This document shows, piece by piece, positions 1-64,000 of a stretch of 64,000 nucleotides of DNA. Positions within the stretch are counted from its first letter, which is position 1, and every line of letters starts with the position of its first letter. The notes beneath the pieces are model-generated. The model made no database searches. It had not been told where the DNA came from and saw nothing but the letters and a program-made list of their open reading frames with translations. The position numbers and the translations under genes are program-made. Origin of the DNA: Patescibacteria group bacterium (lineage in GTDB: Bacteria; Patescibacteriota; Patescibacteriia; JAHJFT01); assembly GCA_028710985.1 (NCBI GenBank), contig JAQTTB010000001.1, positions 523,014 through 587,013 of the forward strand, read 5' to 3'.

Positions 1-276
1 TACATCGTTATCGCGTTCTGCGTTCTTTGGGTGACGATTTTTCTCTGCTGGGTTATTTATTATGTCGCCATGATCTTGCGCCAGGCCCATAGCTTAATGA
101 ACGAGCTCAAAGAAAAAATGCAGGCCATTGACGACGCAATTCGCGGCGTCCGTGAAAAGATTGAGCATTCTTCGGTGCATCTCGCTCTGATTGCCGACGG
201 CGCACGCTATCTTGTTAAATATTTTACCGAGAATAAAGAATCTAAAAGAACAAAAAAGACAAAGATAGAAATATAA
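1..276 (+). CDS. 3' fragment of a hypothetical membrane protein that starts upstream of the window
   Basis: Reading frame is open from base 1 (YIVIAFCVLWVTIFLCWVIYYVAMIL...). A hydrophobic segment is followed by a charged tail. ORF-track entry 31..276. Confidence 0.3.
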   Translation, partial: YIVIAFCVLWVTIFLCWVIYYVAMILRQAHSLMNELKEKMQAIDDAIRGVREKIEHSSVHLALIADGARYLVKYFTENKESKRTKKTKIEI

Positions 277-301
277 TAGGAGGGTCCGATGAAAAATAAT
301 T

Positions 302-3300
302 ATGAAATTCGTACACCTGCACACGCACTCCCATTATTCTCTTCTTGACGGTCTTGGAAAAATTCCCGCTTTGGTTAGTCGGGCCAAGGAGCTTGGTATG
401 CCGGCACTCGCACTAACCGATCATGGCGCCATGTACGGCGCTATTGAATTTTATACGACCTGCCGGAAAGAGGGAATTAAGCCGATTATCGGCGTCGAGG
501 CTTATGTTGCGCCGAACCGCCGCTTTGATAAGCGGCCCAGAATTGATGACGGCGCGTTCCATCTCGTTCTGCTTGCCGAAACGCTTGAGGGATACAAAAA
601 TCTTCTGCGGCTAACCTCAAAGGCATATCTTGAGGGATTTTATTATCGGCCGCGCATGGACAAAGAAATTTTGCGGGAGTATTCACGCGGAATAATTGCG
701 TCAACCGCTTGTCTGGGCGGTCAGATACCGCGCGCTCTTATGGCCGAACGCTTTGAAGACGCGGAGAACCTGGTTACCGAATATAAATCAATTTTCGGGG
801 CAGATAATTTTTTTCTTGAGCTTCAGGACCACCCCGAATTGCCGGAATACGAAATTTTAAATCCGCGCATCATGGATCTCGCCAAAGCGACCGGCACCCC
901 ACTTATCGCCACTAAAGACATTCATTACGTTTATCCCGACGATCGCCAGGCACAGGATCTGCTGACTTGCGTGCAGACCGGTAAGACCGTAAATGACACG
1001 GACCGCCTCAACATGGCCAACCATGACGCCTCGATGACATCGCCCGAGCACATGGCCGAGGCCTTTGCTCACGTTCCCGAAGCGATTGAGAATACCGTGA
1101 AAATCGCCGAGCGCTGCAATGTGGAAATTCCGCTCGGCGGCAACATTCTTCCGGTTTTTCACGTGCCGACCGGCGAATCCGACAACGCCTATCTGCGCCG
1201 TCTTTGCGAAAAGGGACTTGGGGATCGCTTTCCCGTCGCCGGACCGGAAATCCGCGAACGGCTTGAGTACGAGCTTAGCACTATTGAACGAATGGGTTTT
1301 GCCTCGTATTTCCTGATTGTTTCGGATTTTGTGAACTGGGCCAAGGATCGAGGCATTATGGTCGGCCCGGGCCGCGGCTCGGCCGCCGGTTCGATCGTAT
1401 CGTATGTTTTAAAAATTACCGACATCGATCCATTGCGCTACGGCCTGCTGTTTGAAAGATTTTTGAATCCGGACCGCATTTCCATGCCGGATATCGACCT
1501 TGATTTTGCCGATGACCGCCGCGGCGAGGTGATTGAGTACGTCGTGAAAAAATACGGCAGCGACAATGTCGCTGGAATCATTACCTTCGGGACAATGGCC
1601 TCGCGCGCTGCGGTGCGCGATGTTGGCCGCGTCCTCGGCTGGCCGTACGGAGAAGTTGATCGCATTGCCAAACTCATCCCGCCGCCGATTCAGGGTAAGC
1701 ATATTCCGCTCGTGAAATCAGTCAAGGAAAATCCCGAGCTCCGCGCTGTCTACGAGGGAGACGCGCGTGTCAAAGAGCTTCTCGATCTCTCCATGAAACT
1801 CGAGGGGACCGTGCGCCACGCGTCCCAGCACGCCTGCGGCATCGTTATTTCCGACAAGCCGCTCACTGAATATGTGCCTCTCCAGGCGGTGCCGGATGGC
1901 GACATTGATCGGGTTACTCAGTATTCGCTCCATCCGATTGAGGATATCGGTCTTCTGAAGATGGACTTCTTGGGGCTCGCGAACCTGACCATCATTCAGA
2001 ACGCGTTGGATATCATCGGCGCGGTTTATCACGAAAAAATTGATATCGAAAAAATTCCTCTGGATGATAAGAAGGCATTCGAACTTCTCGGTCGCGGCGA
2101 AACGACGGGTGTGTTTCAGCTTGAGTCAGACGGCATGAAACGCTACATCAAAGAGCTTAAACCCACGGAAATGGAAGATATTATCGCCATGGTTGCGCTC
2201 TACCGCCCGGGCCCGATGCAATGGATTGACAGTTTCATCCGGCGCAAGCACGGTAAGGAGCGGATTGAATATGAGCATCCGCTGATGGAGAACGCGCTCA
2301 AGAACACATACGGCATTCCGGTTTATCAAGAACAGGTCATGCAGGTTTCAAAAGATATGGCCGGGTTTACCGGCGGCGAGGCCGATACTCTGCGCAAGGC
2401 CATGGGAAAGAAGATTGCCGCGCTCATGAAGGAGATGAAGGATAAATTTATCAAGGGCGCGGTCAAGCAGGGCGTGGCGCGTGACAAAGCCGACAAGGTA
2501 TTTACGCGTCTTGAAGACTTCGCGGCATACGGTTTTAACAAGTCGCACGCCACCTGCTATGCCATGATCGCTTATCGCACCGCGTTTCTCAAGGCGCGTT
2601 ATCCCAATTGTTTTATGGCCGCGCTCATGAATTCCGATTCCCAGAATATCGACCGCATCACCATTGAAGTCGATGAGTGTCGCAAGATGGGGCTGGAGGT
2701 CCTGCCGCCGGATGTTAATGAGTCATTTGGAAAATTTGCCATTGTGCCTAATACCAATAAAATTCGCTGGGGCCTTTCGGCAATCAAAAATCTCGGTGAA
2801 GATATCGTTAAGACAATTGTTCACGAAAGAAAAGCGAACGGCAATTTCCGCGACCTTGAAGATTTTATTTCACGCATCAATACAAAGAATTTTAACAAAA
2901 AATCCCTGGAATCGCTTATCCGCTCCGGCGCGCTTGATTTGTTCGGCGAGCGGAACCAGCTTTTGCAGAATATCGAAATACTTTTGGAATTTCATCGTGG
3001 CATTCAGAAAGAGATTGAAAGCGGCCAGTCCAGTCTCTTTGCCGGGTCGCCCGAGGTCGGCCGGTCAAGGCTCACCCTGCGTCCTGTCCCCGCCGCGCCA
3101 AAGAGAGAGCGTCTGCAGTGGGAGAGAGAACTATTGGGCCTTTACGTCACTGAACATCCGTTTCGCGAGCTCGAGGAGGCGCTCGGTGATGCGATTACAA
3201 GGCTTTCTGAGCTTGCGCACCGGCGCGAGGGATTCGTGAAAATTGGCGGCGTGCTTACAACGATGAAAAAAATCCTGACGAGAAAAAATGAAACCATGCT

Positions 3301-3769
3301 GTTTGCAAGAATTGAGGACACATCCGGAGATATTGAACTTATTATTTTTCCCAATACCTACCGTGATTTTAGCGCCGTTTGGCAGGCGGATAACACGATA
3401 ATCGTTTCCGGAAAAATTTCGGACAAAGATGGGGAACCGAAAGTAATAGTGAACAGCGCCTGCTCCGCGGATAAGGAAAATTGCATGCAGGCGCTTTCCA
3501 TTCTGGAAAACGGCGCCGGCTGGGCGCCGTCCGCGGCTTCTCTTTCGCGCGCGGTGCAGATCGAGATCCCGGGGAGTGCCGCTGGCGAAACTATGGCCCG
3601 GCTCAAGGAGGTACTTCTTGCGTATCCGGGCGGAGAGCGGGTGCGGCTCATAATTGGCAGCGGATACGCGGCCAAAAAAATCGAGCCCGATATTCGCGTG
3701 GATTATTCCGCCGGGCTTGTCGAGGCGGTTGGCGGCCTGCTCGGGCCCGAGAGTATTCGCATGGCGTAG
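302..3769 (+). CDS. dnaE: DNA polymerase III alpha subunit
   Basis: 1155 aa. N-terminal PHP domain (HLHTHSHYSLLDG) and PolIIIA core motifs. AGGAGG upstream of the ATG. Confidence 0.95.
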   Translation: MKFVHLHTHSHYSLLDGLGKIPALVSRAKELGMPALALTDHGAMYGAIEFYTTCRKEGIKPIIGVEAYVAPNRRFDKRPRIDDGAFHLVLLAETLEGYKNLLRLTSKAYLEGFYYRPRMDKEILREYSRGIIASTACLGGQIPRALMAERFEDAENLVTEYKSIFGADNFFLELQDHPELPEYEILNPRIMDLAKATGTPLIATKDIHYVYPDDRQAQDLLTCVQTGKTVNDTDRLNMANHDASMTSPEHMAEAFAHVPEAIENTVKIAERCNVEIPLGGNILPVFHVPTGESDNAYLRRLCEKGLGDRFPVAGPEIRERLEYELSTIERMGFASYFLIVSDFVNWAKDRGIMVGPGRGSAAGSIVSYVLKITDIDPLRYGLLFERFLNPDRISMPDIDLDFADDRRGEVIEYVVKKYGSDNVAGIITFGTMASRAAVRDVGRVLGWPYGEVDRIAKLIPPPIQGKHIPLVKSVKENPELRAVYEGDARVKELLDLSMKLEGTVRHASQHACGIVISDKPLTEYVPLQAVPDGDIDRVTQYSLHPIEDIGLLKMDFLGLANLTIIQNALDIIGAVYHEKIDIEKIPLDDKKAFELLGRGETTGVFQLESDGMKRYIKELKPTEMEDIIAMVALYRPGPMQWIDSFIRRKHGKERIEYEHPLMENALKNTYGIPVYQEQVMQVSKDMAGFTGGEADTLRKAMGKKIAALMKEMKDKFIKGAVKQGVARDKADKVFTRLEDFAAYGFNKSHATCYAMIAYRTAFLKARYPNCFMAALMNSDSQNIDRITIEVDECRKMGLEVLPPDVNESFGKFAIVPNTNKIRWGLSAIKNLGEDIVKTIVHERKANGNFRDLEDFISRINTKNFNKKSLESLIRSGALDLFGERNQLLQNIEILLEFHRGIQKEIESGQSSLFAGSPEVGRSRLTLRPVPAAPKRERLQWERELLGLYVTEHPFRELEEALGDAITRLSELAHRREGFVKIGGVLTTMKKILTRKNETMLFARIEDTSGDIELIIFPNTYRDFSAVWQADNTIIVSGKISDKDGEPKVIVNSACSADKENCMQALSILENGAGWAPSAASLSRAVQIEIPGSAAGETMARLKEVLLAYPGGERVRLIIGSGYAAKKIEPDIRVDYSAGLVEAVGGLLGPESIRMA

Positions 3770-3825
3770 GTGTTTTTTTAATGTAAAAATGGTATAATAT
3801 TACACACAAATAAAAACACAATTTT

Positions 3826-5019
3826 ATGATACAAGACACTCAAAAACGCCAGGTGACGCGTAAGCCAGTCGCCCATATCGTAAAACAGCGTCCGCCCGCG
3901 GTACGCCTGTACCGCCGGATTGCTATCAGTTTTTTGATTCTGACAATTTTATTACTCGCCTTGGTGGCCTATCTTTCATTCTCTAGCGCCCATATTAAGA
4001 TATTCACGGCCGCCGAAACTGCAAGCGCTGAGTTTGTGGCCGACATCGTCAAGGTGGCGAGCGCGCCTAATCAGGTTGAGGGTAGGATCGTTGAGCGAAT
4101 ATTTGAAAAATCAAAAGAATTTACGCCGTCGGGCGAAGGCAAGACAACGCCAGCCAAGGCCGGCGGGGAAGTAACCATTATTAATAAATATAATAAAGAT
4201 CAGGCGCTCATTGCGACGACGCGTCTTCAGGCGACGGACGGAAAAATTTTTCGTATCGATAAGAGCGTCGTTGTACCGGCCGGCGGCGAGATAAAGGCGA
4301 CTGCTCATGCCGACAAAGAGGGCGCGGAATATGAAATCGGGCCGTCTCATTTCATTATCCCCGGGCTCTGGGAAGGGTTGCGTGACAAGATCTATGCCGA
4401 ATCCGCTTCTCCGATGACCGGCGGAACCGTAACTTTGAAAGTAGTGAGCGCCGACGATCTCACTCGCGCCGAGTCGGAGCTTGCAAGTGAAATATTAGAG
4501 CAGGTCAAGGCCGATTTAATCAGCGAGAACGCGGATCCGCGTTTCTCCAAACCGGTTTTTTCAATTGAAACGTTGGAAAAAGTTTCAGACACAATTCCTG
4601 GGCAGGAGGCTGACAAATTCACAATCAAGCTTAAGGTCAAGGTTATTGCGGTTTTCTATAATGCCGAACAAATGGACGGCGTGATGGCGTCCAAACTAGA
4701 GGAGGCCATGGATAGTGATCACACGCTCGGTGACATCATGGAAGACAGTATTATCTTCACGATTGGCCGCTATGATTCATCAACCGGAATTGTTAATCTC
4801 GCAGTGAGCGCGTTCGGCGAGGCGCGCCTCAAAGAGAACAGCCGGCTTTTGGACAAGCGGAAAATTACCGGCCTTGGCGTGGATGACGCTAAAAAGTATC
4901 TTATGAGTTCGCCGTCAATTGAGAATGTCGAAATTTCCTCAAGCCCGTTCTGGCTCAAGCGCGTCCCGAATTTGGAAGATCATATTGAATATGAAATAAT
5001 TTATGGAGGGACTGAATAA
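3826..5019 (+). CDS. hypothetical N-terminally membrane-anchored protein
   Basis: 397-aa ORF with a single TM helix (ISFLILTILLLALVAYLSF) after a basic N-terminus. No recognisable catalytic motif. Confidence 0.5.
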   Translation: MIQDTQKRQVTRKPVAHIVKQRPPAVRLYRRIAISFLILTILLLALVAYLSFSSAHIKIFTAAETASAEFVADIVKVASAPNQVEGRIVERIFEKSKEFTPSGEGKTTPAKAGGEVTIINKYNKDQALIATTRLQATDGKIFRIDKSVVVPAGGEIKATAHADKEGAEYEIGPSHFIIPGLWEGLRDKIYAESASPMTGGTVTLKVVSADDLTRAESELASEILEQVKADLISENADPRFSKPVFSIETLEKVSDTIPGQEADKFTIKLKVKVIAVFYNAEQMDGVMASKLEEAMDSDHTLGDIMEDSIIFTIGRYDSSTGIVNLAVSAFGEARLKENSRLLDKRKITGLGVDDAKKYLMSSPSIENVEISSSPFWLKRVPNLEDHIEYEIIYGGTE

Positions 5020-5024
5020 AAATT

Positions 5025-6818
5025 ATGGAAAAACATGACAAATTAGAAATCATGCGCCATTCGGCCGCCCATGTCATGGCCGCGGCCGTACAAAAACTTT
5101 TTCCGGATGCCAAGTTCGGCATCGGTCCGGTAATTGAGTGCGGTTTTTATTATGATTTTGACATCAGAGAGAATCTCACGCCCGAACATTTGGAGAAGAT
5201 AGAGAAAGAGATGGAGAAGATTATTAAAGAAAAAATTGAGTTTGAGCGCGAGGAAATGGATATCGAATCAGCTATCAATCTGTTCAAAAAACTTGGCCAG
5301 GATTACAAAGTTGAGCTTCTCCGCGATATCAAAGAGAAGGGCACTACGAAATTCAAATCCAGCGAAGAGCAGGAGCTCGTGCAGGAAGGAGAAAAAATTT
5401 CAATTTACCGCACCGGCGATTTCGTTGATCTCTGCCGCGGCCCTCATGTCAAAAATACTGGTGAAATAAAAGTCTTCAAACTTCTGAATCTTGCCGGAGC
5501 CTATTGGCGCGGTTCGGAAAAGAACCCCATGCTCCAGCGCATTTACGCCACGGCCTGGGAAAAACAGAAAGATCTGGACGAGTATCTTCGCGTCCAGGAA
5601 GAGGCCACCAAGCGCGACCACCGCAAGCTCGGCAAAGAGCTGGATATTTTCATATTCAACGAAAACATCGGCAAGGGCCTGCCTCTCTTATTGCCGAACG
5701 GCCGCGTTCTACGCGATGAGATTCTTAAGCTCGAGCGCGAGATTGAAGACACAGTCGGCTTTGAAAGGGTCTGGACTCCGCAAATCGCGAAAAGTGATCT
5801 CTACAAGCTCACTGGTCACTGGGACCATTATCAAGACACCATGTTTCCAGCTTTCGGCATGGAGGACGAAACCTACGTGCTCCGGCCGATGAACTGCCCG
5901 CATCACTACATGATTTATAAAAACAAGCCGCACAGCTACCGCGAACTGCCGCTGCGCATCACCGAAGACGGAACCTGCTATCGTTTTGAAAAATCCGGTG
6001 AACTCGGCGGACTCGCGCGCGTGCGCTGCCTTACAATTGATGACGCCCACATTTTTATTATGCCGAGCCAGATTGAAGAAGAATACCCGCGCCTCATCGG
6101 CATGGCGAAAAAGATGTTTGATGCGTTCCAACTCAAAGACTATTATGTCCGGCTTTCCACGCACGATCCGGAGAACACGGAAAAATATATTTCCGACCAG
6201 AATACCTGGAACAAGGCCGAAGCCCTGCTGGAAAAAATCGTCAAAGCGAATAACATCAAGTATGTTATCGGCAAGGGCGAAGCCGCCTTCTACGGGCCAA
6301 AGCTCGATTTCATCGTTCACGACGCCATCGGCCGCGAATGGCAGATGTCCACGCTTCAGATCGATTTCTTCATGGCCGAGCGGCTTGGCATGACTTATAT
6401 TGATGATAAGGGACAAGACGCTTATCCCATCATCATTCACCGTGGGTTCACCGGTTCACTTGAGCGCACCATCGCCATGCTGATTGAGCATTTCAGCGGC
6501 GCTTTTCCGGTCTGGCTCGCACCGGTTCAGGTGAAACTCATACCGGTCGGAGCCGGGCACATTGATTTTTGCGCCGCTTTGCACAAAGAATTTTTATCCC
6601 TGGGCATTCGTTCGCGCGTTGATGATGCCAATGAAACCGTGGGCAATAAAATCCGCAAGGCGGAAAAAGAAAAAGTACCCTACATGCTCGTGGTCGGGGA
6701 TAAAGAAATGAGCGGAGAAGAAATGACCGTCCGCGTTCGGGGAGAAAAGGACCAGATCAAGATGGCCAAGCCGGAATTTACAGAAAAAATCCTCGGCGAG
6801 ATAAAGAACCGGACATAA
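5025..6818 (+). CDS. thrS: threonyl-tRNA synthetase (short form lacking N-terminal TGS domain)
   Basis: HSAAHVMAAAV editing-domain motif and class II core (RPMNCPHH, GPKLDF), 597 aa. Confidence 0.93.
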   Translation: MEKHDKLEIMRHSAAHVMAAAVQKLFPDAKFGIGPVIECGFYYDFDIRENLTPEHLEKIEKEMEKIIKEKIEFEREEMDIESAINLFKKLGQDYKVELLRDIKEKGTTKFKSSEEQELVQEGEKISIYRTGDFVDLCRGPHVKNTGEIKVFKLLNLAGAYWRGSEKNPMLQRIYATAWEKQKDLDEYLRVQEEATKRDHRKLGKELDIFIFNENIGKGLPLLLPNGRVLRDEILKLEREIEDTVGFERVWTPQIAKSDLYKLTGHWDHYQDTMFPAFGMEDETYVLRPMNCPHHYMIYKNKPHSYRELPLRITEDGTCYRFEKSGELGGLARVRCLTIDDAHIFIMPSQIEEEYPRLIGMAKKMFDAFQLKDYYVRLSTHDPENTEKYISDQNTWNKAEALLEKIVKANNIKYVIGKGEAAFYGPKLDFIVHDAIGREWQMSTLQIDFFMAERLGMTYIDDKGQDAYPIIIHRGFTGSLERTIAMLIEHFSGAFPVWLAPVQVKLIPVGAGHIDFCAALHKEFLSLGIRSRVDDANETVGNKIRKAEKEKVPYMLVVGDKEMSGEEMTVRVRGEKDQIKMAKPEFTEKILGEIKNRT

Positions 6819-6840
6819 ATTATAAGCGTGTAAAAATATT

Positions 6841-6915
6841 CTGTAGGGGCAGGCCTTGTGCCTGCCCTGTTTTAATGCCGTCTAAAATAGGCGACCGCAA
6901 GGGTCGCCCCTACAG
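6841..6915. terminator. compound nested-hairpin element downstream of thrS (REP-like, GTAGGGGC family)
   Basis: Outer arms CTGTAGGGGC/GCCCCTACAG enclose two inner hairpins (GGCAGGCCTTGTGCCTGCC and GGCGACCGCAAGGGTCGCC). Confidence 0.5.
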
Positions 6916-6919
6916 CCTC

Positions 6920-6948
6920 TTGACATTTTGGCTAAATTATGGTAAATT
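6920..6948 (+). promoter_or_regulatory. sigma70-like promoter for the 6974 gene
   Basis: TTGACA, 17-nt spacer, TAAATT. AGGAGG Shine-Dalgarno before the ATG at 6974. Confidence 0.5.
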
Positions 6949-6973
6949 GGCCTGTTCCGAATAGGAGGACGCC

Positions 6974-7381
6974 ATGGATTCTGTCAACTCGCCTCCGGTC
7001 GTGGATTCCGTATCTCCGGCTGATTTAGAAGACGGCATTGCCGAAGCCTCGCTCACCATAGTGCCCAAGACCGTGCCGGTCGCGGACCGCAAGCTCATTC
7101 TGGTGATTGACCGCGGCTTGGACAGTCTGCCGGTTTCCGAGCTTTCCAAGCTCGAGATCACGTTTGAGTTCCGGAGCCAGGTCCAGGATTTCCGCGTTAA
7201 GGAAGTCTGGGACGGCCTGCCCTACTACCTCGAGCTTGAACCCGTAGATGCGCCGCTTTACACGGCGCTGCTCGAGGATCCCAACTCAACCACCATGGTT
7301 CCGGAGATAATCTTCTCCCACCAGTGCGGGGAAATGTTCACCAAACCCAACAGCCGCTGTCATCGCGAACTTCTTGACTGA
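6974..7381 (+). CDS. hypothetical protein
   Basis: 135-aa ORF with consensus promoter and SD upstream, and a GAACCC-ACTCC-GGGTTC plus T-run terminator at 7379-7407. Confidence 0.5.
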   Translation: MDSVNSPPVVDSVSPADLEDGIAEASLTIVPKTVPVADRKLILVIDRGLDSLPVSELSKLEITFEFRSQVQDFRVKEVWDGLPYYLELEPVDAPLYTALLEDPNSTTMVPEIIFSHQCGEMFTKPNSRCHRELLD

Positions 7382-7410
7382 ACCCACTCCGGGTTCGTCT
7401 TTTTTTAATC

Positions 7411-7445
7411 AAAAAACGCCCCGAGCTTATCGAGGGGCGTTTTTC
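7411..7445 (-). terminator. intrinsic terminator (conserved-loop family GAGYYTATCG)
   Basis: AAAAAACGCCCCGAGCTTATCGAGGGGCGTTTTTC. Stem GCCCC/GGGGC with flanking A- and T-runs. Serves the minus-strand PP2C gene. Confidence 0.6.
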
Positions 7446-7454
7446 AATTTATAA

Positions 7455-8744
7455 TTAATGTACCAGCATCGCTCCGGCCGTGGAATCATCCTGCTTGGCC
7501 CGTTCCTGTGCCAGCTTGTCGGTCCGCACAATATTTTTAAGTTCCGGATACTGGTCCAGGCTCATTTTGCCCATGCGGATTTTTGATGCAACCACCAGCA
7601 TCTGGCTCATGCGGTTCGGATCGTCGGCGAATTTTTTGGCAATTTTCTCAATTTCGTCATCGAAAAGATTGTCATGAATGCCGTCGCTTGTTTCAAAAAA
7701 TACATCGCCTTTTTTCGCGTCTACGGTAAAGATTTGGGCCGCGGATTCAATGTCGGCCGCGCTCTTGGAACTGATGCCTGTGGTTTTTTCGCGGATCTCG
7801 TTGATGCTAAAGGTTGCTTTTTTTGCTCCGCCCTCTTCTGAAAAATACCCCTGCTTGATCACTCTTGGACCTTTCTCTAAGATGTCGCCAAGCACCATTT
7901 TTTTAATCGCGCCGGCCGATGGTTCAGGAAATTTTTGAGAAATAATATTATCCAGTTCTTCCAGGGTGTAGCGCGTGTCGGTTGACTGGTCATCCGGAAA
8001 AATTCCCTCGTCAATCAGAAACTGCGCCGGCGAACTGTCGCGGGTCAGGCGCTCCATCTTTCCGCCGCGGAGCCGCATCACCCGGCTGTCGCCCATGTGC
8101 GCGACTGTCACTTTTTCCTGGGGTTCTTTTTTACCAAAGCCCAGGATTCCTTTTTCGCCCGGCTGGGTCCAGCGGTGCATCATGCTGAAGGTCGCACCCA
8201 TCGCTTCAGCGCCGCGGCTTTTATCGGCCCTTAAGTCATCGCCGTGTAAGGCGGCAAAGGTCGCCATTTCTTTCTGTGAAGTAAACATGAGATTGCGCAG
8301 GCTTTCTTCAATGGTTTTTTGGTCGCCCTTGGCCGCGCTGTCGCGGAGTAGCGCGTCATGGCGCTTATAAAAATCTTTCACCGTGTCGCGGATAGTGTGC
8401 GAGGCTTCATAACCGCCCATTTGCCCGCCCATGCCGTCGGCCACCAGAACATAATTATCGCCGGCCGCGAGCGCGTCTTCGTTTTTTTCATGGTCGCCTT
8501 TCAAAGAATAAGCCGTGGCTTCGGCGGATTTTTCAATCTCCGGCGAGTTTTCGGCAATGCCAATGTCCTCGCGGATTTCTTCAATCTGCGCTTCTTCGGC
8601 CGCTCGGGCTTTGGCGCGCGCCGCTTCGGGCAGCGGGGGAGGCATTCTCCTCTTCGCGGCTTCGGGAATCGGCGGCGGGCCTTTCTTTTCAGCTTTAAAT
8701 TCCTGCGGACTATAGGATTCGAATTGTGCTCCGGTTTCCGGCAT
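7455..8744 (-). CDS. PP2C-family Ser/Thr protein phosphatase with Pro-rich N-terminal region
   Basis: PP2C metal-binding motifs VADGMGG, HMGDSR and TSDGIHDNL. Confidence 0.8.
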   Translation of the reverse strand: MPETGAQFESYSPQEFKAEKKGPPPIPEAAKRRMPPPLPEAARAKARAAEEAQIEEIREDIGIAENSPEIEKSAEATAYSLKGDHEKNEDALAAGDNYVLVADGMGGQMGGYEASHTIRDTVKDFYKRHDALLRDSAAKGDQKTIEESLRNLMFTSQKEMATFAALHGDDLRADKSRGAEAMGATFSMMHRWTQPGEKGILGFGKKEPQEKVTVAHMGDSRVMRLRGGKMERLTRDSSPAQFLIDEGIFPDDQSTDTRYTLEELDNIISQKFPEPSAGAIKKMVLGDILEKGPRVIKQGYFSEEGGAKKATFSINEIREKTTGISSKSAADIESAAQIFTVDAKKGDVFFETSDGIHDNLFDDEIEKIAKKFADDPNRMSQMLVVASKIRMGKMSLDQYPELKNIVRTDKLAQERAKQDDSTAGAMLVH

Positions 8745-8805
8745 ATTGAAAATATATATTGATTATTACTACAATTTTAGCATATTTTAGGCAAAAAGTC
8801 AAGTC

Positions 8806-8834
8806 TTGAATTTTCTTTATTCCGGGGTTATAAT
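8806..8834 (+). promoter_or_regulatory. sigma70-like promoter for miaB
   Basis: TTGAAT, 17-nt spacer, TATAAT, immediately upstream of miaB. Confidence 0.45.
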
Positions 8835-8842
8835 CAAAATCC

Positions 8843-10180
8843 ATGACTAAACATTATCATCTCATTGCCCTGGGCTGTCAGATGAATAAATCCGATTCCG
8901 AGCGCGCTGCCGCGTTACTCGATAGTCTCGGCCTGACTCAAACTCTTCGTCCCGAAGAGGCGGATTTTATTTTGATAAATACCTGCTCGGTGCGCCAGTC
9001 GGCCGAAGACCGCGTTTATGGGCAGGTGAAGAAATTTAATAAATTAAAAATCAAAAAGCCGGGGCTCATCATTGGCGTTACCGGTTGTATGCCCGGCCGT
9101 GACAAAAGAGGGGAATTTTTTAAAAAAATGCCCGGTCTTGATTTGTATTTCCCAATTAGCGACTTGCCGCATCTTCCGGCCATGCTCCGTGCCCGGAATC
9201 CGGAAATCGGCATTCTGGAAGTTGATCCCGATTATCTCAAAATCGCGCCAAAGCATCAAAACAAGTTTAAAGCATTCATTACAATCGAGACCGGCTGTGA
9301 TAAGTACTGCGCTTACTGCGTCGTGCCGTTCGCGCGCGGCCCGGTGCGCCATCGGCTACTCAGTGACATTCTGGTTGAGGCGCGCGCTCTCGCCGCCGGC
9401 GGTTGTCTGGAAATCACCCTGCTCGGCCAGACCGTGAATAATTACATAGCCGCGGATGCGGAAAATTTTAATTCAAAAAATCCGTTCAAAGACAACTTTG
9501 CCGCTCTGCTTTGGGAGCTTAATCAAATTTCCGGGATTGAACGCATCCACTTTACCGCGGCGCATCCGAGCCACATGACCGATGAGGTGATTGCCGCGCT
9601 CGCGCTGCCGCGCCAGGCCAATTATCTCCATCTCCCGGTCCAGTCGGGGAGCAATTCGGTACTCGCGAGGATGAATCGACCATATACGCGCGAAGAGTAT
9701 ATAGAAATTATCAAAAAAGTCCGCAGCGCGCGGCCGGGGATTGCCATCGGTACGGATATCATTGTCGGATTTCCGGGCGAAACAGCCGAGGAATTTGAGG
9801 AGACTCTGAGTCTCTACCGTGAAATTGAGTTTGATATATCATACAACGCGATTTATTCGCCGCGGTCCGGCACGGCCGCGGTTAAAGCCTATGGAGACGA
9901 TGTCCCGCGCGAGGAAAAAGAGTGGCGTTGGCAGGAGCTGGAAAACACCATGCGCGAAATCACTCTGCGGAAGAATCAGGCATACGCCGGCCGCGAGGTT
10001 TCCGTGCTTGTGGATTCATGCGCCGCCGGCATTTGCCGCGGCAATTCAGCAGAAATGAAGCTGGTGAATTTTTCACACCTCGGGGATTTGACAGGCCAAA
10101 TCCGGCCTGTTATTATTGAAGTCCCTAAACTGTGGATTTTGGAAGGTAAATTGGCCCTCATTAATGATAAAAAAGAGTAA
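8843..10180 (+). CDS. miaB: tRNA (N6-isopentenyladenosine-37) methylthiotransferase
   Basis: MTTase N-domain; radical-SAM CDKYCAYC cluster; TRAM-like C-terminus. Followed directly by miaA. Confidence 0.9.
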   Translation: MTKHYHLIALGCQMNKSDSERAAALLDSLGLTQTLRPEEADFILINTCSVRQSAEDRVYGQVKKFNKLKIKKPGLIIGVTGCMPGRDKRGEFFKKMPGLDLYFPISDLPHLPAMLRARNPEIGILEVDPDYLKIAPKHQNKFKAFITIETGCDKYCAYCVVPFARGPVRHRLLSDILVEARALAAGGCLEITLLGQTVNNYIAADAENFNSKNPFKDNFAALLWELNQISGIERIHFTAAHPSHMTDEVIAALALPRQANYLHLPVQSGSNSVLARMNRPYTREEYIEIIKKVRSARPGIAIGTDIIVGFPGETAEEFEETLSLYREIEFDISYNAIYSPRSGTAAVKAYGDDVPREEKEWRWQELENTMREITLRKNQAYAGREVSVLVDSCAAGICRGNSAEMKLVNFSHLGDLTGQIRPVIIEVPKLWILEGKLALINDKKE

Positions 10181-11096
10181 TAAACTCGTTGCCGTGGTTG
10201 GCCCGACGGCCGGCGGCAAGACGACCTGGAGCCTTGAATTAGCCAAAAAATTCAACGGCGAGATTGTTAATGCTGACTCGCGGCAGATTTACCGTTGGAT
10301 GGACGTCGGCACGGCCAAGGAGCCGGGCCGCTGGCGCCGGGTCGGCGGGCGGCGCTTTTATGAGGTTCAGGGCGTGCCGCATTATCTGATTGATTTTCTT
10401 GAACCGAACCGCGACTTTAGCGTCGCCGAATTCCAGCGCCGCGCCATCCGCCGCATCCGCGAAATCCAGTCGCGCGGCAAACTCCCGATTTTGGTTGGCG
10501 GTACCGGTCTCTACATTAAAGCGGTAATTGACAACATGAAGATTCCCAAGGTTAAAGCGAACCAGAATCTGCGCAAAAGCCTTGAGACCAAAAGCAATGA
10601 AGAGCTTTGGAGCCTTCTCGGTCGCATGGATCCCGGCGCCCTTAAGGTGGTTGATCCACAGAACAAACGCCGCATCATCCGCGCGCTTGAAGTCTGCATT
10701 TTGACGGGCAAGCCCTTTTCCGAACAGCGGGCCATGGGTAATCCGATTTTTGATGCATTGCAAATCGGCGTGCGCGTTCCGCGGCCGCTGCTTTACGAAA
10801 GAATTGACCGGAGAGTTGACCGGATGGTTAGAGAAGGCCTGGTTCAGGAAATTCAAAACTTGCTCTCCCGCAATTTTAAATGGGGGGACCCCGGGCTTTC
10901 GGGTATCGGCTACCGGCAGATGGGATGCTACTTGCGGGGCGAATGCGAGCTCAGGGATGCGATCGGATTTCTGAAAAAAGATACCCGTCGATATTCAAAG
11001 CGTCAGGAGACCTGGTTCAAGCGCGATTCGCGCGTGAACTGGCTGGATAATTATAATCAGGCCAAAAAATTAGTCCAGGAATTTTTACAAAAATAA
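10164..11096 (+). CDS. miaA: tRNA dimethylallyltransferase
   Basis: P-loop AVVGPTAGGKT and the DSRQIYRWMDVGTAKE motif. Start moved to the ATG giving MIKKSNKLVAVVGP (the ORF track started at an upstream alternative codon). Overlaps the miaB stop. Confidence 0.9.
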   Translation: MIKKSNKLVAVVGPTAGGKTTWSLELAKKFNGEIVNADSRQIYRWMDVGTAKEPGRWRRVGGRRFYEVQGVPHYLIDFLEPNRDFSVAEFQRRAIRRIREIQSRGKLPILVGGTGLYIKAVIDNMKIPKVKANQNLRKSLETKSNEELWSLLGRMDPGALKVVDPQNKRRIIRALEVCILTGKPFSEQRAMGNPIFDALQIGVRVPRPLLYERIDRRVDRMVREGLVQEIQNLLSRNFKWGDPGLSGIGYRQMGCYLRGECELRDAIGFLKKDTRRYSKRQETWFKRDSRVNWLDNYNQAKKLVQEFLQK

Positions 11097-11100
11097 AAAT

Positions 11101-11155
11101 ATCGCCCGGTACGGGCGATATTTTTTTGTAGAGGTCGCATATATGTGACCTCTAC
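11101..11155. terminator. bidirectional double-hairpin terminator between miaA and gatB
   Basis: ATCGCCCGGTACGGGCGAT plus T-run, then GTAGAGGTCGCATATATGTGACCTCTAC (GCATATATGC-loop family). Confidence 0.6.
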
Positions 11156-11156
11156 A

Positions 11157-12665
11157 TTATTTTTGTAAAAATTTTTCAAGCAGAACCTTCGTGATATTCG
11201 GATCCGCGGTTCCTTCGGATTTTATCATCACCTGGCCGACAAAAAATTGGATGAGCGCGGTTTTTCCGGCGCGGTAGGCCTCGGCCTTGTCCGGATTATC
11301 TTCAACTACCTGGCGGACGATTTGTTCAATTTCCGCTACGTCGCTCATCTGCCCGAGTTCGCGGTCCTCCATAATCTGGCTCGGATCCTGGCCGGTTTCA
11401 AGCATGGCTGCAAGAATTTTTTGCCCGGCGGCGCTGCCGACCTTATTCGCGTAAATTAGGCTCACGAATTCGGCGAAATTTTCCGGCGTGATTTTCAGAT
11501 TCTTGATGTCAATATTTTTATCCGCCATGGCGCCCGCGAGCTTGGAGCAGAGCCATCCGCCGACAAGTTTCGCGAGTTTATTCTTGTTCTTTTCGTAAAT
11601 TTCTTCGGACGTGCCGTCCAGGTCCGGAACCGACGCCAGCCATTCCTTGAGTTCGCTCACGGTGTTTTCCGCGTATTCGGCCCAGTCGAGGTCGCTCGTA
11701 AGAAACCGCGCGTTCTCGCCCGAAAATCCGTATTCATCCATGAATCTTTTTCTCTTGGCGGCCGGAAGCTCCGGCAGGGCGGATTTTGCGCGGGTAATCA
11801 TGTCGCCCAAATCAAGCGGGGGAATATCCGGTTCGGGAAAATAGCGGTAATCTTGCTCGGCTTCCTTGACGCGTTGTTCCACGGTTTCGCCCGCATCTTC
11901 GTCCCAGCCGCGGGTTGACTGCTGGCTCGGCGGCTTCCCCTGTCCCCAGAGTTTTTCCTGGCGCATGATTTCATATTCCAGTGCGCGTTCAACGGCCTTG
12001 AATGAATTCAGGTTTTTGATTTCGGTTTTCGGAAACAGAGTCTGCGTATCGGCCGGCCGCAAGCTTACATTGGCGTCGCAGCGCAGCTCGCCGCGCTCCA
12101 TGTCGGCGTTGGAAACTCCGAGATAGCGCATAATTGTGCGCAGCTCTTGCAAAAAAATTTTGGCTTCAAACGGAGTCGCGATGTCCGGCGCGGTCACGAT
12201 TTCAATGAGCGGGGTGCCGCCGCGGTTGTAATCAACCAGCGTGGCGTCTTTTTCATCGTGAAAAGATTTAGCCGCGTCTTCTTCAAGATGCACCCGGATG
12301 ATATTTATGCGGGCATAGTTGCGCGGTCCCTTCGGAATTTCGATTTCAAGATAGCCGTCCTTGGCGATCGGCATGTCGTATTGCGATATCTGGTAGCCTT
12401 TCGGCAGATCCGGATAGAAATAATTCTTGCGGTCGAATTTTGAACGTTCCTGGATCGTGCAGCCCAGGGCCGCCGCGGCGCGAATGCCGAATTCAATGGC
12501 CGTGGAATTCACCACCGGCAAAGCGCCCGGCTGGCCGGTGCAAACCGAACAGACCGCCGTATTAGCCGGAGTGCCGTCCGGCACATTGGCGCACGGACAG
12601 AACATCTTGGTTTTAGTCTTGAGCTGAACGTGTATTTCCAGCCCGATGACTGGCTGATATTGCAT
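11157..12665 (-). CDS. gatB: Asp/Glu-tRNA amidotransferase subunit B
   Basis: Canonical MQYQPVIGLEIHVQL N-terminus; GatB/YqeY C-terminal domain. Confidence 0.95.
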   Translation of the reverse strand: MQYQPVIGLEIHVQLKTKTKMFCPCANVPDGTPANTAVCSVCTGQPGALPVVNSTAIEFGIRAAAALGCTIQERSKFDRKNYFYPDLPKGYQISQYDMPIAKDGYLEIEIPKGPRNYARINIIRVHLEEDAAKSFHDEKDATLVDYNRGGTPLIEIVTAPDIATPFEAKIFLQELRTIMRYLGVSNADMERGELRCDANVSLRPADTQTLFPKTEIKNLNSFKAVERALEYEIMRQEKLWGQGKPPSQQSTRGWDEDAGETVEQRVKEAEQDYRYFPEPDIPPLDLGDMITRAKSALPELPAAKRKRFMDEYGFSGENARFLTSDLDWAEYAENTVSELKEWLASVPDLDGTSEEIYEKNKNKLAKLVGGWLCSKLAGAMADKNIDIKNLKITPENFAEFVSLIYANKVGSAAGQKILAAMLETGQDPSQIMEDRELGQMSDVAEIEQIVRQVVEDNPDKAEAYRAGKTALIQFFVGQVMIKSEGTADPNITKVLLEKFLQK

Positions 12666-12703
12666 AAATCTTAATTCAGTTGATTCTGGTCCATTCGGCA
12701 GGC

Positions 12704-13435
12704 TCAGGGCATGCTTTTGAATTTCTTTAGTTCGATGTATAGAATAACGGAAATCGCGCCGGCGAGCGGCATTGCCGCCACATTAACTATTTGCGATATG
12801 AGATTACTGAGCCACGGTAGATACTGTCCCGAAGCAAATGCCTCCCATTGGCCGGTCGCCAGACCGACGAGCAGAAACAGGATCGCCGTCACGATGTAGA
12901 ATATAATCCCGTACACAAAGTAGCACGCCACGAGTCTCCAGAGCACGGCCCACCACTTGCCGGTGACGAGCTGTTTACTCTGTTTTAGAGCCGCGGTGCC
13001 GCGTGTTCCTTCCAGAACATTTATCACCGAACTGAAGGTGAACCAAACTGCAAAAATAATACCAGGAATAAGGAAGAGTAGTGTTCCGCCGAAAACCGCG
13101 AATCCGGTGAGGATTGAAACCCAAAGCAGGGGAATGATTTTTGTCCAAGCATTCTGGCTTATTGCCTTTACGTCATACTGCTCGCCGTCGTAAATTTTCG
13201 CGATTATCGCGGTCATGGTTGCAAAAACCCAGAGGCCGACAATCATCGTGCCAATTCCTGCCACGATTGCGAGAAGCATGCTCAAGATCCAGAGCTCCTG
13301 GGGGATAAGTACCACGAGAATCATCGCCACTGCCGGGATTAGGGACCAGACTGCGATTAGAATGAGCGTCTTAAAATTCGCAAAATATATGGACCAGCTT
13401 TTTTTTATAAGTTCGCCCGCGCCAATAAAGTTCAT
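12704..13435 (-). CDS. hypothetical polytopic membrane protein
   Basis: 243 aa with about six hydrophobic helices. No assignable family. Confidence 0.5.
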   Translation of the reverse strand: MNFIGAGELIKKSWSIYFANFKTLILIAVWSLIPAVAMILVVLIPQELWILSMLLAIVAGIGTMIVGLWVFATMTAIIAKIYDGEQYDVKAISQNAWTKIIPLLWVSILTGFAVFGGTLLFLIPGIIFAVWFTFSSVINVLEGTRGTAALKQSKQLVTGKWWAVLWRLVACYFVYGIIFYIVTAILFLLVGLATGQWEAFASGQYLPWLSNLISQIVNVAAMPLAGAISVILYIELKKFKSMP

Positions 13436-13454
13436 AGATTTTGTTATTAAATTA

Positions 13455-14042
13455 TTAATTTATTAAATTATTGATAAGGCGCCAAACTTGTTCATGTATT
13501 TCGTCAATTGAACCGTTGGCGTTGATTTTTTTCCAGCCGTACTCTTCGCCGAGCTCAATATGAATCTGCCGGACCCGCTCCGTGAATTCATCGTCGGATT
13601 CATGCCGATGCTCTTTTTCAACACCCTGTATAAATCGTTCTCCGTTAAAGAGAATTCCCAGGTCTTCGCGCAGGAGATGGGAGTTCAGCCTTTGTAAAAA
13701 AGCCTTATCAACCCCCGCGCCGGCGCCCCAGGCGATACCGGTGCCGATATAGTCTTCAGCCACGATAATTATACCATCTTTGAGTTTCTGGCGCAGAACC
13801 GGTTCGTATTGCGTGCGGTTCAGCACTTGGATAATCTGGAACTCCCGCGACGTCAGCTCGTGCGGATTTCCGTTCCGCAGATAGTTATTCAAAATTCCGC
13901 CTGAGGGTTCAAGGTCGTAAATCGCGTACTTTAAATACTCGGCCGGTCGGCCCTCGGCGTTGAGCCGCTCCACCAGCTTCTTGGCCTGCAGAGTCTTTCC
14001 AAGATTATTGATGCCGTAGAAAACTATGAATTTGCCGGTCAT
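13455..14042 (-). CDS. tmk: thymidylate kinase-like P-loop kinase
   Basis: FIVFYGINNLGKT P-loop resembling the Tmk FIVFEGxDGxGK. Located at the end of a dTMP-synthesis operon. Confidence 0.55.
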   Translation of the reverse strand: MTGKFIVFYGINNLGKTLQAKKLVERLNAEGRPAEYLKYAIYDLEPSGGILNNYLRNGNPHELTSREFQIIQVLNRTQYEPVLRQKLKDGIIIVAEDYIGTGIAWGAGAGVDKAFLQRLNSHLLREDLGILFNGERFIQGVEKEHRHESDDEFTERVRQIHIELGEEYGWKKINANGSIDEIHEQVWRLINNLIN

Positions 14043-14047
14043 ATTAA

Positions 14048-14557
14048 TTATTTGATTACGGAATATCTCAATTGGATTGCGTTATCATCCAGTTTTTTAA
14101 TTTCCAAAAGCTTCAAGTTTATATCAACGTCCGCGCCGCGAAAAAGCGGCAGTCCCTCGCCGAAGATTTTCGGTTCAATCGTGAGCCAGATCTCGTCAAT
14201 CAGCCCGCTTTTCAAAAAAAGCCCGTTAATGGTCGCACCGCCGCCGATAATGGCGTTTGAAAATCCGCGCTTCTCGAGATCGGTGAGCAGCTCACGCGGT
14301 TCCCGATTGGTAAATTCAAGCGAGTCTGGAATATTTTTCGTGGCGTCGGGTTCGGGATTCATTACCACGTTCAGCCGGCCGGGGAGCGGCCGTCCGATGG
14401 TATCATAAGTCGTCTGCCCCATGATGATGACGCCGGCTTTTTTCGTTTCTTCAACAAAAATCTTTTTGTCCGCTTTGCTCGTCCAGGTCGCGGCATGGGC
14501 CGCGTGCTTGGCGATCTTGCCGTCAAGCGTAATCGCCATGAGGAGTATTGTTTTCAT
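14048..14557 (-). CDS. dihydrofolate reductase-like protein (RibD C-terminal/DHFR family)
   Basis: MKTILLMAITLDGKIA...IMGQTTYDTIG...IGGGATING motifs. Start trimmed to the internal ATG abutting the thyA stop. Confidence 0.65.
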   Translation of the reverse strand: MKTILLMAITLDGKIAKHAAHAATWTSKADKKIFVEETKKAGVIIMGQTTYDTIGRPLPGRLNVVMNPEPDATKNIPDSLEFTNREPRELLTDLEKRGFSNAIIGGGATINGLFLKSGLIDEIWLTIEPKIFGEGLPLFRGADVDINLKLLEIKKLDDNAIQLRYSVIK

Positions 14558-14561
14558 AAAT

Positions 14562-15434
14562 TCAGACCGCAATTTCAAATTTAATCGCCGGAAAGCTCTG
14601 ATAGTCCGCGAGTTTTGTATCGTCGTATTTCCAGTCAAAGATTGACGTGAAATTATCCGTTGCAATCCGCGGCAAGGGATACTGATTCGGATCGCGGCTG
14701 ATTTGTTCTTTTGCCCCATCCAGGTGGTTTACGTAGATGTGCGTGTCCGCCAAAAATCCCACCAGTTTTCCCTCGGCAAGTCCGGCCTCTTTGGCGAGAA
14801 GGTGCAGGAGCAGGGCATAGCTCGTGATATTAAAGGGCAGGCCGAGCATGGTGTCCACGGACCGCTGATTCCAAAGAAGATTCAGTTTATTATTGATGAC
14901 CGTCACCTGAAAAGAATAATGGCACGGCGGCAGAGCCATCTCGGCGATTTTTGACGGATTCCACGCGGAGACGATCATGCGCCGGTCATTGGGATTTTTT
15001 TTAAGCGTCTCTACGACCTGCTTGAGCTGATCCACTCCCTGGCCGGCATGGTCTTTGTCAAAACCGGCATAGTCGGCGTTAAAATGCCGCCACTGAAAGC
15101 CGTAAATCGGCCCGAGGTCGCGTTCGGCCGCCATCCGCGCCTTGGTTTCCGCGCCATGACCGTATGGCACCTTGGCGGGCGATGCCCATTCGTCCCAGAT
15201 ATGGTTATTGCGCTCCTGCAGCCATTGTTTGTCGGTCAGCCCCTTGATGAAAAATTCCAATTCGCTCGCAATGCACTTGAAGGGCATTTTTTTGGTAGTG
15301 AGCAGGGGAAAGCCCTTGCTCATATCATGTTCAAACATGGCGCCGGCAATGGCAATGGTATCCACGCCGGTGCGATTGGCTTTTCGTTCACCCTGATCAA
15401 GGATTTTTTTTACGATATCAATGTAGGCTTTCAT
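14562..15434 (-). CDS. thyA: thymidylate synthase
   Basis: Full-length ThyA signature (RTGVDT, LPPCH, FNITSYALL). Confidence 0.95.
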   Translation of the reverse strand: MKAYIDIVKKILDQGERKANRTGVDTIAIAGAMFEHDMSKGFPLLTTKKMPFKCIASELEFFIKGLTDKQWLQERNNHIWDEWASPAKVPYGHGAETKARMAAERDLGPIYGFQWRHFNADYAGFDKDHAGQGVDQLKQVVETLKKNPNDRRMIVSAWNPSKIAEMALPPCHYSFQVTVINNKLNLLWNQRSVDTMLGLPFNITSYALLLHLLAKEAGLAEGKLVGFLADTHIYVNHLDGAKEQISRDPNQYPLPRIATDNFTSIFDWKYDDTKLADYQSFPAIKFEIAV

Positions 15435-15461
15435 ATTTTTCTACAAGCTACAAGCTAATTC

Positions 15462-15908
15462 CTACAAGCTGGTTTTATACCCGCCGGTCGACCCGAAACC
15501 GCCGCGGTTTGCGTTGTTCATTTCGTCGGTTTCCTCGAGCTCGGCCTTCTCGATTTTTACAAGCAGGCCCTGGGCGAGTCTTTCGCCGCGTTCAATTTTG
15601 GCGGTTTGGTTTTTAAAATTATAGAGCAGAACTTTGACCTCGTCTTCGGGTCCCCAATAGTCCTGGTCGAACACGCCGACCGAATTCGGGAGCATCAGGC
15701 CCTTTTTGCCGGGAAGGCTGGAACGGGCGATTATCAAAAATGCATAACCTTCGGGAACCCGGATTATCAGGTTCGCCGGCACCGGCACGATTTCACCCGG
15801 CGCGATTTCCGTATCAACTCGCGCGCATAAATCAAAAGCTACCGCGCCAGCGGTTTGATACTGGGGTAGCGGTAGCTCTTTATCAATTCTTTTTATTTTA
15901 ACTTTCAT
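15462..15908 (-). CDS. dut: dUTP diphosphatase
   Basis: dUTPase motifs (AGAVAFDL, GLMLPNSVGVFDQDY, RGGFGSTG). Start set at MKVKIKRI. Confidence 0.9.
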   Translation of the reverse strand: MKVKIKRIDKELPLPQYQTAGAVAFDLCARVDTEIAPGEIVPVPANLIIRVPEGYAFLIIARSSLPGKKGLMLPNSVGVFDQDYWGPEDEVKVLLYNFKNQTAKIERGERLAQGLLVKIEKAELEETDEMNNANRGGFGSTGGYKTSL

Positions 15909-16488
15909 TGATTTGGGAAATAATTTTTCGCGCGGCCGCGATGAGTTCTTCCATAGTGCTCTCATTTATGATTGTCCAGTCGGCCATGGCGATCGGCCCG
16001 CCCTTATCCAGATTCTCAATTTCCGCGTAGTCGCGCGACTCAGCGTCGTCGCGGGAGAATGACCGGAAAATCATTTTCGGATCCTCGCCGTGATGAGCGG
16101 CGCGGTTTTCAAGCCGCGCGTATCTTGTCTCCGGAGAAGCGTAAATGGCGATTACCTTGAGCGCTTCGCCGTATTTATTTTTAAACTCTTTGTATTCGGA
16201 CCACGAGTACAGGCCGTCCACGATGACATTGGCCTCCCGAAGAGCTTCATCAATCTTCGGAAAGTTCAAAACCGCGAATGCGGCCATGCCGTGCTTGGCG
16301 CGGAGTTCTTCGCGGATCGGGCGTTCGTTTTGCTCGCTCGGCTCCAGGCCGCGGCGCTTCACTTCGTCCAGTGTAATCTGTCCGAGCCGGACATACGCCC
16401 AGTTTTGTTTTTTAAATTCATCGGCAACCGCGGTTTTGCCCGCGCCGCACATGCCGACAAGTGCGATTATTTTTTTTGTCATATTCAT
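15898..16488 (-). CDS. P-loop nucleotide/nucleoside kinase (dephospho-CoA-kinase-like fold), unassigned specificity
   Basis: Walker A GMCGAGKT. Sits between dCMP deaminase and dut, which suggests a dNMP kinase role. Confidence 0.55.
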   Translation of the reverse strand: MNMTKKIIALVGMCGAGKTAVADEFKKQNWAYVRLGQITLDEVKRRGLEPSEQNERPIREELRAKHGMAAFAVLNFPKIDEALREANVIVDGLYSWSEYKEFKNKYGEALKVIAIYASPETRYARLENRAAHHGEDPKMIFRSFSRDDAESRDYAEIENLDKGGPIAMADWTIINESTMEELIAAARKIISQINES

Positions 16489-17033
16489 TCCGTGCGCAAT
16501 TGAACGCCGCCCTCTTTGGGATCCATGGTTTCTATCTCTTTCTGGTAAAGGCTTGCCAAAAAATTATTCACCTCTTTTTTCTCTTCATATATATCAACCT
16601 GAAGACCGGCGTCTTTAAGATATTGGATCGCCTGTTCGGCGCGGTAAATTTTCCCCAGAACAACGCGGCTGACGTGGCAGGCGACAATATATTTGCAGCA
16701 ATGCATGCAGGGGCTGTAGGTCGTATAGAGCGTCGTCCCCTCGGTGCTCGCGCCGGGAACAAGGGCGGCCTGAAGCAGGGCATTGTGTTCGCCGTGGATT
16801 GTGCGGATGCAGTGGCCTTCTTCTATGAGATGGCCGTCCGGGCCGTCGCAGTGCGGCAAGCCGGGAGGCGCGCCGTTATAGCCGGTTGAGATAATGCGGT
16901 TATTCTTCACAAGAACGGCGCCGGCGCGCAGCCGGTCGCAGGTGCTCCGGGTCGCGATAATCCGGGCAATTGCCATAAAATAGTCGTCCCATTTGGGCCG
17001 AAAATATTTTTCGTCGTTTTTTTGCTCCTCCAT
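16485..17033 (-). CDS. dCMP deaminase (ComEB-like)
   Basis: Zinc-binding HAEHNAL...PCMHCC deoxycytidylate-deaminase signature. Confidence 0.85.
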   Translation of the reverse strand: MEEQKNDEKYFRPKWDDYFMAIARIIATRSTCDRLRAGAVLVKNNRIISTGYNGAPPGLPHCDGPDGHLIEEGHCIRTIHGEHNALLQAALVPGASTEGTTLYTTYSPCMHCCKYIVACHVSRVVLGKIYRAEQAIQYLKDAGLQVDIYEEKKEVNNFLASLYQKEIETMDPKEGGVQLRTE

Positions 17034-17045
17034 ATTCCGGAAAGT

Positions 17046-17726
17046 TTAAATTTCAAATTTAATGCCCGGGCCCATTGAAGTCGCGATGGTTGCGCTTTTT
17101 ACGTATTCTCCCTTTGAAGAGGGCGGTTTGACGCGCAATACCGCTTCAATGAGAGCGTTCAGGTTTTCAAGAAGCTTGGCCGAATCGAGCGACACCTTGC
17201 CGATGGTCTGATGCACGTTTGCGGTGGCATCGTTTTTGAATGTGATTTTGCCCCTCTTAATTTCTTCAATCATCTTTTTAACATTCGGGCCGACGGTATC
17301 GGTTTTGGGGTTCGGCATCAGGCCCTTGGGGCCGAGAATCTTTGCGATTTTCGCGAGTTTCGGCATCATGTCCGGAGTGGCGACCGCGACGTCAAAATCG
17401 ATCTTTTCGCTTTTTTTGATTTTTTCAATCATATCATCGCCGCCGATAATGTCGGCGCCGGCCGCTTTGGCTTCGGCTTCGCGGTCCGCGGCAACGAACG
17501 CGGCGACGCGGCGCTCCTTGCCGATTGAATGCGGAAAAATAATGGTGGAGCGAATCTGCTGTTCGCCCTTGGCCGGGTCGATGCCCAGCTGGAAGTGGGC
17601 CTCAACAGCAGCGTCGAATTTTACGGTTGAAGTTTTTTTCGCAAGTTCAATCGCCTCCGCTCGCGGATAGACCTTCTTGCGGTCAATTAATTTCTTGGCC
17701 TCCTCGTATCTTTTCGATCTTGGCAT
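17046..17726 (-). CDS. rplA: 50S ribosomal protein L1
   Basis: Start set at MPRSKRYEE. Full L1 fold motifs. Confidence 0.95.
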   Translation of the reverse strand: MPRSKRYEEAKKLIDRKKVYPRAEAIELAKKTSTVKFDAAVEAHFQLGIDPAKGEQQIRSTIIFPHSIGKERRVAAFVAADREAEAKAAGADIIGGDDMIEKIKKSEKIDFDVAVATPDMMPKLAKIAKILGPKGLMPNPKTDTVGPNVKKMIEEIKRGKITFKNDATANVHQTIGKVSLDSAKLLENLNALIEAVLRVKPPSSKGEYVKSATIATSMGPGIKFEI

Positions 17727-17806
17727 ATTGTTTTCTCCGTGGTGCAAGCCCCCGATGCTCACTTGCGTTCGATCGGGGTCCCACAATAAGAATTAGTGAT
17801 TAAAAT

Positions 17807-18232
17807 TTATTCCTGGACCGTTACGCCCATCTGGCGCGCGGTGCCTTCGATAATCTTCATTGCCGCGTCAATATCGTGGGCATTGAGATCCGGCATTTTT
17901 TTCTCGGCGATTTCCTTCACTTGGGCGTGCGTGATTTTCCCGACTTTCTCCTGGAGCGGCTTGCCCGAACCCTTTTCGATTCCGGCCGCCTTTTTAATAA
18001 GTTCCGAAGCCGGCGGGGTCTTGGTGACAAAACTGAAAGTCGCGTCCTGGTAGACGGTAATAATCACGGGCACAACTTCGCCCATTTTGTCCTTGGTCGC
18101 GGCATTGAATTTGCTGCAGAAATCCTGGATATTCAAGCCGTGCTGGCCCAAGGCCGGGCCGACCGGCGGCGCCGGGTTTGCCTGGCCGCCCTTGAGCTGC
18201 AGCTTTATCTGCGTTTTTACTTTTTTTGCCAT
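17807..18232 (-). CDS. rplK: 50S ribosomal protein L11
   Basis: [33 protein letters not shown]-terminus. Confidence 0.95.
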
Positions 18233-18314
18233 ATTAAGATTATTAATTGGATGGCACTTACTAGAAGCTTGCCCTTTGCGCATTGAGCGGTTGGGGCAAT
18301 AAGTGCGGGTTGGT

Positions 18315-18386
18315 CGGTGAATCAGTGAATCAGTGGATCAGGATATTTGTCCCGATTAACCGGTCAACTGATTCACCGATTCACCG
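18315..18386 (-). terminator. hairpin/attenuator between nusG and rplK built from GGTGAATC tandem repeats
   Basis: GGTGAATCAGTGAATCAGTGGATCAG pairs with CTGATTCACCGATTCACCG. Lies immediately after the nusG stop. Confidence 0.45.
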
Positions 18387-18932
18387 TTATATTTTTTTAA
18401 TCTGCAAAAAGTCCAGTTCCACCGGAGTCTCGCGTCCGAACATATTGACCAGCACTTTGATCTTGCCGCGCGCTTCGTCCAGTTCGCTGACTTTTCCTTC
18501 GAATCCCTTGAACGGCCCGTCGACAATCTTGACCGGCGATCCGGCGGAAACATCAATCTTATACTGCGGCTCCTCAACGCCCATTCTTTTCTGTAGCGAT
18601 TTAACTTCGTCCTCGGAAAGGGGAGTCGGAACCGTGCCCGTGCCGATAAATCCGGTGACATTCGGGGTGTTGCGCACCATGTACCAGGAATCGTCCGTCA
18701 CGATCATCTCGACGAGAACATAGCCCGGAAAGATTTTCTCTTCCACGATGCGGCGCTTGCCGTTCTTGATTTTAATTTTTTTCTCTTTCGGAATCAGTAC
18801 GCCGAAGACCTTGTCTTCCATGTCGTACGACTCGATTCTCTTTTTAAGATTATCCATCACATTTTCTTCATATCCCGAATATGTGTGGATCGCATACCAG
18901 CGGCGTCCCCGCTGCAATACTTGCTTTGGCAT
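18387..18932 (-). CDS. nusG: transcription antiterminator NusG
   Basis: NGN domain (WYAIHTYSGYE) and KOW domain (VDGPFKGFEGKV). Confidence 0.95.
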   Translation of the reverse strand: MPKQVLQRGRRWYAIHTYSGYEENVMDNLKKRIESYDMEDKVFGVLIPKEKKIKIKNGKRRIVEEKIFPGYVLVEMIVTDDSWYMVRNTPNVTGFIGTGTVPTPLSEDEVKSLQKRMGVEEPQYKIDVSAGSPVKIVDGPFKGFEGKVSELDEARGKIKVLVNMFGRETPVELDFLQIKKI

Positions 18933-18972
18933 ATGATAATATTCCTCCTAAGTTAAAAGAGCGATTTTTTAT

Positions 18973-19167
18973 TTAGCGGACGACCTGTTCCAACCCGAGG
19001 GTCAAAACATAATCGCATGCTCCTAAAAACACGGCAATTGCCAGGCTGATGCCGATCACGAGCATTGAATAGTGCGTAATTTCGGCACGGGTCGGCCAGG
19101 CGACTTTTTTTAGCTCGGCTTTTGAGGAGATGATGTACTCCACGATTTTATTTTCTTTCCAAGACAT
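18973..19167 (-). CDS. secE: preprotein translocase subunit SecE
   Basis: 64 aa with a single TM helix, upstream of nusG in the conserved secE-nusG-rplKA order. Confidence 0.85.
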   Translation of the reverse strand: MSWKENKIVEYIISSKAELKKVAWPTRAEITHYSMLVIGISLAIAVFLGACDYVLTLGLEQVVR

Positions 19168-19237
19168 ATTTTTATCTTTAAAAAGCCCTGTTCGGGCTTA
19201 CGCTCACAATCATACAATATATATACAAATTTGGCAA

Positions 19238-19273
19238 GGTTTAAACGTAGTGACAAGTCGCGACTTGTCACTA
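19238..19273. terminator. perfect 36-nt palindrome between gyrB and secE
   Basis: AAACGTAGTGACAAGTCGCGACTTGTCACTACGTTT. Confidence 0.5.
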
Positions 19274-19288
19274 CGTTTGATTTTGCGA

Positions 19289-21364
<2,076 letters not shown>

Positions 21365-21465
21365 TTAACTTAATTTATGCCAATATTTTATCATTTTTTA
21401 TAGCAATTAGCAAGGTAAAATATCCGCTTGGAACAAGGCGAAAATTCTGATATAATTGACGCATT

Positions 21466-22338
21466 ATGGCAAACACAAATAGTTTTACCGAAGAAGAGCA
21501 GAAGCGCACGAAATTACTCGCCTTGAGCTATTGGTATGTCACGCACAAGGTCAAGCTGCGCCGCGTCGGGCTGGGCATCCTAATCGGCATGGCCGCAATT
21601 TTTTGGCTGTACGCTCTCTGGGGAGTGCTGGATCTTTTTGTAATATCATATTCAAGATATAAGGCCATGATGAATGACCTAACTTCAGGGCCGGCTTATT
21701 CGCAGGAATGGATTCGCGTCAACGCGCCGCGGCCGATCGATGCGGGTACGGCCCGGGTTTTCCCGAGCGGCGAAAAATTTGATTTTTTGGCTAAAATTAG
21801 CAATGAAAGCCCGATATTTTGGGCCGAATTCAACTATAAATTCACCTTCGCGGGCGGCGAAACCACCCGGCGCCACGGCTTTATCCTGCCGACCGAAGAA
21901 AAATGGCTGGCTGAATTGGCTTTTTCCGGCACGGCCCGACCCGAGAGCGCCAAGCTTGTTTTGGAAGACGTCGCTCGGCATCGACTAGATGCGCACGAGG
22001 TTCCGGATTATGGGGAATGGAAAAATGAACGCTTCAATTTCAAAATTACGGATATTGCGCAGGAATCCGCACTTTCGCTCGGAAAAGGTACGGTCATGAA
22101 AACAAAATTTACGGTGCAGAATCTCTCGGCATACGGATACCGGAGCGTGGGGTTTTACGTCATCGCTTACCGTGGCGCTACGCCGTCCGGAGTAAATTTT
22201 GTCGCATTGAGTGATTTTCGCTCCGGGGAAACCCGCGCGGTTGAAGTAAGCTGGTTTGACAGTTTGGCGCAGGTAAGTAAAATGGAGATTGCGCCCGAAG
22301 TCAATATTTTTGACGAGGGCAATTACCTGCCGCTCTAA
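21466..22338 (+). CDS. hypothetical membrane-anchored protein
   Basis: 290-aa ORF with one TM helix (LGILIGMAAIFWLYALWGVL). Confidence 0.5.
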   Translation: MANTNSFTEEEQKRTKLLALSYWYVTHKVKLRRVGLGILIGMAAIFWLYALWGVLDLFVISYSRYKAMMNDLTSGPAYSQEWIRVNAPRPIDAGTARVFPSGEKFDFLAKISNESPIFWAEFNYKFTFAGGETTRRHGFILPTEEKWLAELAFSGTARPESAKLVLEDVARHRLDAHEVPDYGEWKNERFNFKITDIAQESALSLGKGTVMKTKFTVQNLSAYGYRSVGFYVIAYRGATPSGVNFVALSDFRSGETRAVEVSWFDSLAQVSKMEIAPEVNIFDEGNYLPL

Positions 22339-23430
22339 ATGTTTGTAAAACTAAAAAATTTCGACTGGATTTTGTTTGCTGCGGTTTTTTTATTGTGCTG
22401 TATCGGCCTCGCGGCTATTTATTCGGTGGCGCTCTCTCAGCAGGAACCGGATTTTTTTAATTTCAAAAAACAACTGGCCGTGCTCGCAGTCGGAGTAATT
22501 GTTATTTTTTTCATCGCCGCGTCCAATTATCGGTTGCTTCGGAATTACCGTCGGTTAATTTATATCGGCGGCCTCGCGCTGCTTGCCGGCGTATTGCTTT
22601 TTGGACAAACCATCCGCGGCACGACCGGCTGGTTCTCAATCGGCCCGCTCAATTTTCAGCCCGTTGAGCTCGCCAAGATTTGTCTCCTCGTGCTCATGGC
22701 GAGTTATTTGAGCGAGCGGAGCGGCATACATTTTGGTTTTAAACAGCTCGTTGCGGTTTCGGCGCTTGGCGGCGCGTATATTCTGCTTGTCATGGGCCAG
22801 CCGGACCTTGGTTCCGCCATGGTGCTTTTTTCACTGTGGTTCGGCCTGCTTTTTTTCGGCAATACCCGGAAAAGATTTATCGCCCTGATACTTGTCGCAA
22901 TTATCATGGTCAGTATCTTTGGATGGTTTTTTGGACTCCAGGATTTTCAGCGCGACCGCGTGCTTACTTTTTTGGACCCGGAGCGCGATCCACTCGGTCA
23001 GGGATATAACGTAACTCAGGCCGTAATTGCAATTGGCGCCGGCGGATTTTTTGGTCGCGGCCTGGGCTTCGGCTCGCAGTCCCAGCTGAAATTCCTGCCT
23101 GAAAGCCAGACTGATTTTATTTTCGCGGTCGTTGCCGAAGAGCTTGGACTCGTCGGGGTCGCTCTCATGATCGGTCTTTTTTCCATCGTACTCTGGCGTC
23201 TCTTTAAAATCTGTGCTAGGTCGGGCGATGATTTCAGCCTTTTTTTGGCGCTCGGCATCATTATTCTGCTCGCGACGCAGATCGGAGTGAACATCGCCAT
23301 GAATCTCGGCTGGTTCCCGGTCACCGGCATCACTCTGCCCTTCTTGAGCTACGGCGCCAGTTCGCTTCTTACTTTTCTCTTGATGATCGGCATTGCCGAA
23401 AGCATCGCGGTGCATGAGGCGCCGCGCTAA
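22339..23430 (+). CDS. SEDS-family peptidoglycan glycosyltransferase (FtsW/RodA)
   Basis: About ten TM helices and FtsW/RodA/SpoVE-type conserved blocks. Confidence 0.88.
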   Translation: MFVKLKNFDWILFAAVFLLCCIGLAAIYSVALSQQEPDFFNFKKQLAVLAVGVIVIFFIAASNYRLLRNYRRLIYIGGLALLAGVLLFGQTIRGTTGWFSIGPLNFQPVELAKICLLVLMASYLSERSGIHFGFKQLVAVSALGGAYILLVMGQPDLGSAMVLFSLWFGLLFFGNTRKRFIALILVAIIMVSIFGWFFGLQDFQRDRVLTFLDPERDPLGQGYNVTQAVIAIGAGGFFGRGLGFGSQSQLKFLPESQTDFIFAVVAEELGLVGVALMIGLFSIVLWRLFKICARSGDDFSLFLALGIIILLATQIGVNIAMNLGWFPVTGITLPFLSYGASSLLTFLLMIGIAESIAVHEAPR

Positions 23431-23468
23431 CCCTGTCGCAATCGTGCGCATTCTGCTATCATATACCT

Positions 23469-23804
23469 ATGTTTAATTTCAACAGCCAATTTTCCCTGCC
23501 GGAGAATCTGAAGATAATGGGCAATTGTCCGCTCTGCGGGAGCTCGACGCAAAAGCTTGAGGCGCGCGTTTTGCGCGAAACGACCGAGAATCAGCTCGTT
23601 CATCTTCATTGCGCCGCGTGCCTTGGATCCGTCATTGCGCTTTTTATGGCCTCCGGAGTCGGGGTTGCCTCGTACGGCCTGATTACGGACTTGAGCTACG
23701 ATGATGTACTTAAATTCCGCAATTCCGACGAGCTCACCCTGGACCATGTGATTCGCGCCCACGAAGAGGTTGATTCTCCGCAATTTTTGGCTAAGATTTC
23801 CTAA
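23469..23804 (+). CDS. hypothetical zinc-ribbon protein
   Basis: CPLCG...HCAAC motif. Competes with an antisense ORF 23427..23843, so confidence is low. Confidence 0.3.
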   Translation: MFNFNSQFSLPENLKIMGNCPLCGSSTQKLEARVLRETTENQLVHLHCAACLGSVIALFMASGVGVASYGLITDLSYDDVLKFRNSDELTLDHVIRAHEEVDSPQFLAKIS

Positions 23805-23865
23805 TCTTGACAGCCGGAGCGGATTCTGGTTAAATATAGGCACATTTTAAATATTTTTAGAGAAT

Positions 23866-24594
23866 ATGACTGAACTCACTTTAAACGTTAATAAGCGCGC
23901 CGACGGTGCCGACAAGGCCAGGGCCCTGGTCCGCCAGAGTTTGGTTCCGGGCGTTGTCTACGGACACGGCATTGCGAACCAAAATATTGTTTTAGAAAAA
24001 AACGTGCTGGAAAAAATATATAAAGCGGCCGGCGAAGCAAAACTCATTGATCTTAAAATCGGCGATGATAAGCCGGTCAAGGTTTTGATACAGGATATTC
24101 AGAGAGAACCGGTGCATGATATGCCGATTCATGTTGATTTTCGCCAGGTGCGCATGGATGAAAAAATTATTGCCGACATGGTCATCAAATTCATCGGCGA
24201 GTCGGCGGCCGTCAAAGAACTCGGCGGCACGCTGGTTAAAAATTATTACACCCTGCAGGTTGAATGTATGCCGAGCGAGCTTTCCAATGAGATCGTTGTC
24301 GATATTTCAAATCTCAAAAATTTTGAGGACGTAATTCGGGTAAAGGATCTTGCAATACCGCCGTCAATCCATGTTTTGGATGAGCCGGAGCGCAGCATCG
24401 CGGTGGTTAAGCCGCCGATGACCGAAGCCGAGATTGCTGAACTTGAAAAAGCGCCGGCCGCCGGCGTTGATCAGGTTGAAGTTGCCGCCAAGGGCAAGGC
24501 CCCGGAAGAGGGTGAAGAAGGCGCCGAAGAAGCCGCTCCTGCGGCTGGTGCGAAACCCGAAAAAGAAGAGCCAAAAAAAGAGAAAAACAAATGA
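23866..24594 (+). CDS. rplY: 50S ribosomal protein L25 (Ctc/general-stress form)
   Basis: L25 N-domain plus C-terminal domain and acidic/Lys tail. Confidence 0.9.
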   Translation: MTELTLNVNKRADGADKARALVRQSLVPGVVYGHGIANQNIVLEKNVLEKIYKAAGEAKLIDLKIGDDKPVKVLIQDIQREPVHDMPIHVDFRQVRMDEKIIADMVIKFIGESAAVKELGGTLVKNYYTLQVECMPSELSNEIVVDISNLKNFEDVIRVKDLAIPPSIHVLDEPERSIAVVKPPMTEAEIAELEKAPAAGVDQVEVAAKGKAPEEGEEGAEEAAPAAGAKPEKEEPKKEKNK

Positions 24595-25691
24595 AAATCG
24601 CGATCCGTGAGTTAGCAAACAAAATTTTTAAACACGCCGAAGATTCGGGTGCGGAACGACGAAGAAAGTTACTTCTCGCCGCGCTTGCTCTCGGCGTTGT
24701 TTTAATTTGCGCCGCGTCAGTCGGGACATATCTCACGGTCGCTTCGCGCTATGCCACGCCCGCGGTTTCCGATGAGCCGTCCTCGGCAGTGGCTGCGGAT
24801 ACCGCGCCGAGAACAATTGACGGCGTGATGGCTGCGGCCGGCCGCACGAATCTTGTACCCATTGCCGCGATGATTGAAAACCACATTGAATCGCGGCCGC
24901 CGTCCGGCATCTCGCGCGCGAGCCTGGTATTCGAAGCCCCGGCCGAGGCGGGCATCACGCGGTTCTTGGCGATTTTTGACCAGGATTTTTCAAGCGATGA
25001 AGTCGGCCCGGTCCGTTCGGCGCGCGATTATTATCTTGACTGGGCGGCCGAGTTCGGTGCGCTGTACGCGCATTGCGGCGGCAGTCCGCTTGCTTTGCAG
25101 AAGATTCCGTCATATCCGATTTTTGACCTGAACGAATTTTACAACGGCCGTTTTTTCTGGCGCGATAACGAACGCACGGCGCCGCATAATGTTTATTCAA
25201 ATTCCGATTTGCTCCGCCAGGCGGTTGAGGCCAAAGAGATGGACGCGGTCGCGGCTTACGAATCATGGCGCTTTAAAGACGATCAGCCGTCCGCTGCGCC
25301 GTCAGCGAATGAAATTACAATTAATTTTTCCACGCCCGCATATCTCACGCGCTGGGTCTACGCGTCCGGTACCAATGAATATGTGAGATTCCACGGCGAA
25401 GTTCAGCATATAGAAAAAAACGGCGACGCCATTAAAGCCAAAAATATCGCCATTGTCGTCACCGAAGCCACGGTGATTGATTACGAGGGCCGTCTGAATC
25501 TCCGCACCCTCGGCAAGGGCAAGGCCTGGGTTTTCCGCGACGGCGGCGCGCTTGAGGCGACCTGGCAGAAAGACGATATTCAGGACCGCCTGCGCTTCTA
25601 TGATGTCACCGGCCGGGAGATTGAATTCAACCGCGGCGTGACGTGGGTGGAAGTGGCAACCGACGCCTCTAAAATAAAATACTCAAAATAA
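24591..25691 (+). CDS. DUF3048-like membrane-anchored protein
   Basis: N-terminal TM anchor; GITRFLAIF, SARDYYLDWA and HCGGS blocks typical of YerB/DUF3048-like proteins (assigned from memory). Confidence 0.45.
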   Translation: MKIAIRELANKIFKHAEDSGAERRRKLLLAALALGVVLICAASVGTYLTVASRYATPAVSDEPSSAVAADTAPRTIDGVMAAAGRTNLVPIAAMIENHIESRPPSGISRASLVFEAPAEAGITRFLAIFDQDFSSDEVGPVRSARDYYLDWAAEFGALYAHCGGSPLALQKIPSYPIFDLNEFYNGRFFWRDNERTAPHNVYSNSDLLRQAVEAKEMDAVAAYESWRFKDDQPSAAPSANEITINFSTPAYLTRWVYASGTNEYVRFHGEVQHIEKNGDAIKAKNIAIVVTEATVIDYEGRLNLRTLGKGKAWVFRDGGALEATWQKDDIQDRLRFYDVTGREIEFNRGVTWVEVATDASKIKYSK

Positions 25692-25700
25692 AAAAATAAA

Positions 25701-25730
25701 TGTATGGGTCGCATATATGCGCCCCGTACA
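25701..25730. terminator. bidirectional hairpin terminator (GCATATATGC-loop family)
   Basis: TGTATGGGTCGCATATATGCGCCCCGTACA between convergent genes. Confidence 0.55.
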
Positions 25731-25731
25731 T

Positions 25732-26583
25732 TTATTTTCCCCACCCAATTACTCTCACCCGTCCGCACATATCGTCATACGGTTTAATCCGGTCGCGCGG
25801 GCCGATAAATTTGATTATTTTTTTGCCCTGCTCGGGATCAATTTCGAAATATGACTGCATGGAGTTGAGATTTGGCAAAATTTTCCGAATCTCGTTGATT
25901 AGCCGTCCGTAATATTTAAGTCCGTCTTTGCCGCCGTCAAGCGCGGCGCGCGGCTCGTATTTTTTCACATCCGCGGGGCACTCGCGCCACACCGCGGTCG
26001 GAAGATAGGGGAGATTGGCCACGATCAAAATATTGGGATTCTTTTTCCAGAATTCAATCGGCAAAGCCTTGAGCAAATCGGATTTTATAAAATCAATCTT
26101 TGCGCCAAGTTTTTTCGCGTTTTGTCGCGCGGTCTTAAGCGCGGCCGCCGAATTATCAATCGCAATGACTTTTACGCGCGGCTTGTTTTTGGCAATCGCA
26201 ATGGCAAGCGCGCCCGAGCCGGTACCTACATCGATTACGGCTGCGCGCGGATGTTTATTCAAATACTTCAACGCCAGGCTCACAAGCATTTCGCTTTCCG
26301 GCCGTGGAATAAGAACCTTTTTATTCACGCCGATCTTGAGTTTGTAAAAATATTTTATGCCCGTGAGATAGGCGACTGGCTCATGCCTGGTGCGGCGCCG
26401 AATTAACTTGGTAAATCGCGCCAGCTCCGGTGCTCGCAATTCTCTGTCCCGGTGCGCGAACAAAAAAACCCGGTCGCGTCCGAGCGCGTGCGCCAATAGA
26501 ATTTCGGCATCGAGATCTGGTGAATCAATATGATTCTGTTGTAAAATTTTCATTGCCCTGGAAAGGGCTTGGGTGATGGTCAT
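25732..26583 (-). CDS. prmC: release-factor glutamine methyltransferase PrmC/HemK (with C-terminal extension)
   Basis: SAM-binding VIDVGTGSGA and NLPY (NPPY-type) motifs. Confidence 0.9.
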   Translation of the reverse strand: MTITQALSRAMKILQQNHIDSPDLDAEILLAHALGRDRVFLFAHRDRELRAPELARFTKLIRRRTRHEPVAYLTGIKYFYKLKIGVNKKVLIPRPESEMLVSLALKYLNKHPRAAVIDVGTGSGALAIAIAKNKPRVKVIAIDNSAAALKTARQNAKKLGAKIDFIKSDLLKALPIEFWKKNPNILIVANLPYLPTAVWRECPADVKKYEPRAALDGGKDGLKYYGRLINEIRKILPNLNSMQSYFEIDPEQGKKIIKFIGPRDRIKPYDDMCGRVRVIGWGK

Positions 26584-26617
26584 ATCGTTATCATATCATG
26601 TTTATTGCATCATTCGG

Positions 26618-26645
26618 TAGGGGCGTATTGCAATACGCCCCTACA
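26618..26645. repeat. REP-like perfect palindrome GTAGGGGCGTATTGCAATACGCCCCTAC
   Basis: 28-nt perfect inverted repeat. Member of the GTAGGGGCG...CGCCCCTAC family. Confidence 0.7.
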
Positions 26646-26776
26646 AGACGACCGCGCATTGACAACCCGGCGCGATTTTGGTACAAATCAATATCCCGCC
26701 GGAATATTTCCGGCCGGAAAACCATGGGTAAGGCTGGCGTCGCAATGCGGCGTTGGTAGGCCCAAGGAGGAAAGAG

Positions 26777-27388
26777 ATGTCCGAAAAGAAAATGATGAGT
26801 CCGAGGCAACTTCGCGAGCTCATGGCCGTGGTCAGCCGGCACCTGTCTATTCATCTGCCGGCCAAGGTGGCGCAGAGCGTGATCGACAAGCCCGGCGATT
26901 TGGAGTTTGAGCTCTGCGAGCTCTTCTGGCGCATCGCCGAAGCGAACGAGAAGGCAAGAAGGGCGGTGGAAGCGAAGCACATCATCGACTGCGACGCCGA
27001 CCCCTATCTGCTCGGCCTCTTCACCGTGGAAGAGCACCGGAGAAGCGGTCAGTTGGAGTGGGACCCGGACAAGGTCGTTCTTTACCTTTCCGATTTGCAG
27101 AGGGGTCGTAGTGTTGTCCAGGGCCACGCGCTCCGCAAGGAACTCCAAAATCAGTCGGTTCTGAACGCCTGCGTCCTGGATTACCTGCTCGTTCATCCAA
27201 ACCTCATTCCCATCATGTGGATGAGGATGCGGGTCTACTTCTGGGGTACGATTTATTGCGATCGAGAAGGTGACCTCTGCGTTCGCGGCCTCTTCTGGGA
27301 AGACGAAAAAGGGTGGTTCTGGCGCTACAAGCATCTTTCGCACGATTTCTACCGCGACGACACCGCGGCGGTTTCTGCAAGCGTCTAG
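26777..27388 (+). CDS. hypothetical Trp-rich protein
   Basis: 203-aa ORF (MSEKKMMSPRQL...) with a strong GGAGGAAAGAG SD. Bracketed by REP palindromes and a CCCGTTTGCATTAAATTGCAACGGG plus T-run terminator. Confidence 0.45.
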   Translation: MSEKKMMSPRQLRELMAVVSRHLSIHLPAKVAQSVIDKPGDLEFELCELFWRIAEANEKARRAVEAKHIIDCDADPYLLGLFTVEEHRRSGQLEWDPDKVVLYLSDLQRGRSVVQGHALRKELQNQSVLNACVLDYLLVHPNLIPIMWMRMRVYFWGTIYCDREGDLCVRGLFWEDEKGWFWRYKHLSHDFYRDDTAAVSASV

Positions 27389-27621
27389 TAGCGGCGCATT
27401 GCAATACGCTGCTACGCGCCGACCCCCTGACCCGTTTGCATTAAATTGCAACGGGTCTTTTTTATTTAAATGCGAGTAGGGGCGGACCCCTGCGTCCGCC
27501 CTGTTCGTCGGGCGTCCGCCCCTACCATTTGTCGTCACCAACAAACGGCCGGTCGTCGATTTTCACCGCGTAGGGGCGAACGGCCGTTCGCCCCTACCGT
27601 TGATCCGTAATACGCCCCTAC
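27388..27621. repeat. cluster of four GTAGGGGCG-family palindromes plus a half-site
   Basis: Palindromes at 27388-27415 (GTAGCGGCGCATTGCAATACGCTGCTAC), 27476-27526 (GTAGGGGCGGAC...GTCCGCCCCTAC) and 27570-27597 (GTAGGGGCGAACGGCCGTTCGCCCCTAC), plus the half-site AATACGCCCCTAC at 27609-27621. Confidence 0.7.
27429..27467 (+). terminator. intrinsic terminator of the 26777 gene
   Basis: GACCCGTTTGCATTAAATTGCAACGGGTC followed by TTTTTTATTT. Confidence 0.6.
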
Positions 27622-27645
27622 CGGCGCAACCCCAATTCATTCCAT

Positions 27646-27673
27646 TTGATTTTAGGGGGAGGTATGATACAAT
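27646..27673 (+). promoter_or_regulatory. putative promoter of paralog A
   Basis: TTGATT, 16-nt spacer, TACAAT. Confidence 0.35.
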
Positions 27674-27701
27674 AATATCAATTTAAAATTAAATTAAAAT
27701 T

Positions 27702-28421
27702 ATGGACAAAATCAACCCATCCATGCCCGGCGAGGCAAAAAATATGTCCGCGGTCTGGATAATCGTCGCCATCGTAATCGTCGCCGTCGCGCTCGGCGGA
27801 TTAATGTATTATTTTCAAACCCTGTCGCAAGAAAAATTCGTTGCGCAGGAACAGGCGATTAATGATTTGCGCGAAGAACTTGGTCAGCCGACGGTCGTGG
27901 CTGAGGAAGGGGTGGAAGAGGAAGGTTCGGCCGAGGAAGAATATCTTACCTTTGAATCCGAACCAGTTTCTGTTTTACCCGAGATATTCTCGTTTGAATA
28001 TGCCAAAGGTTGGCATATTTATCATGAATATGATCATGGATGGGGCGAGGAAAAAGAAATTAGCAAAATATTAGTTTCGCCTGACCCGCTTCAGATTGCG
28101 CTTGACGCCGAATATTTACCTCAAGTTTATATTCTTGTCGATTTTGACTCCGTGGATACTCTTGATGAGTTCGTCGATCGGAAGTATGGAGATTCGGTGG
28201 AAACGAGTGAGGACGTAATAATTGCCAACTATCCCGGAAAAAAGATACACGTTGTAGATGACAAGATCAGCGGAGAAGATATTGAGGTTTATGCCTTCGT
28301 ATCCCCCAATGCCGCGTATTCTATTTATATTTATTATCCCGGCATAAAACAAGCAAGCATTGACCTCCCGGCAGAATATCAGCGCATCATTGATTCATTC
28401 AAGATTGAGTCAGGCAGTTAA
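27702..28421 (+). CDS. paralog A: N-terminally membrane-anchored secreted protein with acidic linker
   Basis: MDKINPSMPGEAKNMSAVWIIVAIVIVAVALGG signal-anchor. First ~55 aa are ~90% identical to paralog B and the C-terminal domain is unrelated. GGGGGAGG SD. Confidence 0.6.
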   Translation: MDKINPSMPGEAKNMSAVWIIVAIVIVAVALGGLMYYFQTLSQEKFVAQEQAINDLREELGQPTVVAEEGVEEEGSAEEEYLTFESEPVSVLPEIFSFEYAKGWHIYHEYDHGWGEEKEISKILVSPDPLQIALDAEYLPQVYILVDFDSVDTLDEFVDRKYGDSVETSEDVIIANYPGKKIHVVDDKISGEDIEVYAFVSPNAAYSIYIYYPGIKQASIDLPAEYQRIIDSFKIESGS

Positions 28422-28475
28422 TCGCACGATTCAAAAAAGGCCGCGCGTTTATTGCCGGCCTTTTTGAATATACGC

Positions 28476-28545
28476 GCAGGGGCGTATTGTCGCGTAGGGG
28501 CGAACGGCCGTTCGCCCCTACCGTTGATCCGCAATACGCCCCTAC
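28476..28545. repeat. second copy of the GTAGGGGCG palindrome block
   Basis: GCAGGGGCGTATTG half-site, GTAGGGGCGAACGGCCGTTCGCCCCTAC (28494-28521) and the AATACGCCCCTAC half-site. The ~95-nt block 28487-28581 is near-identical to 27563-27657. Confidence 0.7.
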
Positions 28546-28570
28546 CGGCGCAACCCCAATTCATTCCATT

Positions 28571-28600
28571 TGATTTTATCCGGGGGGGGGGTGGTATAAT
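28571..28600 (+). promoter_or_regulatory. promoter of paralog B with a G10 homopolymer in the spacer (candidate phase-variable promoter)
   Basis: TTGATT (28571-28576); the spacer contains G10 (28582-28591); extended -10 TGGTATAAT. Spacer is 18 nt with G10 and would be 17 nt with G9. Confidence 0.45.
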
Positions 28601-28630
28601 GCAATCAATAATTAAATCATTAAAATACAT

Positions 28631-29233
28631 ATGGACAAACTAAATGCATCCATGCCCGGCGTGGCAAAAAATATGTCCGCGGTCTGGATTATCGTCGCTA
28701 TCATCATCGTTGCCGCAATTCTCGGCGGAATGATGTATTATTTTCAAACCCTGTCGCAAGAAAAATTCGTTGCGCAGGAAGAGGCGATTGAGGCTCTACG
28801 CGCCGAGTTAAGCGAACCGGCCGCTTCAACTGCGGTAGAAGAAGAGGAGGCGGTTGCGGGAGATCAGGCCAAAGTCGAAGCAATTGATGAGCTTCAATAT
28901 GAAAACGATTATTATGGATTCAGCCTGTCATTCCCAGAGACATGGAGGGGCTATTCCGTTTATCATGAAGCCAATTCAATACATTTTGGTTTCGCGGCGG
29001 AGAAAGATCTCATGGCGATAGAAGTGATGGATTTGGAGGATTGGAAGATAATGAAAAAAGAATTGGATCTTCCGGGCCATGAAGCCGATGCGCTCTATAG
29101 CGCAGCCTACAGGGGCGAGAATGATAATTTCGCATTCTTTGGATGGGCGGCCCAAGACACGGTAAACGATGAGTTTATTCTTTCCAGAAGGATGGAAGTA
29201 GGGTCAATAATTAAAACGTTTAAAGCGAAATAG
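28631..29233 (+). CDS. paralog B: N-terminally membrane-anchored secreted protein
   Basis: MDKLNASMPGVAKNMSAVWIIVAIIIVAAILGG. Shared leader and N-terminus with paralog A; distinct C-terminal domain. Confidence 0.6.
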   Translation: MDKLNASMPGVAKNMSAVWIIVAIIIVAAILGGMMYYFQTLSQEKFVAQEEAIEALRAELSEPAASTAVEEEEAVAGDQAKVEAIDELQYENDYYGFSLSFPETWRGYSVYHEANSIHFGFAAEKDLMAIEVMDLEDWKIMKKELDLPGHEADALYSAAYRGENDNFAFFGWAAQDTVNDEFILSRRMEVGSIIKTFKAK

Positions 29234-29239
29234 TTAAAT

Positions 29240-29290
29240 AAAAAATCGCCCCGACGTTCACTTCATTCAGTCGGGACGATTTTTATTTTC
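29240..29290. terminator. bidirectional terminator between paralog B and prfA
   Basis: ATCGCCCCGAC...GTCGGGACGAT hairpin flanked by A- and T-runs. Confidence 0.55.
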
Positions 29291-29310
29291 TCAGTTCCCG
29301 ATTCACCGAT

Positions 29311-30381
<1,071 letters not shown>

Positions 30382-30402
30382 AAAAATAAATAATGGATAT
30401 CC

Positions 30403-30544
30403 GCTCGTCGTCATTCCGAGCGAAGCCCCGATCGCAATCGGGGCAAAGCCGAGGAATCCCTTTTCTTCAATCCAGCCAGTCTGATTAAAGAGATTCCTCC
30501 GCTCATCCCCCGCGTTGCGGGGGACTCGGTCGGAATGACGAGCG
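30403..30544 (-). ncRNA. structured 5' leader of prfA with a 19-bp long-range stem enclosing GC hairpins (candidate regulatory RNA or MITE-like insert)
   Basis: CGCTCGTCGTCATTCCGAG (30403-30421) pairs with CTCGGTCGGAATGACGAGCG (30525-30544). Inner hairpins GCCCCGATCGCAATCGGGGC and CCCCCGCGTTGCGGGGG. Confidence 0.35.
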
Positions 30545-30556
30545 TTGTATTTAAAA

Positions 30557-30609
30557 ATCCCCGCGCGGGGATTTTGTGGGCGAGTGTAAGGGCGATTCAC
30601 GAATCGCCC
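30557..30609 (-). terminator. rpmE terminator, two hairpins
   Basis: GGGCGATTCACGAATCGCCC, then AATCCCCGCGCGGGGATTTT flanked by A- and T-runs. Confidence 0.6.
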
Positions 30610-30633
30610 AAAAACCGCCCGGCTGTAATTCAG

Positions 30634-30915
30634 CTATTTCTTGGCGGATTTTTTGGCAGTGGCGCGCTTGGCGCGTTTTGCTTTTTTGCCCTGTCGCGCG
30701 GCCGCGCTCGCGGTCTTTGCCTTAACCTTGGCCTGGAATTTTTCCACGCGGCGGGCGGTGTCCACGAGTTTCTGTTTGCCGGTATAAAAAGGATGGCACG
30801 CCGAACAAAGCTCAACATTGATTTCCGGCACGGTCGCGCCGGTTGTAAAGCTGTTGCCGCACGCGCAGGTCACGCGCGCATTCGGATAATAAGTTGGATG
30901 AATATCTTTTTTCAT
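30634..30915 (-). CDS. rpmE: 50S ribosomal protein L31 with Lys-rich C-terminal tail
   Basis: [23 protein letters not shown]...[10 protein letters not shown] zinc-ribbon L31 signature. Confidence 0.9.
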
Positions 30916-30966
30916 AACAGCTCAAGTTTAGCATAAGCTAAATAATCATGCAAGTCTGGGTTTATA

Positions 30967-30995
30967 AAAAAAATCACCCCAAGAGACGGGGTGGA
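30967..30995. terminator. bidirectional hairpin TCACCCCAAGAGACGGGGTGA
   Basis: Flanked by A-run and T-run. Terminates the minus-strand 31012 gene. Confidence 0.5.
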
Positions 30996-31011
30996 AAAGG
31001 CAGTTGATTGG

Positions 31012-31569
31012 CTAGGGAATAAGGGAGAGCAGCTTGAGCCACTCGGGCTTGATGGTGTCCGCGCCGGTGGGAAACTTGCCGGAGCGGATATTTCCGAGCG
31101 CCTGCTCAAGGCGCGACTTCGTGTTCTCCTCGCTCGCAAGCGTGTGCGTGCTCGGCAGTTTCTTTTTGAAGCCCATGAATTCCTCGTAGGCGGCATATAC
31201 CACGAACTTCGCGCCCTCGGGCTTGGCAACCGGGCTCGGTTCGCTGATCGTCATGCGCACGTAGCCGTACTGGTTATCATCAATGGCCTCGGAATCCATC
31301 CAGTGGCCGCTCCAGAACGGGCCGTCGCCTTCGCGCCGCAGGTAGTAGATGTAGAAATGCGACGATGAGTATATTTTGAAGAAAGCTATGAGGTCGTCTT
31401 CAATGAGCCCCTGGATGACCGAGTCCCCGTAGCGGTCTTTCAGGCCGCCGACGAAATATTTGTCCTCCGTATCGACGTAGAGCTGGCCCGCGAAGTCGAC
31501 GGGCGGATATACTCCTCCGTCATAATTGGCTTCGACGAACTTGCCGCTGACCAAACTTATTTTCAGCAT
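31012..31569 (-). CDS. hypothetical protein
   Basis: Start set at MLKISLVSGKF, preceded by an AGGAGG SD. Confidence 0.5.
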   Translation of the reverse strand: MLKISLVSGKFVEANYDGGVYPPVDFAGQLYVDTEDKYFVGGLKDRYGDSVIQGLIEDDLIAFFKIYSSSHFYIYYLRREGDGPFWSGHWMDSEAIDDNQYGYVRMTISEPSPVAKPEGAKFVVYAAYEEFMGFKKKLPSTHTLASEENTKSRLEQALGNIRSGKFPTGADTIKPEWLKLLSLIP

Positions 31570-31658
31570 GTTTTCCTCCTCGCTGAACAAAGAATATAAT
31601 GCATGAGGCGCGGTGTCAAGCAATTGATTTTTGCCGCGTTTAGTATAAAATACTCAAC

Positions 31659-32675
31659 ATGTTCACCTCTGACTTTAACTACAATCTTCCGCAAGAACTC
31701 ATCGCCCAGTCGCCGGCCCGGCCGCGCGACAGCTCGCGGCTCATGGTTCTCGACCGAAAAACCGGCGCAATCGAGCACCAGCATTTTTATGATTTGCCGG
31801 AATTCCTGAAATCCGGCGATGTTTTGGTATTCAATGAAACCAAAGTTTTCAAGGCGCGGCTCATGGGAAAACTCGGCGGCCGTGAAATTGAAATATTTCT
31901 CTTGCGCGAGCGGGACGGATTATGGCAGGCGCTTGCCCGGCCGGCAAAATTACTTGAAACCGGAGCGGAAATTAATTTTCCGGGTGGTCTCGTCGCCACG
32001 GTCGCGGATAAAGATAGCCAGGGCATCGTGGCAATAAAGTTTAATTTGTCCGAAGACGAACTCATGGCCGCGATTTCGGAGATCGGCAAGGTGCCCACGC
32101 CGCCGTACATAAAAACTTTGGCCGAGCTCGAAGATTATCAGACCGTCTATGCCAAGAATACGGGTTCGGTCGCCGCGCCCACGGCCGGCTTTCATTTCAC
32201 TTCCGAACTTTTGGAAAAATTGAAAACCGCGGGCGTGTCCTTGGAATTTTTGACGCTTCATGTCGGGCTTGGCACATTCCGCCCGGTTCAATCCGAAAAT
32301 CTCGAAGACCACGAAATGCACGCCGAGTTTGTCGAGCTTGACGCCGAAACCGCGGATCGCATCAGCCGGGCGAAGCAGGAGGGGAGGCGAATAATCGCCA
32401 TCGGCACAACCACCACGCGGGCGCTTGAAGGCATTGCCGCTACAAATCACGGCGCGCTTAAAGAATTTCGCGGGGACATAAATATTTTTATCAAACCCGG
32501 TTTTGAATTCAAAATTATTGACGGGCTGATTACCAATTTTCATCTTCCCAAATCAACCCTGCTTGTTTTGGTCTCGGCCTTGGCCGGCCGCGAAAAAATT
32601 CTCGCCGCGTATCAAGAGGCAGTCAATCAAAAATATCGGTTTTATTCTTTCGGCGACGCCATGCTGATTACTTAG
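31659..32675 (+). CDS. queA: S-adenosylmethionine:tRNA ribosyltransferase-isomerase
   Basis: FNYNLPQELIAQSPARPRDSSRLMVL N-terminus; full QueA length. Confidence 0.95.
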   Translation: MFTSDFNYNLPQELIAQSPARPRDSSRLMVLDRKTGAIEHQHFYDLPEFLKSGDVLVFNETKVFKARLMGKLGGREIEIFLLRERDGLWQALARPAKLLETGAEINFPGGLVATVADKDSQGIVAIKFNLSEDELMAAISEIGKVPTPPYIKTLAELEDYQTVYAKNTGSVAAPTAGFHFTSELLEKLKTAGVSLEFLTLHVGLGTFRPVQSENLEDHEMHAEFVELDAETADRISRAKQEGRRIIAIGTTTTRALEGIAATNHGALKEFRGDINIFIKPGFEFKIIDGLITNFHLPKSTLLVLVSALAGREKILAAYQEAVNQKYRFYSFGDAMLIT

Positions 32676-32723
32676 AGACCATGTCTTGCTAAATTCATCT
32701 TTTTCTGCTAACATTACCTAACT

Positions 32724-33761
32724 ATGCAAACCGTTGAATCCGTAACCATGGGCCATCCGGACAAGATCTGCGACCAGATTGCCGATTCAATTTTGGATGA
32801 ATATCTGCGTCGCGATCCGGACGCGCGCGTGGCGATTGAAGTTTTTGGCGGCCATGGCGCGTTGTTTATCGGCGGCGAGGTAACGAGCCGCGAATCTTTT
32901 GATATTTCAAATCTGGCGCTCTCGGTTTACCGCGACATCGGCTACCGCGACGCACTTGAACCGTTCGTAAATATCGAATCCCAGTCTCCGGAAATCGCGT
33001 CCGCGGTTGACGATGGCGGCGCCGGCGACCAGGGCATCATGTACGGTTATGCCACGCTCGAGACTCCGGAGTTTCTTCCGGCCGCCCTGGTCCATGCGCG
33101 CAACCTGACCCGCCGGCTTACCGACCTTTCGCGCAATCACCAGGATTTTTACTGGCTCGGGCCGGACGGCAAGTCGCAGGTCACGGTTCAGGCCGGCCGC
33201 GTTTCCCACGTGGTTGTTTCATCCCAGCACGCCGAGGACATGGAGCTCGCTGAAGTGCGTTCACAAATCAAACAACATGTCGTTACGCCGGTCATCGGAA
33301 ACATTGACGGCGCGGAAATTATCATTAACCCGGCCGGTCCGTTTACCCGCGCCGGATTCTCGGCCGACGCCGGACTCACTGGCCGCAAAATCATGGTTGA
33401 TACCTACGGCGGACTTTTGCCCGCCGGCGGCGGAGCTTTTTCCGGCAAGGACCCTTCCAAGGTTGATCGTTCGGCCGCGTATATGGCGCGTTTTGCCGCC
33501 AAGAACCTGGTGGCCAATGGTTTTGCCAAAAACTGCCTGGTTTCCGTGGCTTATGCCATCGGCCGGGCAGAGCCGGTCATGCTCGCGGCGCGCGACGGCA
33601 AAGGCAGGGACCTCACTGCGGTTCTCAAGGAAAAATTTGACTTCCGGCCAAAGGCAATTATTGAGCGCCTGGATCTCAAGCGCCCGATTTACCGCGACAC
33701 CGCGGCCAACGGCCATTTTGGCCGCGAAGGTTTGTCGTGGGAAGAGGTAGTTAATATTTAA
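32724..33761 (+). CDS. metK: S-adenosylmethionine synthetase (short bacterial form)
   Basis: ESVTMGHPDKICDQIADSILD N-terminal motif; GGGAFSGKDPSKVDRSAAY P-loop-like motif. Confidence 0.9.
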   Translation: MQTVESVTMGHPDKICDQIADSILDEYLRRDPDARVAIEVFGGHGALFIGGEVTSRESFDISNLALSVYRDIGYRDALEPFVNIESQSPEIASAVDDGGAGDQGIMYGYATLETPEFLPAALVHARNLTRRLTDLSRNHQDFYWLGPDGKSQVTVQAGRVSHVVVSSQHAEDMELAEVRSQIKQHVVTPVIGNIDGAEIIINPAGPFTRAGFSADAGLTGRKIMVDTYGGLLPAGGGAFSGKDPSKVDRSAAYMARFAAKNLVANGFAKNCLVSVAYAIGRAEPVMLAARDGKGRDLTAVLKEKFDFRPKAIIERLDLKRPIYRDTAANGHFGREGLSWEEVVNI

Positions 33762-33770
33762 TTTATATTT

Positions 33771-34388
33771 ATGCAAAAAGCTGCTATAATTTTTTTGATA
33801 TTCGGCGCCCTCGCGCTTTCCGGCTGCGGCGAGCCGGTTGAGTATAATATTCCAGAAAATAATAACGACACAACTATGCAAAATGCGCAGACGTATTTTT
33901 TTCCCGGCCGGCTCGCGGACGAAGAGATTAAAAACAAAGTCGTGGTTATCGGAACCGCCAAGGGCGACATCGCGTTCGAGCTTTATGCCGACGAAGCGCC
34001 GCTTACGGTTTCCAACTTTATTTATCTCGCCAAGGCGGGGTTTTATAACGATCTGACATTTCATCGCGTTGAGCCCGGATTCGTGGTCCAGGGCGGCGAT
34101 CCGTCCGGCAACGGCACCGGCGGCCCGGGCTACACCGTGCCCGCGGAAATCGTGCCGACCCTGAAACACGTGAAGGGCGCGGTCGCCATGGCGCGGCTTC
34201 CTGACCAGGTTAATCCGGAGAAAGCCTCAAGCGGCAGCCAATTTTACATAACTCTCGATGAAACGTCATTTCTCGACGGCCAGTATACGATTTTCGGTAA
34301 GGTGATTGACGGCATGGCCGTTGTTGAAAAAATTCAAATTGGCGACAAAATAACTTCGATTAAAATCCAGGACAAAGAATCTAATTAA
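33771..34388 (+). CDS. cyclophilin-type peptidyl-prolyl isomerase, lipoprotein
   Basis: Lipobox LALSGC; cyclophilin core (FHRVEPGFVVQGGDP, SQFYITL). Confidence 0.9.
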   Translation: MQKAAIIFLIFGALALSGCGEPVEYNIPENNNDTTMQNAQTYFFPGRLADEEIKNKVVVIGTAKGDIAFELYADEAPLTVSNFIYLAKAGFYNDLTFHRVEPGFVVQGGDPSGNGTGGPGYTVPAEIVPTLKHVKGAVAMARLPDQVNPEKASSGSQFYITLDETSFLDGQYTIFGKVIDGMAVVEKIQIGDKITSIKIQDKESN

Positions 34389-34391
34389 TTT

Positions 34392-34415
34392 TGCCCGACC
34401 TGCCTGCCGGCAGGC
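34392..34415. repeat. minimal CCTGCCTGC...GCAGGCAGG palindrome (same termini as the 49-bp element at 52138 and 59834)
   Basis: CCTGCCTGCCGGCAGGCAGG, perfect 20-nt inverted repeat between PPIase and the next gene. Confidence 0.5.
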
Positions 34416-34426
34416 AGGTTCACCGT

Positions 34427-35572
34427 ATGACCAAGAGGCCGCCATTTTTTAGCAAACCATCCAGGATCATTCTCTGGGTTGCGATTTGCGCGACTGTAAT
34501 TTTTTCAATTTATATTCTTGTCATGCCCAAGGGAAGTACGAAGCAGATCGAGCTCGTGAGCCTCCCAAAGAGAATGCCCACGCCCGAAGAGGTGCGTGGG
34601 ATTTATGTTACTTCGTTCATCGCCGCCCAGCCCGAATTGCGCCAGGAGCTCGTAAATCTCGTTGACCGTACCGACCTCAATACAATGGTTATTGATATCA
34701 AAGATGCCTTAGGCAACCTTGCGTTTGAACCGCGCCGGCCGACTTTCCGCGATATCGGACGCTCCGATATGCAGATAACCGATTTTAGCGAATGGCTTGC
34801 GGACTTGCATGACCGCGGCATCTATACGGTGGCGCGCATGCCGGTTTTTCAGGACGAGGCGCTGGCCCAGGTGCATCCCGAGTGGGCGATTCGCCGGCAG
34901 AGCGGCGGGGTCTGGCATGACTGGCAAGGCAAGGCCTGGATCGATCCGGGCTCCCAGGAAGCCTGGGAGTACATCGCCGACACGGCGCGTGAGGCCTATG
35001 ACCTTGGTTTTGATGAAGTGAATTTTGACTATATCCGCTTTCCTTCGGACGGGGATCTCTCGCAGATTGTATATACCTATCACCGCAACGATGAAAGACG
35101 CAAATATGTCACCATGGAGGAATTCTATGAATGGCTGGACTCGGAGTTGAACTATCTGCCGATCCCGTTGTCTGTCGATCTTTTCGGGCTAACGTATGTC
35201 AAACAGAATCAGGAAGACGATATGAATATCGGCCAGCGCATCGCCGATGCGATTGAACATTTTGAATATATCTGCCCCATGGTTTACGCGAGCCATTATC
35301 CGGCTGGATTTTTGGGATATGAAAACCCGGCGGAACATCCGTACGAAATCGTGAAAGACAGTCTGACTATCGGCGCGGAAATCATCCAGGAATACGGCGG
35401 CGATCCGCATCAGTCGCGGCCGTGGATTCAGGATTTTAACATGGGTGCGGATTACACGCCGGAAATGGTGCGCGGTCAGATTAATGCCGAGCGTGAAGTT
35501 GGTGCAAGTGGTTTCGTCGCCTGGAACGCGCGCAACATTTACTCCGAAGAGGCTTTTAAAAATCTTGAATAA
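34427..35572 (+). CDS. membrane-anchored putative glycoside-hydrolase-like protein (DUF4015-like)
   Basis: Start set at MTKRPPFF after the palindrome. TM anchor, then a TIM-barrel-like GIYVTS...MVIDIKD...RFPSDG pattern. Family assignment is from memory. Confidence 0.45.
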   Translation: MTKRPPFFSKPSRIILWVAICATVIFSIYILVMPKGSTKQIELVSLPKRMPTPEEVRGIYVTSFIAAQPELRQELVNLVDRTDLNTMVIDIKDALGNLAFEPRRPTFRDIGRSDMQITDFSEWLADLHDRGIYTVARMPVFQDEALAQVHPEWAIRRQSGGVWHDWQGKAWIDPGSQEAWEYIADTAREAYDLGFDEVNFDYIRFPSDGDLSQIVYTYHRNDERRKYVTMEEFYEWLDSELNYLPIPLSVDLFGLTYVKQNQEDDMNIGQRIADAIEHFEYICPMVYASHYPAGFLGYENPAEHPYEIVKDSLTIGAEIIQEYGGDPHQSRPWIQDFNMGADYTPEMVRGQINAEREVGASGFVAWNARNIYSEEAFKNLE

Positions 35573-35578
35573 AAAAAG

Positions 35579-35606
35579 TACGGGTAGCATATATGCGACC
35601 CGTACT
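35579..35606. terminator. bidirectional hairpin terminator (GCATATATGC-loop family)
   Basis: GTACGGGTAGCATATATGCGACCCGTAC flanked by A7 and T8. Confidence 0.6.
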
Positions 35607-35610
35607 TTTT

Positions 35611-37233
35611 TTAATATAATTCTTCTTTTTTCTCTTTGAAGAAATTCACAAAATCTTCAAGCGATTCAATGAGCGCCTTGAACGGCGCTTCAATTATAAC
35701 GTCAAAGATAAATATAAAGAAGTTGATTTTTACGGATTTGAGCGACAGCCATCGGCCGAGCCGGACAATCGGCAAAAAGAGCAGGTCAAAAATCAAAGTT
35801 ATGATATTGCCGCTCGAGCGAATGACGATAAGTTCGTGCGCACTTTGCCGGATTCTGACCCCGAAAAAGCTGATTAAGCTCAGGAACACAATGAATATCG
35901 CGCCGCTCGCGATATTGAATTCAAGTCGGCGCAACCCGTAAATGATAAGTCCAAGGACTCCGACAAAAACCACGGCGTAGATAATATTAAAAATGAAAGT
36001 TACAATCGGGCTGCGGCGCACCACGGTTTGCATGACGATTTTCCCCTGCTCTTCGGGGCTCTTAAAAATTATTTCGCGTAAACCGTCAACGATTTTTTCC
36101 GTGTTCTTTTTGGAAGGAACACGCACCGTCGCGCCGAGGAAGAACATGAGGAGCGGCGGGAAGAGTACGTTTATAGTAACCGGAATGTAGCGGAATTCAT
36201 GGGCGATATAAATATCAAACGGTACCTCGAGGAGAACCGCAAGCACCATTTTTGTGAGAAAAATATAGATCACACTGCGCACCATGCTGCGGCGCAGTTT
36301 GCTCCGGGATTCGTGATAACGGCTGTCGCAGGATTTCCGTATTTCTGAAAAAAACGCTTCTTCCGGACGGAAGGCTGTGCGCGCGAGTTCCGGCTTCTCG
36401 AGGAGTACATCCCGCAGAATGTCGAAAAACACCGTATGCTGCCGGAAGATGCGCAACATTTTTTCGCCGACCGGTTTAACGGCGATGGATTCAATCATTT
36501 TTATTATTTTTTCAAATTCGCGTGCGTAATTTTCTAAATTCTGCTCGCTTGGGGATGACCATTCGGGCCACATCTTTCTTATCATTTCGTAGCGGATGAT
36601 GCCCATGTCGGCTTTCCAGAGAGAACGGAGGTTTGCCACAAAAAGGAGGTAGTCTTTTTCCAGCTCACTCACGCGCAGATCCACGAAATGAACTTTATTG
36701 CTGACCGTCTGCAGCATGAACTGGAGAAGCGCGCGTTCGCGGTCCTTGGGCAGGAGAAGATCCTCAATTTCCGCGGCCGCGGCGCTCCAGAGCCAGTCGA
36801 TATTGCTCCGGTTGTAGGCGCGCGGGTCGGTTTCATTGATTTTTTCTAAAAGAAAAAAATACTTGGAGAGCACCTGCTCTATTTCAAGTATCTTTGTTTC
36901 CGGCACCGTATTATTTTTAAGATATCCGCCGCGGATAAGTTCGTAGGTCAGCGGCCGCGCGATTTCCTGGGATTCAACCCCCGGATAGATGCGGCGTTTG
37001 AGTATCCTCTGGATTGCATTTTTCCGGAGCAGATGGTCGTCCTTATAGTCAACAATGTTGCGGAATCTTTCGTAGACATAGGCAAGCGCGCCGATGATTA
37101 CGTTCACCTGAATCTTTGCGGCACTGGGAGCCGATTCGCCGGCGTGCATTGCCCGTACGTATGAGCTTAAAAATTTTTCCACCAGGGGATATAACTTTAT
37201 GGCCGAGGTGTTTTGCTGATTTGGAATCATCAT
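35611..37233 (-). CDS. hypothetical large protein with C-terminal multi-TM domain
   Basis: 540-aa ORF. N-terminal soluble half and C-terminal half with about five hydrophobic helices. Confidence 0.5.
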   Translation of the reverse strand: MMIPNQQNTSAIKLYPLVEKFLSSYVRAMHAGESAPSAAKIQVNVIIGALAYVYERFRNIVDYKDDHLLRKNAIQRILKRRIYPGVESQEIARPLTYELIRGGYLKNNTVPETKILEIEQVLSKYFFLLEKINETDPRAYNRSNIDWLWSAAAAEIEDLLLPKDRERALLQFMLQTVSNKVHFVDLRVSELEKDYLLFVANLRSLWKADMGIIRYEMIRKMWPEWSSPSEQNLENYAREFEKIIKMIESIAVKPVGEKMLRIFRQHTVFFDILRDVLLEKPELARTAFRPEEAFFSEIRKSCDSRYHESRSKLRRSMVRSVIYIFLTKMVLAVLLEVPFDIYIAHEFRYIPVTINVLFPPLLMFFLGATVRVPSKKNTEKIVDGLREIIFKSPEEQGKIVMQTVVRRSPIVTFIFNIIYAVVFVGVLGLIIYGLRRLEFNIASGAIFIVFLSLISFFGVRIRQSAHELIVIRSSGNIITLIFDLLFLPIVRLGRWLSLKSVKINFFIFIFDVIIEAPFKALIESLEDFVNFFKEKKEELY

Positions 37234-37357
37234 ATTTTGCTTAAAATATAATCCAAATCCGGTCTTTTGTCAATTTAAGTTTTTAGCAGGTGACGATTTT
37301 GCCTTCGGTTAAAATATGTGATAAAATACATTCATAAAAAAATAATTTATTAATAAT

Positions 37358-37654
37358 ATGAGAAAGTTATTTGCATTGTTCACGGTATTCGCGCTCGTTG
37401 CTCTGATGGGCGCCGGCTGCGCTCTCTCAATTTCTCCGGAAGAGAAACCGGTGACCGTGCCGAGCGAAGAGGTGCCCGTGCCCACGGCCGATGAGATTGG
37501 CGAGGTAGATGTTGTCGAAGAAGGCGAGGCCGAAAGCGAGAAGAGCATCGACGAATTGATCGGGGAAGCAGATGGCTTAGAGGAAGAAGCCGCCGGTACT
37601 CTAAATGATCTGCAAAATATTGACGACTCGCAGGATAATAAAGTGAATTTATAA
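37358..37654 (+). CDS. small secreted acidic lipoprotein
   Basis: Signal peptide with lipobox (LMGAGCAL); Glu/Asp-rich body. Confidence 0.5.
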   Translation: MRKLFALFTVFALVALMGAGCALSISPEEKPVTVPSEEVPVPTADEIGEVDVVEEGEAESEKSIDELIGEADGLEEEAAGTLNDLQNIDDSQDNKVNL

Positions 37655-37658
37655 ATAT

Positions 37659-38345
37659 ATGAAAAATAAAATTATTTTCGGTTTCGCGCTCGCGGCCCTT
37701 TCCGCGACGATCGGTTTTTCCGCATTGGCGCTCACTCCGCTGGTCGATGAGCAGACCAAGCTCGACAGCTGGCGTACGCTCGGTCTTAATATGATTGAGA
37801 ATCGCCTCAGCGTTCTTTCTACGGCGGACACTCTTTTGTCTCAGGCCGCGCTTGTTTCCGACCGGGTAAAAGCCGACCTCTCGACCGAGATTCAAAATAA
37901 CGAAGCCAGCCTTAGTGCGCTCAAGGACGAGATCAGCGCCGAAACCGCACTTGACGCCATGAAGCAGAAAGTCGCTTCCATTGTTGAGCAATACCGAATT
38001 TACATCGTCGTGCTTCCCAAAACATATGGTTTCGCCACGGCGAGCCGTTTCCGCTCCCTTGAGGCCAAGGTGGATGTCTTAGCCGACAAGATTGAAGAAG
38101 AATCCGTGGATGACTCAAGTGAGGCAAAGTCGCTGATCGAGCAGGCGCGGAATCTCTTGGTTTTGGCTGAACAGAAAATTGATTTAGCGGAACAGAAATA
38201 CAGCGCCATGAGCGTGGAAAATTATCTGCAGGCCGCGGCATTGAATTTTGAAGCGCGTGCTTATCTCATTGAAGTAAAGGGCTATCTGCACGATGCCCTT
38301 GCCAAGGTAAAGCAGGCTGTGGACATACTAAAATCCGGCGAATAA
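37659..38345 (+). CDS. secreted coiled-coil protein
   Basis: Signal peptide, then heptad-rich sequence. Confidence 0.5.
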   Translation: MKNKIIFGFALAALSATIGFSALALTPLVDEQTKLDSWRTLGLNMIENRLSVLSTADTLLSQAALVSDRVKADLSTEIQNNEASLSALKDEISAETALDAMKQKVASIVEQYRIYIVVLPKTYGFATASRFRSLEAKVDVLADKIEEESVDDSSEAKSLIEQARNLLVLAEQKIDLAEQKYSAMSVENYLQAAALNFEARAYLIEVKGYLHDALAKVKQAVDILKSGE

Positions 38346-38355
38346 TTAAATGAAA

Positions 38356-38380
38356 AATGCCCCGAGTCTATCGCGGGCAT
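38356..38380 (+). terminator. intrinsic terminator (conserved-loop family GAGYYTATCG)
   Basis: ATGCCCCGAGTCTATCGCGGGCAT followed by a T7 run. Confidence 0.6.
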
Positions 38381-38460
38381 TTTTTTGTCGGCCGGGTGAT
38401 TGACATTTTTCCGCCGTTATGGTTAGGTTTAATCAGCACTTTGAGAAGGAGGGACGTTTC

Positions 38461-38946
38461 ATGGATCCGACAGAAAATCCGAAAAAGAATCCGGCAACCT
38501 GTCCGCACGCTTCGATGCATGAAATCACTTTCGGCAATATTTGCGACGATTGCGGTCTCGTCTTTCCGGGCGACGTGTTTCTCGACGAACTCCGTTGGGC
38601 CGTGGAAAATAATGCCACGCCGCCCTGCCCGGTTTGCGGCCAAGACCTTTCGCTGGTCGAGGATCAGGGAGGAGTCTTCGTCTGTGGCCACTGCAATAAT
38701 CGGACCGAATATCCCAAAGATATTGGCAAGATAATCCTCGCAATTAAAGACCCGTCTTTCAAAAGTCGCACATTCTACCCCCTCGTCGACCGCGTTCGCT
38801 TGCTCGCGAGGTGTCCCTATTGTGAGAAGGACAGGCTGGGACGCATCGCCGAGCTCGCGGTCAAGTGCTTGGATTGCGGACTGACGATCCGCCGTTGTCC
38901 AGACGGGGACGATCTAGTATTCGAGTTCTTCTTCTCCAGGAAATAA
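38461..38946 (+). CDS. Cys-rich multi-zinc-ribbon protein
   Basis: Five CxxC pairs (CDDCG, CPVCG, CGHCN, CPYCE, CLDCG). AAGGAGGG SD before the ATG at 38461. Confidence 0.5.
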   Translation: MDPTENPKKNPATCPHASMHEITFGNICDDCGLVFPGDVFLDELRWAVENNATPPCPVCGQDLSLVEDQGGVFVCGHCNNRTEYPKDIGKIILAIKDPSFKSRTFYPLVDRVRLLARCPYCEKDRLGRIAELAVKCLDCGLTIRRCPDGDDLVFEFFFSRK

Positions 38947-39046
38947 TCGAACAGCCGAACGGTCACCCCGATCGGCTGATTTTTTTTGCTAATAATGCCG
39001 AAAGTTGGTATAATATAATCAAATTAATTCAATAATAATCCACCTT

Positions 39047-39301
39047 ATGACGCAAAACATTCTTGATATTACATCCGGCGATTGGCTCGCTTTCAGCGGG
39101 GCATCCGTCCTGATGATTGTTCTCATCATCTGGGCTCTTTTCTGGAAGGGCTGGGCGCTTTGGCGCGCCGCGCGCAACGGGCACAAGATCTGGTACATCG
39201 CGCTATTAATTCTTAACACAGTCGGCATCCTGGAGATACTCTATATTTTTATCTGGGGAAAGTCCAAGAGCGAAAAGCCGGGCATTCCGCCGGCCGCATA
39301 A
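39047..39301 (+). CDS. small two-TM membrane protein
   Basis: 84-aa ORF with two hydrophobic helices. A terminator follows at 39314-39345 (CCCTGAGTTTATCGAAGGG, same loop family). Confidence 0.4.
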   Translation: MTQNILDITSGDWLAFSGASVLMIVLIIWALFWKGWALWRAARNGHKIWYIALLILNTVGILEILYIFIWGKSKSEKPGIPPAA

Positions 39302-39385
39302 ATTAATAAATAAAATACCCTGAGTTTATCGAAGGGTATTTTTATTAAAAAAAGGCCGTCCCAAGGAGGGAGCGGCAGAGCGCGG

Positions 39386-39598
39386 TTAGCTGTGGATTCT
39401 TATCGCGATGTGCGACGGAATCGCCATGGCTAACCCGACGAGCATGACAAGGATCAGGAACCAGCGCGCTGTTTCCGGATCCACGAAGATGTAGGCGATA
39501 AATCCGCCGAATGTTGCGAAGATGCCTACAAACCGGATGGCATGGAGCAGTGCAGTCCGAGTACCTTCACTTCGCGACCTCGCATCCAGGTTGTTCAT
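39386..39598 (-). CDS. small membrane protein
   Basis: 70-aa ORF with two hydrophobic helices. Confidence 0.35.
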   Translation of the reverse strand: MNNLDARSRSEGTRTALLHAIRFVGIFATFGGFIAYIFVDPETARWFLILVMLVGLAMAIPSHIAIRIHS

Positions 39599-39684
39599 TC
39601 CTACCTCCTTTTCTCGGACAAGGATAGAGGATACACTATTTTCGTATTTTTGTCAATCCTCCGGACAAATGGTAGAATTAAACC

Positions 39685-40551
39685 ATGTTTATTTATCTTA
39701 TCCAAATAGTCTGTTTCGTGCTCTTCGGCGTTCTGGCAGTAATCGCGCTGCGCCGCCGTGAGCTTTGGACTTTGTTCGTGGCGACGATTTACGCCGCTTT
39801 TTTTGAAAATCTCGACATCATCATTTCCCGCGGAGAGTTTGGCAGTTACACCTATGATCCCCATCTTATCCTCATCGTCATTCAAACCCCGCTTTTTGTC
39901 ATTCTGTCCTGGGGCATAATTTTTTACTCATCATTCCTGCTTGCGAAAGGGCTGACCCGAAAGTTTTGGATTCAGGCGCTCTCCGTGCCTCTTCTCGCAA
40001 CAATTATAGATTTGACCATGGATCCGGTGGCCACACGGCTTGGGTTGTGGTCATGGCAGGGCTATGGCGCGCACGACGGCATTCTCGGCGTGCCGCTCGC
40101 GAATTTCATGGGCTGGTATCTCGTAGTGTTTGCACTCATGATCACCTTGCGCCTTATCGGTCACATTGATTTTTTGGGACGAACGGGCCGCAATGTCATC
40201 ATGCCAATTTTTTCCTGCGGGCTTTTTTTTATTTTTTTCGCTGCGTTCAGTTTTACGGCCAATGCGTTCGGCCTGAATATTTCAAATCAGTTTAATTTTA
40301 TCCAATTTTTCTTTCCGCCGGTTGCGGCGGCTTGCATTATCGGTTGGATATTATTTCCGGGAAAAATCAGCATCAGTCGTAGCCATCTTTTTTGGATGTA
40401 TGCATCGCGTGGGCTTTTCTACATATTTTCGGTTTACGGATTAATCGCTCTGGGCTTCTGGAAAGAGCCGGTGTTCATTATTCTGCTGGTCTTCTCGCTG
40501 GTTATCGAAATCATTGCAGGTATAAAATTTAAAATAAATGCCAAGACTTAG
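39685..40551 (+). CDS. hypothetical polytopic membrane protein
   Basis: 288 aa with seven or eight predicted helices. Confidence 0.5.
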   Translation: MFIYLIQIVCFVLFGVLAVIALRRRELWTLFVATIYAAFFENLDIIISRGEFGSYTYDPHLILIVIQTPLFVILSWGIIFYSSFLLAKGLTRKFWIQALSVPLLATIIDLTMDPVATRLGLWSWQGYGAHDGILGVPLANFMGWYLVVFALMITLRLIGHIDFLGRTGRNVIMPIFSCGLFFIFFAAFSFTANAFGLNISNQFNFIQFFFPPVAAACIIGWILFPGKISISRSHLFWMYASRGLFYIFSVYGLIALGFWKEPVFIILLVFSLVIEIIAGIKFKINAKT

Positions 40552-41917
40552 CGCTTCACAGCTTTACAATTTTTCTCAGTGCCCCTACCGCGTCCACCTT
40601 GATATTTTCGGAGATGAGAAAGAGAAATCGCCGGAATCGGATTTCCTCGCCATGCTGATCGAGGAGGGCGTGCGTCATGAAAAAGACGCCATCGCTGAAA
40701 TGCCATTCTTAGAGGTGGAGGCGCGCGGCACGCTTACGGCACGAGCCGAAGTTACACGCGACCTGATGAAAAAGAAAACGCCCTGGATTTATCAGGGCGT
40801 GCTTCTGACTCGCACCATGGTCGGCATTCCTGATATTTTGGAATATACGGGCGGCCGGTATATCCCCGTGGAAATCAAGTCCGGTGCCGGTCTTAAGGAA
40901 GCGTATATCCAGCAAATCTGTTTTTACGATGAGTTGCTCGGCGAGCTTTTTGGACGTCGTTCGGGTCGCGGTAAAATAATAAATATCAAGAAAGAAATTT
41001 TGGAAGTGGACTGCAATGCCTCGCGTCGCGCCTTTCTTGATAACCTTGCCGCCCTTAAGAAAATCGCCTCGGGTGAAGAAGAGAGTGAGCTGGCCATCGG
41101 TTCGGATTGCAATAACTGCCACTGGAGAAAATTCTGCGAAGAAAAAGCGCGCGCCGAAGATGATCTTACTCTGATCCACGGTCTCGGCCGAGCGTTCAAA
41201 GAGGGGCTGAGGCAGGCCGGGATCAAAACCCAGGGCCAAGCCGCTAAGGTCGATCCGTCGCTCGCGCGCGAAATCCGGCGCCTCGGTCCGGCAAAGCTTG
41301 AAAAATTCCGCGAACAGGCTAAGGTGAACATTGCCGGCAAGATGATGGTTTTCGCGAGGCCCACGATGCGCTGCGCGCCCCTCGAGATATTCATCGATCT
41401 CGAAGGGGATCCGATGCTCGGGATAGACTACCTTATTGGTATGATCGTCCGAAAAAAGGGTAAGGAGCAGTATGTCAGCTTCGTTGCCCGCCGGCCCGAA
41501 GATGAGGCCGCGATGTGGGAGGAGTTCCTTAATTTCATGGCCGGCATCTCGGAAGATTACATTCTTTATCATTATCATAATTATGAAAAAGTGCATTTCA
41601 AGATGCTGTTCGAAAAATATGGCGGCGACGGAGAGCTTTATCATGAAATCGACTATGCGCTCGAGGATCTGAAGAGAACGATCGATAAATCAATGTATCT
41701 TCCGCTTACGCGCTATAGCCTCAAGTGCGTTGCGCGCCATTTGGGTTTTGAATGGCGCGCGGGAGAAGAGGCCGGAGGCGCAAATTCCATTATCTGGTAC
41801 GAGAAATATCTTGGGGATACTGAAAAGAATGCAGATTTGATGCAAAAAATTATTGACTACAATGCCGATGACTGCCGCGCGACCCGTGTGGTCAAAGACT
41901 GGCTTGAGAAAATTTGA
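40538..41917 (+). CDS. RecB-family nuclease, TM0106-type (PD-(D/E)xK nuclease with Cas4-like Cys cluster plus RNase-H-like C-terminal domain)
   Basis: N-terminal YNFSQCPYRVHLD; Cys cluster CNNCHWRKFC; C-terminal IDYNADDCRAT, typical of TIGR03491-like proteins (from memory). Confidence 0.65.
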   Translation: MPRLSASQLYNFSQCPYRVHLDIFGDEKEKSPESDFLAMLIEEGVRHEKDAIAEMPFLEVEARGTLTARAEVTRDLMKKKTPWIYQGVLLTRTMVGIPDILEYTGGRYIPVEIKSGAGLKEAYIQQICFYDELLGELFGRRSGRGKIINIKKEILEVDCNASRRAFLDNLAALKKIASGEEESELAIGSDCNNCHWRKFCEEKARAEDDLTLIHGLGRAFKEGLRQAGIKTQGQAAKVDPSLAREIRRLGPAKLEKFREQAKVNIAGKMMVFARPTMRCAPLEIFIDLEGDPMLGIDYLIGMIVRKKGKEQYVSFVARRPEDEAAMWEEFLNFMAGISEDYILYHYHNYEKVHFKMLFEKYGGDGELYHEIDYALEDLKRTIDKSMYLPLTRYSLKCVARHLGFEWRAGEEAGGANSIIWYEKYLGDTEKNADLMQKIIDYNADDCRATRVVKDWLEKI

Positions 41918-42705
41918 ATATGAAAAAAATCGTTATTGCAATTTTTGCCGTATTCCTGCTCTCGGTTGCTTTCTTGTACCGCGTGGAAATCCGGCAATGG
42001 TATGAAAATCGGACTCGGGAAGTCGTGCCGTCTCCGCGTTCGGCCGAGGAATTCTCTTACCCGGAAGAGAACGGCGCTTTTGCCAATGTTCTGCCCGACG
42101 CGGCATCCATGACCGCGAGCGGCGGTTTGCCGGATGAATTCAATCTCGACGTGCCGTTTACATCCCAGGCGCCGCTCAAGGAGTGGGATGAAACCCATGA
42201 GGAGTCCTGCGAAGAAGCGTCGGTTATTATGGTTGATTATTTTTATAAAAATAATCAATTCACCAGTCCGGAACAGGCGGATGAAGCAATATTGAAATTC
42301 ATTGATTACGAAAAAACATTTCTGGGATTTTTTGAGAGCACCACGGCTGACGAACTGGCGCGCGTCGTTGAATCGTACTATGATTATGATGTCGATTTGA
42401 TTTATGATTTTTCGGTGGACAATGTAAAACAGGCGGTGCGCCGCGGCTATCCGGTGATTGTTCCGGCCGCTGGCCGGGTTTTGGATAATCCGCACTTTCA
42501 GGATCCGGGTCCCATTTACCACATGCTGGTTATCAAGGGCTGGAAAGGGGATTCCTTCATCACAAATGATCCTGGAACCCAGTTCGGCGCCGATTGGCTT
42601 TACACCTTCGATCATCTGATGGAATCGGCCCATGATTGGAACGGAGGAAATGTGGAACAAGGGAAGAGAGTCATGCTCATCGTAAAACCGCGTGTAAACA
42701 ATTAA
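41914..42705 (+). CDS. secreted C39-like peptidase-domain protein (YvpB-like)
   Basis: Signal anchor; candidate catalytic Cys in ESCEEASVIMV and a His-bearing C-terminal half. Confidence 0.35.
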   Translation: MNMKKIVIAIFAVFLLSVAFLYRVEIRQWYENRTREVVPSPRSAEEFSYPEENGAFANVLPDAASMTASGGLPDEFNLDVPFTSQAPLKEWDETHEESCEEASVIMVDYFYKNNQFTSPEQADEAILKFIDYEKTFLGFFESTTADELARVVESYYDYDVDLIYDFSVDNVKQAVRRGYPVIVPAAGRVLDNPHFQDPGPIYHMLVIKGWKGDSFITNDPGTQFGADWLYTFDHLMESAHDWNGGNVEQGKRVMLIVKPRVNN

Positions 42706-42715
42706 TAGAATATAT

Positions 42716-43150
42716 ATGATATCACTTTCTTACGGATTTATTGCCGGTGGCATCGGCGGCATTGTCATGGCCATACTAATTCATCTTGCACCGCTTATTG
42801 CAAGCAAAAAATATTTACCCGATATTGATAAGTACTTTTTTCTCGGCCGTCATTTTTCGGCTCGCGAAGTCCATCTCTTTGGAATTTTTATTCAGCTCGC
42901 CTTGAGTGTAATTTTCGGCGGGATATATATTCTACTCGTTGATCAAAAAATAATATTTCATGATTTTCACTATGTGTCCATTCTTTTTTACGGCGTACTT
43001 GTCTGGCTCGCCAAGGGGGCGATTCTCACCCCGCTCCTCGGGGCCGGGTTCTTCGGCGCCAAGCAGGGAAAATACGTCTGGCTGGAAATGTTTATAATCC
43101 ATCAAATTTACGCCCTGGTTTTCTGGCTGGCGGTCAATTTATACGTCTGA
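42716..43150 (+). CDS. hypothetical four-TM membrane protein
   Basis: 144 aa, hydrophobic throughout. Confidence 0.45.
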   Translation: MISLSYGFIAGGIGGIVMAILIHLAPLIASKKYLPDIDKYFFLGRHFSAREVHLFGIFIQLALSVIFGGIYILLVDQKIIFHDFHYVSILFYGVLVWLAKGAILTPLLGAGFFGAKQGKYVWLEMFIIHQIYALVFWLAVNLYV

Positions 43151-43302
43151 GTTATCCACAGAACCCGGTCCCTTTACTTGGAAAATATAGGCTGGTATAA
43201 TATATTTAGCCGTAAGGAGTGGTGATACGCTCTCTATGGCGATAGTTCGGGAAAACAAAATCTCACCATCCGGTGAGATTTTGCTTTCTAGAGTGTCGTC
43301 GC

Positions 43303-43331
43303 TTGACAGTTTTTCGCTTGTATTGTAATAT
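43303..43331 (+). promoter_or_regulatory. sigma70-like promoter of the rplJL operon
   Basis: TTGACA, 17-nt spacer, TAATAT. Confidence 0.5.
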
Positions 43332-43339
43332 ATTGTTAT

Positions 43340-43508
43340 CAATTTAATTTTTGCCGAAGATAACGGGGGTTTCAGCCAGAGGCTGAGGCTTAAAACCACA
43401 CCCCGTCGAGGTGAAATTCCGGCCTGACACTACTTTTAGGTCATGGACTCGGACCTCGTTATCTGCGGCAAAACCGCAGTTTATTTTTTACCCAAAGGTC
43501 GCAACTAT
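43340..43508 (+). ncRNA. rplJ (L10) leader with attenuator hairpin
   Basis: Structured 170-nt 5' UTR ending in CTGCGGCAAAACCGCAG plus T-run (43463-43490), just before the rplJ ATG. Confidence 0.5.
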
Positions 43509-44033
43509 ATGCCAAAAACAAGAGTACAGAAAGAAAATACCGTTTCCGACTTGGTCGACAAATTCAGCCGCACCAAGTCAGTGGTTTTTGCCGATTTTCA
43601 GGGGCTCAAAATGCCGGAAATCGACGAATTGCGCAACCAATGCCTAAAGCAGGGCATTTCTTACTCAGTCGCCAAAAAGACCCTGGTGCGCATCGCGCTT
43701 GAGAAAGCGGGCGTCAAAGAGATTGATCCAAAGTCAATTGAAGGTTCGCTCGCCACGGTTTTTGGATTTGAGGATGAGGTCGCGCCTGCAAAATTGCTCG
43801 CCACCTTCTCCAGAGCGCACGAGGCGCTCAAGATTAAAGCCGGCATACTTGAAGGCCGGCTCATTCCGTTCGAAGAAGTAATGAAGCTTTCTAAGATACC
43901 GTCAAGGCTTGAGCTTTATGCCATGCTCGTTCGTACCATGAATGGACCGGTTTCCGGATTCGCCAATGTTCTTGCTGGAAATCTGCGGAAATTTATGTAC
44001 GCATTAAACGCAATCAAAGAATCTAAATCATAA
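43509..44033 (+). CDS. rplJ: 50S ribosomal protein L10
   Basis: Start set at [11 protein letters not shown]10 fold. Confidence 0.9.
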
Positions 44034-44047
44034 ATAATTTTAAAAAT

Positions 44048-44452
44048 ATGGCAGAAGAGAAAAAAGACGTCGTGGTTCCGGAAAAATTCAAGAAGCTCGT
44101 TGAGGAAGTTGAAAAAATGAGCGTACTTGATCTCTCGGAACTCGTTAGCATTCTTGAGGATAAATTCGGCGTTTCGGCCGCCGCTCCGGCAGTTGCCGTT
44201 GCCGCCGCCGCTCCAGTCGCCGCCGAAGCCGCCGATGAAAAGACCGAGTTCAATCTTGAACTCCTTGAAGCCGGCGCCAACAAGATCAACGTGATTAAGG
44301 TGGTTCGTGAAGTCACGGGTTTAGGCCTCGCCGATGCCAAGGCCATCGTTGACAGCGCACCGAAGATAGTGAAAGAAGCCATGCCAAAGGCTGATGCCGA
44401 AGCCGCCAAAAAGAAGATTGAGGAAGCCGGCGGAAAAGCAGCTCTCAAATAA
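44048..44452 (+). CDS. rplL: 50S ribosomal protein L7/L12
   Basis: Ala-rich hinge and C-terminal domain ([24 protein letters not shown]). Confidence 0.95.
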
Positions 44453-44460
44453 TTGGTTAC

Positions 44461-44505
44461 AAAATAAAAAAAGAACGGCCGTGTAATTATGCGGCCGTTC
44501 TTTTG
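44461..44505. repeat. left 44-bp direct repeat / terminator hairpin flanking the RT module
   Basis: AAAATAAAAAAAGAACGGCCGTGTAATTATGCGGCCGTTCTTTT. Near-identical to 46289-46333 except for the 10-nt loop. Confidence 0.7.
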
Positions 44506-44554
44506 ATTTTTTTAAAAAAAGAGGCATCGCGTTTGCGATGCCCGAGCGGCGTAG

Positions 44555-45460
44555 TTAAATACCGAGTTTTCTTAATGCCCTCAGTCCGTTAAAGCGGTCG
44601 ACGAGCTTGGTTTCAGTGCGGTTGTGCGGAGCACAGTATTCGGTCGCCCCCCAGAAAGCGCCCATCATGCCAGCGGCCTGGGCAAAATTTGCACGGCCGC
44701 GTTTGACCGAGTACAGGCGGCCGCGTATCTTGCGCAGATAGTGCCGCGGGATAAAGATGCGGCTGGTCTTATCCATGGCAATGCCGTTGATGACCACCGG
44801 AGCCTTTTGGATGTCGCGGACAATGGATTTCTTATGGTTGATCTGGAATCCAGCCGCGAGAATGATGCGCCGTATCATCTGCCGCTTTCTTTTGCCGATC
44901 GGTTCAGTCGCCGAAAAGGTCAGGTCGTCGAGATAGCGCGTATAGATGATGCCGTGGCGCCGGCAGAATTCGCCGAGCGGCCGGTCAAGAAGTTCGCCGG
45001 CATAGCGGTTGGCAAGATCCGGCGAAGCCGGCGCGCCGGTTGCGAGCCCACCCTCGTCTGCTATGCAGTACTTATTAAGAAAGGCGAGAAGCCCTGTCTC
45101 GTCCTCCATCAGCCGTTCGTCAAGATTCATGAGTATCCCGGCGAGCCGCTCGGCGTCCACGCTCGGATAGAAATTGTGGATGTCGGTGAGGTAGAAAAAG
45201 CGGTTGCCGCGGTGCCGGAGCACATTTTTCTTGGGGGATGAGCCGCGCATCGCGCCGGTGGCGTGCGGCAGGGGATGGTGCTCGAGAAGGTGGCGCCGCA
45301 AGTAAAAGATTAGCCCGCGGTGGACCTGGCGCATCGCGTTATTTGGCGCGTAGAGCGTGCGCATTTTTACGGTCTTCGCTACCGGATTTACGTCTCTGTA
45401 GGTAAATTTGTTGAACCCCGGAGTCCCATCTATGTTTTTCAGAATTATATCAAAGAGCAT
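44555..45460 (-). CDS. stand-alone reverse transcriptase, retron- or defence-RT-like (301 aa, no maturase or endonuclease domain)
   Basis: RT motifs: HATGAMRGSSPKKNVLRH plus FFYLTDIHNFYPSVD (motifs 1-2), GLATGAPASPDLANRY (motif 4, the SP type), YTRYLDDLTFS (YxDD), AAGFQINHKKS (motif 7). AAGGAGG SD 5 nt before the ATG at 45460. TTGCAT, 17-nt spacer, TAAAAT promoter at about 45490-45520 on the minus strand. Confidence 0.8.
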   Translation of the reverse strand: MLFDIILKNIDGTPGFNKFTYRDVNPVAKTVKMRTLYAPNNAMRQVHRGLIFYLRRHLLEHHPLPHATGAMRGSSPKKNVLRHRGNRFFYLTDIHNFYPSVDAERLAGILMNLDERLMEDETGLLAFLNKYCIADEGGLATGAPASPDLANRYAGELLDRPLGEFCRRHGIIYTRYLDDLTFSATEPIGKRKRQMIRRIILAAGFQINHKKSIVRDIQKAPVVINGIAMDKTSRIFIPRHYLRKIRGRLYSVKRGRANFAQAAGMMGAFWGATEYCAPHNRTETKLVDRFNGLRALRKLGI

Positions 45461-45535
45461 GGCGCCCTCCTTATAGATTTTTGTGTAGGTTGATTTTAGT
45501 ACAGCGCCGAATAAAATGCAAGTAAATTTTTTTGG

Positions 45536-45916
45536 TATAAAAAACGCATCAAACCAGGGGTTTGACGCGAAGGGAGAAACCCGATTTTCATCGGGCAGTG
45601 AATTCACAGCGGCGGGTTGGCCAAGTTCGTTGCCCGATTCTGGGTTCTGCGGACAACGATCAAGAGAACAGACTTTGCCGCTGAGGCTTCGATGCAGGGC
45701 CGAAACGGCAGCGCCGAGGCCGCAGGCCGGGGCGCCCTCTGTGCCGAAAGAAGAAGAGAAGGGGCGGATACTATGGCAATTTCCGTTTCCGGAAATCCCG
45801 CTGGCGCACCTTGATGCGCCAACCCTCGTGGGCAAGAGCACTTTGGCGTCCAGCCAGAACCAGGAAACCGTCTTGGCCAACCCGGACTGGACTTGGCTTT
45901 ATCCTATCATAAACAA
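45536..45916 (-). ncRNA. structured ncRNA unit 1 upstream of the RT (RT-associated template/scaffold RNA candidate)
   Basis: No credible ORF or SD. Ends on the minus strand in GCGTCAAACCCCTGGTTTGATGCG plus a U-run. Shares conserved hairpins with unit 2. Confidence 0.4.
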
Positions 45917-46297
45917 AAAAACGCATCAAACCAGGGGGTTTGATGCGAAGAGAGAGAGTCCCGACTCGGTCGGGAAGAAAGTGCAGCGGCGGGTTTGAGT
46001 CATTGTCCGCAAGGGACTTTCCGGGCATGGGAGCTTGCCGCTGAAGATACCCGTGGCGTCCGAGGGCACTGAACAACGGGCCGAATCAGCCACTGCGGCC
46101 GCTGATCCGCCTCATGCAGATACCAACGGGAGCGCTTCGGGTTGCCCAGGGGCGATGGGGTACTGTTCAAAGCCCTGGTTTAACCCTTTGGCGCACCTGA
46201 AATGCGCCAAGACGATGAGCACCGAGGATCTCACCCGGAATGAACTAGCTCAAACCCAGCCAAGGTGGCTATGAAGAGGGTAGCATAAAATTCAAAA
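45917..46297 (-). ncRNA. structured ncRNA unit 2 (diverged tandem copy of unit 1)
   Basis: Ends in GCATCAAACCCCCTGGTTTGATGC plus U7. Same hairpin set as unit 1 with compensatory changes. Confidence 0.4.
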
Positions 46298-46333
46298 TAA
46301 AAAAAGAACGGCCGCGATATCGTGGGCCGTTCT
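46289..46333. repeat. right 44-bp direct repeat / terminator hairpin flanking the RT module
   Basis: AAAATAAAAAAAGAACGGCCGCGATATCGTGGGCCGTTCTTTTTT. Confidence 0.7.
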
Positions 46334-46336
46334 TTT

Positions 46337-48574
46337 TTATTCGCTGAATCCGAAATTCCAGACGCCGTTGTCGGCCAGCACCCAGATTTGGCGTGCCGTG
46401 CGATCGATGTAAAAACTTTTTATATTCTGCAGGTCGTTCAGGAGGTATTGAGTTTTGAGTTTACCGTCCTTGGCCAGTACTACAACACGTTTTCCGGCCG
46501 GGTCAAGAATAAATATATTGTCCGTACCCTCGGTCGTCCAAATTTGCGTCGCGCCCGTCAGCGCGGGATCAATGGTCGTAGCCGACCAGGATTGTTTTTC
46601 ACCGGTATAGAATTTATAAATTTCACCATTTGATTTCAGGGCGTAAATCGAGCCGTCAATCGTAATGGCGACTGCGTCCGAAAGATTGACATTCGCAGTT
46701 TTAATCCAGGCCGCGCCGGCCGCGAGCCCGGAATCGGGCGAGCGGTGCTGCTTAAATATTTGGTTCGCCGTGGTGTCCAAGACATAAATATTTGAATTCC
46801 AGCCGGCCGCGTCAATAAAGCTCTTTTGTTCGGCCGCGGCGGCGAGGGGAACGTCCCTCCACGAAAGTCCGGCCACGTCAATTTCCGAAGCCCCTGGGCG
46901 CTGGTCGAAAACCAAATATGAATTATCGCCGGATTTGTAAATCGCGGTAATGCTTTGTATATCCGCATTTTCCCAGTCAACTTCCTGCCAGGCATTCGCG
47001 TCGTCGCGCCAGACATAAAGTTCTTTTGCCCCGGAAAGAATCAAAGTTTTATCGGCGTTTCGCAGGAGATAACGAAAGTTAATCGTCTGGCCTTCGGCGC
47101 TGAGCGGCATGTCGGCGACTTTCTCTAAATCGTTTGGAATGACTTCATGGCGGAGCTCTTGGCGTAAAATATCAATTTGGGCGAGAAGTCCCTGTTTGAT
47201 TTCGCGCTGATCGCGCTTTGCTTCCGGTAGCGACTGGATTGCGGATAGCGCTTGGCTCACAAGCTCACGCGTGCGTTCCTCGTCGCCGTAGATCAGGGTA
47301 CTCTCGGCCTCGTCTTTTATTTGAGTGATCTCAATCACTTTATTATTATAAACCGCCTCGTCTTCGCGTGCATGTTTCCGATAGTTGAGATAAATCAGGC
47401 TCCATGCAAAAAGTAGCACCAGGATAAGGGCGATGATAAAAACCGATTTATTTTTCTTGCCGAGATGGCTGAACCAGCCGACCGAGCGGTCTCCGGTTTC
47501 CTGGGCATCGCTCTTATAGCTCGCGATGGTTTCGGCGCGTTTGCCGTGGAAGTTCGTAATGATAAAAAATAAGTTTTTGAAGAAGCGGCCGGTGATGCCG
47601 ATTGCGCGGAGCGTGATGGCACCGATCCAAATAAAGAATTTGGCAATGCTCCGGGGGAGTTCGCGCGGGGTTGGAGCGATTTTTTCCTCATATTTCGGGC
47701 CGCGTATTGGTATCAGTCGTGAAATTACCGCAGTGAGCCCAGCCCAAATCTTTGAGGCAAACCCAGTGCCGCCGCCTAAAAGATATCGGTCGGTTTCCGC
47801 GGTAGTCGCCTTAAGATGCTCAAGCGAACCTCGGAAATTCTTCGGTGCCGCCGCTTCGGTGCCGACCGGGATAAGTTCTTCATAATGCTGGATGATAATG
47901 GCCGTATATCCGCCGCGCAGACTGCCGTGCAAAAGTTCATTGCGCAGATATTCGACGGATTCGACCGGTTTTTTCGCGGTTACAATCGGCAACAGCCGTT
48001 CTTCGGGGAAGGCTTCGGCCAGTTCGGAGTTTGAGATTATTATGGCATCCCCGCTTTGGATGGAGCCGTACATTACATTTTCAAAAATTTTAACGGGATT
48101 AAAATTATCCGGATCGGATTGAACGTTCTTCGTAAGATCAAAAACGCGGTAACCTTTGCCATCCTGCTTCTGGAAAAACATCATTTTATTCTGGCCGATC
48201 GCGGAGAACGAAAGGTCCGTGCCGGAGCAAGCGGCGATTAAGATATTCAATTTCTTAAGATCCACCGGATTGGATTCTTTGGAGATAAAATCCGTGATAT
48301 TTTTATTGGTCGCCTGTAGGGATTTTTCAAACTCCGCGCCAAAGTCAATGCCATGCTCTTCCTGATAAAATTTTTCAATGCCGTCGATAAAGTTTTCGGT
48401 CAAACGTTCGTAGGCTGGATGGATGGAGTCGATTTTAATAATGCCAAAAATAGATCCGCCTTCATGCGCCGCACCCGGTGGAATTTCAAAATTAAAAACG
48501 CGGTTAATGCATTGGCGGTTCGTTGCGCTTTCTAGGAAAAGCTCGTTTATGAGTATCTCCGGCTTCTTTGACAT
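46337..48574 (-). CDS. large membrane protein: cytoplasmic N-domain, one TM helix, extracellular repeat (beta-propeller-like) domain
   Basis: 745-aa ORF. TM helix VFIIALILVLLFAWSLIYL in the middle. C-terminal half has repeated blocks (NIYVLD, SIYALK, NIFILD). Confidence 0.6.
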   Translation of the reverse strand: MSKKPEILINELFLESATNRQCINRVFNFEIPPGAAHEGGSIFGIIKIDSIHPAYERLTENFIDGIEKFYQEEHGIDFGAEFEKSLQATNKNITDFISKESNPVDLKKLNILIAACSGTDLSFSAIGQNKMMFFQKQDGKGYRVFDLTKNVQSDPDNFNPVKIFENVMYGSIQSGDAIIISNSELAEAFPEERLLPIVTAKKPVESVEYLRNELLHGSLRGGYTAIIIQHYEELIPVGTEAAAPKNFRGSLEHLKATTAETDRYLLGGGTGFASKIWAGLTAVISRLIPIRGPKYEEKIAPTPRELPRSIAKFFIWIGAITLRAIGITGRFFKNLFFIITNFHGKRAETIASYKSDAQETGDRSVGWFSHLGKKNKSVFIIALILVLLFAWSLIYLNYRKHAREDEAVYNNKVIEITQIKDEAESTLIYGDEERTRELVSQALSAIQSLPEAKRDQREIKQGLLAQIDILRQELRHEVIPNDLEKVADMPLSAEGQTINFRYLLRNADKTLILSGAKELYVWRDDANAWQEVDWENADIQSITAIYKSGDNSYLVFDQRPGASEIDVAGLSWRDVPLAAAAEQKSFIDAAGWNSNIYVLDTTANQIFKQHRSPDSGLAAGAAWIKTANVNLSDAVAITIDGSIYALKSNGEIYKFYTGEKQSWSATTIDPALTGATQIWTTEGTDNIFILDPAGKRVVVLAKDGKLKTQYLLNDLQNIKSFYIDRTARQIWVLADNGVWNFGFSE

Positions 48575-48638
48575 AGGGATTCGTGAGTATTATACTGTAT
48601 TATACAACAATGGTTATTTTTAGAAAAGGTCAACGAAT

Positions 48639-49232
48639 ATGCTTGAACAACTCTTTGGTTCACATACCCGGGCGCGCCTGCTAAATTTGTTTTTGCGCAA
48701 TTCGGACAAGTCTTTTTTTGTCCGCGAAATTACCCGGAAAATCCAGTCCCAGATCAATTCGGTACGGCGCGAATTGCGCAATCTGGAGGATGTCGGTTTG
48801 CTTACCTCCACCGAGATGCAGGATGCCGAAGGTAGGGCGCTCCCCAAAACCGCCAAGCGATTTTACCGCGTGAATAAAGATTTTGTTCTGTATCAGGAAT
48901 TGCAGGCCTTGATTTTAAAATCCCAACTCCTGCTCCAGCGTGATCTGCAAAGAAAAATTGATGAACTTGGCACGATCAGTTATTTGGCGCTCACCGGTTC
49001 ATTCCTCGGGCGCGAGGATATGCCGATTGACGTGTTTATTGTCGGACGAATCAGCGGTGAAAAGCTCGCCCGCCTCATCAAAAAGTTTGAAAAATCTTTG
49101 GGCGAAGAAATCAATTATACCGCCATGACGCTCAAAGAATTTAATTATCGCCGTCAACTCACGGATAAATTTCTTTTCTCCATACTCGAGGGTCCCAAGA
49201 TTGTTCTCATTGATAAACTGGAAGTTAGCTAA
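48639..49232 (+). CDS. winged-helix DNA-binding protein with C-terminal nucleotidyltransferase-like domain (putative regulator)
   Basis: N-terminal wHTH (RARLLNLFLRNSDKSFFVREITRKI). Confidence 0.45.
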   Translation: MLEQLFGSHTRARLLNLFLRNSDKSFFVREITRKIQSQINSVRRELRNLEDVGLLTSTEMQDAEGRALPKTAKRFYRVNKDFVLYQELQALILKSQLLLQRDLQRKIDELGTISYLALTGSFLGREDMPIDVFIVGRISGEKLARLIKKFEKSLGEEINYTAMTLKEFNYRRQLTDKFLFSILEGPKIVLIDKLEVS

Positions 49233-49234
49233 AT

Positions 49235-49651
49235 ATGTTTCTTTTCATTGACATGACACCGGAAAAAGGGTTCGGGCTCGCGCTGGGGAAGCCCGAAGCG
49301 ACAGGACCTCTTTTTTTAATGCGCGAGGGCTTTGATGCACCGGCCGAGGACCTGCTCGGTATCATTGATAAATTTTTTAAAAAAAATAAAGTGCTTGTCG
49401 CGGAACTCGCCGGCATCGCGCTCGCTGGCGGCCGTTCGTTTACTCAAACGCGCACTGCTGCATCGGTTGCGAACACAATCGGATTTTTCATGGATATCCC
49501 GGTCGCGGTTATCACCGCACCGGACGTCACCGAGGGTGTGCGGGCGCTTCGCGGAAAATCGGGATTTGTCCCGGCCCGGCCGGTCTATTCGGCCAAACCG
49601 AATATTACCCGGCCAAAATCCCGCAAACTGAAAATAAAACATCGGCCATGA
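49235..49651 (+). CDS. TsaB/YeaZ-like protein (short)
   Basis: MFLFIDMTPE...GIALAGGRSFTQTRTAASVANTIGFFMDIPVAVITA parallels YeaZ blocks AIDT...GPGSFTGLRIG. Confidence 0.55.
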   Translation: MFLFIDMTPEKGFGLALGKPEATGPLFLMREGFDAPAEDLLGIIDKFFKKNKVLVAELAGIALAGGRSFTQTRTAASVANTIGFFMDIPVAVITAPDVTEGVRALRGKSGFVPARPVYSAKPNITRPKSRKLKIKHRP

Positions 49652-51126
49652 GCGAAAAAATCGAAAAAAAATTGCTGGAAATGTTTCCCGGCGCGCTCGT
49701 CTGGCTCACTTTGATCTTGGGCCTGATATTTTCCTTTACGCGTCCGCTTTGGGTTATATATTTCATTATTCTTTTTGATTTATTCTGGGTGCTTAGGCTT
49801 TTATATTTCATTTTTTATCTTCTTACCTCATGGAGGCGGTATCGCCGAGATATTAAAATTGACTGGGTCAGCCGGCTTGGTAATAAAGAATCCTGGGATA
49901 AATACTATCATTTTATTTTCTTGCCCACGTATGAAGAGCCGTTGGAGGTTTTGGAAAATACGTTTAGCGCCCTCTGCGAAGTAAATTATCCGCTTGATCG
50001 GTTTGTGGTTATTCTGGGCGGCGAGGCCCGCGAGCGCGAGAATTTTTTGGCGCGCGCGCGGATTATCCAGGAAAAATATGCCGCGAGATTCCACAAGATG
50101 ATTATTACAGTGCATGCGCTCGCGGACGATGAGGTGCCGGGCAAGGGATCGAATCTCAACTGCATGGGTCGCGAGGTTAAGAAGTTCATCGATGATAGCG
50201 GCCTGGCGTACGAGAATATCATCGTTTCGTCATTTGACGTTGATACCGTCACGCATCCGCAGTATTTTGCCTGCCTTACATATTTATATATGACCACGCC
50301 GGCTCCGACCCGTTCGTCATTTCAGCCGGTTGCGCTTTTTGGTAACAATATCTGGGAAGCGCGTTCAATCGTCCGCGTTTCGTCTTTCGGCACGACCTTC
50401 TGGCTCCTGGGCGAGCTTGCGCGGCCGGATCGGCTATGGACGTTCGCGTCGCACAGTATGAGTTTTAAAATGCTTGTGGATGTTGGTTTTTGGCAGAAGG
50501 ATATTGTCACCGAAGATTCGCGTATATTTCTGCAGGGACTCACCCAGTATCATGGCGATTATCGCGTGGTGCCGATTTTTTTGCCGGTTTCCATGGATGC
50601 GGTTTCCGGAGCTAGCTTCTGGGAGGCGCTTGCGAATCTTTATAAACAGCAGCGGCGTTGGGCATGGGGAGTTGAGCATCTGCCATATCTTTTTATGAAA
50701 TTCCGGCGCGACCGGCTCATGCCGCTTCGCACCAAGATTAAATTTCTCTGGAATCACATTGAGGGAATGTATACTTGGGCCGTGGCGCCAATTTTGATTT
50801 TTGTGCTTGGTTATTTGCCGCTCATTGTCGGCCGCGAGCAGGCCGCGACCAGCGCCCTGTTTCAGAACGCGCCGTACACCCTTGAGACCCTGATGCGCAT
50901 CGCTACGATCGGCGTTTTTGTTTCGGCGATTCTTAGCCTGGTCCTGCTTCCGCCACGACCCAAGTTTTATCCGCGCCACCGGTATTTAATCATGATTCTG
51001 CAGTGGGTTCTCCTTCCTATTACTATTACCCTGTTTGGTTCCCTACCAGCGATTGACGCGCAGACGCGACTCATGCTCGGCGGCCGCTTCCGCCTCGGAT
51101 TTAACGTTACTCAGAAAAAAAGATAA
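49648..51126 (+). CDS. processive family-2 glycosyltransferase (cellulose/chitin-synthase-like) with TM domains
   Basis: D,D,D35Q(R)RW architecture: SFDVDT, TEDSRIF, QQRRWAWG. N- and C-terminal TM helices. Confidence 0.8.
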   Translation: MSEKIEKKLLEMFPGALVWLTLILGLIFSFTRPLWVIYFIILFDLFWVLRLLYFIFYLLTSWRRYRRDIKIDWVSRLGNKESWDKYYHFIFLPTYEEPLEVLENTFSALCEVNYPLDRFVVILGGEARERENFLARARIIQEKYAARFHKMIITVHALADDEVPGKGSNLNCMGREVKKFIDDSGLAYENIIVSSFDVDTVTHPQYFACLTYLYMTTPAPTRSSFQPVALFGNNIWEARSIVRVSSFGTTFWLLGELARPDRLWTFASHSMSFKMLVDVGFWQKDIVTEDSRIFLQGLTQYHGDYRVVPIFLPVSMDAVSGASFWEALANLYKQQRRWAWGVEHLPYLFMKFRRDRLMPLRTKIKFLWNHIEGMYTWAVAPILIFVLGYLPLIVGREQAATSALFQNAPYTLETLMRIATIGVFVSAILSLVLLPPRPKFYPRHRYLIMILQWVLLPITITLFGSLPAIDAQTRLMLGGRFRLGFNVTQKKR

Positions 51127-52225
51127 TATGGCTCGAATATCCATAAATATTGTCACCTGGAACGGCATGCGCTATCTTCCCGAGGCGCTTGAGTCGATTT
51201 CTAATCAGACATTCCAGGATATTGAAATAGTGATAATTGATAATGGTTCAACCGACGGCACGGTTGAATATATCCGCGATAATTTTACCGGAATTACGCT
51301 TCTACGGAATATGCGCAACCTCGGTTTCGCGCATGGCCACAATCAGGGAATCCGCTTGGTGCTGAACCGATGGCAGAATCAGGATTTGGAAAATAGTTTC
51401 ATTCTCGTTACTAATCAAGATATTATTTTGCGTAAGGATTTTTTGGAAAAAATGATTTCCGTCGCCGAGACGGCGCCGCGCGCGGCGAGTTTTGGCGGAA
51501 AGTTGTTTAAGGCGTTTTTTGCTACAGCTGAAGATAATATCGAAGACAGCATCAAGTCGGATACGCTCGATTCCACTGGCCTCCGGTGCTTTAGATCGCA
51601 CCGTTTCGTGGACAGGGGGGCTGGTGAGCGCGATCAGGGGCAGTATGATGCCGAGAGGGAGGTTTTCGGTGTATCCGGGGCGATTATGATGCTGCGCGCT
51701 TCGGCACTCGCGAGTGTGAGATATAAAGATGAGTTTTTTGATGAAAATTATTTTGCGTATAAAGAGGATGTCGATCTTGCCTGGCGTTTGCGCTTGGCGG
51801 GATGGGGGAGCCTGTATGTTCCCGAAGCGATCGCTCATCATTACCGCGGCGCCTACTCGGCCGAACGCGCCGGATGGATGGAGACCTGGCGCAGCCGTAA
51901 GAGCCGCTCGATGATTGTCAAATTAAATTCGTACGTCAATCATTACCTGACGATTATAAAAAACGCGCATATCCGCAATATCATCCTGCGCCTCCCGTGG
52001 ATTATTGCCTACGAGCTTAAAAAAAATATTTATTTATTTTTTCTTGAGCCTCGGGTTTTCTGGAAAGGGCTTTTTAAACTTTCCGTGAAGCTTCCGGACG
52101 CGCTCCGTAAGAGAAAATTCATCCTTTCCCGCGCCATGCCTACCGGCCCGCTTCGCCATAGCTTCAGCGAGGCGAGCAGGCAGGCCGCGGCGCGCCCGGC
52201 GGAGATAAGAAAATGGTTCAAGTAA
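51127..52225 (+). CDS. family-2 glycosyltransferase
   Basis: Start set at MARISINIVTWNG. GT-A DxD region. The C-terminal tail carries the 49-bp repeat element. Confidence 0.8.
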
Positions 52226-52229
52226 AAAT

Positions 52230-53021
52230 ATGGACGTCAGTATAATCATCCTAAATTACAAAAGTTCCGGTTTGGCGCGCCAGTGCATTAAAAGCATTGT
52301 TGCAGCTGCGCCGAAACTTGAGTATGAAATTATTGTCGTTGATAACAATTCTCACGACGGCATTGGGAGAATGCTTCGCGAGCAGTTCCCGCAAGTAAAA
52401 TTTATTCAGTCCAGCCGCAACGCCGGCTTTGCCGCGGGCAATAACATCGGCCTGCGCGTCGCCACCGGACGCTATGCCATGATCGTGAATCCGGACATTA
52501 TTGTGAATCCCGGAACCCTGGAGGAAATGGTAAAAGAAATGGATGCCCATCCCGAAATCGGCTTGCTCGCGCCGCAGCTCCTAAATCCCGACAAAACAAT
52601 TCAGTATTCATGCTATCGTCTTCCGACATTCGGCATACCGTTTTATCGCCGCACGCCGCTCGGTCTCACACCTCGCGGTAAGCGCATGATCCGCTCGTAT
52701 CTTATGGCCGAATGGGACCATGCCGCTCCGCGCGAGATTGATTGGTGCGTCGCCGCCTGCATCATGGTTCGGCGAAGCGCCGTTGAGTGCGTTGGTTATT
52801 TTGACGAAAGATATTTTATGTATTTTGAAGACGCCGACTGGTGCCGTCGGTTTCATCAAGCCGGATTCAGGGTAGTATATTTTCCACGTGCAAAAATGTT
52901 TCATTATCACATCCGTCAGTCCGCTGATGTGCCGTGGTTCATGGGATTATTTCAAAAAATAAGCCGCATCCATATGGCAAGCGCGTTAAAATATTTCTGG
53001 AAGTGGAAGGGCAAGGAATAA
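52230..53021 (+). CDS. family-2 glycosyltransferase
   Basis: MDVSIIILNYKSS...VVDNNSHDG GT-A N-terminus. Confidence 0.85.
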   Translation: MDVSIIILNYKSSGLARQCIKSIVAAAPKLEYEIIVVDNNSHDGIGRMLREQFPQVKFIQSSRNAGFAAGNNIGLRVATGRYAMIVNPDIIVNPGTLEEMVKEMDAHPEIGLLAPQLLNPDKTIQYSCYRLPTFGIPFYRRTPLGLTPRGKRMIRSYLMAEWDHAAPREIDWCVAACIMVRRSAVECVGYFDERYFMYFEDADWCRRFHQAGFRVVYFPRAKMFHYHIRQSADVPWFMGLFQKISRIHMASALKYFWKWKGKE

Positions 53022-53038
53022 ATATTTAAAATAAAAAA

Positions 53039-55078
53039 ATGTACGAGTATCCAACAAATTTTGTCGCGCAGGCTCCGAGTGAAGTTCGTAATGTCCGGGT
53101 CGGCCGGCCGAAGTGGCCGTATATCGGAGCGGTGCTTTTGATTATTATCGTTGTATTGGTAATCGCCGCCGTGCCCTACGCCCTGCTTGCCAACAATATT
53201 TACAACGAGGCTCTTGCCGGAAAGGCAAATTTAGAAGAAGCGCAGAATTACGCCGTGGCGCTTAAATTTGACGGCGCCCGCGAGCAGATCGACGACGCGG
53301 TTGGGCACTTTATATCGGCGCGCCGGAGCTTTATTCCGTTCAAAATTTTTATTTGGATGCCGTGGATCGGAAGGCAGATTAAAGCCGTGGACAGTCTTTT
53401 GGAAACCGGAGTTGAAACATCCGAAGCGGTCGGCGACCTTCTCGAGGTCGGTGAAGAAATTTATAAAGTTTTTGAATTGTCCGAAGAAATCAAGGCGGAC
53501 ATTAAGCCCGAAATATCCGGCGGCGTCCGGTTCATTGATCTTGACCGCGAAACAAAAAGAGAAATTTTGAAAAAATTATACGAGTCGGGTCCGCGCATCC
53601 AGGAAGCGCTCGTCCGCATCGACCTCGCCATATCGAGCTTCAGCCGTATTCCGCAGGACGATTTGGCCAAGCCGCTCCGCGACGCCATCGCGCCGTTTGC
53701 CGACAAGCTTCCGGAATTCAAGAAACAGCTGACGCTCGCCGTGCCGCTCGTAAAGATTCTGCCCGAACTCGCCGGTTATCCCGAACCGAAAAATTATCTT
53801 ATACTATTATCCAACAACGCCGAGCTCCGGCCGGCTGGCGGATTTCTTGGCACTTATGGAATATTTAAGGTCGCGGACGGTGAAATTCTGGACCTCTCGA
53901 CCCACGATGTGTACGCGCTTGACCGCCAGGCCGAATCTTTTTTGCGCGTGGATCCGCCGCCGCCGCTCGTGAAATATCTCAAGGTGAACAACTGGTATAT
54001 GCGCGACGCCAACTGGTCGCCGGATTTTGCTGCGTCGGCGCAGAAGGTTCTTTGGTTTTATTCCGAAGAGGCGCGCGGGGTTGCCACCCGCCGCGGTTCG
54101 CCGCTCCCCGAAGCGCCGCTTATAAATTTTAACGGCGTGATTTCCGTGAACCCGACCGTAGTTGCGGACATTCTTTCTATCATCGGCCCGATTACGATTG
54201 AAAATCAAACATTTAATTCTGAGAATTTTATTGATTCGCTCGAGTATCAGGTTGAAGTTGCTTTTCTTTCCGACGGCACCCCGCGCAGTCAGCGAAAAGA
54301 AATTATTAGCCTGCTTTCGGCGGAGATAATTGATAAATTATTTTCACTCCCGGCTGTGAAATGGATAGATGTTCTACGCGAGGCAGAACGTGGGCTGGAA
54401 GAGCGGGAAATTATTGTTTATGAAAACGACCCCGATATTCAGGAATCGCTTGAATTCCAAAATTGGGCCGGACGCGTCCGGTCGACTGACGGAGATTTCC
54501 TGAAAGTCGTTGACGCCAATCTCGCGAGTCTTAAAACCGATCCGTACGTTGAGCGTCAAATCAAATACGAATCTTGGTTTGAGGAGGACGGCGCTCTCAT
54601 GGCCCGGGTGAATATTCATTATAAAAACACAGCCGGCTTCAGCTGGAAGACGACGCGTTATCGCACTTATACCCGCGTCTACGCGCCCGAGGGAAGTGAG
54701 TTGGTTTCCGTTACCGGCAGTCTCAGGGATGATAAACTCGCCAATCCCGGTCTTGAGCCCGGCACGCCGGACGAATATAACGAGCTCGGCAAAACGGTTT
54801 TTGGCGCCTTCACCGCCATTGAGCCCGGAGCCCAGGGCGATCTTGTCTTCACCTACAAACTGCCCGAGTCGGTCAGCGCAATGATAAAGAACGGAGATTA
54901 TAATCTTTACGTTGAAAAACAGGCCGGAGCGGTGGCTTATGGCTTGACTTTGTCCCTGAATTTTGATAAAAACTTAAAGCAAGCCGAACCGGCAGAGCTT
55001 GAATCGCACTGGGGAGACCGGAGTTATAATCTTGAGACCGACCTTAGGGTCGATCGCACCGTCAATATAAAATTCTAA
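53039..55078 (+). CDS. DUF4012-domain membrane-anchored protein (polysaccharide-locus associated)
   Basis: TM anchor, then LLSNNAELRPAGGFLGTYGIFKV, the hallmark DUF4012 block (from memory). Confidence 0.65.
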   Translation: MYEYPTNFVAQAPSEVRNVRVGRPKWPYIGAVLLIIIVVLVIAAVPYALLANNIYNEALAGKANLEEAQNYAVALKFDGAREQIDDAVGHFISARRSFIPFKIFIWMPWIGRQIKAVDSLLETGVETSEAVGDLLEVGEEIYKVFELSEEIKADIKPEISGGVRFIDLDRETKREILKKLYESGPRIQEALVRIDLAISSFSRIPQDDLAKPLRDAIAPFADKLPEFKKQLTLAVPLVKILPELAGYPEPKNYLILLSNNAELRPAGGFLGTYGIFKVADGEILDLSTHDVYALDRQAESFLRVDPPPPLVKYLKVNNWYMRDANWSPDFAASAQKVLWFYSEEARGVATRRGSPLPEAPLINFNGVISVNPTVVADILSIIGPITIENQTFNSENFIDSLEYQVEVAFLSDGTPRSQRKEIISLLSAEIIDKLFSLPAVKWIDVLREAERGLEEREIIVYENDPDIQESLEFQNWAGRVRSTDGDFLKVVDANLASLKTDPYVERQIKYESWFEEDGALMARVNIHYKNTAGFSWKTTRYRTYTRVYAPEGSELVSVTGSLRDDKLANPGLEPGTPDEYNELGKTVFGAFTAIEPGAQGDLVFTYKLPESVSAMIKNGDYNLYVEKQAGAVAYGLTLSLNFDKNLKQAEPAELESHWGDRSYNLETDLRVDRTVNIKF

Positions 55079-55081
55079 ATT

Positions 55082-56086
55082 ATGTGGGTTAAAAAAATCG
55101 GCATTGATCTCGGAACAGCAACCGTGCTTGTCTACGTTCCAAAACGCGGCATCATTTTGAATGAGCCGTCGGTTGTTGCGATTTCCACGATTGATAAAAA
55201 AGTTCTGGCCGTGGGTCGCGAAGCGAAAGACATGCTCGGCCGCACGCCGGATTCAATCATTGCGCGCCGTCCCTTGAAAGACGGCGTAATTGCCGATTAT
55301 CGCACTACCGAAGCGATGCTTAAATATTTCATTAACAAGGCGCTGGGTGGCATGCGTCTTTTTCGTCCCGAGGTTATGGTCGCGGTTCCGGGCGGCATTA
55401 CCTCAACCGAGCGCCGCGCCGTGATTGACGCGGCCATCGCCGCCGGCGCCAAAGCGGCCTACATCATCAAAGAACCGATTGTCGCGGCCATCGGCGCCGA
55501 TATTCCGATTGGCAGCGCGTCCGGCCACATGGTTGTTGACATCGGCGGCGGCACCGCCGAGATTGCCGTAATCTCTTTGGGCGGAATCGTGGCTTCTGAA
55601 TCGGTGCGCATCGGCGGCACGAAGTTCGATCTCGCCATCATGGAGCACGTACGCCGCAAATACGGTCTCGCCATCGGCGAGCGCACGGCCGAAGAAGTAA
55701 AAATCAATATTGGCTCGGCCATGTATATGGAAAATAAATTGACCATGGAAGTAAAAGGCCGCGACATGATGACCGGATTGCCGCGCATCATCACCATCAC
55801 TTCGGACGATATTACCGATGCGATTCAAAATGAACTTGACGGTATCATTGACGCCATCAAAGACGTTTTGCAAAAAACCCCGCCCGAACTTTCGGCCGAT
55901 GTCATGGACAAGGGCATGATTTTGACCGGCGGTTCAGCCCTGCTTCGCAATCTTGGCCAACTTTTCCGCGAAGCAACCGGCGTGTCCGCCTACGTAGCGG
56001 ATGAGCCCCAGCTCTGCGTGGCAAAGGGCACCGGCATCGCGCTTGAAAATCTTGAATCCTACAAGCGTTCTATTTTTTCCGGATAA
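55082..56086 (+). CDS. mreB: rod-shape-determining actin homologue MreB
   Basis: IGIDLGTATVLVY phosphate-1 and DIGGGTAEIAV phosphate-2 motifs. Confidence 0.95.
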   Translation: MWVKKIGIDLGTATVLVYVPKRGIILNEPSVVAISTIDKKVLAVGREAKDMLGRTPDSIIARRPLKDGVIADYRTTEAMLKYFINKALGGMRLFRPEVMVAVPGGITSTERRAVIDAAIAAGAKAAYIIKEPIVAAIGADIPIGSASGHMVVDIGGGTAEIAVISLGGIVASESVRIGGTKFDLAIMEHVRRKYGLAIGERTAEEVKINIGSAMYMENKLTMEVKGRDMMTGLPRIITITSDDITDAIQNELDGIIDAIKDVLQKTPPELSADVMDKGMILTGGSALLRNLGQLFREATGVSAYVADEPQLCVAKGTGIALENLESYKRSIFSG

Positions 56087-56095
56087 AAATTTATT

Positions 56096-57223
56096 ATGAT
56101 CATTGGGATTGAGGCGGCTCGTCCGAACCGGCCGCAAAAAACCGGCACCGAATGGTACGGTTACCACGTGATTCAGGAAATTAAAAAAATCGCCGATCCT
56201 TCGGATCGGTTTATTTTATATACAAATGATCCTCTCCGTTCCGGCCTTGAGATAATGCCCAATGCGAACTGGCGCGAGAAGCGGCTCGGCTGGCCGATTC
56301 CGAAGTTTTGGACCCAGGGCCGCCTGTCGCTCGAGATGCTCGTAAATTCGCCGGATGCGGTTTTTATACCCGCGCATGCCATGCCAATTATTCATGTCAA
56401 GAATACGGTGGTCACTCTGCATGACGTTGGTTTTGAAAGATTTCCCGAGCTTTATTCCCGCGCCGATCTCTGGTACCACCGTTGGTCCGCGAAATTCATC
56501 ATCCGCCATGCCGCGAAAATTATCACGGTTTCAAATTTTTCAAAAAACGAACTCGTTGAGCTTTATGGCGCTCCGGCGGAAAAAATCTTTGTTACGCATC
56601 TGGGCTACGATGCCGAACGCTATCGGGTTATTGAGCCGGCCGAGGTGGAAAAAGTTTTACTGAAGCATAGAATCAAAACGCCGTATATTTTTTATATCGG
56701 CCGCCTGGAGCGCAAAAAAAATATTCCGCTGCTTATTGAAGCCTTCGGACGCTTTAAGCAAAAGAATCAAAACGACTCGCACTCGCTCGTTCTGGTCGGT
56801 CGGCCGGGATTTGATTATGAAAAAATTCAGGAAAATATAAAAAAATTCAATCTTGAACAATGGGTAATCCAAACCGGCTGGGTGGGGGAGGATAGTATCC
56901 CGTATTTTTACAACGGCGCGGCGGCGTTTGTTTTTCCGAGCCGTTACGAAGGCTTCGGCATCCCGCTCATTGAAGCAATGGCCTGCGGCACGCCGATTCT
57001 CGCGTCGCGCGCCGGGTCCATTCCCGAAGTTGCGGCCGATGCGGCGTTGTATTTTGAAACCGAGAGTGCGGATTCGCTCATCGCGGGCATGGAAAATATT
57101 CTGAACAATCAGGAGTTGCGCGGCTGTCTCCGCGCCGCCGGCTTGGCCCGCTGCCAAAATTTTTCCTGGGCTCGTACCGCCCGTCAGACTTTGGAAATTT
57201 TGAAATCAAATTCTAGATTCTAG
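56096..57223 (+). CDS. GT4 (GT-B) glycosyltransferase
   Basis: FVFPSRYEGFGIPLIEAMACGTPI EX7E region. Confidence 0.85.
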   Translation: MIIGIEAARPNRPQKTGTEWYGYHVIQEIKKIADPSDRFILYTNDPLRSGLEIMPNANWREKRLGWPIPKFWTQGRLSLEMLVNSPDAVFIPAHAMPIIHVKNTVVTLHDVGFERFPELYSRADLWYHRWSAKFIIRHAAKIITVSNFSKNELVELYGAPAEKIFVTHLGYDAERYRVIEPAEVEKVLLKHRIKTPYIFYIGRLERKKNIPLLIEAFGRFKQKNQNDSHSLVLVGRPGFDYEKIQENIKKFNLEQWVIQTGWVGEDSIPYFYNGAAAFVFPSRYEGFGIPLIEAMACGTPILASRAGSIPEVAADAALYFETESADSLIAGMENILNNQELRGCLRAAGLARCQNFSWARTARQTLEILKSNSRF

Positions 57224-57270
57224 CTTCTAGATTCTAGATTCTCCGCCGCCTCCCCGCAAGGGGATTTTTT
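57222..57270 (+). terminator. TTCTAGA tandem repeats then hairpin terminator
   Basis: TTCTAGATTCTAGCTTCTAGATTCTAGATTCTC overlapping the GT4 stop, then CCCCGCAAGGGG plus T6. Confidence 0.5.
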
Positions 57271-57297
57271 GTGTTATAATGTTGACATAATTTCAAT

Positions 57298-58065
57298 ATG
57301 ATTGAACAGGAGTTGCAAAAATTTGGCTTAAGCCAAAAAGAAATTAAGGTCTACCTTTCTTCGCTCCAGAGCGGTCCGCGCTCGGCGCAGGAGATTTCGC
57401 GCGTTGCCGGCGTCAACCGTGTCACGTGCTATGTCATCCTTGAATCCCTAAAGGGATACGGCTTGGTTACCCAGGTGGACGGGGAACGGGGCCGGCTTTT
57501 TGCCGCGGAAAATCCGGCGAATATCATAAGATTTTTGGAATCCCGCGAAAGAGAAATCCAGGATGTGAAGGCCAGGGTGCACCGCGCTATGCCTGAACTC
57601 ATGGCGATATTCAACGGCTTAGGCGATAAGCCGCTCATCCGTTTCCTTGACGGCATTGAAGGCATTGAGGTTATCCAGCGGGAGGTTTTTGAAAAAGATG
57701 TCAAAAACATTGACAGCATCGCCTGCCTGGATGCGGCGTTTGAACATATTGATCCCTACGAGTTCACCGAATATCGTGAGAACATGATCGCCAAGAAAAT
57801 TACCGGACGGACAATCTACACTTCAAAAAAATATACAACCGAATATCTGCCCGACGGATATGAAAAATGCCAGGAATTGCGCCGCCTGCCGTTTGAAAAA
57901 TTTAATTTTCCCGCCGAAATCTGGATTGCGGATAATTTCGCCGCCATTTTCAGCTTTCAGGGCAAGCCGGCGGTTATCGCGATTGAGCATCCTGCCATTA
58001 TTGCCGCAATGAAAACCTGGTTTGAGCTCGCGTGGGAAGCGGCCGCGCACCACGCCCAGCAATAA
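57298..58065 (+). CDS. TrmB-family transcriptional regulator
   Basis: N-terminal wHTH (LSQKEIKVYLSSLQSGPRSAQEISRVAGVNRVTCYVIL) plus TrmB-like C-domain. Confidence 0.65.
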   Translation: MIEQELQKFGLSQKEIKVYLSSLQSGPRSAQEISRVAGVNRVTCYVILESLKGYGLVTQVDGERGRLFAAENPANIIRFLESREREIQDVKARVHRAMPELMAIFNGLGDKPLIRFLDGIEGIEVIQREVFEKDVKNIDSIACLDAAFEHIDPYEFTEYRENMIAKKITGRTIYTSKKYTTEYLPDGYEKCQELRRLPFEKFNFPAEIWIADNFAAIFSFQGKPAVIAIEHPAIIAAMKTWFELAWEAAAHHAQQ

Positions 58066-58087
58066 ATTAAAGAAAACATTTTTAAAT

Positions 58088-60067
58088 ATGGCGTTTAAAA
58101 ATCTTTTTGAGCCGATAATGATCGGCTCGCTCAAATTAAAAAATCGTTTGGTCCTGCCACCCATGGTGCGAAACTGGGCAACCGAACGCGGCGAGGTGAC
58201 CGACCGATTGGTGGATCATTATGCCGCCCTCGCTCGCGGCGGTACGGCCATGCTGATTCTTGAGGCGATCTATGTTTCGCCCGAGGGTCGCGGCTTTACT
58301 TATCAGATGGGCATCGATAATGATGCCTTGGTTCCGGGACTAAAAAAATTAGTTGATGCCGCGCATCAATATGGCGCGGCAATCGGGCCGCAGCTATATC
58401 ATGCCGGCCGCCAGACAAACTCAAAAACTATCAGCCAGCCGCCGGTCGCGCCTTCGCCCATCCCGTGCCCGGTTCAGCGGGAAATGCCGCGCGAACTCTC
58501 GGCCGAGGAAATTTCCGAAATTGAAAACGCCTTCGCCGCGGCCGCCCTGCGCGCCAAGGGAGCGGGATTTGATTTTGTTGAAGTGCACGGTGCGCACGGT
58601 TATCTCATTACGCAATTTTTATCCGCGTATTCAAACAAAAGAAAAGACGCGTACGGCGGCGATCTTGAAGGCCGCATGGCATTTTTAAAAAATATCATTA
58701 AAAAAATTAGAGCTGCGGTTGGCCCGGATTATCCCGTGACCGTGCGGCTTTCGGGTGAGGAGCGCGTTCCCGGCGGTCTCACCATTGACGACACGAAAAA
58801 AATCGTCAAAGAGCTGGAAAAACTCGGCATTGACGCGGTGCACATTTCCGTCGGCAATTACGGAAGCTTTGCCGAGGGACTCATGATTCCGACCATGGCC
58901 GCGCCGACCGGAGCGCTGGTATATCTCGCCGAACAGGTGAAGAAATCAACCAGGCTGCCGGTAATCGCGGTCGGAAAAATCAACACCCCCGAACTCGCTG
59001 AAGAAATTATTGCGAACGGCCAGGCCGATATGGTTGCCCTCGGCCGGGAGCTTATGGCCGATCCGGAATGGCCGAACAAGGTGCGCGATGGCCGCGCCGA
59101 TGAGATTCAGCGGTGCATTGCCTGCAACCAGGGATGCATTGACCGGCTGTTTGCCGGGCTTGATACTCAGTGCGTGGTCAATCCGCTTTTCGGGCGCGAA
59201 CGCGAATTCGCGGTTACCCCGGCGGCTGATTTAAAAAAAATCATGGTGATCGGCGGCGGTCCGGCGGGCATGCAGGCCGCGATTGTCGCCAAGAAACGCG
59301 GACATGGAGTTGCGATTTATGAACAAGGAAGCGAACTTGGCGGCGCTTTGCTTTTTGCGCAGAAACCGCCGCATCGCGAGGGCATCGCCTGGCTGGTTAA
59401 GGATTTTATCGCTCAAATACACGAACTCGGCATTGAGGAAAATTTCAATACCGAAGTGACGCCCGAACTTGTCGCCGAGGTCAAACCCGACGCGATTATT
59501 ATCGCCACCGGCTCGGAGTGTGCCCTTCCTCCGATTCCGGGAGTAAATCTGCCGAACGTGATGTCGCCGCGCGATGTTCTTTCCGGCCAGGTCAGAGTTG
59601 GAAATAGTGTTATCGTCGCTGGCGGCGGCTGTGTCGGCGCCGAGGTAGCCGAATATTTGGTCGAGCGCGGACATAAAGTGAAAATTGTGGAAATGAGAGA
59701 GGCGATTGTCAGCGATCTTGGATTTGCGGACGGCGTTCAGCTGCGCGCCCGTTTGGAAAAACTTGGCGTTGAAATTTTTACAAAAACAAAAATTCTTGAA
59801 ATAAAAAAAGACGGTATTGTGATTGAGCGCGAAGGCCTGCCTGCTCGCCTCGCTGAAGCTGTGGCGAAGCGGGCCGGTAGGCAGGGCAAACGCGATGAAA
59901 TCGGTGGCGAGAGTCTGGTGCTTTGCCTCGGCTCAAAATCGGTTAATGATCTCGAAAAATTGCTCGTCGGAGCCGCGTCCGAAATCGTGGTTGTCGGCGA
60001 CGCCGTGGAACCGCGGCGTATTCTTGAAGCGGTCTACGAAGGCTATGCCGCCGGATTAAATATTTAA
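58088..60067 (+). CDS. NADH:flavin oxidoreductase of the Old-Yellow-Enzyme / 2,4-dienoyl-CoA-reductase type with C-terminal FAD/NAD(P)-binding domain
   Basis: Start set at MAFKNLFEPIMIGSLKLKNRLVLPPM. OYE TIM barrel (HGAHGYLITQFLS), Cys cluster CIACNQGC, then GGGPAGMQAA Rossmann motif. Confidence 0.85.
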   Translation: MAFKNLFEPIMIGSLKLKNRLVLPPMVRNWATERGEVTDRLVDHYAALARGGTAMLILEAIYVSPEGRGFTYQMGIDNDALVPGLKKLVDAAHQYGAAIGPQLYHAGRQTNSKTISQPPVAPSPIPCPVQREMPRELSAEEISEIENAFAAAALRAKGAGFDFVEVHGAHGYLITQFLSAYSNKRKDAYGGDLEGRMAFLKNIIKKIRAAVGPDYPVTVRLSGEERVPGGLTIDDTKKIVKELEKLGIDAVHISVGNYGSFAEGLMIPTMAAPTGALVYLAEQVKKSTRLPVIAVGKINTPELAEEIIANGQADMVALGRELMADPEWPNKVRDGRADEIQRCIACNQGCIDRLFAGLDTQCVVNPLFGREREFAVTPAADLKKIMVIGGGPAGMQAAIVAKKRGHGVAIYEQGSELGGALLFAQKPPHREGIAWLVKDFIAQIHELGIEENFNTEVTPELVAEVKPDAIIIATGSECALPPIPGVNLPNVMSPRDVLSGQVRVGNSVIVAGGGCVGAEVAEYLVERGHKVKIVEMREAIVSDLGFADGVQLRARLEKLGVEIFTKTKILEIKKDGIVIEREGLPARLAEAVAKRAGRQGKRDEIGGESLVLCLGSKSVNDLEKLLVGAASEIVVVGDAVEPRRILEAVYEGYAAGLNI

Positions 60068-60071
60068 AAAT

Positions 60072-60836
60072 ATGAAACTTGAAAAAACATTGAACAAGCT
60101 CGGACTCTCGGACAAGGAAGCGCGCGTCTACCTCGCCGCGCTTGAACTCGGGCCCGAGGCCGTGCAGGAGATTGCCAAAAAATCCGGCGTCAACCGCGCC
60201 ACCACTTACGTGATGATTGAGTCGCTCATCCGGCGCGGGCTCATGAGCTCATACGAGCAGGGGAAAAAACGGCTTTTCGCGCCAGAAGAACCCAACCGGC
60301 TTTTTAACTCTCTGAAATCCGCGGAGCAGGAAATTGAAGAAAGACAAAGCGCGCTTAAGTCAATCATGCCCGATCTTCTCGCCATTTGCGCTGGCGCCGA
60401 AAACAAGCCGCGCATCAGATTATTTGAGGGCTACGAAGGCATCATCTCCATAAAACAAGATATTCAGGAATCGGGAACTGATTATATGGATAACATACTT
60501 GATATGGATGAATTCAAAAGAATATTTTCTGGCCATGAGTTTGATGAGCAGAATAAAAAATTTTTTAAAAGTAAATTAAACTATCGCTGCATTTTAACCT
60601 CCGGTCCGCTGGAACAAGAAATATTAGAAAAGTTTAAAGTGTTTTCTGGCATCAGATTCTTGGAAAGAGGAAAATTTTTTTTCCCGGGAGAGATCGGGAT
60701 GTACGCAAACAAGTCCGCGTTCCTAACTTATCGCGGCACCATGATCGGCGTAATAATTGAAAGTGCGGAAATCAATCAAATGCTTCGGGCCATGTTCAGC
60801 ATGCTTTGGGAGATGAATATTGGCGAAAAATTATAA
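60072..60836 (+). CDS. TrmB-family transcriptional regulator (paralogue of 57298)
   Basis: LSDKEARVYLAALELGPEAVQEIAKKSGVNRATTYVMI wHTH. Confidence 0.65.
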   Translation: MKLEKTLNKLGLSDKEARVYLAALELGPEAVQEIAKKSGVNRATTYVMIESLIRRGLMSSYEQGKKRLFAPEEPNRLFNSLKSAEQEIEERQSALKSIMPDLLAICAGAENKPRIRLFEGYEGIISIKQDIQESGTDYMDNILDMDEFKRIFSGHEFDEQNKKFFKSKLNYRCILTSGPLEQEILEKFKVFSGIRFLERGKFFFPGEIGMYANKSAFLTYRGTMIGVIIESAEINQMLRAMFSMLWEMNIGEKL

Positions 60837-60965
60837 AAAAAGACACCGACCGAGTACCGGTGGTGCCGTGCATATCCCCCAATTTATTGAGATTCCTCCC
60901 GAATTTTTCTTCTGAACTTTATGTTAAGGCTTGAAAGCTTGCCGTTTACGTTATATGCGGCATCG

Positions 60966-61343
60966 TTAGCCACCCCAGCCGCAATTGCAGTGCCGGACCG
61001 CGGACTTGCGCCAGCGGCGCATGTATGGCGTCTTCCAGCCCTTGAGGACCGGATCGTCCGCCGCCTGAAACGCGCTCTCCATGAGCGCGATTTTGTTTAC
61101 TTCGGTCGCAGAGGCACCGCGTGCCCTGCCCGGCATGTTGTTTGCATTCTCCCTTGGGAGAGCGGCAAACTCCGGACAAAGCAGTACGTCATCGCACTTA
61201 CTCGCCAGCCGCTCTCCCTCGGATCCGTGTGGAACCCTGGAAAGTGACTTTGCTTCTCGGAAAAACTCGCTGATTGGCTGCTTCAGTACGCTTGCCATCA
61301 TTCTGTTTTCCGTGAGCACGAGTTTGCGCGATAGACTTGGCAT
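60966..61343 (-). CDS. hypothetical protein
   Basis: 125-aa ORF with AGGAGG SD 6 nt before the ATG. Competes with plus-strand ORF 60921..61247, which has no SD. Confidence 0.35.
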   Translation of the reverse strand: MPSLSRKLVLTENRMMASVLKQPISEFFREAKSLSRVPHGSEGERLASKCDDVLLCPEFAALPRENANNMPGRARGASATEVNKIALMESAFQAADDPVLKGWKTPYMRRWRKSAVRHCNCGWGG

Positions 61344-61389
61344 GATATTCCTCCTTGAGCACGGTTTAGAATTAACTGGCCTGCATTGA

Positions 61390-62460
61390 TGATTTGGACC
61401 TTATAATTGGTTTTGTTCTTGGCCGCGAATCGCCAATATCCGGTTTACCCCACAAGGGGAACCGGCCACTATATCACAAGATTTCACGCTTGTCAATGGA
61501 GGGGGGGATGTGTTAAAAAAGCGGACATCTTGTCCGCATTTTTTGTTCGTAAATCGGTAAATTGATTTGAATTTTAGATAATTCTGTCAGCAACTCTTGA
61601 CAAATTCCGCAGAGCGTACTAATGTTCAAGGTTCGTTGCGAAAATAATATTTTCAGGGTTGTGTAAATAAGTTTGAAGTAAAAATATTACGGGAGGGGAT
61701 TGAGGGCCAATCTCGCAAATCCTACTTATCTACACCATTGTGAAAATTTTGTCAAGCGATTGACAGATTAATCACGCGTAGAGGAGAAAGATAAGAATGC
61801 CTTGGTATATCTCGTAGTGCCGGGGCGTTTTTGTATTGTAGTAGATGATTGTGGACTTGTATAAAACGAAAACAGACCCAGAAGGGATCTGTCAGGAAAT
61901 TAAGCACTTGAAATGATTTATTGGTTCATTTCAGACCAGGACAGCTTTCCGCCTCACCACTTGTCTTCCCACGGCATGGAAAGACACCAGGTGACTGATG
62001 GGGGCTTGATCGTGTCTAGATCGTGTTTTGTGGCTCCTTAGGCCACGCCTTTTACCTGAATCCGCTCATGTCCTCTTGTCCTCCTTGGCTGATCGAAGTC
62101 CGAGAGCATCGTAGCACTAGCACAACATGCCCATATAATATCACATTTTGGCACTTTTGTCAAGAGACTGCCAGCCCGCAGCAAAGCTGCGGGCAATTTT
62201 AAGTTGTAAATTTTAAATTTTAATTCAAGCCCCAATTTCTAAATTTTTAATAACAAAATGTCGCGTCGCTGCTTGTTTGAAGAATTTTGAATTTATAATT
62301 TAAAATTGAATTATAATTTAAAATTAAAAAAGTCCTCATTTTGCATTACGCGCAAAAGAGGACCGGCACCCAATTCTTATATTAACAAACAATTTATTAG
62401 CATAAGGATTGTGAGCGCTTTTTGACAGAATGTCGAGGCGCGCTCGAGAATACCTCGGAA
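61390..62460. other. AT-rich ~1.1-kb gene-poor region with internal bidirectional terminator and short AT tandem repeats
   Basis: No ORF longer than 65 aa. Terminator AAAAAAGCGGACATCTTGTCCGCATTTTTTG at 61516-61546. Tandem AATTATAATTTAAAATT repeats at 62286-62330. Lower GC than the flanks. Confidence 0.4.
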
Positions 62461-62464
62461 GGAG

Positions 62465-63682
62465 CTAGTGAACGAACGGGTCCCAGTCGTTGTCATCGCT
62501 GCCGCCGCACCAATCTGCCTCATAATCGTCTCGATCGTGATCCGGGCAGACCGAGAAGTAATGGGGGCCGAGTTGGGGTTCGGGCGTGCAGCGTTCCGAG
62601 GTTGTGGTCTTGCCTGCGACCCGCAAGTCGTTGAGGTTCAGAAGCCCGAACTGGACTTCGCCGCTATAAAGACCTATATAGATCCTTACCTTCAGGTATG
62701 GATTGTCGATTTCCGGCATCGTTATATTCTCGAAAACGAAACCGCCATCATCTTCTTGGGCTACGTTTCCGAGAAAGGCATCTACCGACATGCCGTCTCT
62801 GACGCCATGCGCCCAAAGGATTGCGACAATTCCTGCGGGGCCTCCGCTTATCGGGATCGGTGTTTCGCCGCGCGTCTGATGCACGGCCAACCGTTCGATC
62901 GTATCACCCGGTTCCAGATTGGTTGTGGCAAAGGAAAGCAAGTATTCATCCGGACTCTCCATATACCACAGCGTGGGGGATTCGGGAACGCATGAGTAGA
63001 TCAGCTCGAGGCCGATCGCCACCTGGCCTTCGGGAACCCCGTCCTCGAATGGGCAAAAGCCCGATTCGCCTGGGCAGTTGTGTTCGCACACACCCTCGTC
63101 GATCTCGCCGTCACAGTCGTTGTCGTGGATGAGGTCGCATACTTCTTCAGCGCCCGGATGGATGTCGGCGCGATGATCGTTGCAGTCGTCGCCATTCGTC
63201 ACGTACCCCGGGGGCATCTCGGTGGCCGGACAGTGTAGAGAAGTGCTGGTGCTGTCCACTCCGCCGAACCCGTCGCCGTCTTCGTCAAAGAATATCAGGA
63301 CGCGGTCGATCTGGTCATGGACGCACGCGCCGTCGAAGCCGCACACGTCCATGGTGCACAGATCGCCGTCGTCGCAGTCCAGGTGACTCTCGCAGGACGG
63401 GGAGCAGAGGGGGTCCTCGCTCGGTGTCTGTACGCACGCGCCGCTCTCGCAGCTACCTATAGTGCACGGATCTTCGTCCATGCAGTCCGAGTCTTCGTCG
63501 CATTCCAGACAATCCGGAATCGCGAAGTGCTGGCACTCGGCCACGGAGTCGCACACATCGCTGGTGCACGGGTCACCGTCGTCGCAGTCGGTTGAGCACT
63601 CGATCGGATCGCCGTCGACCCTATCCGTTCCGTAGCATCCCATGAGCATCGCGGCCACGAACAGTATTACGATATTCCTCAT
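62465..63682 (-). CDS. Cys-rich secreted lipoprotein with MopE-type putative metal-binding motif and CxxDxDCxDxDPCTxDxC repeats
   Basis: Lipobox LMGC. Repeats CDDGDPCTSDVC, CMDEDPCTIGSC, CDDGDLCTMDVC. CNDHRADIHPGAEEVCDLIHDNDCDGEIDEG matches the MopE-like motif. GGGAGG SD. GC-rich relative to neighbours. Confidence 0.65.
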   Translation of the reverse strand: MRNIVILFVAAMLMGCYGTDRVDGDPIECSTDCDDGDPCTSDVCDSVAECQHFAIPDCLECDEDSDCMDEDPCTIGSCESGACVQTPSEDPLCSPSCESHLDCDDGDLCTMDVCGFDGACVHDQIDRVLIFFDEDGDGFGGVDSTSTSLHCPATEMPPGYVTNGDDCNDHRADIHPGAEEVCDLIHDNDCDGEIDEGVCEHNCPGESGFCPFEDGVPEGQVAIGLELIYSCVPESPTLWYMESPDEYLLSFATTNLEPGDTIERLAVHQTRGETPIPISGGPAGIVAILWAHGVRDGMSVDAFLGNVAQEDDGGFVFENITMPEIDNPYLKVRIYIGLYSGEVQFGLLNLNDLRVAGKTTTSERCTPEPQLGPHYFSVCPDHDRDDYEADWCGGSDDNDWDPFVH

Positions 63683-64000
63683 CTCATCCTCCCGCCTCCG
63701 ACACCGTCGGAGGACTTGTTGCGTTGTTTAGGAACACCTGGACCGACAAATTTTTTATCAGCTCGGGTGTTGGCTGAATTAGATTCAGCCAAGAAAATGT
63801 TGAAGGAGCATCTCTCACCATGCCGACGGGGTGATGACGATGTAGCTGACGAACTTGCCGTCGTACTCCTTGGCCAGGTAGGCCGTTAGAGCACTCGCCA
63901 CATTCCCATCGGGCTGGAACTGCACATCCAGCGCTATGTGTCTCTTCGTTCCGTCGAGTTCTACGTAGTTAGCGATCACTTTTATCTCTCGAGCGTTGAG

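Follow-up and report, generated by a model that had tools for sequence, protein, structure and literature searches.

A probable lineage-specific accessory island between prfA and prmC in a Patescibacteria genome, carrying a DGR-family target gene, orphan duplicates and clustered palindromes

In the 64,000-nt stretch of a 744-kb Patescibacteria contig analysed here (hereafter the window), the core genes prfA and prmC are held apart by DNA that three relatives lack at the same place. We interpret this DNA as a lineage-specific accessory island that combines a diversity-generating-retroelement (DGR) target gene without its cassette (ORF1), two orphan duplicates (ORF2 and ORF3) and a set of REP-like palindromes, and we give this joint interpretation a probability of about 70%. 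What it holds falls clearly within known kinds of accessory DNA and does not amount to a new system.

Results

Gene layout of the locus

The first-pass annotation described plus-strand DNA, opposite in orientation to the core genes, separating prmC from prfA, and the gene calls bear this out: the 2727 nt between them hold plus-strand genes only, three in number and monocistronic.

25732–26583, minus strand: prmC, release-factor glutamine methyltransferase, intact, 283 aa (Pfam PrmC_N 4e-23, and MTS)
26777–27388, plus strand: ORF1, 203 aa with 7 Trp, NCBI PHW53_02645, member of a DGR target-protein family
27702–28421, plus strand: ORF2, 239 aa, PHW53_02650, orphan with an N-terminal membrane anchor
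28631–29233, plus strand: ORF3, 200 aa, PHW53_02655, paralogue of ORF2 over the N-terminal ~60 aa
29311–30381, minus strand: prfA, peptide chain release factor 1, intact, 356 aa (Pfam PCRF 2e-67, RF-1 4e-42)
30634–30915, minus strand: rpmE (Pfam scan)

The prfA–prmC (hemK) pair is conventional in that both genes are intact and in the usual order on the same strand, inside an rpmE-prfA-prmC cluster; it differs in its 2.7-kb spacing, with three opposite-strand genes and a terminator in between. An SD sequence (AAGGAGG, 26764–26770) stands ahead of ORF1, whose start is most likely ATG 26777 rather than TTG 26753. A long antisense ORF at 26591–27544 (minus strand) is spurious, and Rfam gave no match at the gathering score in the whole 64-kb window. 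The predicted transcription signals of the three genes, read from the DNA, are as follows.

26659–26687, plus strand: promoter-like site of ORF1, TTGACA, 17 nt, TACAAA, a consensus match from a relaxed scan
27429–27463, plus strand: predicted intrinsic terminator of ORF1, GACCCGTT.GCA...TGCAACGGGTC then T6 (fold z −3.8, 90-nt segment)
27646–27673, plus strand: promoter-like site of ORF2, TTGATT, 16 nt, TGaTACAAT
~28429–28469, plus strand: predicted terminator hairpin of ORF2 (fold z −4.2)
28592–28600, plus strand: putative promoter of ORF3, TGgTATAAT, after repeat copy B (see below)
29241–29284, both strands: predicted bidirectional terminator common to ORF3 (plus) and prfA (minus) (folds z −5.8 and −6.1)

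All three terminator hairpins carry T-runs, with z-scores from −3.8 to −6.1, and the three island genes would be transcribed independently, facing away from the core genes.

Comparison with relatives

Relatives were reached through PrmC homologues and their contigs; searching genome contigs with exact 8-residue word patterns of PrfA returned distant phyla only, at 58% identity or less, and was useless for synteny. Five contigs from three independent relatives share the gene order of the window over 20 kb, with metK-queA, rpmE-prfA-prmC and DUF3048-L25-110aa-FtsW...gyrB in common. Protein identity to the window is 82–84% for GyrB, 71–74% for PrfA and 49–55% for PrmC (287 aa in the relatives), the last marking even these nearest relatives as only moderately close. 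In all five contigs the prfA stop lies 15–39 nt from the prmC start, compared with 2727 nt in the window. Homologues of ORF1, ORF2 or ORF3 are absent between prfA and prmC in these contigs, and their 84 kb of syntenic DNA contains no site of the palindrome arm GTAGGGGCG. The two genes had been claimed to be normally adjacent, with synteny set beforehand as the test; the relatives indeed run directly from prfA into prmC without intervening genes. Composition deviates as well: GC3 is 0.745 in ORF1 and 0.46 and 0.49 in ORF2 and ORF3, all outside the range of 14 core genes (0.53–0.66). The synteny in three relatives and the deviating GC3 support the earlier proposal of accessory DNA inserted into a core cluster, and relative to these genomes the 2727-nt segment is a lineage-specific insertion.

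The reverse history, an ancestral arrangement from which the three relatives deleted the intervening genes, gains some room from their moderate distance, but we consider it very improbable. It would take a precise deletion in each of the three independently, or a single one in an ancestor that they share to the exclusion of the window lineage, and every such event must restore a 15–39-nt spacer bearing the prmC −10 element. Adjacency of prfA and prmC is widespread among bacteria, none of ~90 ORF1-family loci adjoins prfA or prmC, and ORF2 and ORF3 occur nowhere else among 5.8 billion proteins, all of which speaks for insertion.

A repeat-driven chimeric join, with the island not truly located between prfA and prmC, was also considered. 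Exact-protein look-up of ORF1 and PrmC gave short Logan unitigs only (SRR22315509), while PrfA had no exact entry, probably owing to a different start call. These independent short-read unitigs break exactly at the palindromes P1 and P4, which shows that the repeats branch the assembly graph. However, the repeats are just 28–88 nt, below the read length, and the unitig of the prmC side ends at P1 where the unitig carrying ORF1 starts, in agreement with the given order. The NCBI locus tags of ORF1–ORF3 are consecutive on one 744-kb contig, and the bidirectional terminator and the prmC promoter suit the junctions. An artefact is thus hardly credible, and we retain the insertion as a property of the genome.

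A putative promoter for prmC at the insertion site

The insertion had been described as splitting an operon. The separation is real, while the implied consequence was overstated, as prmC keeps a putative promoter of its own.

26590–26598, minus strand: putative extended −10 promoter element of prmC, TGATATGAT, 6 nt upstream of the ATG

On the minus strand from 26598 to 26581 the window reads TGATATGAT AACGAT ATG, and the relatives have TGGTATAAT, TGATACAAT or TGCTATAAT at the equivalent position, so that their short prfA–prmC spacer itself has the form of an extended −10 promoter (TGnTATAAT, 6 nt, ATG). Because the element is present in the spacer of the relatives and kept in the window, prmC would already have had its own promoter, and it must now rely on this predicted element. 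The split was probably low in cost since the conserved extended −10 is retained, and the insertion site may have been tolerated for the same reason. We suggest that the island was acquired in the tiny spacer between the prfA stop and this promoter, probably in more than one step.

ORF1 belongs to a DGR target-protein family

ORF1 has 162 homologues, every named one from Patescibacteria, and is 40–58% identical over its C-terminal two-thirds to proteins whose variable region (VR) is paired with a template repeat (TR) near Avd and RT genes. At two such loci the homologue is followed by a TR, Avd (minus strand) and RT (plus strand), with TR–VR mismatches almost all at TR adenines. Of the family genes, 57 could be evaluated: 32 possess a TR ~480 nt downstream, with 10–24 mismatches that again fall almost all on TR adenines (for example 24/24, 21/21 and 18/18), and 25 (about 44%) have no TR nearby. 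In the TR-linked genes the last ~120 nt are the VR paired with the adenine-mismatched TR, and ORF1 aligns with the family through this VR. ORF1 is therefore a member of a large Patescibacteria DGR target-protein family. Of its first description as a Trp-rich hypothetical gene with its own SD and terminator, the tryptophans, SD and terminator stand; its anonymity does not.

ORF1 appears to consist of N-terminal helices and a predicted C-terminal C-type-lectin-like domain, on which the variable residues would be placed; Mtd (1YU0) and TvpA (2Y3C) are the structural prototypes of DGR targets. The full-length model matched PDB structures through the N-terminal helices only, and the search was repeated with the C-terminal domain alone; a sequence-profile search of the PDB gave zero matches. 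Pfam, PADLOC, NCBIfam and PHROGs also gave no match to ORF1, and on this ground we rejected a RAYT, a transposase or a defence protein. Like the Patescibacteria/CPR DGR targets ('clade 2'), which are reported to be small and to have no signal peptide, TM segment or Pfam domain (Roux et al. 2021, PMC8144416), ORF1 is small and free of all three.

ORF1 is most likely a stranded target

Within the 64 kb of the 744-kb contig that were searched, no partner of ORF1 was found. Two family RTs and three Avds gave zero tblastn matches, and neither blastn-short nor an adenine-wildcard scan found a TR for the ORF1 VR (best score 95/137 in the window versus 127/134 for the positive control). The only RT in the window (44555–45460) is retron-like, and we rejected it as the diversifier of ORF1, as it is unlike the family DGR RTs and has no TR nearby.

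27252–27385, plus strand: VR-equivalent segment of ORF1, apparently decayed, ending in the conserved ...AAV.A. tail of the family

In a codon alignment with 77 other family VRs, scored against the family consensus and not a cognate TR, 11 of 15 scaffold residues are preserved in the window VR, where TR-linked genes average 14.0 and never fall below 12, and a third-base pyrimidine is present in 8 of its 10 AAY-derived codons (10 of 10 in 30 of the 32 TR-linked genes). The window VR also carries a one-codon insertion, seen in none of the 32 TR-linked and in 5 of the 25 TR-less genes, and the scaffold substitutions W to H and P to T fall on positions that are non-adenine in every family TR. In the relatives of ORF1, the Avd/RT cassette rewrites the last ~120 nt from the TR, randomising adenine-containing codons; ORF1 itself seems cut off from a cassette of this kind, with a variable region that has probably started to drift. 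ORF1 is thus most likely a frozen ('fossil') ligand-binding protein whose diversification has ended.

Alternatively, a DGR cassette in another part of the 744-kb genome might still be acting on ORF1 from a distance, with P2 as the retrohoming hairpin or cruciform. Distant targets are known and are overlooked by contig-limited surveys (PMC8144416), some of the 25 family genes without a nearby TR have a perfect scaffold (15/15), and a TR peculiar to this lineage could itself contain the odd codons and the additional one. P2 (27388–27415) begins at the last base of the ORF1 stop codon, directly downstream of the VR, where the BPP-1 prototype requires a hairpin whose stem structure matters and whose stem sequence is variable (PMC3240598). 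On the other hand, a TR, an Avd and a DGR-type RT are all absent from the 64 kb, and the scaffold substitutions, the two wrong AAY third bases and the extra codon are each rare or absent in the 32 TR-linked genes. An IMH can be defined only against a TR, and P2 is one of a general family of palindromes, copies of which also precede ORF1, ORF2 and ORF3, and is therefore not VR-specific; following their stop codons, ORF1-family genes usually bear short hairpins of another kind (TCCTTnGGA type). We judge an active remote target to be rather unlikely, and favour the stranded, decaying gene.

ORF2 and ORF3 are orphan paralogues

By BLASTP, the first ~60 residues of ORF2 and ORF3 are nearly identical, including the hydrophobic anchor AVWIIVAI.IVA..LGG.MYYF, and similarity between the C-terminal parts is not detectable. 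The two tandem paralogous membrane-anchored genes of the first-pass annotation are confirmed over this N-terminal part with the anchor and not beyond it. Among 1.84 billion representatives ORF2 has three matches (itself, ORF3 and one 34%-identical protein), and among 5.8 billion proteins ORF3 matches itself and ORF2 only, making the two genes orphans of this genome. ORF2 has no match in PADLOC, NCBIfam or PHROGs and no Pfam family above the curated cut-off (sub-threshold DUF6704, E 0.0095, 16.5 bits vs 27). We suggest that the two genes are tandem duplicates of an orphan gene, with promoter and anchor in common and outer domains that diverged, and that the proteins lie at the cell surface.

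Clustered and nested palindromes

The 64 kb contain 11 exact copies of the half-site GTAGGGGCG, where 0.26 would be expected and none of 100 shuffles gave more than 2; 10 of the 11 lie within 26617–28545. About six elements are present (P1–P5 and an outer, nesting palindrome), in agreement with the six claimed before.

26617–26644: P1, perfect 28-nt palindrome with halves GTAGGGGCGTATTG and CAATACGCCCCTAC (RNA fold −22 kcal/mol, z −6.4)
27388–27415: P2, degenerate P1-type (GTAGCGGCGCATTGCAATACGCTGCTAC), 81% identical to P1, overlapping the ORF1 stop by one base
27476–27525: P3, compound palindrome with GTAGGGGCGGAC arms and an inner hairpin (fold −35.6 kcal/mol, z −4.9)
27567–27654, plus strand: 88-nt repeat copy A, holding P4, the right half-site and the −35 of the ORF2 promoter
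27570–27597: P4, perfect 28-nt palindrome, with an extra right half-site at 27609–27623
28476–28545: nested palindrome, outer P1-type halves at 28476–28489 and 28532–28545 (fold −50.8 kcal/mol, z −5.5, both stems formed)
28491–28578, plus strand: 88-nt repeat copy B, 99% identical to copy A
28494–28521: P5, P4-type perfect 28-nt palindrome at the centre of the P1-type element

P1, P4 and P5 are perfect 28-nt palindromes starting with GTAG, and P0 and P3 are compound. The same element occurs downstream of thrS (6843–6913), and every copy is extragenic relative to the accepted ORFs save for the one-base overlap of P2. The non-coding 88-nt repeat is 99% identical, compared with 87% in the neighbouring coding DNA. 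The unitig breaks at the palindromes hint at more copies in the sample.

Palindromes of this type were found in at least 111 IMG/VR viral-contig stretches, versus 4 and 0 for two control palindromes; their centres vary yet stay self-complementary, and 58 of 94 are perfect. Literature searches for the palindrome sequence gave primers and unrelated matches only, and this widely distributed GTAG-type family is apparently not yet described. As short (20–40 bp), G+C-rich stem-loops with a terminal GTAG, the palindromes resemble the GTAG-tagged REPs, BIMEs and REPINs (Di Nocera et al. 2013, PMC3733652), with which they have in common the 8–12 bp stem, the minimal loop, sub-families with compensating stem changes, an extragenic location as singletons, dimers and clusters, and repetition together with flanking DNA. 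They differ in the tag, which is base-paired and present at both ends (GTAG...CTAC) but in REPs is unpaired and confined to one end; in number, with ~7 copies within 64 kb, nearly all within 2 kb; and in that the arms recur on many unrelated viral contigs, whereas the families of that survey are species-specific or shared by several species. Patescibacteria are not among the hosts that it reports (PMC3733652). Pfam found no RAYT (Y1_Tnp), integrase or transposase in the ~46 window ORFs scanned, all but eight beyond 53 kb.

An integron cassette array has some likeness to the island, with promoter-poor small ORFs parted by palindromic sites (attC) and ORF1 bracketed by two related palindromes. 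It was ruled out: the ends here are GTAGGGG and not the GTTRRRY core, a promoter-like site and a terminator accompany every gene, and no integrase was found among the scanned ORFs.

Alternatively, the palindromes could co-regulate the three island genes, either as RNA hairpins or as operators to which a dimeric regulator binds. Strict conservation of the 9-bp arms around variable centres and the position of sites beside the promoter-like elements of ORF1, ORF2, ORF3 and prmC speak for such a role. An operator, however, does not need a self-complementary 10-bp spacer, a feature retained by two variants in the window and by the majority of the 94 viral examples, nor does it explain a palindrome inside the centre of another, leftover half-sites, the copy downstream of thrS or the spread over at least 111 unrelated viral stretches; P2 and P3, moreover, lie downstream of ORF1 instead of at a promoter. 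We regard regulation as an improbable explanation. Rather, the GTAGGGGCG...CGCCCCTAC palindromes would be REP-like, GTAG-tagged hairpin repeats that fill intergenic gaps and presumably behave as small mobile or copy-prone elements; they may have supplied homology or breakpoints for island building and duplication.

Discussion

A more far-reaching proposal is that GTAGGGGCG-N10-CGCCCCTAC is a cross-phylum mobile hairpin class that inserts at hairpin apices and shuttles genes, with ORF1 as a cassette carried into the core cluster, lying between P1 and P2 in the way that REPs flank a RAYT gene. We hold this to be speculative and unlikely; if true, it would mean that a DGR target gene left its retroelement for a core cluster as the cargo of a palindrome cassette. 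The accessory island that we favour leaves current concepts unchanged. ORF1 would be a concrete case of a DGR target gene that has lost its retroelement and is in the first stages of decay, and the covarying centres together with the one nested insertion may offer a tractable model for the spread of hairpin repeats. The locus suggests that streamlined CPR genomes are able to accept accessory DNA inside a core translation cluster.

A three-gene island separates prfA from prmC

In this Patescibacteria (CPR) metagenome-assembled genome, prmC and prfA lie 2727 nt apart on a 744,538-bp contig, and the interval (the island) carries three plus-strand genes, ORF1, ORF2 and ORF3 (NCBI PHW53_02645, PHW53_02650 and PHW53_02655, respectively). 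The first-pass annotation had proposed that plus-strand genes and palindromes separate the two core genes, and this was confirmed by the ORF calls, the Pfam matches and the location of 10 of the 11 GTAGGGGCG sites. The features are as follows.

25732–26583, minus strand: prmC (Pfam)
26764–26770, plus strand: ORF1 Shine-Dalgarno sequence, AAGGAGG
26777–27388, plus strand: ORF1, 203 aa, 7 Trp
27702–28421, plus strand: ORF2, 239 aa
28631–29233, plus strand: ORF3, 200 aa
29241–29284: bidirectional terminator hairpin common to ORF3 and prfA (predicted fold)
29311–30381, minus strand: prfA (Pfam)
30634–30915, minus strand: rpmE (Pfam)

Each ORF has a promoter-like site upstream (that of ORF3 was read directly from the sequence) and a terminator hairpin downstream in predicted folds. 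The description of the first gene as Trp-rich, with its own Shine-Dalgarno sequence and terminator, agrees with what we found. An antisense ORF at 26591–27544 was rejected as spurious because the conserved protein family belongs to the plus-strand ORF1.

For comparison, we found relatives through the closest PrmC homologues (49–58% identity) and traced these to five contigs representing three independent lineages (L091/92, L093/94 and L095), whose GyrB, MetK and PrfA are 82–84%, 78–81% and 71–74% identical to those of the window, respectively. The flanking order is identical to that of the window in all five (PPIase, metK, queA / rpmE, prfA, prmC / DUF3048, L25, a 110-aa ORF, FtsW/RodA and, further on, gyrB), and the prfA stop and prmC start are only 15–39 nt apart. 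The gene tables of these contigs contain no homologues of ORF1, ORF2 or ORF3, and their 84 kb contain no GTAGGGGCG sites. The synteny thus bears out the proposal of accessory DNA inserted into a core operon, as does the third-position GC content (GC3), which is 0.745 for ORF1, 0.458 for ORF2 and 0.493 for ORF3, outside the 0.527–0.656 range of 14 core genes of the window. Because the deviations run in opposite directions, they hint that ORF1 and ORF2/ORF3 may have separate origins. A gain in the window's lineage is the parsimonious reading; if the arrangement were ancestral and the genes lost in the relatives, repeated precise deletions would be required. An assembly artefact is unlikely, since a single read is longer than any of the repeats, independent Logan unitigs meet in the same order as in the window (L002 ends at the palindrome P1, where L001 begins), and ORF1–ORF3 have consecutive NCBI locus tags.

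The prfA-prmC spacer of the relatives, TGGTATAAT-AAAGGC-ATG, TGATACAAT-AGGGGC-ATG or CTGCTATAAT-GGAGGC-ATG, contains an extended −10 element 6 nt 5’ of the prmC start codon, and the equivalent site in the window is TGATATGAT-AACGAT-ATG (26598–26581, minus strand). It appears, therefore, that prmC already possessed a promoter when the island arrived, and that the island landed between the prfA stop and this promoter. The split may be tolerated because prmC carries its own promoter, an explanation drawn from the sequence. In the predicted folds, prfA now terminates at the bidirectional hairpin. A tandem 8-mer repeat of ~3.5 copies (29288–29323; CGATTCAC on the plus strand, GGTGAATC on the coding strand) runs across the prfA stop codon, and the PrfA C-terminus is 2–3 residues longer than those of the relatives; slippage in the repeat could alter this C-terminus.

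ORF1 belongs to a family of diversity-generating retroelement targets

ORF1 had been called hypothetical, and this no longer holds. It has 162 homologues of ~190 aa, from Patescibacteria wherever the source is named, and most matches are confined to the C-terminal two-thirds; the N-termini therefore vary. Downstream of the homologue on two long contigs come bAvd, on the opposite strand, and an RVT_1 reverse transcriptase (RT). In locus L086, two neighbouring family genes match an intergenic copy over their final ~130 nt, and L088 contains two complete cassettes of a diversity-generating retroelement (DGR). In the alignments of both loci, the intergenic copy, or template repeat (TR), and the variable repeat (VR) of the target gene differ almost solely at TR adenines. 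Adenine-restricted TR-VR mismatch is the hallmark of DGRs. A metagenome scan with the family alignment gave 80 more loci; 32 family genes have a TR ~480 nt downstream, with 10–24 mismatches almost all at TR adenines, usually followed by Avd (minus) and RT (plus), while 25 genes with at least 700 nt of downstream sequence have none, so that ~44% of evaluable members are without a nearby template. From this sequence evidence, we assign ORF1 to a DGR target-protein family. CPR ‘clade 2’ DGR targets have been described as lacking recognisable domains (PMC8144416), and the ORF1 family agrees with this description; ORF1 itself has no Pfam domain. None of the family loci examined is adjacent to prfA or prmC.

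Some loci resemble transitional steps in the decay of a DGR, or else remote arrangements. L115, L146 and L174 keep a TR with no Avd or RT within several kb; their mismatches fall at adenine in 18/24, 17/27 (many off adenine) and 12/12 (clean) positions, respectively. L147 has an RT ~4 kb upstream of the target and no TR in its ~10.4-kb locus.

ORF1 is probably an orphaned target

In the 64-kb window, tblastn with RT and Avd from L086 and L088 gave no match, and blastn-short detected no further copy of the 3’ end of ORF1. Scanning with each candidate adenine as a wildcard, which scored 127/134 for a true TR in the positive control, gave at best 95/137 anywhere in the window. We then built a codon alignment of the window VR, 77 other family VRs and 32 TRs, using the family consensus, rather than a cognate TR, as the reference. 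The window VR keeps 11 of 15 scaffold residues, encoded by adenine-free TR codons (mean 14.0 and minimum 12 in TR-linked genes), and a third-base pyrimidine in 8 of 10 AAY-derived codons (10/10 in 30 of the 32 TR-linked genes). It also has one extra in-frame codon, an insertion found in 0/32 TR-linked and 5/25 TR-less genes, and among its changes from the consensus, W to H and P to T are beyond DGR mutagenesis. Such features would be expected of a gene that has ceased to be a retrohoming target and is left to ordinary mutation. With 64 kb searched and the family consensus as reference, we put the probability that ORF1 is a fossil or frozen DGR target at about 0.6–0.7. That it is instead the active target of a remote DGR seems unlikely. 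DGR targets need a hairpin downstream of the VR (PMC3240598), and palindrome P2 is placed exactly there, but P2 is one of a general palindrome family in the island.

The window also encodes a retron-type RT of ~301 aa (44555–45460, minus strand) just downstream of rplJ-rplL; this RT shows no relationship to those of the ORF1-family DGRs. It matches Pfam RVT_1 (4e-10; motifs NNAMRQVH, YLDD and VINGI), PADLOC retron RT models (down to 4.5e-34) and the NCBIfam retron St85 family (1.9e-33, below the cut-off). The ~840 nt of non-coding DNA preceding it (to 46300) contain two tandem ~377-nt units, candidate msr/msd-like RNAs, each ending in the hairpin CATCAAACCCC(C)TGGTTTGATGCG followed by T-runs. 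The element (44555–46300) has no Rfam match.

ORF2 and ORF3 are orphan tandem duplicates

The reading of ORF2 and ORF3 as tandem paralogous membrane-anchored genes held up. Their first ~60 residues, including a hydrophobic anchor, are near-identical, and no similarity was detected between their C-terminal parts. At the DNA level they are tandem duplicates, 99% identical over the upstream 88-nt segment and 87% identical over the first 173 coding nt, with divergence beyond. Each has an N-terminal anchor and, after an acidic linker, a ~130-aa domain, which suggests that both may be displayed outside the membrane. Neither has a Pfam match above the curated threshold or any match in PADLOC, NCBIfam or PHROGs. 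With ORF2 as the query, exhaustive phmmer searching of 1.84 billion representatives returned only ORF2, ORF3 and one 34%-identical 216-aa protein, and a search of 5.8 billion proteins with ORF3 returned only ORF3 and ORF2. Upstream of ORF3, a G-run of ~12 nt (28580–28591) lies between a −35-like TTGATT and TGgTATAAT (19-nt spacer), where ORF2 has a shorter, interrupted stretch, GGGGGAGG; the run is possibly slippage-prone and could then tune ORF3 expression.

The palindromes resemble copy-prone elements

The window contains 11 GTAGGGGCG sites, with 0.26 expected, and the cluster noted at first pass is real (10 of 11 sites in 26617–28545). The sites form five full palindromes (P1–P5) plus half-sites, some six elements in all, in agreement with the first-pass count. 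P1 is GTAGGGGCG TATTG|CAATA CGCCCCTAC and P4/P5 are GTAGGGGCG AACGG|CCGTT CGCCCCTAC; the 9-nt arms are common, four of the five central positions per side differ, and both are perfect palindromes. At 28476–28545, a P4-type palindrome sits in the centre of a P1-type one and both stems fold (−50.8 kcal/mol, z −5.5). Upstream of ORF2, the inner element recurs and just the right half of the outer palindrome is kept after it, which by sequence comparison places the ORF2/ORF3 duplication breakpoint inside the outer palindrome. Copy-prone or mobile elements, and not simple operators, are indicated by the nesting, by the half-sites left behind, and by a non-coding repeat more conserved than the adjoining coding DNA. 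Other ORF1-family members have short TCCTTnGGA-type hairpins after the stop codon, so the island palindromes are no family hallmark.

In IMG/VR, exact GTAGGGGCG-N10-CGCCCCTAC was found in 111 stretches (loci L176–L286; for example L177:492–519, L189:2619–2646, and L212 with four copies) on viral contigs of 49–73% GC, compared with 4 and 0 for two composition-matched control palindromes. The centres are very diverse (for example ATTCATGAAT, ACCGGCCGGT and AAAAATTTTT) and perfectly self-complementary in 58 of the 94 instances examined, and the P1 centre, TATTGCAATA, was found three times among the 94. This pattern points to a conserved, putative hairpin element across unrelated genomes, of which we found no description in the searchable literature. 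The GTAG-tagged REP superfamily has a GTAG end, a G+C-rich stem, a tiny loop, compensatory sub-families, and clusters with flanking DNA (PMC3733652). The window palindromes are alike in all these respects but differ in carrying the tag at both ends, in base-paired form. No RAYT gene was seen among ~46 window ORFs scanned. Downstream of thrS, a 71-nt compound palindrome (6843–6913; −41.6 kcal/mol, z −5.4), with two inverted hairpin units between GTAG and CTAC, is the sole GTAGGGGC-type element of the window outside the island.

Other lineage-specific DNA lies nearby

Between rpmE and queA, a second lineage-specific gene (31012–31623, minus strand, 203 aa, GC3 0.76) has no Pfam, PADLOC, NCBIfam or PHROGs match and no tblastn match in the three relatives, where this gap is only ~40–290 nt. 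Between rpmE and prfA lies a highly structured 147-nt element (30402–30548; −82.6 kcal/mol, z −7.2) with long terminal inverted repeats, TCGTCATTCCGAGCGAAGCCCC / GGGGACTCGGTCGGAATGACGA, and no Rfam match. The gap in the relatives is only ~90 nt, so the element looks like a MITE-like insertion or an uncharacterised RNA.

Discussion

The region behaves like a small accessory island that was built up between genes at a permissive site. Its components are of known kinds, namely a member of a DGR target family without the retroelement, REP-like palindromes, and orphan genes for putative surface proteins, and do not make up a new system. Of moderate interest are the stranded, probably decaying DGR target within a family in which ~44% of evaluable members have no nearby template, the widespread palindrome family, which has apparently not been described before and shows one clear case of nesting, and the conserved putative prmC promoter, which would make the insertion site tolerable.

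Follow-up and report, generated by a model that had tools for sequence, protein, structure and literature searches.

REP-type double-foot palindromes in a small Patescibacteria genome

REPs and their RAYT transposases have been studied mostly in Proteobacteria and, through genome surveys, in Cyanobacteria and a few other phyla. The mechanistic model comes from E. coli, where TnpA_REP, a HuH Y1 enzyme, binds a folded single-stranded DNA hairpin together with GTAG, cleaves it and recombines it (Ton-Hoang et al. 2012, PMC3333891; Messing et al. 2012, PMC3479197; Corneloup et al. 2021, PMC8266576). The relatives that matter most here are those of TnpA_REP subclass 2.4 (Quentin et al. 2018, PMC6006769), a subclass identical to RAYT group 4 (Bertels et al. 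2017, PMC5581495). According to PMC6006769, the REPs of subclass 2.4 are long, with three basal G-C pairs and a foot at either end (the double foot, GT[AG]G…C[TC]AC), and REPs also occur as in-frame insertions in tnpA_REP.

We analysed a 64-kb stretch of DNA from a Patescibacteria MAG (this whole stretch is the window below), whose palindromes an initial annotation had called REP/BIME-like. The term is apt, as the GTAG foot, G+C-rich stem, extragenic position and head-to-head dimers are those of REPs. More narrowly, the elements are very probably double-foot REPs of the GTAG superfamily, the form that serves the TnpA_REP/RAYT Y1 (HuH) transposases of subclass 2.4, or RAYT group 4, as cognate substrate. 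With the REPs of that subclass they share GTAG/CTAC feet, three basal G-C pairs, a long perfect stem and a scattered occurrence across many phyla. They differ in their host, a phylum that the sections of PMC6006769 and PMC5581495 drawn on here do not list for subclass 2.4 or group 4, and in that the window's 64 kb hold no RAYT and most copies sit in one small island rather than being dispersed. Several further traits recur from the GTAG superfamily as delineated by Di Nocera et al. (2013, PMC3733652) and Nunvar et al. (2010, PMC2817692): the tag GTAG borders a stem-loop rich in G+C, complementary changes in the stem set sub-families apart, dimers are head-to-head and carry GTAG at their outer ends (6843–6913 and 27476–27525 in the window), and intergenic regions between co-directional or convergent genes are preferred. 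In that scheme the tag is unpaired and at one end, whereas here GTAG pairs with CTAC and the unit reads the same on both strands. The E. coli elements are of the same class, but they are imperfect, bulged palindromes that occur in hundreds of copies and flank tnpA_REP, whereas the window's palindromes are perfect and the cognate genes, found in other genomes, have a REP within the coding sequence. The dimer at 6843–6913 resembles REPINs (Bertels and Rainey 2011, PMC3116915) in joining two inverted REPs across a short spacer into a larger hairpin; REPINs, known at high copy number from Pseudomonas and enterobacteria, were described for RAYT groups 2 and 3, whereas the units described here are mostly single self-symmetric hairpins. 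What we describe is a known kind of element, a small selfish DNA hairpin linked to RAYT tyrosine transposases in ~20 bacterial phyla, in an unusual host, a Patescibacteria bacterium with a small genome.

Palindrome copies in the window and their folding

The family of GTAGGGGCG…CGCCCCTAC palindromes is real and held up to checks of its coordinates, to shuffling and to folding. Searched on both strands, the exact 9-mer arm matches the window 11 times, compared with a mean of 0.26 and a maximum of 2 in 100 dinucleotide-preserving shuffles. Eight of the ten REP copies lie within ~2 kb of one another, inside a 2.7-kb insertion, and every copy is extragenic apart from one that touches a stop codon. 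All copies that had been listed are present, and the perfect 28-nt palindromes at 27570 and 28494 start where they had been placed; the first begins at 26617, one nucleotide before the recorded 26618, and a further perfect GTAG…CTAC palindrome with a different stem, at 19247–19274, had been overlooked.

The copy at 26617–26644 defines type a, a perfect 28-nt double-foot palindrome (GTAGGGGCG TATTGCAATA CGCCCCTAC; by halves, GTAG-GGGCGTATTG and CAATACGCCC-CTAC), and occupies the left edge of the insertion, with the start codon of prmC 33 nt downstream of it. A degenerate type a copy (27388–27415, GTAGCGGCGCATTGCAATACGCTGCTAC) is 81% identical to it, with one compensatory G-C to C-G swap; it overlaps the last base of the stop codon of ORF 26777–27388 and, once extended inwards by 6 bases, makes up a 34-nt inverted repeat together with 26617–26650. 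There follows a 50-nt structured element bracketed by GTAG…CTAC (27476–27525), a head-to-head dimer made of a left REP, GTAG-GGGCGGAC-ccctgc-GTCCGCCC, and a truncated inverted partner. Type b, also a perfect 28-nt palindrome, has the core AACGGCCGTT and occurs twice. Its first copy (27570–27597) belongs to an 88-nt block at 27567–27654 and is followed by the right half of a type a REP (27609–27621, plus strand, AATACGCCCCTAC). The second (28494–28521) starts another 88-nt block, at 28491–28578, and is nested: the left half of a type a REP at 28476–28489 (GCAGGGGCGTATTG) and a right half at 28531–28545 (GCAATACGCCCCTAC), both on the plus strand, make up one type a REP whose apex is split by 42 nt that hold this type b unit.

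Two elements lie away from the insertion. The head-to-head REP dimer at 6843–6913, which is REPIN/BIME-like, begins 25 nt after the thrS stop codon and reads GTAG-GGGCAGGC-cttgt-GCCTGCCC, a 22-nt spacer, and GGCGACC-gcaa-GGGTCGCC-CCTAC. The REP at 19247–19274, with its different stem, is a perfect 28-nt double-foot palindrome (GTAGTGACAAGTCGCGACTTGTCACTAC, halves GTAGTGACAAGTCG and CGACTTGTCACTAC) placed 14 nt after the stop codon of a 690-aa minus-strand ORF (19289–21361). Independent support for the sequence comes from two SRR22315509 Logan contigs that match the window at 100% identity and whose ends fall exactly on the REPs.

Full copies all have a 5′ GTAG foot and a 3′ CTAC foot, and in all copies but the divergent one at 19247 the foot is followed by GGG…CCC, which gives the stem three basal G-C pairs. 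The perfect 28-nt palindromes have the size (~20–40 nt) and the stable stem-loop of a REP unit: folded as single-stranded DNA, the copy at 26617 reaches −13.5 kcal/mol (z = −6.6). The other intact elements (27476–27525, 27570–27597, the nested 28476–28545 and 6843–6913) fold at −18.1 to −30.8 kcal/mol with z of −3.8 to −5.7, including −18.1 (z −3.9) for 27476–27525, −22.1 (z −4.9) for the 6843–6913 dimer and −30.8 (z −5.7) for the nested arrangement, folded over 28471–28550. The degenerate copy at 27388 folds no better as single-stranded DNA than its shuffles (z = −1.0). As in BIMEs and REPINs, units are joined into inverted dimers (head-to-head at 6843–6913 and 27476–27525) and clustered, with 8 of them in 2 kb. 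The window combines intact perfect palindromes with a decayed copy, with half copies and with a nested REP, which suggests several insertion or rearrangement events of different ages.

The same elements and their transposases in other genomes

The motif is by no means confined to the window. The general pattern matches more than 120 stretches of viral contigs; among the viral-contig matches listed, lengths peak at 28 and 47 nt, the 47-nt form consisting of two hairpins within GTAG…CTAC. Both 28-mers of the window recur identically in more than 120 stretches from ~20 phyla, three Patescibacteria MAGs included (among the matches listed). The palindromic core co-varies freely: among the 127 genome matches listed for a pattern that permits 256 cores, just 8 of them palindromic, 120 (94.5%) are perfect palindromes. 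Across the flanks of 125 copies (8 nt on each side) we found no conserved or duplicated sequence, bar a weak pyrimidine/purine bias. The nesting of one REP in another occurs in the window alone among 223 full REPs and is therefore no general mark of insertion into the apex of a hairpin. In the 120 genome loci listed, 92 of 133 copies are intergenic, compared with ~17% of bases that are non-coding; co-directional genes flank the element in 51 cases, convergent genes in 15 and divergent genes in 6, a preference also reported for REPs in PMC3733652.

The association with a RAYT that the initial annotation had proposed to look for exists in other genomes, where Y1 transposase genes of RAYT type contain or adjoin identical 28-mers. 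Unbiased clustering of the ORFs of the 120 loci listed returned one family near the elements, and in 8 of these 120 loci the 28-mer is inside or abuts the gene (the cluster's ninth and more divergent member, L187, is 4.7 kb away from its element and was left out of the count). The eight proteins, of 168–238 aa, match Pfam Y1_Tnp, and their best match is to the NCBIfam model NF047646, REP-associated tyrosine transposase (E 1e-16 to 1e-21), with scores under that model's 80-bit equivalog cut-off. Their alignment has MPNH[ILV]H, WQR and YIxNNP, with REP-encoded peptides between the motifs; the motifs of subclass 2.4 (NHIH, WQ, YIxNNP) are thus present in the REP-associated Y1 transposases of genomes other than the source. 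One RAYT of subclass 2.4, the 169-aa protein of locus L136, is encoded by a gene that itself contains the AACGGCCGTT unit. The family has at least 8000 members, under the JGI name "REP element-mobilizing transposase RayT", and no Patescibacteria label appears among the best 120 RAYT homologues.

Within the 64-kb window itself, no RAYT or IS200/IS605 gene turned up. Searching with tblastn using 9 RAYTs, and with a profile against the six-frame translation, we found no RAYT or Y1 transposase; the sole matches were non-significant and fell on REP-encoded peptides.

The island between prmC and prfA

The 2.7-kb insertion (26584–29310) separates prmC (25732–26583, minus strand, Pfam PrmC_N) from prfA (29311–30600, minus strand, Pfam PCRF/RF-1), splitting an otherwise conserved pair. 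In three syntenic relatives, prfA and prmC are 15–39 nt apart, without the insertion, and no REP elements were found in 12.8 kb of each. The island contains three plus-strand ORFs (26777–27388, 27702–28421 and 28631–29233), none with a Pfam family. The homologues of ORF 26777–27388, which encodes protein PHW53_02645, do not travel with REPs. That eight of ten copies share one 2-kb stretch is compatible with passive import along with the island and with local activity alike.

The repeats had been put forward as a possible cause of a gene duplication, a proposal that the divergence of the duplicates does not bear out. The 88-nt block at 27567–27654 (plus strand), made of a type b REP, the right half of a type a REP and 33 further nt, ends in the −35-like hexamer TTGATT and recurs at 28491–28578, 99% identical, upstream of the paralogous gene. 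The genes behind the two blocks are only 87% identical, and their proteins share 50% amino-acid identity over ~139 aligned N-terminal residues, beyond which there is no significant alignment. Because the paralogues are old and only the REP-started upstream block is near-identical, sequence comparison suggests that this block was later converted or copied, rather than that REPs mediated the origin of the duplication.

How the elements may have arisen and what they mean

By analogy with the RAYT/REP pairs of E. coli, S. maltophilia and Marinomonas, a unit exposed on single-stranded DNA would fold into a hairpin; as in other such pairs, a RAYT would recognise this hairpin plus the GTAG at its foot, cut nearby and join strands, so that units could be copied, inverted, truncated and clustered. 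They may in this way have come to populate the variable island that splits prfA–prmC and, outside it in the window, the 3′ ends of two or more genes. To our knowledge, experimental mobilisation of subclass 2.4 REPs has not been demonstrated. It is possible, if short of probable, that these REPs are instead relics that came with a horizontally acquired 2.7-kb island and, with no RAYT in the genome, became unmobilised, decaying passengers. Such a history would fit the position of eight of ten copies within an insertion absent from three syntenic relatives, the lack of a RAYT in the 64-kb window and of Patescibacteria among the best 120 RAYT homologues, and the existence of decayed and half copies; genomes that retain REPs after loss of tnpA_REP are also noted in both PMC3333891 and PMC6006769. 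It sits less well with the copies beyond the island near core genes, after thrS (6843) and after the 690-aa ORF (19247), and with three copies that remain perfect 28-nt palindromes, while a REP nested in the apex of another, and a REP-led 88-nt block that is 99% identical where the genes behind it are 87% identical, suggest recent events inside this genome. A more active history, in which the REPs moved without a resident RAYT (the transposase coming from a host bacterium, a phage or transient DNA), with REP pairs bracketing and moving cargo and building the prfA–prmC island, strikes us as unlikely; the candidate cargoes under this reading would be the orphan homologue of a diversity-generating retroelement (DGR) target within the 34-nt inverted repeat (26617–27415) and the 88-nt promoter block before two surface-protein paralogues.

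Other readings dispense with REPs altogether. Host-selected RNA or transcription elements (terminators, stabilisers of mRNA 3′ ends or attenuators), as opposed to mobile DNA, might be suspected from the copies just past stop codons (6843, 19247 and 27388), from the prevalence of co-directional and convergent gene contexts and from the 3′-end action reported for REPs elsewhere. Yet no copy is followed by a T-run (AAGACG, CGTTGA and AGCCTC follow), a terminator scan calls none, and separate sequences of hairpin plus T-run, canonical-looking by eye, adjoin at ~27430–27465, 28429–28469 and 29246–29285. One copy also occupies a divergent promoter region (33 nt ahead of prmC), Rfam gives no match, and a host-evolved terminator would not show identical 28-mers in ~20 phyla and inside RAYT genes, which leaves this reading improbable. 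Rho-independent terminators as such were rejected, the G+C-rich hairpin having no direct T-run. Operators for a dimeric DNA-binding protein that controls the island genes are very unlikely: the half-sites GTAGGGGCG and CGCCCCTAC are conserved at a fixed 10 bp, with copies upstream of both paralogous genes, but the 10-bp spacer is self-complementary in 94.5% of the matches listed, which points to hairpin or cruciform formation and not to mere spacing. Furthermore, longer two-hairpin forms retain just the feet, copies stand beside unrelated genes in ~20 phyla, and several are located after genes. Least credible of all is that the palindromes are DGR remnants, such as the hairpin past a variable region. 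ORF 26777–27388 does belong to a family targeted by DGRs elsewhere; its homologues P0098 and P0053 adjoin bAvd and reverse-transcriptase genes, the homologous loci carry, over 121 nt, a second version of the 3′ end of the ORF that is template-like and 80–83% identical, and the degenerate palindrome abuts the stop codon of the window's ORF. However, the window has no reverse transcriptase, Avd (tblastn with proteins of the homologous loci, E > 0.4) or template repeat, the homologues' DGR loci lack GTAGGGG elements, and the same palindromes are found far away from this ORF as well as in genomes that lack it. With these components missing from the window and GTAGGGG from the homologues' loci, a DGR origin is largely refuted. 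Two further classes were set aside, a CRISPR array on account of irregular spacings (771, 182 and 924 nt) and self-complementary units, and MITEs (70–300 bp, with terminal inverted repeats and target-site duplications) since the units measure 28–71 nt and the flanks of 125 copies show no duplication. Rfam at gathering thresholds and a tRNA scan returned nothing in the window, so the elements do not belong to a curated RNA family and do not mark a tRNA-linked integration site, and a full-text literature search for the arm sequences yielded only unrelated primer and promoter matches.

These double-foot REPs reveal no new mechanism. Their practical bearing is that REP hairpins terminate short-read contigs, mark a variable island and produce small ORFs that are spurious (VGANGRSPL, GVLQYAPT), and recognising them aids annotation and assembly. 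The initial annotation held such families to be little described in reduced genomes, which is plausible given that the host is a Patescibacteria MAG and that the REP phrase was not found in the top-ranked papers of a combined REP/CPR full-text search. The window adds a clear REP case for a small Patescibacteria genome (main contig ~0.74 Mb), in which non-coding DNA is scarce, and the presence of the same 28-nt units, word for word, in ~20 phyla among the matches listed fits a patchy, probably horizontal spread of subclass 2.4 RAYTs.

REP copies in the window and their folding

The window holds a family of repetitive extragenic palindromes (REPs) of the double-foot form, with GTAG at the 5' end and CTAC at the 3' end. 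Three are perfect 28-nt palindromes: one at 26617-26644 (GTAGGGGCG-TATTGCAATA-CGCCCCTAC) and two, at 27570-27597 and 28494-28521, that share the core AACGGCCGTT. A 50-nt element (27476-27525) has the arms of these palindromes at both ends, a degenerate copy (27388-27415) shares one base with the stop codon that ends ORF 26777-27388, half copies lie at 27609-27621, 28476-28489 and 28531-28545, and a distant copy (6843-6913) sits 25 nt 3' of the thrS stop codon. The initial annotation had reported three perfect 28-nt palindromes with further full and half copies; these were borne out in the sequence of 26400-28800, except that the first starts at 26617 rather than 26618. Scanning the window for GTAG and a perfect hairpin surfaced a copy overlooked there, a 28-nt GTAG…CTAC palindrome with a different stem (GTAGTGACAAGTCGCGACTTGTCACTAC, 19247-19274), 14 nt past the stop of minus-strand ORF 19289-21361.

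On both strands of the window, the exact arm matches 11 times versus 0.26 expected from shuffles (maximum 2). Folded as single-stranded DNA, the 26617 copy reaches -13.5 kcal/mol (z = -6.6) and the remaining intact elements -18.1 to -30.8 kcal/mol (z = -3.8 to -5.7), while the degenerate copy folds no more strongly than its shuffles. Two Logan contigs from run SRR22315509 (L001 and L242) are 100% identical to window 21165-26645 and 26617-27596, so the palindrome sequence is not a single-assembly artefact. Both terminate exactly at REP palindromes; since these independent short-read contigs stop there, these REP hairpins break assemblies.

Units run in the order GTAG, GGG, variable self-complementary core, CCC, CTAC, and longer forms set two unlike hairpins head to head within a single GTAG…CTAC bracket. 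The copy near thrS is laid out as GTAG-GGGCAGGC-cttgt-GCCTGCCC, a 22-nt spacer and GGCGACC-gcaa-GGGTCGCC-CCTAC. At 28476-28545, a unit is interrupted exactly at its apex, between TATTG and CAATA, by 42 nt in which a complete AACGGCCGTT unit stands between TCGC and CGTTGATCCG; the resulting structure is a nested hairpin of -30.8 kcal/mol. Because it is the sole REP-in-REP case among 223 full units in all sequences collected, we regard this nesting as a local event and no rule.

The insertion between prmC and prfA

Eight of the window's ten REP copies fall inside 26584-29310, between prmC (25732-26583) and prfA (29311-30600), both on the minus strand and identified by Pfam. Three relatives (PrmC identity 54-55%) keep the whole gene order of the window (gyrB, hypothetical, ftsW, hypothetical, L25, DUF3048, prmC, prfA, L31, queA, metK), but their prfA-prmC gap is 15-39 nt compared with 2,727 nt here, which makes 26584-29310 an insertion. 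Its three plus-strand ORFs lack a Pfam match, and the syntenic relatives (12.8 kb each) contain no GTAGGGG element or double-foot palindrome. As called mechanically from a GTG start, the prfA ORF spans 429 aa versus 353-354 aa in these relatives; translation probably begins ~75 codons downstream of that GTG, and the intergenic region toward L31 would then be longer. Between prfA and the converging gene 28631-29233, a hairpin with an A-run on one side and a T-run on the other (29246-29285) looks like a bidirectional terminator, and its arm, CGCCCCGAC, is one base away from the REP arm.

The paralogous genes 27702-28421 and 28631-29233 encode proteins that align at 50% amino-acid identity over ~139 N-terminal residues and not significantly past them; over their first 173 nt the genes agree at 87%. 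Upstream of each lies an 88-nt stretch, beginning 3 nt before a REP and ending in a -35-like TTGATT, that is 99% identical between the two. Given this disparity between genes and upstream block, the gene duplication is old and the REP-led block was copied or homogenised later. The initial annotation's suggestion that the repeats may be responsible for the duplication is not supported as it stands: REP-associated recombination or copying fits the late history of the 88-nt block, which does not establish REPs as the cause of the duplication. The promoter-like spacer from TTGATT to the -10 hexamer measures 16 nt before 27702-28421, with a G5 tract (27655-27659), versus 19 nt before 28631-29233, with a G10 tract (28583-28592). 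Judged from sequence, slipped-strand changes in this tract may provide phase variation of a membrane-anchored protein.

ORF 26777-27388 (203 aa) matches PHW53_02645 of a Patescibacteria group bacterium at 100% identity; that protein is encoded on a 744,538-bp contig, and the window comes from a Patescibacteria MAG. The ORF belongs to a Patescibacteria family with 162 hits. In two other genomes (L243 6001-8454 and L245 6001-8604), its homologue adjoins bAvd and reverse-transcriptase genes and is accompanied by a 121-nt template-like copy of the ORF's 3' end, 80-83% identical. These neighbours and this copy identify the homologue as the target of a diversity-generating retroelement (DGR); since reverse transcriptase, Avd and template repeat are all missing from the window, the ORF is here an orphan DGR-target homologue. 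A 34-nt inverted repeat (26617-26650 and 27382-27415, 85% complementary), consisting of a REP and six inward bases (AAGACG / CGTCTA), brackets the ORF, and the two together look like a REP-gene-REP cassette.

Distribution in genomes and viral contigs

The general pattern GTAGGGGCG-N4-34-CGCCCCTAC occurs in at least 120 stretches of viral contigs, with lengths peaking at 28 nt, the size of a single hairpin, and at 47 nt, where one bracket encloses two hairpins; the matches listed vary widely in their self-complementary cores. A strict pattern, limited to the two cores seen in the window and to mixtures of them, occurs in at least 120 stretches of species-representative genomes. The pattern search proposed in the initial annotation thus places the motif well beyond the window, the strict-pattern matches listed falling in about 20 phylum-level groups: Cyanobacteria, Chloroflexota, Planctomycetota, Nitrospirota, Omnitrophota, Atribacterota, Bacteroidota/Ignavibacteria, Calditrichota, Sumerlaeota, Zixibacteria, WOR-3, Bipolaricaulota, Gemmatimonadota, Deinococcota, Myxococcota, Desulfobacterota, Pseudomonadota and three Patescibacteria MAGs (Kuenenbacteria, Falkowbacteria, Peregrinibacteria).

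Although only 8 of the 256 cores permitted by the strict pattern are palindromic, 120 of the 127 matches listed (94.5%) are perfect palindromes, strong evidence from sequence comparison that it is the hairpin that is being maintained. Within 8 nt on both flanks of the listed copies, no sequence is conserved or duplicated. On a crude ORF map of the genome loci listed, 92 of 133 copies are intergenic versus ~17% non-coding bases, and neighbouring genes are co-directional (51), convergent (15) or divergent (6). A 32-nt variant, GTAGGGGCGGTGCTGCCCTGTGCCGCCCCTAC, is present in 8 copies, both orientations counted, in IMG/VR contigs with a common gene order (L002, L024, L030, L031, L077, L080); the copy at L002 4998-5029 lies between two ORFs common to the contig set.

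An associated transposase and the identity of the units

All ORFs of 90 aa or longer in 240 loci were clustered with no prior assumption. Most of the clusters that recurred were common phage gene blocks or ubiquitous families (response regulators, ABC ATPases). One was distinct: a 168-238 aa protein whose gene contains or adjoins the 28-mer in 8 genome loci (units include L136 4308-4335, L220 7703-7730, L238 2523-2550, L137 6099-6126, L122 3133-3160 and L166 3126-3153). A ninth member (L187), more divergent and 4.7 kb from its element, was left out of the count. These proteins match Pfam Y1_Tnp (PF01797), and within NCBIfam they score best against NF047646, REP-associated tyrosine transposase (E 1e-16 to 1e-21, below the model's 80-bit cut-off). 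Their alignment shows MPNH[ILV]H (HuH), WQR and YIxNNP, and a profile search returned at least 8000 relatives, with the JGI name "REP element-mobilizing transposase RayT". The anticipated association with a REP-associated Y1 transposase (RAYT, or TnpA_REP) was thereby found in other genomes; the 64-kb window contains no RAYT, nor do the viral-contig stretches carrying the general motif (at least 120 listed), and a Patescibacteria label is absent among the best 120 of at least 8000 homologues, a tiny part of the family. Because 28 nt alone would shift the frame, an insert carrying the unit must total a multiple of 3; a REP inside the tnpA_REP gene is already described for subclass 2.4 (PMC6006769).

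In the account of TnpA_REP subclass 2.4 by Quentin et al. 2018 (PMC6006769), the transposases carry NH[IFV]H, WQ and YIxNNP, and the REPs are either canonical and long, with three G-C pairs at the stem bottom, or "double foot", with 5' GT[AG]G and 3' C[TC]AC. The window units and the eight-locus RAYTs correspond exactly to that account. The group 4 RAYTs of Bertels et al. 2017, found in 61 species from 17 classes, are the same as subclass 2.4, and Di Nocera et al. 2013 (PMC3733652) defined a wider GTAG-tagged REP superfamily with head-to-head dimers and a co-directional/convergent intergenic preference. The window elements are double-foot REPs of RAYT subclass 2.4 / group 4 type, which narrows the correct initial label "REP/BIME-like".

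A transcription terminator as primary identity is excluded, as no T-run follows any copy and a terminator scan called none; separate terminator-like hairpin and T-run sequences adjoining REP copies count against it too. An operator for a dimeric protein fails to explain the self-complementary spacer or the spread across phyla, and a DGR remnant is excluded because the window lacks DGR parts and homologues of ORF 26777-27388 in other genomes lack flanking REPs. That the units are relics that arrived with the island is a serious alternative as to activity, not identity, and one we consider rather unlikely.

In other RAYT/REP pairs, the folded single-stranded REP is the substrate of a HuH Y1 enzyme that carries out cleavage and recombination and that needs, for its activity, the REP structure and a conserved motif preceding it (PMC3333891, PMC8266576). 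By analogy, the double-foot REPs of the window would be processed as folded single strands by such an enzyme, cleaved and recombined. The 15 papers ranked highest for REP and CPR terms together do not contain the REP phrase. The kind of element is already known, and it is the host, a member of the Patescibacteria, that is unusual.

Follow-up and report, generated by a model that had tools for sequence, protein, structure and literature searches.

Partial concerted evolution by gene conversion is exemplified in bacteria by the tufA/tufB genes and by the opa genes of Neisseria. REP and BIME elements are GC-rich palindromes with a GTAG head, which are often clustered and nested. The Mog1/PsbP-like fold, an antiparallel sheet with flanking helices and a hairpin at the N-terminus, usually acts outside the cytoplasm as a membrane-held module for binding or scaffolding. 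The vlp, vsp and vpma genes of mycoplasmas are clustered surface-protein genes, in which the 5' untranslated region and the N-terminal export signal are highly conserved but no significant homology links the mature parts (PMC2268961). Switching through spacer length is known for vlp, maa2 and vmm, and in vlp a homopolymer located in the -35/-10 spacer sets the gene on or off (PMC2268961).

The two genes described here lie in a 64,000-nt stretch of DNA (hereafter the window) from a Patescibacteria group bacterium, in which prfA and prmC are separated by a 2.7-kb REP-rich insert. This insert holds gene A (27702-28421, plus strand; PHW53_02650, MDD4995336.1, 239 aa) and gene B (28631-29233, plus strand; PHW53_02655, MDD4995337.1, 200 aa), and family searches identified prmC (PrmC), prfA (RF-1), L31 and an orphan gene, ORF203, as their neighbours. 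An earlier note on this DNA had described the pair as a conserved promoter, leader and export module fused to unrelated cargo domains, which would be the signature of domain shuffling or cassette switching. A sharp and real break indeed separates a shared 5' module from strongly diverged ectodomains in these two tandem, separately transcribed surface-protein genes. The explanation that we favour, with restrained confidence, is that A and B are old tandem duplicates, the 5' ends of which were homogenised by gene conversion and the diverged ectodomains of which share a fold. The pair is an ordinary evolutionary pattern, not cassette switching.

The upstream part of the module is a direct repeat of 88 nt (27567-27654 and 28491-28578, plus strand) in which 87 of the 88 positions are identical (99%, one mismatch). 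The near-identity initially reported for 27563-27657 and 28487-28581 is real, but these limits extend a few bases too far on either side. Within the window, a 32-nt stretch from the block occurred exactly twice (0.00 expected from shuffles), and no further copy of the block was found in the 64 kb beyond these two. Each copy contains a perfect 28-nt palindrome, GTAGGGGCGAACGGCCGTTCGCCCCTAC (27570-27597 and 28494-28521). Upstream of gene B, this inner palindrome is surrounded by the outer arms GCAGGGGCGTATTG (28476-28489) and CAATACGCCCCTAC (28532-28545), the whole forming a nested palindrome (28476-28545) with a z of -5.45 when folded as DNA. The outer left arm is absent upstream of gene A, where the first copy of the block carries only the right arm (27608-27621) together with a predicted -35 box, TTGATT (27646-27651).

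Related palindromes were found at the left edge of the insert (GTAGGGGCGTATTGCAATACGCCCCTAC, 26617-26644, between the start of prmC and the ORF203 promoter) and, in a degenerate form with 3 mismatches, directly 3' of the ORF203 stop (27388-27415). The latter is followed by an intrinsic-terminator-like hairpin (about 27430-27464) and by a compound palindrome (about 27476-27525). The REP-type pattern GTAGGGGCG-N10-CGCCCCTAC matched 4 times in the window, all in intergenic DNA, versus 0.01 expected. Like REP/BIME elements, and within the 20-40 nt of GTAG-headed REP/REPIN palindromes, those found here are GC-rich, intergenic and 28 nt long, and run from GTAG to CTAC; moreover, the nested structure 5' of gene B has one of them inserted in the loop of a second. 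REP/REPIN elements typically occur in many dispersed copies with a cognate RAYT transposase; within the 64 kb, the 4 copies found here are all confined to 2 kb (26617-28545).

The block ends at the predicted -35 box. The putative sigma-70-type promoter of gene A (27646-27673, plus strand) comprises TTGATT, a 16-nt spacer with a G5 run and a TG-extended TACAAT (TTGATT-16-TGaTACAAT). That of gene B (28570-28600, plus strand), read from the sequence, comprises TTGATT, a 19-nt spacer and a TG-extended TATAAT, and was missing from the promoter scan list because its spacer exceeds the scanned 16-18 nt. From the block to the start codon, A and B are just 50-73% identical, with indels, the least conserved parts being the -10 box, the spacer (16 versus 19 nt) and a predicted AT-rich leader of about 21-23 nt. 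The predicted -10 is downstream of the block, which is therefore not a leader, and the identical 5' leader attributed to the two genes had to be abandoned. A structured RNA leader was dropped as a candidate for the same reason and because Rfam returned no meaningful match. Terminator-like hairpins are predicted 3' of gene A (28429-28469, with A and T runs) and, from the sequence, at 29246-29285, where one would be common to the convergent genes B and prfA.

The second part of the module is coding. Positions 27701-27873 and 28630-28802 are 87% identical over 173 nt, and 11 of the first 60 residues differ between the two proteins (BLASTP identity of 78% over 64 aa). The strong likeness that had been noticed in the first ~55 codons is therefore real, but the proposed ~90% identity was slightly high, the values being 87% for the DNA and about 80% for the protein over some 60 codons. 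Both proteins have a transmembrane (TM) anchor at residues 17-38 (27750-27815 in gene A and 28679-28744 in gene B), and hydrophobicity over a 19-residue window peaks at 2.8, at residues 17-35, in A and B alike. A single N-terminal hydrophobic helix of about 20 residues, as present here, corresponds to a Sec signal-anchor (type II). Cysteine, G-FTLxE and LPXTG are absent from both proteins, and type IV pilin, lipoprotein and sortase signals were rejected since A and B contain no such motifs. Signal peptidase I may cleave the two proteins after ALG-G.

Synonymous divergence was distributed as a patchwork. dS was 0.45 for codons 1-34 and 0 for codons 35-53 (0 of 10.7 synonymous sites), and pS was 0.97 for codons 54-66 and 0.78 in the aligned hairpin region. 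Neither a single duplication date nor selection at the protein level can give such a pattern. Since synonymous divergence is 0-0.45 in the module and saturated past codon 54, recombination is needed in addition to any selection on the protein. The patchwork would fit short gene-conversion tracts between old tandem duplicates, which we infer from one genome. Codons 35-53 form a near-identical tract of 57 nt (27804-27860 in gene A, 28733-28789 in gene B, plus strand) with one difference, none synonymous; this tract would be the most recently converted one, and is also a possible site of in-frame crossover. As in tufA/tufB and opa, segments of the paralogues are near-identical, with a synonymous divergence far below that of the neighbouring sequence and with sharp tract ends. 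Unlike in these genes, conversion would here affect no more than the region upstream of the promoter and codons 1 to ~53, as judged from a single genome. GC3 was 0.57-0.60 in the shared module and 0.40-0.46 in both 3' parts, a drop that also fits a native 5' module fused to foreign 3' parts.

When A, B and the B ectodomain were compared with 5.8 billion proteins in a word-indexed search (E <= 10), only A and B themselves were returned, and HMMER run on 1.84 billion representatives added one protein, P0003, encoded on a 943-nt contig that offers no informative context. P0003 is the sole outside homologue, with 34% identity over the full length of the gene A protein; as this match includes the anchor, the architecture appears to be ancestral. 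In GTDB genomes, neither a scan with the N-terminal module nor a PrmC scan for the orthologous interval recovered a relative, which indicates that this genome and its close kin are absent from that collection. An attempt to use a further protein (L005) as a bridge between A and B failed. A and B are orphan, lineage-specific proteins with one metagenomic relative, and these three sequences add to the poorly described surface proteome of the Patescibacteria, the lifestyle of which depends on cell-surface contacts.

The gene A protein starts with a short N-terminal tail and the TM anchor, after which a helical stalk and an acidic linker lead to an alpha/beta ectodomain (residues ~93-239, 27978-28418) with a predicted Mog1/PsbP-like fold. 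Gene B encodes the same architecture with a shorter ectodomain (residues ~88-200, 28892-29230), and the linkers of the two proteins have a net charge of -13 and -11, respectively. In low-confidence AlphaFold models of A and B (mean pLDDT 50.5 and 54.0), residues 10-60 form one continuous helix that precedes a beta-rich alpha/beta domain, and both of these models matched the same Mog1/PsbP-like chains. Nothing significant was obtained when model B was compared with the PDB using Foldseek (best E 0.013, mixed list). Sequence searches of A, B and P0003 gave no match in the PDB, nor at E <= 1 with the Pfam/NCBIfam families PsbP, PsbP_2, DcrB/DUF1795 and Lpp-LpqN; identity of A and B to any solved Mog1/PsbP-like member is 5-14%. 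Judging from the models, both ectodomains most likely adopt this fold, as in DcrB, DUF1795, LpqN and PsbP. Membrane-tethered proteins of this type (DcrB/DUF1795, LpqN, MTC28, PsbP/CyanoP) have a lipid anchor, whereas A and B have an N-terminal TM helix and an acidic stalk. Fold, N-in/C-out topology and a cell-surface binding function are predicted properties of the two proteins.

By standard tests, the C-terminal parts of A and B are, as first reported, without detectable similarity beyond residue ~62: their local alignment reached a z of ~2, with 33-62 of 1000 shuffles equally good, and hhalign gave a probability of 1.9% for an A-type profile against the B ectodomain. Residual colinear similarity was nevertheless found with a position-restricted test, devised after the motifs had been seen, which gave a p of 0.0026 for the N-terminal part of the ectodomains, 0.025 for the last 16 residues (IIDSFK versus IIKTFK, and IVDSFR in P0003) and 0.0008 for the sum.

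According to the explanation by duplication and conversion, A and B would descend from one lineage-specific gene as old tandem duplicates. Each would be transcribed as a separate unit, bounded by a promoter-like site and a terminator-like hairpin and with a short AT-rich leader devoid of Shine-Dalgarno sequence, and each product would be a single-pass N-in/C-out protein in which a helical stalk and then a very acidic linker connect the hydrophobic anchor to a small alpha/beta ectodomain. The ectodomains would have drifted into the twilight zone, with the loss of ~35 residues in gene B, and short-tract conversion between the neighbouring copies would have repeatedly re-homogenised the ~310 bp at the 5' end of the unit (block with its REP, -35 box and anchor part). 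The sharp boundary would then arise because conversion can no longer reach into the diverged 3' parts. As the nested palindrome is complete only 5' of gene B, the left end of the copied tract would be 27567, which suggests a transfer from B to A. This would make the locus a mostly ordinary case of lineage-specific tandem paralogues encoding a small anchored surface protein under partial concerted evolution. Its modest value is that conversion of a promoter and signal module can mimic a module joined to unrelated cargo, so that such calls need a check at the level of the fold.

A capture of the module, or domain shuffling, would imply that a pre-existing gene, the ectodomain of which was unrelated or only analogously folded, recently received a copy of the block and the anchor segment at its 5' end, which we regard as possible but unlikely. 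Such an event would account for the sharp homology boundary at codons 54-66, for the GC3 break at the same place, for C-domains lacking similarity by standard sequence comparison, and for the finding that the A ectodomain has a homologue (P0003) and the B ectodomain none in 5.8 billion proteins. However, GC3 is equally low in both 3' parts, which the compositional break thus fails to set apart, and the several divergence ages within the shared module point to repeated exchange rather than to one capture. The matching of both models to the same Mog1/PsbP-like chains and the colinear residual motifs at both ends of the ectodomains argue in the same direction. In metagenomes, the anchor motif W.IV.AV.ITA.VVGGGVYYWQ was found on proteins with other ectodomains (for example L002 and L003, with a faint Big_6 Ig-like domain), as expected of a captured module, but this widespread motif is only ~30% identical to the A/B anchor and the scan yielded only distant anchors. 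It looks like a common type of signal-anchor, not a mobile module. Cassette switching found no support either: neither the block nor either domain has a further copy in the 64-kb window, searches of 5.8 and 1.84 billion proteins retrieved this N-terminus from no others, the repeats are direct and not inverted, and no recombinase domain was detected among the neighbours PrmC, RF-1, L31 and ORF203.

We consider it distinctly improbable that A and B form a small family of phase-variable surface proteins resembling that of the vlp genes from Mycoplasma hyorhinis, each gene having its own promoter and being switched by slippage of a G-run in the -35/-10 spacer. An unequal crossover in the shared in-frame 5' block that would delete or amplify ectodomains, which this reading adds, seems to us just as improbable. 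Phase variation would be compatible with the gene-conversion explanation. A G10 homopolymer (28582-28591, plus strand) falls exactly within the predicted -35/-10 spacer of gene B, and the window has no other run of 8 or more G or C. It gives a spacer of 19 nt where G8 or G9 would give an optimal 17-18 nt, and gene A has G5 at the homologous place, with its 16-nt spacer. The G10 run in one predicted promoter spacer recalls vlp, and the conservation of the upstream block and anchor next to diverged ectodomains recalls vlp, vsp and vpma, in a cluster here of two genes. Surface variation is also plausible for Patescibacteria, which have small genomes and are typically attached to host cells.

Against this, there are two genes only, known from one consensus sequence in which the G-run has a single length, and the promoters are consensus matches, the scan having given 4 promoter-like sites versus 4.2 expected from shuffles. 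Unlike vlp, vsp and vpma, A and B have a signal-anchor without lipobox cysteine and belong to a Patescibacteria, not to a mollicute; unlike vsp, vpma and vsa, they have no adjacent recombinase, and direct repeats take the place of inverted sites. The ectodomains also lack the tandem repeats of mycoplasma variable proteins: TRF detected none in the ectodomain-coding parts, its sole match inside a gene being a 15-nt x2 repeat in the anchor-coding part. A literature search retrieved no paper linking the Candidate Phyla Radiation to phase-variable genes. There is only a slim chance that A and B represent a minimal, independently evolved Vlp counterpart, with alternative ectodomains, poly-G toggling and a 48-57-nt identical in-frame tract allowing chimeras; if true, the pair would provide the first sign of a phase-variable contingency locus in the Candidate Phyla Radiation. 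Should the poly-G run vary in length in the population, phase variation would be testable from existing reads in an uncultivated episymbiont lineage.

Still less probable is that A and B, rather than serving adhesion or as a scaffold, form an envelope immunity-type array which, like Tsi3, Tli4 and TplEi, would neutralise exogenous effectors that target the cell wall or membrane. Diverged immunity paralogues in tandem are common, but no effector or secretion-system gene was found near A and B (neighbours prmC, prfA and the orphan ORF203), PADLOC and PHROGs gave no meaningful match for them, and the fold, predicted from models of low confidence, is common to many unrelated functions. An origin from a phage or a defence island was dropped for lack of matches, viral scans having found nothing.

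It is very improbable that the assembly joined two strain alleles of a single locus head to tail through the shared 5' repeat, even though the source is a metagenome-assembled genome and contigs of short-read graphs break at these repeats, since the unique upstream sequences differ (27480-27566 versus 28422-28490), a separate terminator and then the complete nested palindrome come after gene A, the coding parts differ by 13% with ordered patches of divergence, and the locus sits in a 744,538-bp contig. Both copies are flanked on either side by sequence unique to them, so the tandem layout is not an obvious assembly artefact.

An independent assembly, a Logan contig (SRR22315509), matched positions 26617-27596 of the window with 0 mismatches, and two other samples also carry this contig. 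This contig begins exactly at 26617, carries ORF203 and ends at the palindromes, and thus gives no independent view of A and B. ORF203 itself (26777-27388, plus strand; PHW53_02645, MDD4995335.1) encodes an orphan, cytoplasmic-looking protein and is bracketed by inverted REP-like palindromes. It has a strong AAGGAGG Shine-Dalgarno sequence and a GC3 of 0.74, both of which are atypical for this genome.

Genes A (27702-28421, plus strand; PHW53_02650, MDD4995336.1, 239 aa) and B (28631-29233, plus strand; PHW53_02655, MDD4995337.1, 200 aa) lie on a 744,538-bp contig of a Patescibacteria metagenome-assembled genome. With ORF203 (26777-27388, plus strand; PHW53_02645), a singleton orphan, they make up three plus-strand orphan genes, in the order ORF203, A and B, which occupy about 2.7 kb (26584-29310) and separate prfA (RF-1; minus strand, end at 29311) from prmC (26583-25732, minus strand), rpmE (L31; minus strand) being a further neighbour. 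prfA and prmC normally lie side by side. All four window matches to the palindrome GTAGGGGCG-N10-CGCCCCTAC were located inside this insert (0.01 expected). The A/B pair thus appears to occupy a REP-rich, lineage-specific insert in a housekeeping cluster; no relatives for comparing the prfA-prmC interval were found in the genome collection. ORF203 itself, which lies between inverted REP-like palindromes (26617-26650 and 27382-27415, 85% complementary), has a strong ribosome-binding site (AAGGAGG), a feature that most genes here lack, and its GC3 is 0.74. It had no match in Pfam, NCBIfam, PADLOC, PHROG or PDB and resembles a cassette of foreign or mobile origin.

The shared 5' part of A and B, on which the earlier note was based, was borne out. 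The block of 88 nt found upstream of each gene (27567-27654 and 28491-28578) is identical at 87 positions and includes a perfect 28-nt palindrome, and a 32-nt piece of it occurs exactly twice in the window (0.00 expected). The coding repeat shows 87% identity across 173 nt, and BLASTP indicated 78% identity in the first 64 residues. An independent Logan contig corresponds to positions 26617-27596 with zero mismatches and stops at the palindromes. The description of an identical 5' leader, in contrast, was not retained. A sigma-70-type promoter was predicted for gene A (27646-27673, plus strand, TTGATT-16-TGaTACAAT), whose -35 is the final part of the block. Gene B has the same predicted -35 (28570-28575, plus strand) followed by a TG-extended TATAAT (28595-28600, plus strand); here a TCC insertion and a G10 run bring the spacer to 19 nt. 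Between the block and the start codon lies the least conserved sequence of the shared 5' part (50–73% identity, with indels), which is AT-rich and, as for most window genes, devoid of a Shine-Dalgarno sequence. The block would therefore represent promoter-upstream DNA plus the -35, and not a transcribed leader, provided that the promoter predicted by consensus is the one in use; in the promoter scan overall, sites were not enriched relative to shuffles. With a separate terminator-like hairpin downstream of each of them, A and B are distinct transcription units.

Synonymous divergence between A and B, calculated from Nei-Gojobori counts, revealed a patchwork of ages. The dS value was 0.45 for codons 1–34, no difference was seen over 10.7 synonymous sites in codons 35–53, and pS reached 0.97 in codons 54–66 and 0.78 over the 30 alignable codons of the first hairpin, while the upstream block carries a single difference and the promoter and leader are far more diverged. 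Selection on the protein is insufficient to explain a segment with identical synonymous sites, and one recent duplication is insufficient since neighbouring codons are saturated. This pattern is most simply explained by short-tract gene conversion that took place repeatedly between adjacent old paralogues; conversion would now be limited to the segment similar enough for pairing and would have kept the 5' ~310 bp alike. Upstream of gene B, one REP-like palindrome sits within the loop of another to form a nested hairpin (28476-28545; outer arms 28476-28489 and 28532-28545 enclosing the 28-nt palindrome; DNA fold z -5.45), a nesting which suggests that these palindromes are, or were, mobile. Upstream of gene A, the right outer arm alone is present and the A/B similarity begins abruptly at 27567. 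The B copy would thus preserve the older arrangement, and the A copy would have received a tract with its left end at 27567.

Both proteins possess a hydrophobic segment at residues 17–38 (top 19-residue window score of 2.8) and a predicted helix over residues 10–60, followed by a very acidic linker (net charge -13 in A, -11 in B) and a C-terminal domain of net charge -18 and -9, respectively. Neither contains cysteine, and no lipobox, pilin or sortase motif was found in either. A and B are thus likely to be N-in/C-out signal-anchor proteins with an extracellular C-terminal domain (ectodomain). The earlier note held these ectodomains to be unrelated. Standard methods indeed find no similarity: past residue ~62, 3–6% of shuffles align as well as A and B do, and hhalign with a profile of A plus P0003, its sole outside homologue, did not recognise B (probability 1.9%). 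However, colinear motifs occur near the ectodomain start (FSFEYAKGWHIYHE in A, FSLSFPETWRGYSVYHE in B) and at the extreme C-terminus (IIDSFK in A, IVDSFR in P0003, IIKTFK in B), with p values of 0.0026, 0.025 and 0.0008 (start, end and sum) in a position-restricted shuffle test designed post hoc, once the motifs had been seen. Sequence methods by themselves do not settle the relatedness. The predicted structures are of low confidence (pLDDT 54.0 for model B and 50.5 for model A, the latter built from an alignment that included P0003). A structural comparison of model B gave matches to Mog1 (7.4), BT_1490 (7.3), Tli4_C (6.7), Tsi3 (6.7) and PsbP (6.5), and in Foldseek the same model had weak, mixed matches. 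More probably than not, the two ectodomains derive from a single Mog1/PsbP-like domain and have since diverged, B having been shortened by ~35 residues. Their closest structural relatives are membrane-tethered Mog1/PsbP-like proteins such as DcrB (PMC7716261), with membership unproven in view of the lack of any sequence-model match. Taken together, we lean slightly towards A and B being old tandem paralogues that encode anchored, acidic, probably PsbP-like surface proteins, with the 5' ~310 bp homogenised by conversion.

A full HMMER search of 1.84 billion representatives recovered one extra protein, P0003 (216 aa, on a 943-nt contig), which shows 34% identity and resembles A throughout its length, anchor included; no other relatives were detected among 5.8 billion clustered proteins. 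A metagenome scan led to four loci sharing only the anchor motif W.IV.AV.ITA.VVGGGVYYWQ, with different ectodomains, among them L002 (9995-10528) and L003 (70-603), with a faint Big_6 match, and L005 (906-1628), with a faint PsbP_2 match. The same motif on other ectodomains thus denotes a common signal-anchor type in such genomes and not a mobile cassette, and it may be characteristic of Patescibacteria-like genomes.

Module capture, whose main support is the fall of GC3 from 0.57–0.60 to 0.40–0.46 at the boundary, appears unlikely. Phase variation of the pair through the G10 run (28582-28591) in the predicted -35/-10 spacer of gene B is more doubtful still. This run, a possible slipped-strand switch, is the sole G or C run of at least 8 in the 64-kb window, the next being a G7 at 61501, and gene A has a G5 at the homologous position. 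The mycoplasma vlp/vsp/vpma families, the closest functional analogue of the cassette idea, combine conserved signal peptides and 5' untranslated regions with mature parts that lack homology to one another, and vlp transcription is switched by changes in spacer length (PMC2268961). The A/B pair resembles them by its conserved 5' part and the homopolymer in one spacer, but differs by the lack of a lipobox, a recombinase, tandem repeats and a multigene family. Phase variability can be checked in existing reads. No support was obtained for the domain shuffling or cassette switching first proposed: the 64-kb window has no further copy of the 88-nt block or of either domain, and there is no recombinase nearby.

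Other repeats and one more orphan were noticed in the window. A minus-strand ORF of 185 aa between rpmE and queA (31015-31569), for which neither Pfam nor PHROG gave a match, has a very high GC3 of 0.78. The GTA(N)GGGTCGCATATATGCGACCC(N)TAC palindromes (11127-11164, 25701-25738 and 35577-35614) form a second family, which shares its GTA...TAC ends with the REP-like one. Its copies have A and T runs on either side, occur between convergent genes such as the DUF3048 gene and prmC, and are probably bidirectional terminators. Arrays of 8-nt tandem repeats (CCGATTCA x3.5 and the related GTGAATC/GATTCACC) are located at two distant gene ends (29298-29325 and 18314-18386), one of them overlapping the prfA 3' end. 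Another repeat family is represented by a partly palindromic, GC-rich 61-nt element (CCTGCCTACCGGCCCGCTTCGCCA.AGCTTCAGCGAGGCGAGCAGGCAGG), present in opposite orientation at 52133-52193 and 59827-59887 with 92% identity.

What the first reader, a model, noticed from the sequence alone, without database searches (positions are those of the whole stretch)
28582..28591. G10 homopolymer inside the promoter spacer of paralog B: candidate slipped-strand phase-variation switch
The promoter reads TTGATT-ttatc-GGGGGGGGGG-tgg-TATAAT. The -35 to -10 distance is 18 nt with G10 and would be the optimal 17 nt with G9. The corresponding position in paralog A has only G5. Poly-G tracts in promoter spacers are classic ON/OFF or rheostat switches in Neisseria and Haemophilus. 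Finding one at a duplicated surface-protein gene is suggestive.
Basis: partly seen in the sequence, partly recalled or inferred. Interest (0 to 1): 0.65.

Follow-up and report, generated by a model that had tools for sequence, protein, structure and literature searches.

The report
Poly-G tract in a promoter spacer
A run of ten G's lies between the two halves of the promoter of a lineage-specific membrane-anchored protein gene in an uncultivated Patescibacteria genome; it fits the textbook layout of a slippage-driven expression dial, but no data were available to show that its length actually varies.

Summary
The G10 run is real, at 28582-28591. It is the only G or C run longer than 7 in the 64-kb window (about 0.05-0.1 expected). 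It lies between TTGATT (28570-28575) and TGGTATAAT (28592-28600), 30 nt upstream of a 200-aa gene.

The spacer is ttatCC-G10-tgg, which is 19 nt, not 18. The 17-nt spacing that dominates this genome's promoters would need G8, not G9.

The source is a Patescibacteria (CPR) MAG. Paralogs A and B have no close homologues among 5.8 billion proteins. They lie in a 2.7-kb insertion that splits prfA-prmC, a pair that is adjacent in the four nearest relatives examined. B is an N-in membrane-anchored protein with an extracytoplasmic PsbP/Mog1-like domain.

The anatomy matches promoter-spacer homopolymer switches such as porA in Neisseria and vlp in Mycoplasma. Three cautions apply:
- The perfect extended -10 probably works without a -35, so a dial is more likely than an ON/OFF switch.
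- Only one such tract is visible.
- No second copy of the locus exists in any collection searched, so length variation could not be tested.

Verdict: a plausible, unproven new member of a known kind. Interest is moderate to low.

The parts
28582..28591 (+). G10 homopolymer, the candidate slippage tract
   Evidence: Read directly. It is the only G/C run longer than 7 in the window.
28570..28575 (+). -35-like hexamer TTGATT of paralog B (4/6 to TTGACA); last bases of the 88-nt block shared with paralog A
28576..28594 (+). Promoter spacer, 19 nt (ttatcc-G10-tgg)
   Evidence: Counted. One search lists TTGATT-19-TATAAT with TG.
28592..28600 (+). Extended -10 element TGGTATAAT
   Evidence: TGNTATAAT occurs 9 times against 1.43 expected. 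One search gives the context of each site.
28631..29233 (+). Paralog B CDS (200 aa; MDD4995337.1, PHW53_02655). It has an N-terminal membrane anchor, an acidic linker and a C-terminal PsbP/Mog1-like domain.
29246..29284 (+). Hairpin plus T-run terminator after paralog B, in the convergent gap with prfA
   Evidence: Read (tcgccccgac...gtcgggacga ttttt).
28429..28474 (+). Hairpin terminator after paralog A, which isolates B's promoter from A's transcript
   Evidence: Inverted repeat I14, followed by TTTTT.
28491..28578 (+). 88-nt upstream block, 99% identical to 27567-27654. It contains the perfect 28-nt palindrome GTAGGGGCGAACGGCCGTTCGCCCCTAC and ends in the -35.
27646..27673 (+). Paralog A promoter TTGATT-16-TACAAT with TG. 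Its spacer carries the interrupted run GGGGGAGG.
27702..28421 (+). Paralog A CDS (239 aa; MDD4995336.1, PHW53_02650). It shares the first ~60 aa with B (48/60 identical in the local alignment; 78% in the search output), then diverges.
26584..29310 (.). 2,727-nt lineage-specific insertion between prmC and prfA. It holds the REP-like palindromes, ORF211 and paralogs A and B.
   Evidence: prfA and prmC are adjacent, with identical flanking synteny, in relatives L238-L241.

Best explanation
The G10 run is a genuine, mutable homopolymer in the spacer of the sigma-70-type promoter that drives paralog B on its own. Paralog B encodes a membrane-anchored protein with an extracytoplasmic PsbP-like domain and lies in a lineage-specific insertion.

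Proposed mechanism: slipped-strand mispairing during replication adds or removes G's. Each step changes the distance and helical phase between TTGATT and TGGTATAAT. The assembled allele (G10, 19 nt) is two steps from the 17-nt geometry this genome prefers (G8). It is therefore predicted to be a low-expression state in which the -35 contributes little. G9 and G8 variants would express progressively more. Because the -10 is a perfect extended -10, the expected behaviour is a graded dial rather than a clean ON/OFF switch.

Shown: the tract, the promoter elements, the spacing, the transcription-unit boundaries, the protein architecture, and the genome's spacing preference.

Inferred: that the tract length varies, that spacing changes expression, and that this is selected for.
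For: - G10 sits at 28582-28591 and is an outlier in the window and against 1.64 Mb of background loci.
- It lies between TTGATT and TGGTATAAT, 30 nt from the ATG. Two other strong gene-proximal promoters in the window have leaders of 25 and 29 nt.
- Promoter matches of at least 10/12 peak at 17-nt spacing: 18 of 47 overall and 7 of 13 gene-proximal. All three other intergenic TGNTATAAT sites that have a -35-like hexamer have it at 17 nt.
- TGNTATAAT is enriched, 9 observed against 1.43 expected.
- Paralog A keeps the same -35 and a TG-extended -10 at 16 nt, with an interrupted G-run.
- The core promoter plus 5'UTR is the most diverged segment between the paralogs: 67% identity, against 99% upstream and 87% in the 5' CDS.
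- Terminators flank B.
- The cassette is accessory, because prfA and prmC are adjacent in four relatives.
- There is an experimental precedent for the mechanism. The porA poly-G lies between -35 and -10; relative to 11G, 10G gives 2.2-fold lower and 9G 13-fold lower surface expression (PMC3639595).
Against: - No second copy of the locus exists in any collection searched, so there is no evidence of length polymorphism.
- The perfect extended -10 may make the -35, and hence the spacing, largely irrelevant. Two intergenic TGNTATAAT sites have no -35 at all.
- Only one long G/C tract is seen in 64 kb. A 744-kb genome would be expected to hold about one G/C run of 10 or more by a Markov model alone (extrapolated).
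- The run can be derived from an A-like GGGGGAGGTA by three substitutions, with the extra length coming from a TCC insertion. Slippage is therefore not needed to explain its origin.
- The closest family members in other organisms have no upstream tract.
Confidence: 0.45

Rival explanations
1. The tract is incidental and non-adaptive. A G-rich spacer inherited with the duplication (GGGGGAGG in A) became uninterrupted in B by substitution or slippage. Transcription is driven essentially by the extended -10, so length changes have little effect, and the tract is not a selected contingency locus.
For: - TGGTATAAT is a perfect extended -10. The same 9-mer occurs at four other sites, and two intergenic TGNTATAAT sites lack any -35.
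- In relatives, prmC is preceded by TGGTATAAT or TGATACAAT only 6 nt from its ATG, with the upstream region lying in the prfA coding sequence.
- Alignment lets G10 arise from GGGGGAGGTA by three substitutions plus a TCC insertion.
- There is a single tract in the window and none upstream of family members elsewhere.
- Extrapolating the Markov expectation to 744 kb gives roughly one such run by chance.
Against: - Where a -35 exists in this genome it sits at 17 nt with high regularity, which implies that it is used.
- The tract lies in a promoter spacer, a class I estimate (not computed) at about 1% of the genome. The gene is accessory and encodes a membrane-anchored protein with an extracytoplasmic domain, the kind of gene that usually carries such tracts.
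- The empirical run-length distribution falls off faster than the Markov model.
Confidence: 0.35
2. The tract, or its exact length, is an assembly or sequencing artefact, for example homopolymer miscalling or a consensus drawn over a mixed population.
For: - The source is a MAG on a single 744,538-bp contig, and the sequencing platform is unknown.
- G/C homopolymers of 10 are error-prone on most platforms (own knowledge).
- The tract starts 3 nt after an 88-nt block duplicated at 99%, a place where assemblers can have trouble.
Against: - The homologous position in paralog A is also G-rich (GGGGGAGG), so a G-run there is ancestral.
- Unique sequence flanks the tract on both sides and continues into an intact promoter and ORF.
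- The window holds 214 A/T runs of 6-8 nt, yet coding density is about 89%. The twelve or so genes flanking the locus also match the lengths of their orthologues in relatives: PrfA 356 against 353-354 aa, PrmC 283 against 287, MetK 345 against 337-345, and the 540-aa gene exactly. Consensus quality at homopolymers is therefore good.
- A length error of plus or minus 1 cannot be excluded.
Confidence: 0.1
3. The G-run acts as a fixed cis element rather than a variable one. It could be a GC-rich spacer that permanently damps this promoter relative to paralog A, or part of a protein-binding site continuous with the conserved upstream palindrome block.
For: - The 88-nt block immediately upstream is 99% conserved between the paralogs, more than the coding sequence. 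It contains a perfect 28-nt palindrome, which is compatible with an operator.
- The paralogs differ most in the core promoter, consistent with fixed divergence in regulation.
Against: - No regulator gene or motif was identified.
- A pure homopolymer is an unusual binding site.
- A G10 run is intrinsically unstable, so a fixed function would be better served by an interrupted run such as the one in A.
Confidence: 0.1

Closest known systems
Neisseria meningitidis porA promoter poly-G (also opc and fetA poly-C)
   Same: A G homopolymer of 9-11 nt lies between the -35 and -10 hexamers of a gene for a cell-envelope protein. One-base changes alter hexamer spacing and give graded expression: relative to 11G, 10G is 2.2-fold lower and 9G 13-fold lower (PMC3639595).
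   Different: In porA the tract has been shown to vary and to be selected by antibody. Here no variation data exist. The assembled length gives a 19-nt spacer, two steps longer than the optimum. The -10 is an extended -10 that may buffer the effect. The organism is an uncultivated CPR bacterium, and the product is a PsbP-like anchored protein, not a porin.
Mycoplasma hyorhinis vlp genes (poly-A tract in the promoter)
   Same: Tandem genes share a highly conserved 5' module (upstream region, promoter and N-terminal membrane-targeting segment) and have divergent C-terminal surface-exposed parts. Each is transcribed separately. A promoter homopolymer controls expression in a genome-reduced, host-dependent bacterium (PMC10502178, citing Citti and Wise 1995).
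   Different: In vlp every family member carries the tract, and ON/OFF switching is documented. Here only B has an uninterrupted run, it is poly-G rather than poly-A, there are only two genes, and they are TM-anchored rather than lipoproteins.
PsbP-like / Mog1-fold extracytoplasmic proteins (Pfam PF18933 PsbP_2)

Membership tests
SSR-mediated transcriptional phase variation (promoter-spacer homopolymer type) | Uninterrupted simple repeat long enough to slip at high rate (G/C of about 8 or more) | tested here: met
   G10 at 28582-28591. The length threshold is from established knowledge of Neisseria and Campylobacter tracts.
SSR-mediated transcriptional phase variation (promoter-spacer homopolymer type) | The tract lies between functional -35 and -10 elements, so that length sets hexamer spacing | tested here: inconclusive
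   By sequence it lies between TTGATT and TGGTATAAT, and the genome shows a 17-nt spacing preference. The transcription start was not mapped, and -35 use is uncertain because of the extended -10.
SSR-mediated transcriptional phase variation (promoter-spacer homopolymer type) | Tract length is polymorphic within or between populations of the same strain | not testable with these tools
   No reads were available. The proteins are singletons. Exact-protein look-ups found no contig. The DNA scans returned only chance matches. The nearest relatives have 71-74% PrfA identity, and the four examined lack the cassette.
SSR-mediated transcriptional phase variation (promoter-spacer homopolymer type) | Reversible, high-frequency change in expression that tracks tract length | not testable with these tools
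   This needs reporter fusions or single-cell or metatranscriptome data.
Sigma-70-type extended -10 promoter | TGn immediately upstream of a TATAAT-like hexamer at a suitable distance from the start codon, with the motif enriched in the genome | tested here: met
   TGGTATAAT at 28592-28600, 30 nt from the ATG. TGNTATAAT occurs 9 times against 1.43 expected, and 0 of 100 shuffles reach 9. Six of the nine sites are intergenic.
PsbP_2 / Mog1-PsbP fold (PF18933) | Sequence match above the Pfam gathering threshold | tested here: not met
   B has no Pfam hit at E of 0.01 or better. Only 10 of 40 aligned relatives match PsbP_2, with best E = 9.7e-07.
PsbP_2 / Mog1-PsbP fold (PF18933) | Predicted fold matches solved PsbP/Mog1 structures | tested here: met

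The most novel reading that the evidence does not exclude
Patescibacteria (CPR) would use slippage-prone promoter homopolymers as contingency loci. These would stochastically tune lineage-specific, membrane-anchored PsbP-like proteins with extracytoplasmic domains, carried in REP-flanked accessory cassettes. This would be a bet-hedging device for an episymbiont facing variable hosts or phages, analogous to mycoplasma vlp systems. No paper in the held library links Patescibacteria to SSR-based phase variation. The nearest is a coding 9-mer repeat locus in a Gracilibacterium (PMC6851277).
Probability: 0.25. Interest if true: 0.55.

Novelty: new member of a known kind. Interest (0 to 1): 0.33.

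Why it matters
If the tract length varies and tunes transcription, this would be a first candidate contingency locus of the promoter-spacer type in the Candidate Phyla Radiation. How these cells manage surface variation is known mainly from diversity-generating retroelements (own knowledge) and from a coding-repeat locus (PMC6851277). It would also give a concrete, cheap test, namely counting G's in reads, for stochastic surface switching in uncultivated episymbionts. If the tract is invariant, or the extended -10 makes spacing irrelevant, the finding is an ordinary homopolymer in an intergenic region.

Tried and rejected
**Searches for a second copy of the locus**
- Exact-protein look-ups of paralog B found nothing on record.
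- The word-indexed protein search found only A and B themselves.
- The 18-mer TTCATTCCATTTGATTTT was scanned in genome contigs and metagenome contigs. It returned 237 loci, but blastn of 27301-29300 against all of them gave no extended match.

**Relatives**
- PrfA-based relatives (71-74% identity) were fetched to look for an orthologous tract. They lack the whole cassette.
- The closest members of B's family elsewhere (loci of P0003 and P0004) have no G/C run upstream.

**Alternative readings of the region**
- Rfam found nothing credible around the locus (E up to 1) or across the whole window at gathering thresholds, and no tRNA or tmRNA was found. The region is therefore not a known riboswitch or RNA gene.
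- The two ORFs that cross the tract (28418-28630 on the minus strand, 28452-28643 on the plus strand) translate the palindromic repeats (…GRGERPFAPT…) and are not annotated between locus tags 02650 and 02655. I rejected them as coding, so this is not a frameshift switch.
- An alternative promoter downstream of the tract (TAAAAT at 28621-28626) was rejected. It lies 4 nt from the ATG and has no TG and no -35.
- The G7 at 61501 was checked as a possible second spacer tract. It sits next to a terminator hairpin and not in a promoter spacer.

**Uninformative searches**
- Foldseek against the PDB with the full-length model was uninformative.
- PHROGs and NCBIfam gave no hits for A, B or ORF211.

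Full report
**1. The observation**

Ten consecutive G's occupy 28582-28591. In the 64-kb window (50.7% G+C) this is the only G or C run longer than 7. The run-length series for G is 8922, 2887, 459, 105, 17, 3 and 1 for lengths 1-7, then a single run of 10. A first-order Markov model expects 0.054 G runs and 0.038 C runs of 10 or more.

As an empirical background, 1.64 Mb of unrelated prokaryotic and metagenomic loci that I had fetched by accident contain one G/C run of 10 or more. Sixty kb from this organism's nearest relatives contain no G/C run of even 6. The tract is therefore unusual for the window. Extrapolating the Markov figure to the 744-kb source contig still gives about one such run by chance.

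The spacer reads ttatCC-G10-tgg, which is 19 nt, not 18.

The built-in promoter scan allows 16-18 nt. It reports paralog A's promoter (TTGATT-16-TACAAT, with TG) but not B's. My own scan with spacers of 14-21 nt finds B at 19 nt. The canonical 17 nt therefore corresponds to G8, 18 nt to G9, and A's 16 nt to G7.

**2. Is it a real promoter?**

Several genome-internal observations say yes.

- TGNTATAAT occurs 9 times in the window against 1.43 expected. None of 100 shuffles reaches 9, and six of the nine sites are intergenic.
- Matches of at least 10/12 to TTGACA-N-TATAAT peak sharply at N = 17: 18 of 47 overall and 7 of 13 within 60 nt of a start codon.
- The three other intergenic extended -10 sites that have a -35-like hexamer (21448, 39006, 43193) all have it at 17 nt. 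Two sites (3790, 57272) have none.
- Shine-Dalgarno motifs are rare, and leaders are short and AT-rich. B's SD-less 30-nt stretch between the -10 and the ATG is therefore typical.
- A hairpin with a T-run follows paralog A (28429-28474), and another follows B (29246-29284). B is thus a monocistronic unit that depends on this promoter.
- No annotated gene lies between locus tags PHW53_02650 and PHW53_02655.
- The two small ORFs that cross the tract merely translate palindromic repeats.
- No Rfam family or tRNA is present.

**3. Context**

The window comes from a MAG labelled "Patescibacteria group bacterium" on a 744,538-bp contig. Paralog A is MDD4995336.1 and paralog B is MDD4995337.1.

The two genes share three segments at different levels of identity:
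- an 88-nt upstream block, 99% identical, containing the perfect palindrome GTAGGGGCGAACGGCCGTTCGCCCCTAC and ending in the -35;
- a diverged core promoter plus 5'UTR, 67% identical;
- the first 172 nt of coding sequence, 87% identical.

After that they are essentially unrelated, at 58%. They are thus partial paralogs, with a common regulatory and membrane-anchor module joined to different ectodomains.

At the tract position A reads GGGGGAGGTA where B reads G10. B has an extra TCC just upstream.

The four nearest relatives examined (PrfA 71-74% identical) have L31-prfA-prmC-DUF3048-L25 with prfA and prmC adjacent. In the window the same neighbours are present, but 2,727 nt (26584-29310) separate prmC from prfA. 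That stretch holds all the REP-like GTAGGGGCG…CGCCCCTAC palindromes in the window, an orphan 211-aa ORF, and paralogs A and B. The cassette is therefore a lineage-specific insertion, the kind of accessory locus where contingency genes are usually found.

**4. Mechanism and rivals**

My best explanation has confidence of about 0.45. G10 is a genuine, slippage-prone tract whose length sets the spacing between the -35 and the extended -10. The assembled allele (19 nt) is two steps from the preferred geometry and is probably a low state. G9 and G8 would raise expression.

Because TGGTATAAT is a perfect extended -10, and such elements occur here without any -35, I expect a dial rather than ON/OFF. 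The steps that are shown are the anatomy, the spacing preference, the unit boundaries and the protein architecture. The steps that are inferred are tract instability, the effect on expression and adaptive value.

The rivals are:
- an incidental tract with negligible regulatory effect (about 0.35);
- a fixed cis element (about 0.1);
- an assembly or length artefact (about 0.1). This is disfavoured because A is also G-rich at that position. In addition, genes remain intact despite 214 A/T runs of 6-8 nt, and gene lengths match the orthologues.

**5. What could not be done**

The decisive evidence, length polymorphism, is out of reach. No other copy of the locus exists in the protein collections. 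My two DNA scans used an 18-mer that proved too short and returned only chance hits. The relatives examined lack the cassette. Family members elsewhere have no upstream tract, so the feature is not a family trait.

**6. Comparison with known systems**

By mechanism and geometry the closest system is the porA poly-G spacer tract of N. meningitidis. There, relative to 11G, 10G gives 2.2-fold lower and 9G 13-fold lower surface expression (PMC3639595).

By locus architecture the closest is the M. hyorhinis vlp family. Its tandem genes have a conserved promoter and leader module, divergent exposed parts, and a promoter poly-A tract (PMC10502178).

Membership of "SSR phase-variable locus" is only half tested. 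The tract length criterion is met, the position criterion is plausible, and polymorphism and switching are untestable here.

In the held literature, the one paper that contains both "Patescibacteria" and "phase variation" is a study of DNA methylation in archaeal consortia, judging by its title and abstract. The nearest CPR precedent is a hypervariable coding 9-mer repeat in a Gracilibacterium (PMC6851277).

**7. Verdict**

If true, it is a new member of a well-known kind in a lineage where that kind has not been described. Interest is 0.33.

Noticed in passing
window 26584-29310: A 2,727-nt lineage-specific insertion separates prmC from prfA. The two genes are adjacent (16-40 nt apart), with identical flanking synteny, in four relatives (L238-L241). 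prmC keeps its own TG-extended -10 close to its ATG.
   Followed up: partly
window 26617-26644, 27388-27415, 27476-27525, 27570-27597, 28494-28521: A family of REP-like palindromes (GTAGGGGCG…CGCCCCTAC, some perfect over 28 nt). In this window they are found only inside the prfA/prmC insertion. One copy sits 48 nt upstream of the -35 of each paralog.
   Followed up: partly
window 26753-27388 (+): An orphan 211-aa ORF with no Pfam, NCBIfam or PHROGs match. It is bracketed by 34-nt inverted palindromes (26617-26650 / 27382-27415, 85% complementary). Whether it is a real gene or a small mobile unit is unknown.
   Followed up: partly
window 29298-29325: A perfect 8-nt tandem repeat, CCGATTCA x3.5 (TGAATCGG on the prfA strand), overlaps the last codons and the TGA stop (29311-29313) of prfA. 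Copy-number change would alter only the extreme C-terminus.
   Followed up: no
window 61344-62464: A 1.1-kb stretch with no ORF of 90 aa or more and no Rfam or tRNA hit. It contains several promoter-like sites, a G7 run (61501-61507) next to a bidirectional hairpin terminator, and AT-rich tandem repeats at 62195-62330. It may hold an undescribed RNA gene or genes.
   Followed up: partly
window 57210-57242: A 7-nt tandem repeat, ATTCTAG x4.7, spans the end of the gene at 56096-57223. It lies 30 nt upstream of the extended -10 TGTTATAAT at 57272, which has no -35.
   Followed up: no
whole window: Expression signals of this organism: the extended -10 TGNTATAAT is about 6-fold enriched (9 against 1.43); -35 hexamers, when present, lie at 17 nt; Shine-Dalgarno motifs are rare; several -10 elements lie only 6-11 nt from the start codon, which suggests frequent leaderless mRNAs.
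   Followed up: partly
window 30382-30600 (-): The mechanical prfA ORF starts at GTG 30600 and is 429 aa. The annotated protein and all relatives start at the ATG at 30381 (356 aa). The 73-codon N-terminal extension is an ORF-calling artefact.
   Followed up: yes
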